12,740 nucleotides of DNA, taken from assembly GCA_031414955.1 (NCBI GenBank), contig JANOQV010000008.1:1-12740 (forward strand), given 5' to 3'. A program made the position numbers and the translations under genes. Below are positions 1 through 12,740 of this stretch, piece after piece. Every line of letters begins with the position of its first letter. The first letter of the stretch is position 1. Origin of the DNA: Pedosphaera sp. Its GTDB lineage: Bacteria; Verrucomicrobiota; Verrucomicrobiia; Limisphaerales; SIBH01. A model generated the notes under the pieces. That model was not told the origin of the DNA. It ran no database searches and saw nothing but the letters and a program-made list of their open reading frames with translations.

Positions 1-158
1 TTGTTGGAGCTGTTGTTTCAACTGCGGTGGGAACTTCCGTTCCCAACCTTGGGGCTCGGCACCGCCCACGCGGCGCAATCCACGTTCCCGGAGAGCAGGC
101 ACCACTTTCACTTTCATCGCCAGCCATACTGTCTAGGCGGCACTACGCACTCGACGAT

Positions 159-452
159 ATGACCACACGACACTTCGCCACAGTCAGCATCCGAGTTCTC
201 GGAGTCGCTGCCCTCGTGGTCGGCGTCGTCTTCGCGGGCAGTAGCGGCATCATGCGCGCATTGGGTGCAACGTCGCTCACGAGCACTTCGACTTCAGACC
301 TTCTCTTGCACGACACCTACTACGTCATCTCTCACGTTGAGGATGCGTGGTTAGCACCGGGAGCAGTCAGTGCCGTCACCGGCATTCTGCTGCTCGTCAC
401 CAGTCGGCGCTTGGGCGCGTTATTGGCGCGTGGGACGGAGACGGAGAGTTGA
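159..452 (+). CDS. Small (97 aa) two-helix membrane protein of unknown function
   Basis: ATG at 159 in ORF 27..452. Two hydrophobic segments (VLGVAALVVGVVFAG; LAPGAVSAVTGILLLV) flank a loop containing LHDTYYVISH. The upstream extension from 27 looks non-coding. Confidence 0.55.
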   Translation: MTTRHFATVSIRVLGVAALVVGVVFAGSSGIMRALGATSLTSTSTSDLLLHDTYYVISHVEDAWLAPGAVSAVTGILLLVTSRRLGALLARGTETES

Positions 453-526
453 GTATGAGAGCCGCGCCGCCTAAATCACCAAAGGATGGGAAAGGACCGG
501 AGCGCGGCGGGGAGGTTCACCAATTT

Positions 527-1660
527 ATGAAAAAGCGCATTCTCATTCTCGGGGCCGGATTCGGCGGGCTGGAACTCAGCACGATGCTCTCGGAGGCGTT
601 GGGCGACGCCATTGAAGTGACGCTGGTGGACAAGAACGACTCGTTCTATTTCGGCTTCTCGAAGCTCGACGTGATGTTCGGGCGCACCACGCGCGACGCC
701 GTGCTGCTGCCCTATAAGAAATTCCTCAAGCCGGGCGTGCGTTTCCTTCAGGAGACGATCACATGCGTTGATCCCGTCGCCAAACGCGTGACGACCGATC
801 GCGGAACTCACGAGGCTGATTTCGTGGTGATCGCACTCGGCGCTGACTACGACTTGGCGGCGACGCCGGGCCTGGCGGAGGCCACCGAGTTCTACACTTT
901 GGCCGGGGCGACGCGGCTGGGTGAAATGCTCAAGACGTTCACCCAGGGTCACGTTCTCATCGCGGTCGGCGGTGCGCCTTTCAAATGCCCGCCGGCCCCC
1001 AGCGAAGCGGCGCTGATGATGCACGACTATCTCACGACCCGCGGGATTCGGAGCGCGTGCGAGATCACGCTCATCCTCCCACTCGAAACCCCGGTGCCGC
1101 CGTCACCCGAAACCTCGCGGGCGCTGCTCGCCGCGTTCGCGGAGCGGAACATCACCTTTGTCGCCGACCGCGAAATGAGGTTGGTGGACAATCAGCGCCG
1201 GGTGGTGACCTTCGACGACGGCCGCGAGTTTTTCTACGACCTCCTCCTCGGCGTCCCCGCGATTCGCGCCCCGAAAATGCTCGAGGCCAGCGGCATGACG
1301 GAGAACGGATATGTGACGGTCAAACCCAAGACCCTCGAAACGCGCTTTCCCGACGTTTACGCCATCGGCGATTGCGCGAAACAGGGCACACCGAAGGCCG
1401 GCGTTTTCGCCGAGGGCGCCGCGCGCGCCGTCGCCAAGGCGTTGATTGCGCGCCTGCGCAACGAGCAGGTTCCGGTGACGCACCAAGGGACAGGCTCGTG
1501 CTACATCGAGTTCGGCGCCGGGCGGATCGGCCGCGTCGATGTGGACTTTTTCTCCAATCCCGATGGTCCGACGGGCACCTATTACGAGCCGTCCGTCGCC
1601 CTGCGAGCCGACAAGGAGCATTTTGGTTCGAGCCGTCGCGCCCGCTGGTTTGGAATGTAG
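527..1660 (+). CDS. NAD(P)/FAD-dependent oxidoreductase, sulfide:quinone oxidoreductase-like (377 aa)
   Basis: GGAGG at 511-515 before ATG 527. N-terminal dinucleotide-binding motif ILILGAGFGG, second FAD motif VYAIGD, and SQR-family motifs FKCPPAP, PKAGVFAE and GSCYIEFG with two conserved cysteines. Confidence 0.8.
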   Translation: MKKRILILGAGFGGLELSTMLSEALGDAIEVTLVDKNDSFYFGFSKLDVMFGRTTRDAVLLPYKKFLKPGVRFLQETITCVDPVAKRVTTDRGTHEADFVVIALGADYDLAATPGLAEATEFYTLAGATRLGEMLKTFTQGHVLIAVGGAPFKCPPAPSEAALMMHDYLTTRGIRSACEITLILPLETPVPPSPETSRALLAAFAERNITFVADREMRLVDNQRRVVTFDDGREFFYDLLLGVPAIRAPKMLEASGMTENGYVTVKPKTLETRFPDVYAIGDCAKQGTPKAGVFAEGAARAVAKALIARLRNEQVPVTHQGTGSCYIEFGAGRIGRVDVDFFSNPDGPTGTYYEPSVALRADKEHFGSSRRARWFGM

Positions 1661-1740
1661 TCATTTTGGCGGCGAGATCGGCGACTTTGTGCTTTTCACG
1701 GGCGGGACTTTGGCAATGATGCGCGCCTGATTTTTCAACT

Positions 1741-2988
1741 ATGAAAATTGTTCTCGCATACTCCGGCGGCCTCGACACCTCGGTGCTGCTCTCCTGGATC
1801 AAAGACACCTACGGCAACGCCGAGATGATCTGCTTCTGCGCCAACATCGGCCAGGAAGACGAGCTGAAGGGTCTCAACGCCAAGGCCAAGAAGACCGGCG
1901 CGTCGAAGATCTACATCGACGACCTGCAAGAGGAGTTCGCCCGCGACTTCATCTATCCGATGCTCCGCGCGGGCGCGATTTACGAGGGGCAATACTTCCT
2001 CGGCACGAGCATCGCCCGCCCGCTCATCGCCAAGCGCATGGTCGAGATTGCCAAGGCTGAGAAGGCCGACGCCATCGCCCACGGCGCCACCGGCAAGGGC
2101 AATGATCAGGTGCGCTTCGAACTGACCGCCGCCGCGCTCGCGCCCGAATTGCAGATCATCGCCCCGTGGCGGGACGAGCGGTATCGCAAGGATTTCCCCG
2201 GACGTCAGGCGATGATTGATTACTGCGCGGCCAAGGGCATTCCCGTCCAGGCCAGCGCCAAGAAGCCTTACTCGATGGACCGCAACCTTCTGCACATCTC
2301 CTACGAGGCCGGCATTCTCGAAGACCCGTGGTATGACAGCTTCGACCCGAAGAAGAACCGCGATTATTTCACCACGCTCTCCGTGCTGCCCGAGGATGCA
2401 CCGGACAAAGCGGAGTTCGTCGAACTCGATTTCGTGAAGGGCGATTGCGTGGCGGTGAACGGGAAGAAGCTGACGCCGCTCCAAGTCATGAAGTTCCTCA
2501 ACAAGCTCGGCGGCAAGCACGGCGTCGGCCGCGTGGACATGGTCGAGAACCGTTTCGTCGGCATGAAGAGCCGCGGCGTTTATGAAACTCCCGGCGGCAG
2601 CATCCTGCACTACGCGCATCGCCAGATGGAGAGCCTGACGATGGACCGTGAAGTCATGCATCAGCGCGATGCGTTGATCCCGAAGTATGCCGAATTGGTT
2701 TACAACGGCTTCTGGTATGCGCCCGAGCGCCTCGCCCTCCAGGCTTACGTCGAGGAAAGCCAGAAGAACGTCACCGGCACCGTGCGTGTGAAGCTCTACA
2801 AAGGCGGCCTCTACGTCGCCGGCCGCAAGTCGAAGTTCAGCATGTACAACCCGCACATCGCCACCATGGAGGCCGATCCGACCAAGGCCTACAACCAGGA
2901 CGACGCCACGGGCTTCATCCGCCTGAACGGCCTGCGCCTGCGCGTGAACTCGACGGTGAACGGGGCGAAGAATCTGAAGGCGCTCTGA
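1741..2988 (+). CDS. argG: Argininosuccinate synthase
   Basis: Signature motifs [43 protein letters not shown] and [18 protein letters not shown]; 415 aa. Confidence 0.98.
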
Positions 2989-3130
2989 TCCTGAGCAACA
3001 CCGCACACGGGCGAGTCGCCCTGCGGGATGGAGCGATCCAGGCGTGTGCGGCCCAGGCGGGAGGGCCGGGAGCAGACGCGGGTGACAATTAGCTTTTTCG
3101 CCCCGCGTTTCTGCGCCATCCTGCCTGCTG

Positions 3131-3634
3131 ATGAAGGGCAAGAGACGAGAGGCGCGCGAACACGCCGTTCAGTTCCTGTTCCAGCACGACTTGAATCCGC
3201 CGGAGGATTTGGACGTGGCGCTGGGGCATTTTTGGAATTCGCAGCGCCTGGCCGCGCTGGTCGATGATTCGAAACCAACCTACGGCCAGGTTCCCGAGCT
3301 GCCGCCGCCCAGCGTGGAAGACGCCGCGCTGCGCCTCTTCGCCGATCCGCTCATCCGCGGCACGCTCCAGCATCGCGACGAATGCGACGCCGTCATCGTC
3401 AAGCACGCCAAGAACTGGGATCTGCGCCGCATCGCCACCGTGGACCGCAACATCATGCGCCTGGCCATCTATGAAATGCTGCACCGCGAAGACATTCCCC
3501 CCATCGTGAGCATCAACGAGGCGGTGGACATCGCGAAAAAGTTTTCCACCGAAGACAGCGGCAAATTCGTCAACGGCATCCTCGACAAGGTGAAGGGCGA
3601 CCTGATGCGCCCGGCGCGGGGGGACGTGAAGTGA
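3131..3634 (+). CDS. nusB: Transcription antitermination factor NusB
   Basis: N-terminal RREARE..VQFLFQ, WDLRRIATVDRNIMRLAIYEM and VSINEAVDIAKKFSTEDSGKFVNGILD. Confidence 0.96.
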   Translation: MKGKRREAREHAVQFLFQHDLNPPEDLDVALGHFWNSQRLAALVDDSKPTYGQVPELPPPSVEDAALRLFADPLIRGTLQHRDECDAVIVKHAKNWDLRRIATVDRNIMRLAIYEMLHREDIPPIVSINEAVDIAKKFSTEDSGKFVNGILDKVKGDLMRPARGDVK

Positions 3635-3665
3635 GTCCAAGGTCCAAGGTCCAAGGTCCAAGGTC
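3635..3665. repeat. Heptamer tandem repeat (GTCCAAG)x4 + GTC
   Basis: Read directly; it starts immediately after the nusB stop codon. Confidence 0.95.
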
Positions 3666-3674
3666 AGCCTGGCT

Positions 3675-3706
3675 GTTCCACGTTTCGCGTTTCGCGTTTC
3701 GCGTTT
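3675..3706. repeat. Heptamer tandem repeat GTTCCAC + (GTTTCGC)x3 + GTTT
   Basis: Read directly; it ends 5 nt before the PHP gene start. Confidence 0.92.
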
Positions 3707-3711
3707 GATTC

Positions 3712-4566
3712 ATGTTCGCCGACCTGCATCTCCACACGAACTTTTCCGATGGCACCTTCACGCCCGAAGAACTGGCCGGGCACGGGCAGCGGCTGGGTTT
3801 CAGCGCCCTGGCCTTGAGTGACCACGACACGGTGGAAGGTTGCGGCCGCATGGCGGCGGCCTGCGCGGCGGCCAGCATCGAGTTCATCCCGGCGGCGGAA
3901 CTCACGGCGGAACTGGAGGGCCACGAGTTGCATCTGCTCGGTTACTTCCTCGACACCACGGACGCCCATCTGCTTTCCGAACTGGCGCGATTCCAGGTCG
4001 TGCGGCAGGAGCGCATCCGCGAAATGGTCGCGCGTATCCAGCAGTTGAACGTGCCGCTGCGCGAGGAAACGGTTTTCGAGGTGGCCAACTGCCGCGCGCC
4101 GGGACGTCCGCACGTCGCGCGGGCGCTGGTCAAGGCCGGCCTGTGTCGGAATCTCGACGAGGCCTTCGAGCGCTTCCTGAAGAAGGACCGCCCGGCCTGG
4201 GTGCCGAAATGCAAGATGTCGGCGACCGAGGCCATTGAGCTGATTCACGGCGCGGGCGGGCTGGCCGTGATGGCGCATCCGGGGCTGAACAATTGCGACG
4301 AATTGATCCCGGCCCTGGCCGAGTGCGGGATGGACGGCCTGGAATGTTTCCACACCAAGCACGCGCGGGCGCACTCGGAGCATTACCTGAGAATGGCCGA
4401 GCAATCGCGCCTGCTCGTGACCGGCGGATCGGATTGCCACGGCCTGAGCAAGGGGCGTCCGCTCATCGGCGGGATCAAGCTCCCCTACTGGCGCGTGGAG
4501 GAAATGAAGACCGCTGTCGCCCGCCGCCGTTCCAACTCGATCCGCAATCCGCAGTCCGCAAACTGA
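3712..4566 (+). CDS. PHP-domain metal-dependent phosphoesterase (YciV/TrpH-like)
   Basis: Motifs DLHLHTNFSDG, ALSDHDT, ELHLLGY, GRPHVARAL, AGGLAVMAHP and TGGSDCHG. Confidence 0.92.
   Translation: MFADLHLHTNFSDGTFTPEELAGHGQRLGFSALALSDHDTVEGCGRMAAACAAASIEFIPAAELTAELEGHELHLLGYFLDTTDAHLLSELARFQVVRQERIREMVARIQQLNVPLREETVFEVANCRAPGRPHVARALVKAGLCRNLDEAFERFLKKDRPAWVPKCKMSATEAIELIHGAGGLAVMAHPGLNNCDELIPALAECGMDGLECFHTKHARAHSEHYLRMAEQSRLLVTGGSDCHGLSKGRPLIGGIKLPYWRVEEMKTAVARRRSNSIRNPQSAN
4540..4561. repeat. Degenerate heptamer repeat ATCCGCA ATCCGCA GTCCGCA in the last codons of the PHP gene
   Basis: Read directly; it encodes the IRNPQSA tail. Confidence 0.75.
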
Positions 4567-4575
4567 AATCTTCCC

Positions 4576-5496
4576 ATGTTGGGCTTCTTCAAGAAAATCA
4601 AGGACGGGCTGGCCAAGACGCACGACAAGCTCACGTCGGAAATCAAACGCATCGTCACGCGCTCGCCGCGGCTGACGGCCGAGTCGATCGACGAACTGGA
4701 GGCCGCGCTGCTCGCCGCCGATCTGGGCCTGCCCATGACGCAGCAGATTCTGGCGGCGGCGAAAAAGGCTTTTGAATCCCAGGGCAAAGCGGGGTTGGAT
4801 TTTCTGGAAATCGCCGCGCGCGAAGTCCAGCAAAGCCTGGCCGCCAATGACCATGAGCTGAAGAAGTTGCCGGAGGGCGTCACCGTCGTCTCCATCGTGG
4901 GCGTGAACGGCACCGGCAAAACTACGACCAGCGCCAAGCTCGCCCATCTGATCCAGCAGCGCGGCCACACCGCCGTGCTGGGTGCCTGCGACACGTTCCG
5001 CGCGGCGGCCGTGGAGCAGATCAAGATTTGGGGCACGCGCCTGAACGTCACCGTCATTGCTGGCGCGCATGGGGCCGATCCAGCTTCGGTCGCGCACGAC
5101 GCCGTGACTGCCGCGCAGGCCCGCAACGCGGATTATCTCTTCATCGACACCGCCGGACGCCTGCACACCAAGCACAACCTGATGCAGGAGTTGCAGAAGG
5201 TTCACCGCGTCATCGACAAGAAATTTCCCGGCGCGCCGCATGAGACGTTGCTCGTGCTCGACGCCACCACGGGCATGAACGCGCTGAACCAGGCGCGGGA
5301 ATTTCACAAGGCGGTGAGGCTGACCGGCCTCGTCGTGACCAAGCTCGATGGAACGAGCAAAGGCGGCATGGTCGTGGCCATCCAGAAGGAACTGGGCATC
5401 CCGATCAAGTTCATCGGGGTGGGCGAGCAGGCGGATGACCTTCAGCCGTTTGATTCCAAGCAATTCGCCGAGGCGCTCTTCAGCCTCAAGGAGTGA
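4576..5496 (+). CDS. ftsY: Signal recognition particle receptor FtsY (short form, no acidic domain)
   Basis: GVNGTGKTTT P-loop, DTFRAAA, DTAGRLHTKHNLMQEL, TKLDGTSKGG and KFIGVGE. Confidence 0.97.
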   Translation: MLGFFKKIKDGLAKTHDKLTSEIKRIVTRSPRLTAESIDELEAALLAADLGLPMTQQILAAAKKAFESQGKAGLDFLEIAAREVQQSLAANDHELKKLPEGVTVVSIVGVNGTGKTTTSAKLAHLIQQRGHTAVLGACDTFRAAAVEQIKIWGTRLNVTVIAGAHGADPASVAHDAVTAAQARNADYLFIDTAGRLHTKHNLMQELQKVHRVIDKKFPGAPHETLLVLDATTGMNALNQAREFHKAVRLTGLVVTKLDGTSKGGMVVAIQKELGIPIKFIGVGEQADDLQPFDSKQFAEALFSLKE

Positions 5497-5504
5497 TTCT
5501 GCCC

Positions 5505-5573
5505 GGAGCGCGGACGGCCTCGTCCGCTTCCCGATCGGTGCTTGCGGGAAACCGCCGCCATAGCCCGGCGGCG
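5505..5573. terminator. Cluster of three GC-rich hairpins between convergent genes (possible bidirectional terminator or REP-like remnant)
   Basis: GCGGACG/CGTCCGC (5510-5527), TTCCCG/CGGGAA (5528-5550) and CGCCGCC/GGCGGCG (5553-5573). There is no clear U-tract. Confidence 0.4.
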
Positions 5574-5580
5574 TTCATGG

Positions 5581-8500
5581 TTATGGCACCACGGCCCTGT
5601 AAAACCGCCACGGTTGATTCGTCACCGGGCCGTCGCGGAAGCTCGTGGTTGCGTTTGTGGCCGTCAGATTTGTGAGCGTCGTCCAGGTCGTCAGGTTGGT
5701 GCTGGCTTGGAGGTCGTAGCTCCGTCCGGCCTGCCCCAGCAGATCGAAGCCAATCGCCCCGTCCGGCATGATTCGCACCGTCGTCAACAGCGGGGGACTC
5801 ACGCCGATGAAACCCACCGCCACGCGCGTGTCCGTTCCCTCCGGGCCGGTGACGGTGAGCGTGACCGTGTAACCACCTGCTTCGGCAAACACCGTCGTGG
5901 GGTTCTCCTCGGTGCTGTCAATCACGCCATCACTGTTAAAATCCCACGCCCAGTTCGTGACCCCGCCGGACGAAGTGTTTGTGAACGTCACGACCAGCGG
6001 CGGCGTGCCGCTCACCGGACTCGCGGTGAAGTTCGCCAGCGTGGGTGCGCTGTTGTCCACGACCTCCGCATACGGTCCCTCCGTGCCATCCGCCGTCACG
6101 GCCACCACGGCGTAAAACCAGTTCGTGCCCGTGCCGTCTGCCATCCACGGATGCAACGTGTCGTGGCTCAGGTTCGTCGTTGTGGCCAGCGGTTGATAAA
6201 GCGTCTCGTCATCACGCCGCGCGTAGATCCGGTAGCCCGCCACGTTGGTTCCCGGCGAAGCATCCCACGCCACGACGCTCAAGCCATTCGATGAGACGCA
6301 GCGGGGATTCGGTGGCGCGGGCGGGGCGTAGGTCAGCGTGAGCGTGTTGCTCGCCGCCGGATTGATCTGGAAGCTGAACGCAATGTCGTTCGTGCTTCCG
6401 ATCCAAGTGAGGTTCGTCACAACGATCTGGTTGGTCTGGTAAAATGCAATGTCCACCGACACCACCTCGCCAGGCATGGGCCGGAGGCTGGCCTGATACA
6501 GGCCCGCCGCCGGATCAGTCGCGGTGAACGTGGAACCGCCCGTGCCGATCTCCACCGTCGTTGCCGTCCAGTCATTGCTGAAGGAACCGGTCTTCGGCGA
6601 AACGCCCGCCCCGGCCAGCGCGGGGTTCAACAGCCACACTTGCGAACGCCCGCCCACGGAGACCAGCAACTGGCTCGTGGGTGAAACTAGATTCGACGGC
6701 GGCGACTTCCCGGCGTCGTCGGCGAGGCTGCTGATTACGCCCAAAAAGAATGCGACCTCGCGCGCAAACTCTTTCACCAAATGAGGGTGCTCGCCGGCTA
6801 GGGAAGAATCGTGGTCAAAGCGCGCCTGCACTGGATCCATAGTAGCTGAACTCGCGCGCACCGTGCCATCGCCGTCCGCCGTCAGCAGCAGGCTCACCGG
6901 TGTGCCGTGGGGGTAAAGTTGGTTCACCGTGGAACTCCTCGCCGAGGTCAGCCAGATTTGGCTGATCGTGGATCGGCTCGTGGAGTAAAAGACTTTGGAC
7001 AGCACCTTGTCCGGCATCGGGGTTGCGGAATAGCGGCCGAACGACCCCTGGTTTAACAGGTAGAGTGGGTTCGACTCTCGTTCGCGGTAGCTGGTTTCCG
7101 GCAGTTCCAACCGGAGATAAAACAGACTGCGGTCATAGACGGGCAGCAATTCCTCCAACTCCTTCATGACCGTCCGATAGAAATTCATCTTCCCTTCCTG
7201 CGTGGGGTGCGACGCATCCCACTTCTTGCCCGGATTCATCTTCTCGTAGTTGTAACGCGACGCGCCTTCGTAAAATCCCTCCGTGTCATGGCTCGTGTCC
7301 CCACCAAACCACAAGTAGTAGGCATTTGCTGAACCCTCATTGGGCGTTGCCACCATCGCCAGCTTGCCGATGTCGTTCGCGTATTCGCTGCTCTGGATGT
7401 AGGCGCGCGTCAGCAACCCTCCCGTGCTGTGCGCCACGATGTCCACCGTAGTGTGGTTTCCACACCGCTTCGCCTCGGCGATGATCGGCAGCAGATATTT
7501 GCGCCAGGCAATGTTCGCCTCGCCGACCCGGCCAATCGCGGGCATCCGCCAGTCGTACGGCGCTTCATATACTTCAAAGGAATCCTGGAGAAGCGCCTTG
7601 AGGGGCCTCCATCCCACTTCCTTAATCCTAATAGGGGAATCGTGCAGCCGCAGTTCCTCCGCTTTGGCCGGATATGTGGCTGGCAGGACTGGATATTTGA
7701 GCCACACGGCCTCGGATCGGCTCCCCATGATGCCCGGCACGAAAATCACAGCGGGCTTGTTTGGATCGCGCAGCGTCACCGTGAACGCGCTCCCGAGCCC
7801 ACTCGACAACCTGACCACGCTCGTCACGGGCGCTTCGTAATCACAGAAGCCTGCCTTGGTGACGCGCAGCATGAATGCACTGTCACTGGAAAAGCTAAAT
7901 CCGGCCTGTCCGAGCAAATCGCTGGTCTTCACCATCGGTATTCCGCTGGGTGCAGGCGTCAACGTCACGTTCGCACCACTCACAGCCGAGCCATCCTGCT
8001 TCTGCACCCGCACACTCAAAAAACCGCTGAACGGATTCCCGCTCTCGACTGAGAACCCCCCGCTCCGTCCATCCAAGATGTCGCTCGACGCCACAAGCAC
8101 CGTCTGCGCCCCGTCGGCGTCCATGCTCACCGTGCCGTTCCACACACCGTTCACCAGATTCGCGTAGCGGCGGCTGGGAGCGCCGCCTCCTTCGGCCCGC
8201 AGGCTCACCTGTCCGTTGAAGGCCGTCTGCACTGCGCCGCCGTTCTTCGCCGTGATGGTCACGGGGAAGGCCGCATTCACCGTCTGCGGCGACGGGATGG
8301 GGGAGAAAACAAAGCTGGTCACCGGCGCGGGTGCCGCCGCACTGCCCTGCTGTGTGACCGTCACCGTCTGCAAGGCGGGCGTGGCTCCCGGTGCGGAGAT
8401 GGTGATGGTGCCAGTGCGTGGACTGGTGCCGGGGTTCACGTCGCTCGACAGGATCAGACTGCTTCCATTCACCCCGGCCACCCCGCTCGCCGCCGATATG

Positions 8501-9384
8501 AAATGCAGCCAAGCAGCGCCGCTGATGGCCGCGCTCCAGGAGAGCGAACCACCGCCGCCATTCCGAATGGTGAACGTGCTGACACTGCCCGAGGCGAGGG
8601 CGGGACTGCTTCCGGGGCTGACCGCGAGCGCGGGCGGCCCAGTGCCGGCCACGGTCAGGCGACTGGCGGAGCGCGCGGTGGCGTTGGCGGGAGTGATCGC
8701 GTTCAGCACCCGATTCGGGTCCGCCCACACTCCCACGTAATAAGCGCCCGGCGGCGTGCCGGCGGGCACCGTGACCGAGCCGGAGTAGTTGAACACGCCA
8801 CCCGCCGCCAGCGCGGGCACGGCCACATCCAATGGCGACAACCCGGCGTCGCCCGCATTGATGATGGCGTCCGCGCTCAGGAGCAGCCGGGCCGTGGTGG
8901 CGGGCGTGCCCGCGGGGGTGCGGACACGGAAACTCAGATTCACGTTCTGCCCGGCATTGACACTCGCCGGTGTGAACTGAACCAACTCCACCATCCCAAA
9001 CCAACCGCTCGCACTGCGCGTATCAAAGGTGAACACGCCGCTCTCTGCCCAGCCGCCCAAGCCATCCCACGCCCGCGTGTCGAAGGTGAACACCCCCGAC
9101 TCCTGAACATGCGTCGCATTGGAATCGCGTGTGTCGAAGACAAACGTGGCTGATTCCGAAGTGTGGCTGGAAATGGAATCGCGCGTGTCCAGGAGAAACG
9201 CCCCTGACTCCGAAGCGTGGCTGGAGTTCGAGTCCCGCGTGTCCACCGTGAAGTCCGGCGACACATCATAATTCGCCGCCCGCCCGAGCACGCCGGTGAG
9301 GATGAGCGCGAGAACGAGGCCGTAACACCGGAGCGCGGCCTCCCAGGTCGCCGGACATTCCGTAGCGTGTGGCGTTCTTCTCAT
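5581..9384 (-). CDS. Large secreted multidomain protein (1267 aa): N-terminal repeats, CARDB-like, BACON-like and Ig-like domains, alpha/beta hydrolase (lipase/LCAT/PGAP1-like), Fn3, PKD and a Verrucomicrobia-type C-terminal domain
   Basis: Start chosen at ATG 9384, before a signal-like segment (GLVLALILTGVLGRAA). Hydrolase motifs: VIFVPGIMGS, YDWR, VDIVAHSTGG (7417-7434), ATPNEGS, DGDGTV, GEH. Fn3 motifs: WDAS..VAGYRIY..YAVVAV. PKD motif: FTNTSSGGVTNWAWDF. C-terminus: YDLQASTNLTTW...FYRAVVP. Confidence 0.85.
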   Translation of the reverse strand: MRRTPHATECPATWEAALRCYGLVLALILTGVLGRAANYDVSPDFTVDTRDSNSSHASESGAFLLDTRDSISSHTSESATFVFDTRDSNATHVQESGVFTFDTRAWDGLGGWAESGVFTFDTRSASGWFGMVELVQFTPASVNAGQNVNLSFRVRTPAGTPATTARLLLSADAIINAGDAGLSPLDVAVPALAAGGVFNYSGSVTVPAGTPPGAYYVGVWADPNRVLNAITPANATARSASRLTVAGTGPPALAVSPGSSPALASGSVSTFTIRNGGGGSLSWSAAISGAAWLHFISAASGVAGVNGSSLILSSDVNPGTSPRTGTITISAPGATPALQTVTVTQQGSAAAPAPVTSFVFSPIPSPQTVNAAFPVTITAKNGGAVQTAFNGQVSLRAEGGGAPSRRYANLVNGVWNGTVSMDADGAQTVLVASSDILDGRSGGFSVESGNPFSGFLSVRVQKQDGSAVSGANVTLTPAPSGIPMVKTSDLLGQAGFSFSSDSAFMLRVTKAGFCDYEAPVTSVVRLSSGLGSAFTVTLRDPNKPAVIFVPGIMGSRSEAVWLKYPVLPATYPAKAEELRLHDSPIRIKEVGWRPLKALLQDSFEVYEAPYDWRMPAIGRVGEANIAWRKYLLPIIAEAKRCGNHTTVDIVAHSTGGLLTRAYIQSSEYANDIGKLAMVATPNEGSANAYYLWFGGDTSHDTEGFYEGASRYNYEKMNPGKKWDASHPTQEGKMNFYRTVMKELEELLPVYDRSLFYLRLELPETSYRERESNPLYLLNQGSFGRYSATPMPDKVLSKVFYSTSRSTISQIWLTSARSSTVNQLYPHGTPVSLLLTADGDGTVRASSATMDPVQARFDHDSSLAGEHPHLVKEFAREVAFFLGVISSLADDAGKSPPSNLVSPTSQLLVSVGGRSQVWLLNPALAGAGVSPKTGSFSNDWTATTVEIGTGGSTFTATDPAAGLYQASLRPMPGEVVSVDIAFYQTNQIVVTNLTWIGSTNDIAFSFQINPAASNTLTLTYAPPAPPNPRCVSSNGLSVVAWDASPGTNVAGYRIYARRDDETLYQPLATTTNLSHDTLHPWMADGTGTNWFYAVVAVTADGTEGPYAEVVDNSAPTLANFTASPVSGTPPLVVTFTNTSSGGVTNWAWDFNSDGVIDSTEENPTTVFAEAGGYTVTLTVTGPEGTDTRVAVGFIGVSPPLLTTVRIMPDGAIGFDLLGQAGRSYDLQASTNLTTWTTLTNLTATNATTSFRDGPVTNQPWRFYRAVVP
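9016..9261 (-). repeat. Intragenic tandem repeats of 18-19 aa (ESGxFTFDTR-type), 5 DTR units
   Basis: DTR codons start at 9243, 9189, 9135, 9081 and 9024, giving spacings of 54, 54, 54 and 57 nt. Confidence 0.85.
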
Positions 9385-9408
9385 TTCTGGGCCTTGCCGA
9401 CGCCGGCG

Positions 9409-9438
9409 TTCATTACGGCTTCGGCGGTTCTTCGCGCA
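9409..9438. repeat. Direct repeat copy A (30 bp, 27/30 identical to 11923..11952)
   Basis: TTCATTACGGCTTCGGCGGTTCTTCGCGCA compared with TTCATTGCGGCTTGGGCGGTTCCTCGCGCA. Confidence 0.8.
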
Positions 9439-9598
9439 TCGCACACGACTCATCATGCTTCGCTTCATCGGCGAACGACACGAGCTTCCACCCCTGCGCG
9501 GCGAGCCGCGTCTCGCGCTCGCGTGCCGCCACGGCCATCGCGTGGATGTCGTGATTGCGCGCGCGCGCGATTTCTTCGAGGATCGGGTTCTTATTCAT
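9413..9598 (-). CDS. Small hypothetical protein (61 aa), resembles small antitoxin-like partners of PIN toxins
   Basis: ATG at 9598 (MNKNPILEEIARAR...). It fills the gap between the BrnA-like gene and the large gene, and its C-terminus REEPPKP is shared with 11924..12145. The family assignment is an inference. Confidence 0.55.
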   Translation of the reverse strand: MNKNPILEEIARARNHDIHAMAVAARERETRLAAQGWKLVSFADEAKHDESCAMREEPPKP

Positions 9599-9622
9599 AG
9601 GACGGATCAATGGGCGCGGCTT

Positions 9623-9877
9623 TCACGCCCCGACCAGCGCATGGGCGCGGAGAATGCGGCGCATCAGCTTGGCCGGGGTTTCGCCTCGCAGTTTCGCCTC
9701 GCGGCGGTAGTAGTCCAGGCTCACGGGCTCAAGTTCGACCGTCACCTTCACCGTCCTCAGTTCACGGCGCACCTGTGCCGGCGCGGGCAGGAAATCCAGC
9801 CGCACGGGTGGCCCCATCTCGCCGATGGGTTCGCCGTTGATCTCGGTCATGTCAGCGTGTCGCGTTTTGCTTTTCAT
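9623..9877 (-). CDS. BrnA/CopG-like ribbon-helix-helix antitoxin (84 aa)
   Basis: ATG 9877 overlaps the brnT 3' end by 26 nt. The pattern DFLPAP...TVKVTVEL..VSLDYYRREA......KLMRRIL is typical of RHH antitoxins paired with BrnT. Confidence 0.78.
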   Translation of the reverse strand: MKSKTRHADMTEINGEPIGEMGPPVRLDFLPAPAQVRRELRTVKVTVELEPVSLDYYRREAKLRGETPAKLMRRILRAHALVGA

Positions 9878-10142
9878 AAAGTTGTCTGCCCTTCCGCCAC
9901 CAGCCCGCGCCGATGATGCGGACGCGGCCCTGGCGCTCGGTGAAGCGCACGGTAAGAATATTCCCATCCACGCGCCCCAGGCAATGCCAGCGTGGCTCCC
10001 TGCCACTGTGCCCGAGATCGGGCAGGATGACGCGATCCGCATCGGCAAAGGCGGCGACGGCCTCCATGAAACTCACGCCGTGCTTGGCGCGGTTGGAGGC
10101 CTCCTTCGCGTCATCCCACTCAAAATGTTCGCCAAGCTTCAT
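9852..10142 (-). CDS. brnT: BrnT-family (DUF497) ribonuclease toxin
   Basis: FEWDDAKEASNRAKHGVSFMEA, HS.REPRW..LG and ILTVRFTER..RVRIIGA. Confidence 0.92.
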   Translation of the reverse strand: MKLGEHFEWDDAKEASNRAKHGVSFMEAVAAFADADRVILPDLGHSGREPRWHCLGRVDGNILTVRFTERQGRVRIIGAGWWRKGRQLYEKQNATR

Positions 10143-10356
10143 GCCGGAGTTGCCGACGTTTGGAATGGTGGCGCGAGGACGTTCGCCACGGCCTGCGCCG
10201 CCGCTACCAGCCCCCGCGCCACTTCCTTATTCGTTCCCCGCCGCGCCGCGGCGGAAAACAGGCTGCATCCGGTGGGCTTCCGTCTGGGACACCGCGCGGG
10301 TCCGTAAACCCGCGCGCTCCGCCCGTGGTGACCGGCGAACCGGCTCCCCCTCGAAT
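10143..10356 (-). ncRNA. Structured spacer downstream of TR (predicted 3' part of the DGR RNA)
   Basis: Hairpins at 10331-10344 (UUCG loop), 10293-10316 (9-bp stem, UUACGG loop), 10233-10259 and 10168-10222 (13-bp stem enclosing UGGUAGC...CGAAC). The G-U pairs form only on the minus-strand RNA. Confidence 0.6.
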
Positions 10357-10478
10357 CCCCCTCACACATCGGAACCCATAGTTGTTGTTGGCGTTGCCTG
10401 GTGTGTTGTTGTTGCGCTGCGCGCACCGCAGGTTGGTCGTGGTATCGCCCCACGAACCGCCCCGCAGCACACGATTGC
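10357..10478 (-). repeat. DGR template repeat (TR) matching an FGE-sulfatase/CLec-fold C-terminus
   Basis: The minus strand reads NRVLRGGSWGDTTTNLRCAQRNNNTPGNANNNYGFRCVRG. It has 9 AAY codons at variable positions and A-free codons for RVLRGGSWG, LRCA and GF. The boundaries are approximate because no VR is present to align. Confidence 0.88.
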
Positions 10479-11548
10479 TCAGTTTCCGGTCGCACCCAAA
10501 GTTTCACGCAATTCCTTTTTCACCTGGTCAATCAAGGCCGTGGTGTCCGCCTGCGCCGCATGGCCCCGCCAACTGTTCCAGCGCGTGAGCAACGACTCTT
10601 TCGACAGCTCCCCGCGTTTGTATTGCTGCACGTTCCAGCGCAGTCGCCGCCGGGCCGAAGCCACGTTGGCCCGGCACAGCCGCCGCCGTCCGGGCCACAC
10701 GCGCTGGCCCAGGAACGTGATCCCGCTCCGCGTCGGGAACGTCCGCGACTTGCGTTCGTTCAGCCGCAACCGGCACTCGGCCAGCCTCTCCACAATGGCC
10801 GCGCGCCACTCCGCCAGTTGCGCGTTACTCGCTCCGAACAGGAGGAAATCATCCACGTAGCGCACGTAGCCGGGGCAGCCCAGTTCCTCCTTCACCCAAT
10901 GATCAAACGCATCCAGGTAGATGCTCCCGAACCACTGGCTCGTCATGTTGCCGATGGGCAGGCCGACCCGGCGCGCGCCCGCCTCCGCCAGATCGTCCCC
11001 CGGAAACACATTGCACACCGCCTCCTGCCGGTTGCTGCCGTCCACGATCCGCTCCAGCAGCCAGAGCGTGGGCGGGCAGCAGATGGTCCGGCGCAACGCG
11101 GTCTTCAACACCGCGTGATCCATGCTCGGAAAATATTTCCGCACATCGCATTTCAGTACGCAGGGAAACTGGCGGCAGAATTCCTGGCCGCGCCGGATCG
11201 CGGCGTGTGTGCCCTTCCTTCCCGGTTCGAGTAAAGGTCGGAAATCATCCGGCGCTCAAACAGCGGCATGACCACCTGGCAGAGCGCGTGGTGCACCACC
11301 CGGTCGCGGAAGGGCGCGGCGCTGATCATCCGGGGCTTGGGCCGGGTGATCATCTTCTCCCGGTAGGCCCCCGGCGTGTAGGTCTGGTCCAGCAGTTCGC
11401 GCCGCAGCCGCAACACCTCCGCCTCCACGTTCGTCCGAAAGTTGCCCACGCCGGCTTGCAGACGCTTGCCCCGTTCGGCCCGGCGGACGGCCCACCAGAG
11501 GTTCTCGAACGAGGTGATTTCCTCCCAAAGATGGTTATGCGTCTTCAT
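10479..11548 (-). pseudogene. DGR reverse transcriptase (about 356 aa if repaired), split by a one-base frameshift near 11216-11217
   Basis: The 5' part (11153..11548) has PKPRMISAAPFRDRVVHHAL. The 3' frame, open from 11216, gives KGTHAAI...LKCDVRKYFPSMDH, GLPIGNMTSQ, YVRYVDDF (YVDD at 10848-10859) and ITFLG. One extra base restores NREGKGTH. This could be a sequencing error. Confidence 0.9.
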
Positions 11549-11898
11549 CGCGCCGCTCCGGTGCTGGCCGCGCTTTTCAGCCAGCCGCCCACCATCCGGC
11601 CCACTTCATCCAGCTTCTCGGAGGCCACGGCGTAAGCCTGGTTGCTGAAGTAGCGCAGCGCGTGGGCCAGCCGGATCAGACGGCGTGTGATCTCCAGCGT
11701 CATGTTCGCCTCGAGCAGGTGGGGGCGCTTCTCCCGGCTGTAGTAGGCCCGCAGGCAGTTCTCCTGCACCTCCAGCAGCTTCACTTCAATCCGGTCTCCC
11801 AGCACAAATTTCTGATCGCGCGGAAACTTGCCCAGTTGCGGAATCACGTAAAGCAACAGGTCGTGCAGCTTGGTCAGGATGTTGTCGGCTTCGGCCAT
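11545..11898 (-). CDS. avd: DGR accessory variability determinant (Avd, four-helix bundle)
   Basis: 117 aa with KFPRDQKFVLGDRIE, LRLAHAL-like IRLAHALRYFS and EVGRMVGGWLK. Its stop overlaps the RT start (ATGA at 11545-11548). Confidence 0.92.
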   Translation of the reverse strand: MAEADNILTKLHDLLLYVIPQLGKFPRDQKFVLGDRIEVKLLEVQENCLRAYYSREKRPHLLEANMTLEITRRLIRLAHALRYFSNQAYAVASEKLDEVGRMVGGWLKSAASTGAAR

Positions 11899-11922
11899 GG
11901 TTGGTTCAAGGGTGCTGGCCTC

Positions 11923-11952
11923 TTCATTGCGGCTTGGGCGGTTCCTCGCGCA
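11923..11952. repeat. Direct repeat copy B (27/30 identical to 9409..9438)
   Basis: Direct comparison; it covers the last codons and stop of 11924..12145. Confidence 0.8.
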
Positions 11953-12145
11953 GCCGTGCCGTGGCGTATCGGCCTTCCGTCTGTGCCAGCGTGCGCCACC
12001 AGAGCGCCAGCGGTGACGTGCTGGTTTCCTTCCAGGCCTCGCACCGGCGTCGCGCCTCCTCGCGCCCCAGCCGCGCCTCCTCCTCCGCCATAGCCCGCTG
12101 GATGCCGGCCTTCATTTCAACACAGTCAAAAGGCTTTGTTTTCAT
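11924..12145 (-). CDS. Small protein (73 aa), putative antitoxin partner of the upstream PIN protein
   Basis: Starts 3 nt after the PIN stop. The KPFDCVEMK..IQ N-terminus resembles small ORFs found downstream of this PIN subfamily (inference). Confidence 0.7.
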   Translation of the reverse strand: MKTKPFDCVEMKAGIQRAMAEEEARLGREEARRRCEAWKETSTSPLALWWRTLAQTEGRYATARLREEPPKPQ

Positions 12146-12148
12146 GGT

Positions 12149-12601
12149 TCAGATTATTTCCAACGGTGAGCGGATGTCCACCAGACGGTAGCCCTCGCGC
12201 AGGTTCACCGCATTGAACAGCCGGATTTTGTCGTAGTGGACGATGTGCTTGAAGTTCCAGCTCGCGATCACATCCGCCCCCGCCACGGTCGCCAGCGCCA
12301 CATGGAGCGCATCGTTCAGTTGCGCCGGGCCGACGATGGCGGCGGCGGCGTAACAGCCTTGCAAGGCCCGGGCCTCTTCCGTCGCGGAGACATACTCCGC
12401 GCAGTCCGGCGGCAGTGCGGCCAGCCGGGCCTGCACCGCCTCCGGTGCCCGCGCCAGTTCCAGCAGCAGCAGCTCGGAGACCAGCAGCCGAATATGCCCG
12501 CTCCGCGCCTGCGCCAGCAGTTCACGGCTCGCCTCGGCGAACTCCTCATCCTCACAGCCGCCCACCACGGATGTATCAACGTAGATGCGCGGTGTTTTCA
12601 T
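12149..12601 (-). CDS. PIN-domain (VapC-like) ribonuclease
   Basis: IYVDTSV, ELLLLEL, DALHVALAT and SWNFKHIV...SPLEII; 150 aa. Confidence 0.9.
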   Translation of the reverse strand: MKTPRIYVDTSVVGGCEDEEFAEASRELLAQARSGHIRLLVSELLLLELARAPEAVQARLAALPPDCAEYVSATEEARALQGCYAAAAIVGPAQLNDALHVALATVAGADVIASWNFKHIVHYDKIRLFNAVNLREGYRLVDIRSPLEII

Positions 12602-12644
12602 TTGGAAAGGCGCGGCTTCATCGCGGCCGGCGTGCGGCGTGGCT

Positions 12645-12740
12645 AGGGCGCGTCACTCCATGCGCGCCGTCAGCCGATTTGATATCCGAGACCTCAAATT
12701 GCAAATGCCGCCCGACGGCGCGCACGGAGTGACGCGCCCT
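12645..12740. repeat. REP/REPIN-like inverted repeat (27-bp arms, 26/27 complementary), reaching the window edge
   Basis: AGGGCGCGTCACTCCATGCGCGCCGTC (12645-12671) pairs with GACGGCGCGCACGGAGTGACGCGCCCT (12714-12740) around a 42-nt spacer. Confidence 0.8.

Follow-up and report, generated by a model that had tools for sequence, protein, structure and literature searches.

The window, by which we mean the whole stretch of DNA that was analysed (12,740 nt), is the whole of contig C8 of a 6.55 Mb genome (313 contigs, 95.9% complete), and the contig ends at 12740. Its right-hand part carries, in order on the minus strand, a PIN-domain gene with a 73-aa partner (12601-11924), the accessory gene avd, a reverse transcriptase (RT) gene, a template repeat (TR), about 185 nt of non-coding sequence, and brnT with a small partner (Table 1). 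We read avd, RT and TR as the core of a diversity-generating retroelement (DGR), a type of cassette that introduces mutations into one particular gene; the variable repeat (VR) copied from this TR lies at the end of a gene on a second contig, C91.

Table 1 Features of the DGR, its target gene and its neighbours
Feature	Position	Strand	Details
Small ORF after brnT	9623..9880	-	no family match
brnT toxin gene	9852..10142	-	PF04365; directly downstream of the DGR RNA
Structured spacer RNA downstream of TR	10170..10355	-	predicted template:primer duplex, hairpin, stem-loop then adenines, terminal stem
Template repeat (TR), 126 nt	10356..10481	-	31 adenines, 28 in codon positions 1-2; partner VR C91:17793-17918
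Eroded 5′ part of TR	10441..10456	-	GGC GAT ACC where relatives have AAC AAC AAC; identical to VR
Last RT codons, predicted upstream strand of the duplex closing the DGR RNA	10486..10497	-	pairs with 10260-10272; RNAalifold, 16 loci
DGR RT, remainder past the 1-nt deletion	10479..11216	-	KGTH...KCD...LPIGNMTSQ...YVDD; PF00078
DGR RT, codons 1-111	11217..11548	-	frame then continues out of register, stopping at 11153-11155
avd accessory gene, 117 aa	11545..11898	-	Pfam PF22296 (bAvd), NCBIfam NF033474 (DivGenRetAVD)
73-aa partner of PIN gene	11924..12145	-	no family; antitoxin by position only
PIN-domain gene	12149..12601	-	PF01850; upstream of avd
Inverted repeat, 32-nt arms	12645..12740	.	C8 ends in the repeat; 11 further look-alike arms in 8 other contigs
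Target gene, 393 aa	C91:16742-17923	+	PF03781 (FGE-sulfatase domain), 185 bits; VR at 3′ end

Identity and setting of the element

The avd product scored 74.4 bits against the Pfam bAvd model (cut-off 40) and 100.2 bits against DivGenRetAVD (cut-off 80), and was the single match in a genome-wide search. The best PDB match of the RT was chain A of 8ub7 (84.9 bits, E 5e-23), which we take to be the Bordetella bRT, and the RT has the motifs LPIGNMTSQ, with its SQ dipeptide, and YVDD. A group II intron identity was rejected, since the best group II maturase reached only 28.6 bits, as against 84.9 for 8ub7, and TIGR04416 only 72 bits against a cut-off of 300; the retron and DRT model sets both scored far below their cut-offs. 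In a quick tree of 77 rows, built with no non-DGR outgroup and omitting 11 of 87 loci as broken or cut, the RT fell in a 15-row clade with support of 100, with Chloroflexota, Planctomycetota, Cyanobacteriota, Thiotrichaceae, Acidobacteriota and Bacteroidota as neighbours. Motifs, PDB match, model scores and the TR/VR pairs of relatives together support an RT of the DGR class. All of the nearest RT relatives that carry a name belong to Verrucomicrobiota, and the host is likely to belong there as well. No second intact copy of RT or avd was found in the genome, at its 95.9% completeness.

An earlier note on this DNA, made from the sequence alone, had called the element a DGR, and the adenine-only TR/VR mismatches described below, avd and the DGR-class RT bear this out; the grouping with group II introns or retrons that it had named as fatal to the call is contradicted by the 8ub7 match and the low model scores. 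The layout that it described also holds: avd overlaps the RT gene through ATGA (RT start at 11548-11545), so that a TR has no room between them, and Pfam matches place the PIN module upstream of avd and brnT downstream. The RT stop codon occupies 10481-10479 and TR/VR identity begins at 10481, so that the TR begins on the stop codon itself. One part of the anatomy was missed, namely that a 1-nt deletion splits the RT into two frames.

The element is a chromosomal, cellular DGR and not a phage one. Its neighbours are argG-, nusB-, ftsY-, cinA- and ferredoxin-like genes, named from their translations, and PHP and oxidoreductase genes. A phage location was rejected given these neighbours and a best viral RT of 42% identity among the best 80 of 181 matches. 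We regard brnT as a passenger and no part of the DGR, and the ORF that follows it as likely to be its antitoxin. The PIN gene is found at this position in none of the 16 close relatives. PIN genes also lie behind the TR in two related loci (L040 and L200), and toxin-antitoxin-type genes seem to collect around this DGR.

Further features of C8 are recorded here as observations. Two ORFs of no family, at 9413-9598 (-) and 11924-12145 (-), share a REEPPKP C-terminus; the former comes after the brnT pair and the latter after the PIN gene. A large ORF at 5581-9468 (-), of up to 1295 aa, has BACON, carboxypeptidase-regulatory-like, lipase/LCAT-like and PKD domains, with short FTxDTR repeats near its start, and is likely secreted. 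Positions 1-141, at the left end of C8, are a repeat that recurs at or near the ends of contigs C311, C124 and C150. The inverted repeat at the right end is presumably REP-like.

The template repeat, its target and the position of the target

A BLASTN search of the genome with the TR region gave one match with only adenine differences, at C91:17793-17920. Over the 126 nt, all 12 mismatches between TR and VR fall at TR adenines (6 to G, 4 to T and 2 to C), and all 95 non-A sites are equal; the chance of 12 out of 12 falling at adenines is about 5e-8 if mismatches are random. When the 313 contigs were all scanned with adenines masked, no site but the TR itself and that on C91 exceeded 62% over the whole TR. 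Scans of the genome with half-TRs found no second target, the next best sites reaching 69% (3′ 60 nt) and 63% (5′ 60 nt). Given this TR/VR pair and the single match on C91, we conclude that the element is no orphan and has one target. The earlier note had found no second copy of the RGGSW...GFRC segment in the window, and there is none. It had placed the target, an FGE-sulfatase/CLec gene, outside the window, and the BLASTN search that it proposed led to a VR, with adenine-only mismatches, ending just such a gene on C91. Its "one or more" targets narrows to one VR on the scan of 313 contigs, and the orphan element that it had allowed for falls away.

The target protein matches formylglycine-generating enzymes, and Treponema TvpA (2y3c) was second among 24 PDB matches (E 2.5e-26). 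Its N-terminal region belongs to no Pfam family; the leader resembles a signal peptide and has no lipobox, both read by eye. The target is predicted to be a secreted binding protein. The VR changes 10 residues within the last 41 of the protein, and we assume that these belong to what is the ligand-binding face of CLec-fold proteins.

The 5′ part of the TR departs from that of its relatives. The codons after TGG read GGC GAT ACC, the same as in the VR. Among related TRs the first two codons are AAY AAY in 31 of 31, and the third is AAY in 30 (pattern match, 36 loci scanned). The window TR lacks 5 of 28 near-invariant adenines, as against 0-2 lost in 15 relatives, and departs at 4 of 63 conserved non-A columns. 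Four of the five lost adenines lie within 8 nt, inside a 41-nt tract over which TR and VR are identical. Among the matches listed, a contig of metagenome run X4 that is 91% identical (52 differences over 589 nt) keeps AAC AAC. We tentatively consider a back-copy from target to template, by gene conversion from the VR or by cDNA homing into the TR, which would have overwritten the 5′ part of the TR; we think it possible, though on the unlikely side. Such a back-copy would explain the clustering of the lost adenines, and by turning AAC AAC AAC into GGC GAT ACC would have locked in the residues G-D-T picked by selection. Against it, there is one case only, and one of the changes (C to T, in GAT) is not at an adenine. 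Plain point mutation followed by normal homing would explain the same identity of TR and VR, and is a live alternative. If back-copying did occur, DGR templates would be editable by their own targets, which would offer a route to narrowing and re-tuning diversity; the possibility may be of interest to DGR specialists.

The contig ends suggest where the target lies relative to the cassette. C91 ends 48 nt past the stop codon of the target, and these 48 nt take in a T-rich stretch and part of a GC-rich hairpin, namely its first arm and its loop. TR and VR diverge after a G/C-rich end (the IMH/IMH* region), and the hairpin beyond it is only partly assembled; the same post-VR hairpin is whole in two related loci, L027 and L031 (alignment scores 41 and 40 of 46). 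A hairpin behind the VR is a known target-recognition element, according to the part of PMC3240598 available to us. C8, in turn, ends 842 nt upstream of avd, in the 32-bp inverted repeat. Placing C91 forward and C8 reversed gives target, hairpin, gap, inverted repeat, PIN pair, avd, RT and TR.

This order agrees with that of the relatives. In all 16 closest genome loci, all Verrucomicrobiota, an orthologous target lies in cis, 60-784 nt upstream of avd, and a TR/VR pair was detected behind the RT in 15 of them, the sixteenth (L032) being cut there. Among the 20 closest of 80 metagenome loci, all 12 informative ones have the target in cis, 69-132 nt upstream of avd; the other 8 hold no more than 195 nt upstream of avd. 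Read depths for C8 and C91 are similar, at 15.6 and 17.8 versus 15.8 and 15.4 in run X1 and 9.7-10 versus 9.7 and 8.5 in run X2. Since the relatives are all cis and the contig ends and their orientation fit a join, we consider it likely that the target adjoins the right end of C8, in cis. The trans action that the earlier note had thought likely is thus disfavoured, and the case that it had set against itself, an ordinary cis DGR with inserted toxin-antitoxin genes, becomes the best reading, except that the VR gene was found on C91 and not past 12740.

Several observations bear on the join without deciding it. No bridge between C91 and C8 was found in contigs, the contigs of X1 and X2 also stopping 2-3 nt past 12740; an exact search of JGI metagenomes with the right-end loop gave 0 matches; and none of 626 contig ends begins with the second hairpin arm. 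A remote target, too, would have its contig cut short by such a hairpin, and the position at a contig end is therefore not independent proof of cis. Synteny gives no support for the join, since gene order is shuffled among same-genus genomes: cinA (on C91) and ftsY (on C8) are on different contigs in 9 of 9 genomes with both found, and their neighbours are shuffled. In L034 and L040 a hairpin followed by a REP-like arm was seen by eye; a pattern search gave no row, and we give this no weight.

The competing reading is a split cassette, with the C91 target lying far from avd-RT-TR, which worked on it in trans. In its favour, no contig or read was found to bridge C91 and C8, and a join would leave at least 890 nt, with the PIN pair and inverted repeat, between target and avd, a spacing that exceeds that in all 28 informative relatives; L027, however, whose RT is the closest (78%), has a similar insertion, a nucleotidyltransferase-HEPN pair at 1613-2336 in the target-avd gap. 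By its body the target is closest to L037 (61%, versus 53% to L027), unlike the RT, which is nearest to L027; the post-VR flank, like the RT, is nearest to L027. Non-adjacent targets occur in 45 of 372 DGRs, by the available text of PMC5758913. Set against this are the 28 of 28 informative relatives in cis, and two contigs that both end where the join would be, in the right orientation. We therefore judge a remote target unlikely, and retain the cis arrangement.

The genome holds a second DGR, at C267:10290-13278 (L002:3291-6279), and its order, target-HRDC-RT-TR, with the accessory gene between target and RT, also speaks for the cis arrangement. It has an FGE-sulfatase target and an intact RT that is the only other RT in the genome. 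In this DGR, 21 of 22 TR/VR mismatches are at A, and a PIN gene lies upstream of the target. A site at C12:7498-7636 (-), the 3′ end of a long FGE-sulfatase gene, equals the C267 TR at 84 of 99 non-A sites and has many A-site differences; it is probably either a remote target that has lapsed or one belonging to a related DGR that is missing. Another genome of the same order (G016) has five DGR-type RTs, of Avd and HRDC types (L004, L007, L009, L010 and L011).

The reverse transcriptase frameshift

The RT gene lies in two frames. One nucleotide is deleted between 11217 and 11216, in the codons for G-K of the R-x-G-K-G-T-H motif, and the gap is present in 1 of 11 aligned RTs, that of the window alone versus 10 relatives. 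An uninterrupted RT frame is thus absent: the first frame stops after 131 aa, ahead of the KCD, GNMTSQ and YVDD motifs, and the first ATG, GTG or TTG of the second frame is just past the D of KCD. The two runs bearing C8, X1 and X2, are freshwater sediment metagenomes from a single study (in runs X3-X10 only a small share was present, which is not evidence of habitat). Their contigs, at depths of 17.8 (X1) and 9.7 (X2), span the deletion with 0 other letters and 0 gaps; these data are contigs, from which rare alleles are dropped, and both runs may be the source of the assembly. Since the two agree, the deletion is the majority state in the sample, and an assembly error is unlikely, with the same proviso that the runs may be the source samples.

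Apart from the break the RT is intact, differing at 1 of 144 residues invariant in 14 relatives. This conservation, together with the lack of TR/VR drift at non-A sites, points to a recent loss. We conclude from the sequence that the element is probably inactive today, and recently dead. The statement in the earlier note that the DGR "diversifies" its target is therefore doubtful in the present tense, although the target gene itself has been identified.

Among 80 related loci, the RT is intact in one frame in 71; 6 are broken and 3 more are cut by contig ends. The 6 broken RTs among the 80 break at at least 5 different places. Of the 16 closest genome loci, 2 have a broken RT, as do 4 of the 20 from metagenomes; some of these breaks may be sequencing errors. 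A conserved programmed frameshift was rejected, since the RT is in one frame in 71 of 80 relatives and a 1-nt loss in this motif is shared by L065 alone. Frameshifted or stopped RTs beside TR/VR pairs with only A-changes have been read as very recent inactivation (PMC3521204, partial text), and one survey set aside more than half of its candidate DGRs because they were broken or incomplete (PMC5758913, partial text).

Breaks in distant relatives are worth recording separately. R-x-G-K-G-T-H is also broken in two distant RTs, by the 1-nt loss in L065 (L065:7990-8010) and at L072:5126-5528, where the break is a 400-nt insertion of repeated DNA, partly N. The RT genes at L194:5668-6735, L195:3294-4361 and L196:5668-6735 are identical but for one base, codon 180 being CAG in L194 and TAG in L195 and L196. 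L194 and L196 have a common VR and that of L195 is different, so the stop allele occurs with two VRs; this may be an on/off polymorphism or the consensus of mixed populations.

The element might still be active if ribosomes slip by -1 in the purine run GAA GGA AGG, or if a minority of cells keeps an intact RT. A -1 shift at the site would restore N-R-E-G-K-G-T-H, the motif of the clade, but a -1 slip would "repair" a 1-nt deletion anywhere, and the site, as read from the sequence, is not an X XXY YYZ heptamer. In favour of activity, avd, the spacer RNA and the RT residues are otherwise intact, and the motif has also lost 1 nt in L065; against it, most related RTs (71 of 80) are in one frame, and the 6 broken ones are broken at at least 5 places. 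No X1 or X2 contig with the VR letters of the assembly covers L001:5835-5886, as a variable VR could cause, but a hole in filtered contigs proves nothing, and a dead-end branch at a hairpin is easily clipped. Continued activity of the C8 RT thus seems to us improbable. It is still more improbable that the C267 RT, of HRDC type, copies the C8 TR in trans with the C8 Avd and so keeps the target diversified: it is the sole other RT, lies in one frame, and would find the C8 avd and RNA intact, and degenerate loci stand beside complete ones in Thiohalocapsa (PMC10907252, partial text), but the two RTs are 36-40% identical and in separate clades, the DGR RNA wraps its own RT closely (10.1101/2023.10.23.563531, partial text), and the degenerate Thiohalocapsa loci share a class with a complete one (again PMC10907252). 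Recent inactivation remains our preferred reading.

The DGR RNA and comparison with known systems

The RNA around the TR is predicted to form two long-range duplexes, one between the RT end (10497-10486) and the spacer (10272-10260) and an adjoining one between the TR end and the spacer. Over 16 loci and 55 pairs, 94.4% of cells are paired and 36 pairs show a change on both sides; none of 500 shuffles did as well, and slid controls gave 41-52% paired, the structure having been predicted on the same alignment as was used for the test. Both-side changes occur in 4 of 10 pairs of the RT-end duplex and 3 of 7 of the other long-range helix, fewer than in the local stems. The Bordetella RNA has a template:primer duplex, a cPRT stop duplex, a stem-loop and A-minor adenines, as described in the available part of 10.1101/2023.10.23.563531; the predicted fold matches this description, and by analogy the mechanism would be the standard one. 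In several relatives (for example L026:8700-8760) the RT frame lacks a stop at the position of the window's TGA and continues into the TR. The Verrucomicrobiota clade, with a covarying RNA whose upstream strand lies in the coding end of the RT, should be handy for testing the generality of the Bordetella fold.

Taken together, C8 carries a chromosomal avd-RT-TR DGR whose single target, on C91, probably lies immediately upstream of the right edge of the window, and which, with its RT frameshifted, is likely inactive today. By analogy with the Bordetella element, an RNA spanning the last RT codons and the TR and reaching into the structured spacer would have folded on RT and Avd and primed itself. 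It would have been copied with errors at adenines, and the cDNA would have replaced the last 126 nt of the target, homing being guided by the G/C-rich end and the hairpin behind the VR. The PIN toxin-antitoxin-type pair and the inverted repeat would later have entered the gap between target and avd. The recent loss of 1 nt would have truncated the RT ahead of its catalytic motifs and frozen the variant now seen.

Published accounts already cover the layout, nested passengers, non-adjacent targets and RTs that broke recently. A literature search for a Verrucomicrobia DGR with FGE-sulfatase gave no match, which does not show the point to be unpublished; degenerate DGR loci, and Verrucomicrobiota with divergent RTs, are described in the part of PMC10907252 available to us. 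Where a contig breaks at the post-VR hairpin, a cis DGR takes on the look of an orphan or trans element, and surveys that require a VR beside the RT miss such cases (PMC8144416, partial text).

The earlier note had thought the layout uncommon. It is architecture B2, within family B (253 of 372 DGRs), as far as the accessible text of PMC5758913 goes, and is fixed in the clade; the order avd, RT, TR without a further accessory gene is that of B2, and is found too in loci of Planctomycetota, Acidobacteriota and Cyanobacteriota (for example L046, L057, L060, L094 and L097). The same text reports that unrelated ORFs are found between target and core whatever the architecture, as "X" variants. The C8 element resembles B2 in having avd-RT-TR on one strand, a single CLec/FGE-sulfatase target and nested ORFs; it differs in its frameshifted RT, which would have kept it out of the putatively functional set of that survey.

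The closest systems are the target-avd-RT-TR elements of Verrucomicrobiota (L026-L041 and L186-L204), which have RTs 63-78% identical, the same layout, the same spacer RNA and an orthologous target (51-61% identical). C8 differs from them in the PIN pair and inverted repeat upstream of avd, the RT deletion and the eroded TR codons. With Treponema denticola TvpA it shares the target match to 2y3c and a VR at the C-terminal RGGSW...GFRC segment, but it has Avd and no HRDC, one target rather than several remote ones, and no lipobox that we could see. The inactivated-RT DGRs in the available text of PMC3521204 likewise have a broken RT beside an A-only TR/VR pair, with no substantive difference from C8. 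With the Bordetella BPP-1 element (mtd-avd-TR-brt), C8 has in common Avd, RT and adenine-specific TR/VR differences, a hairpin after the VR (PMC3240598, partial text), and a structured spacer in which a template:primer duplex and a duplex with sequence upstream of the TR are followed by a stem-loop and adenines (10.1101/2023.10.23.563531, partial text). Unlike BPP-1, C8 has its TR behind the RT and draws the upstream strand of its RNA from the last RT codons rather than the last avd codons, and it is a cellular element, not a phage one, with an FGE-type target.
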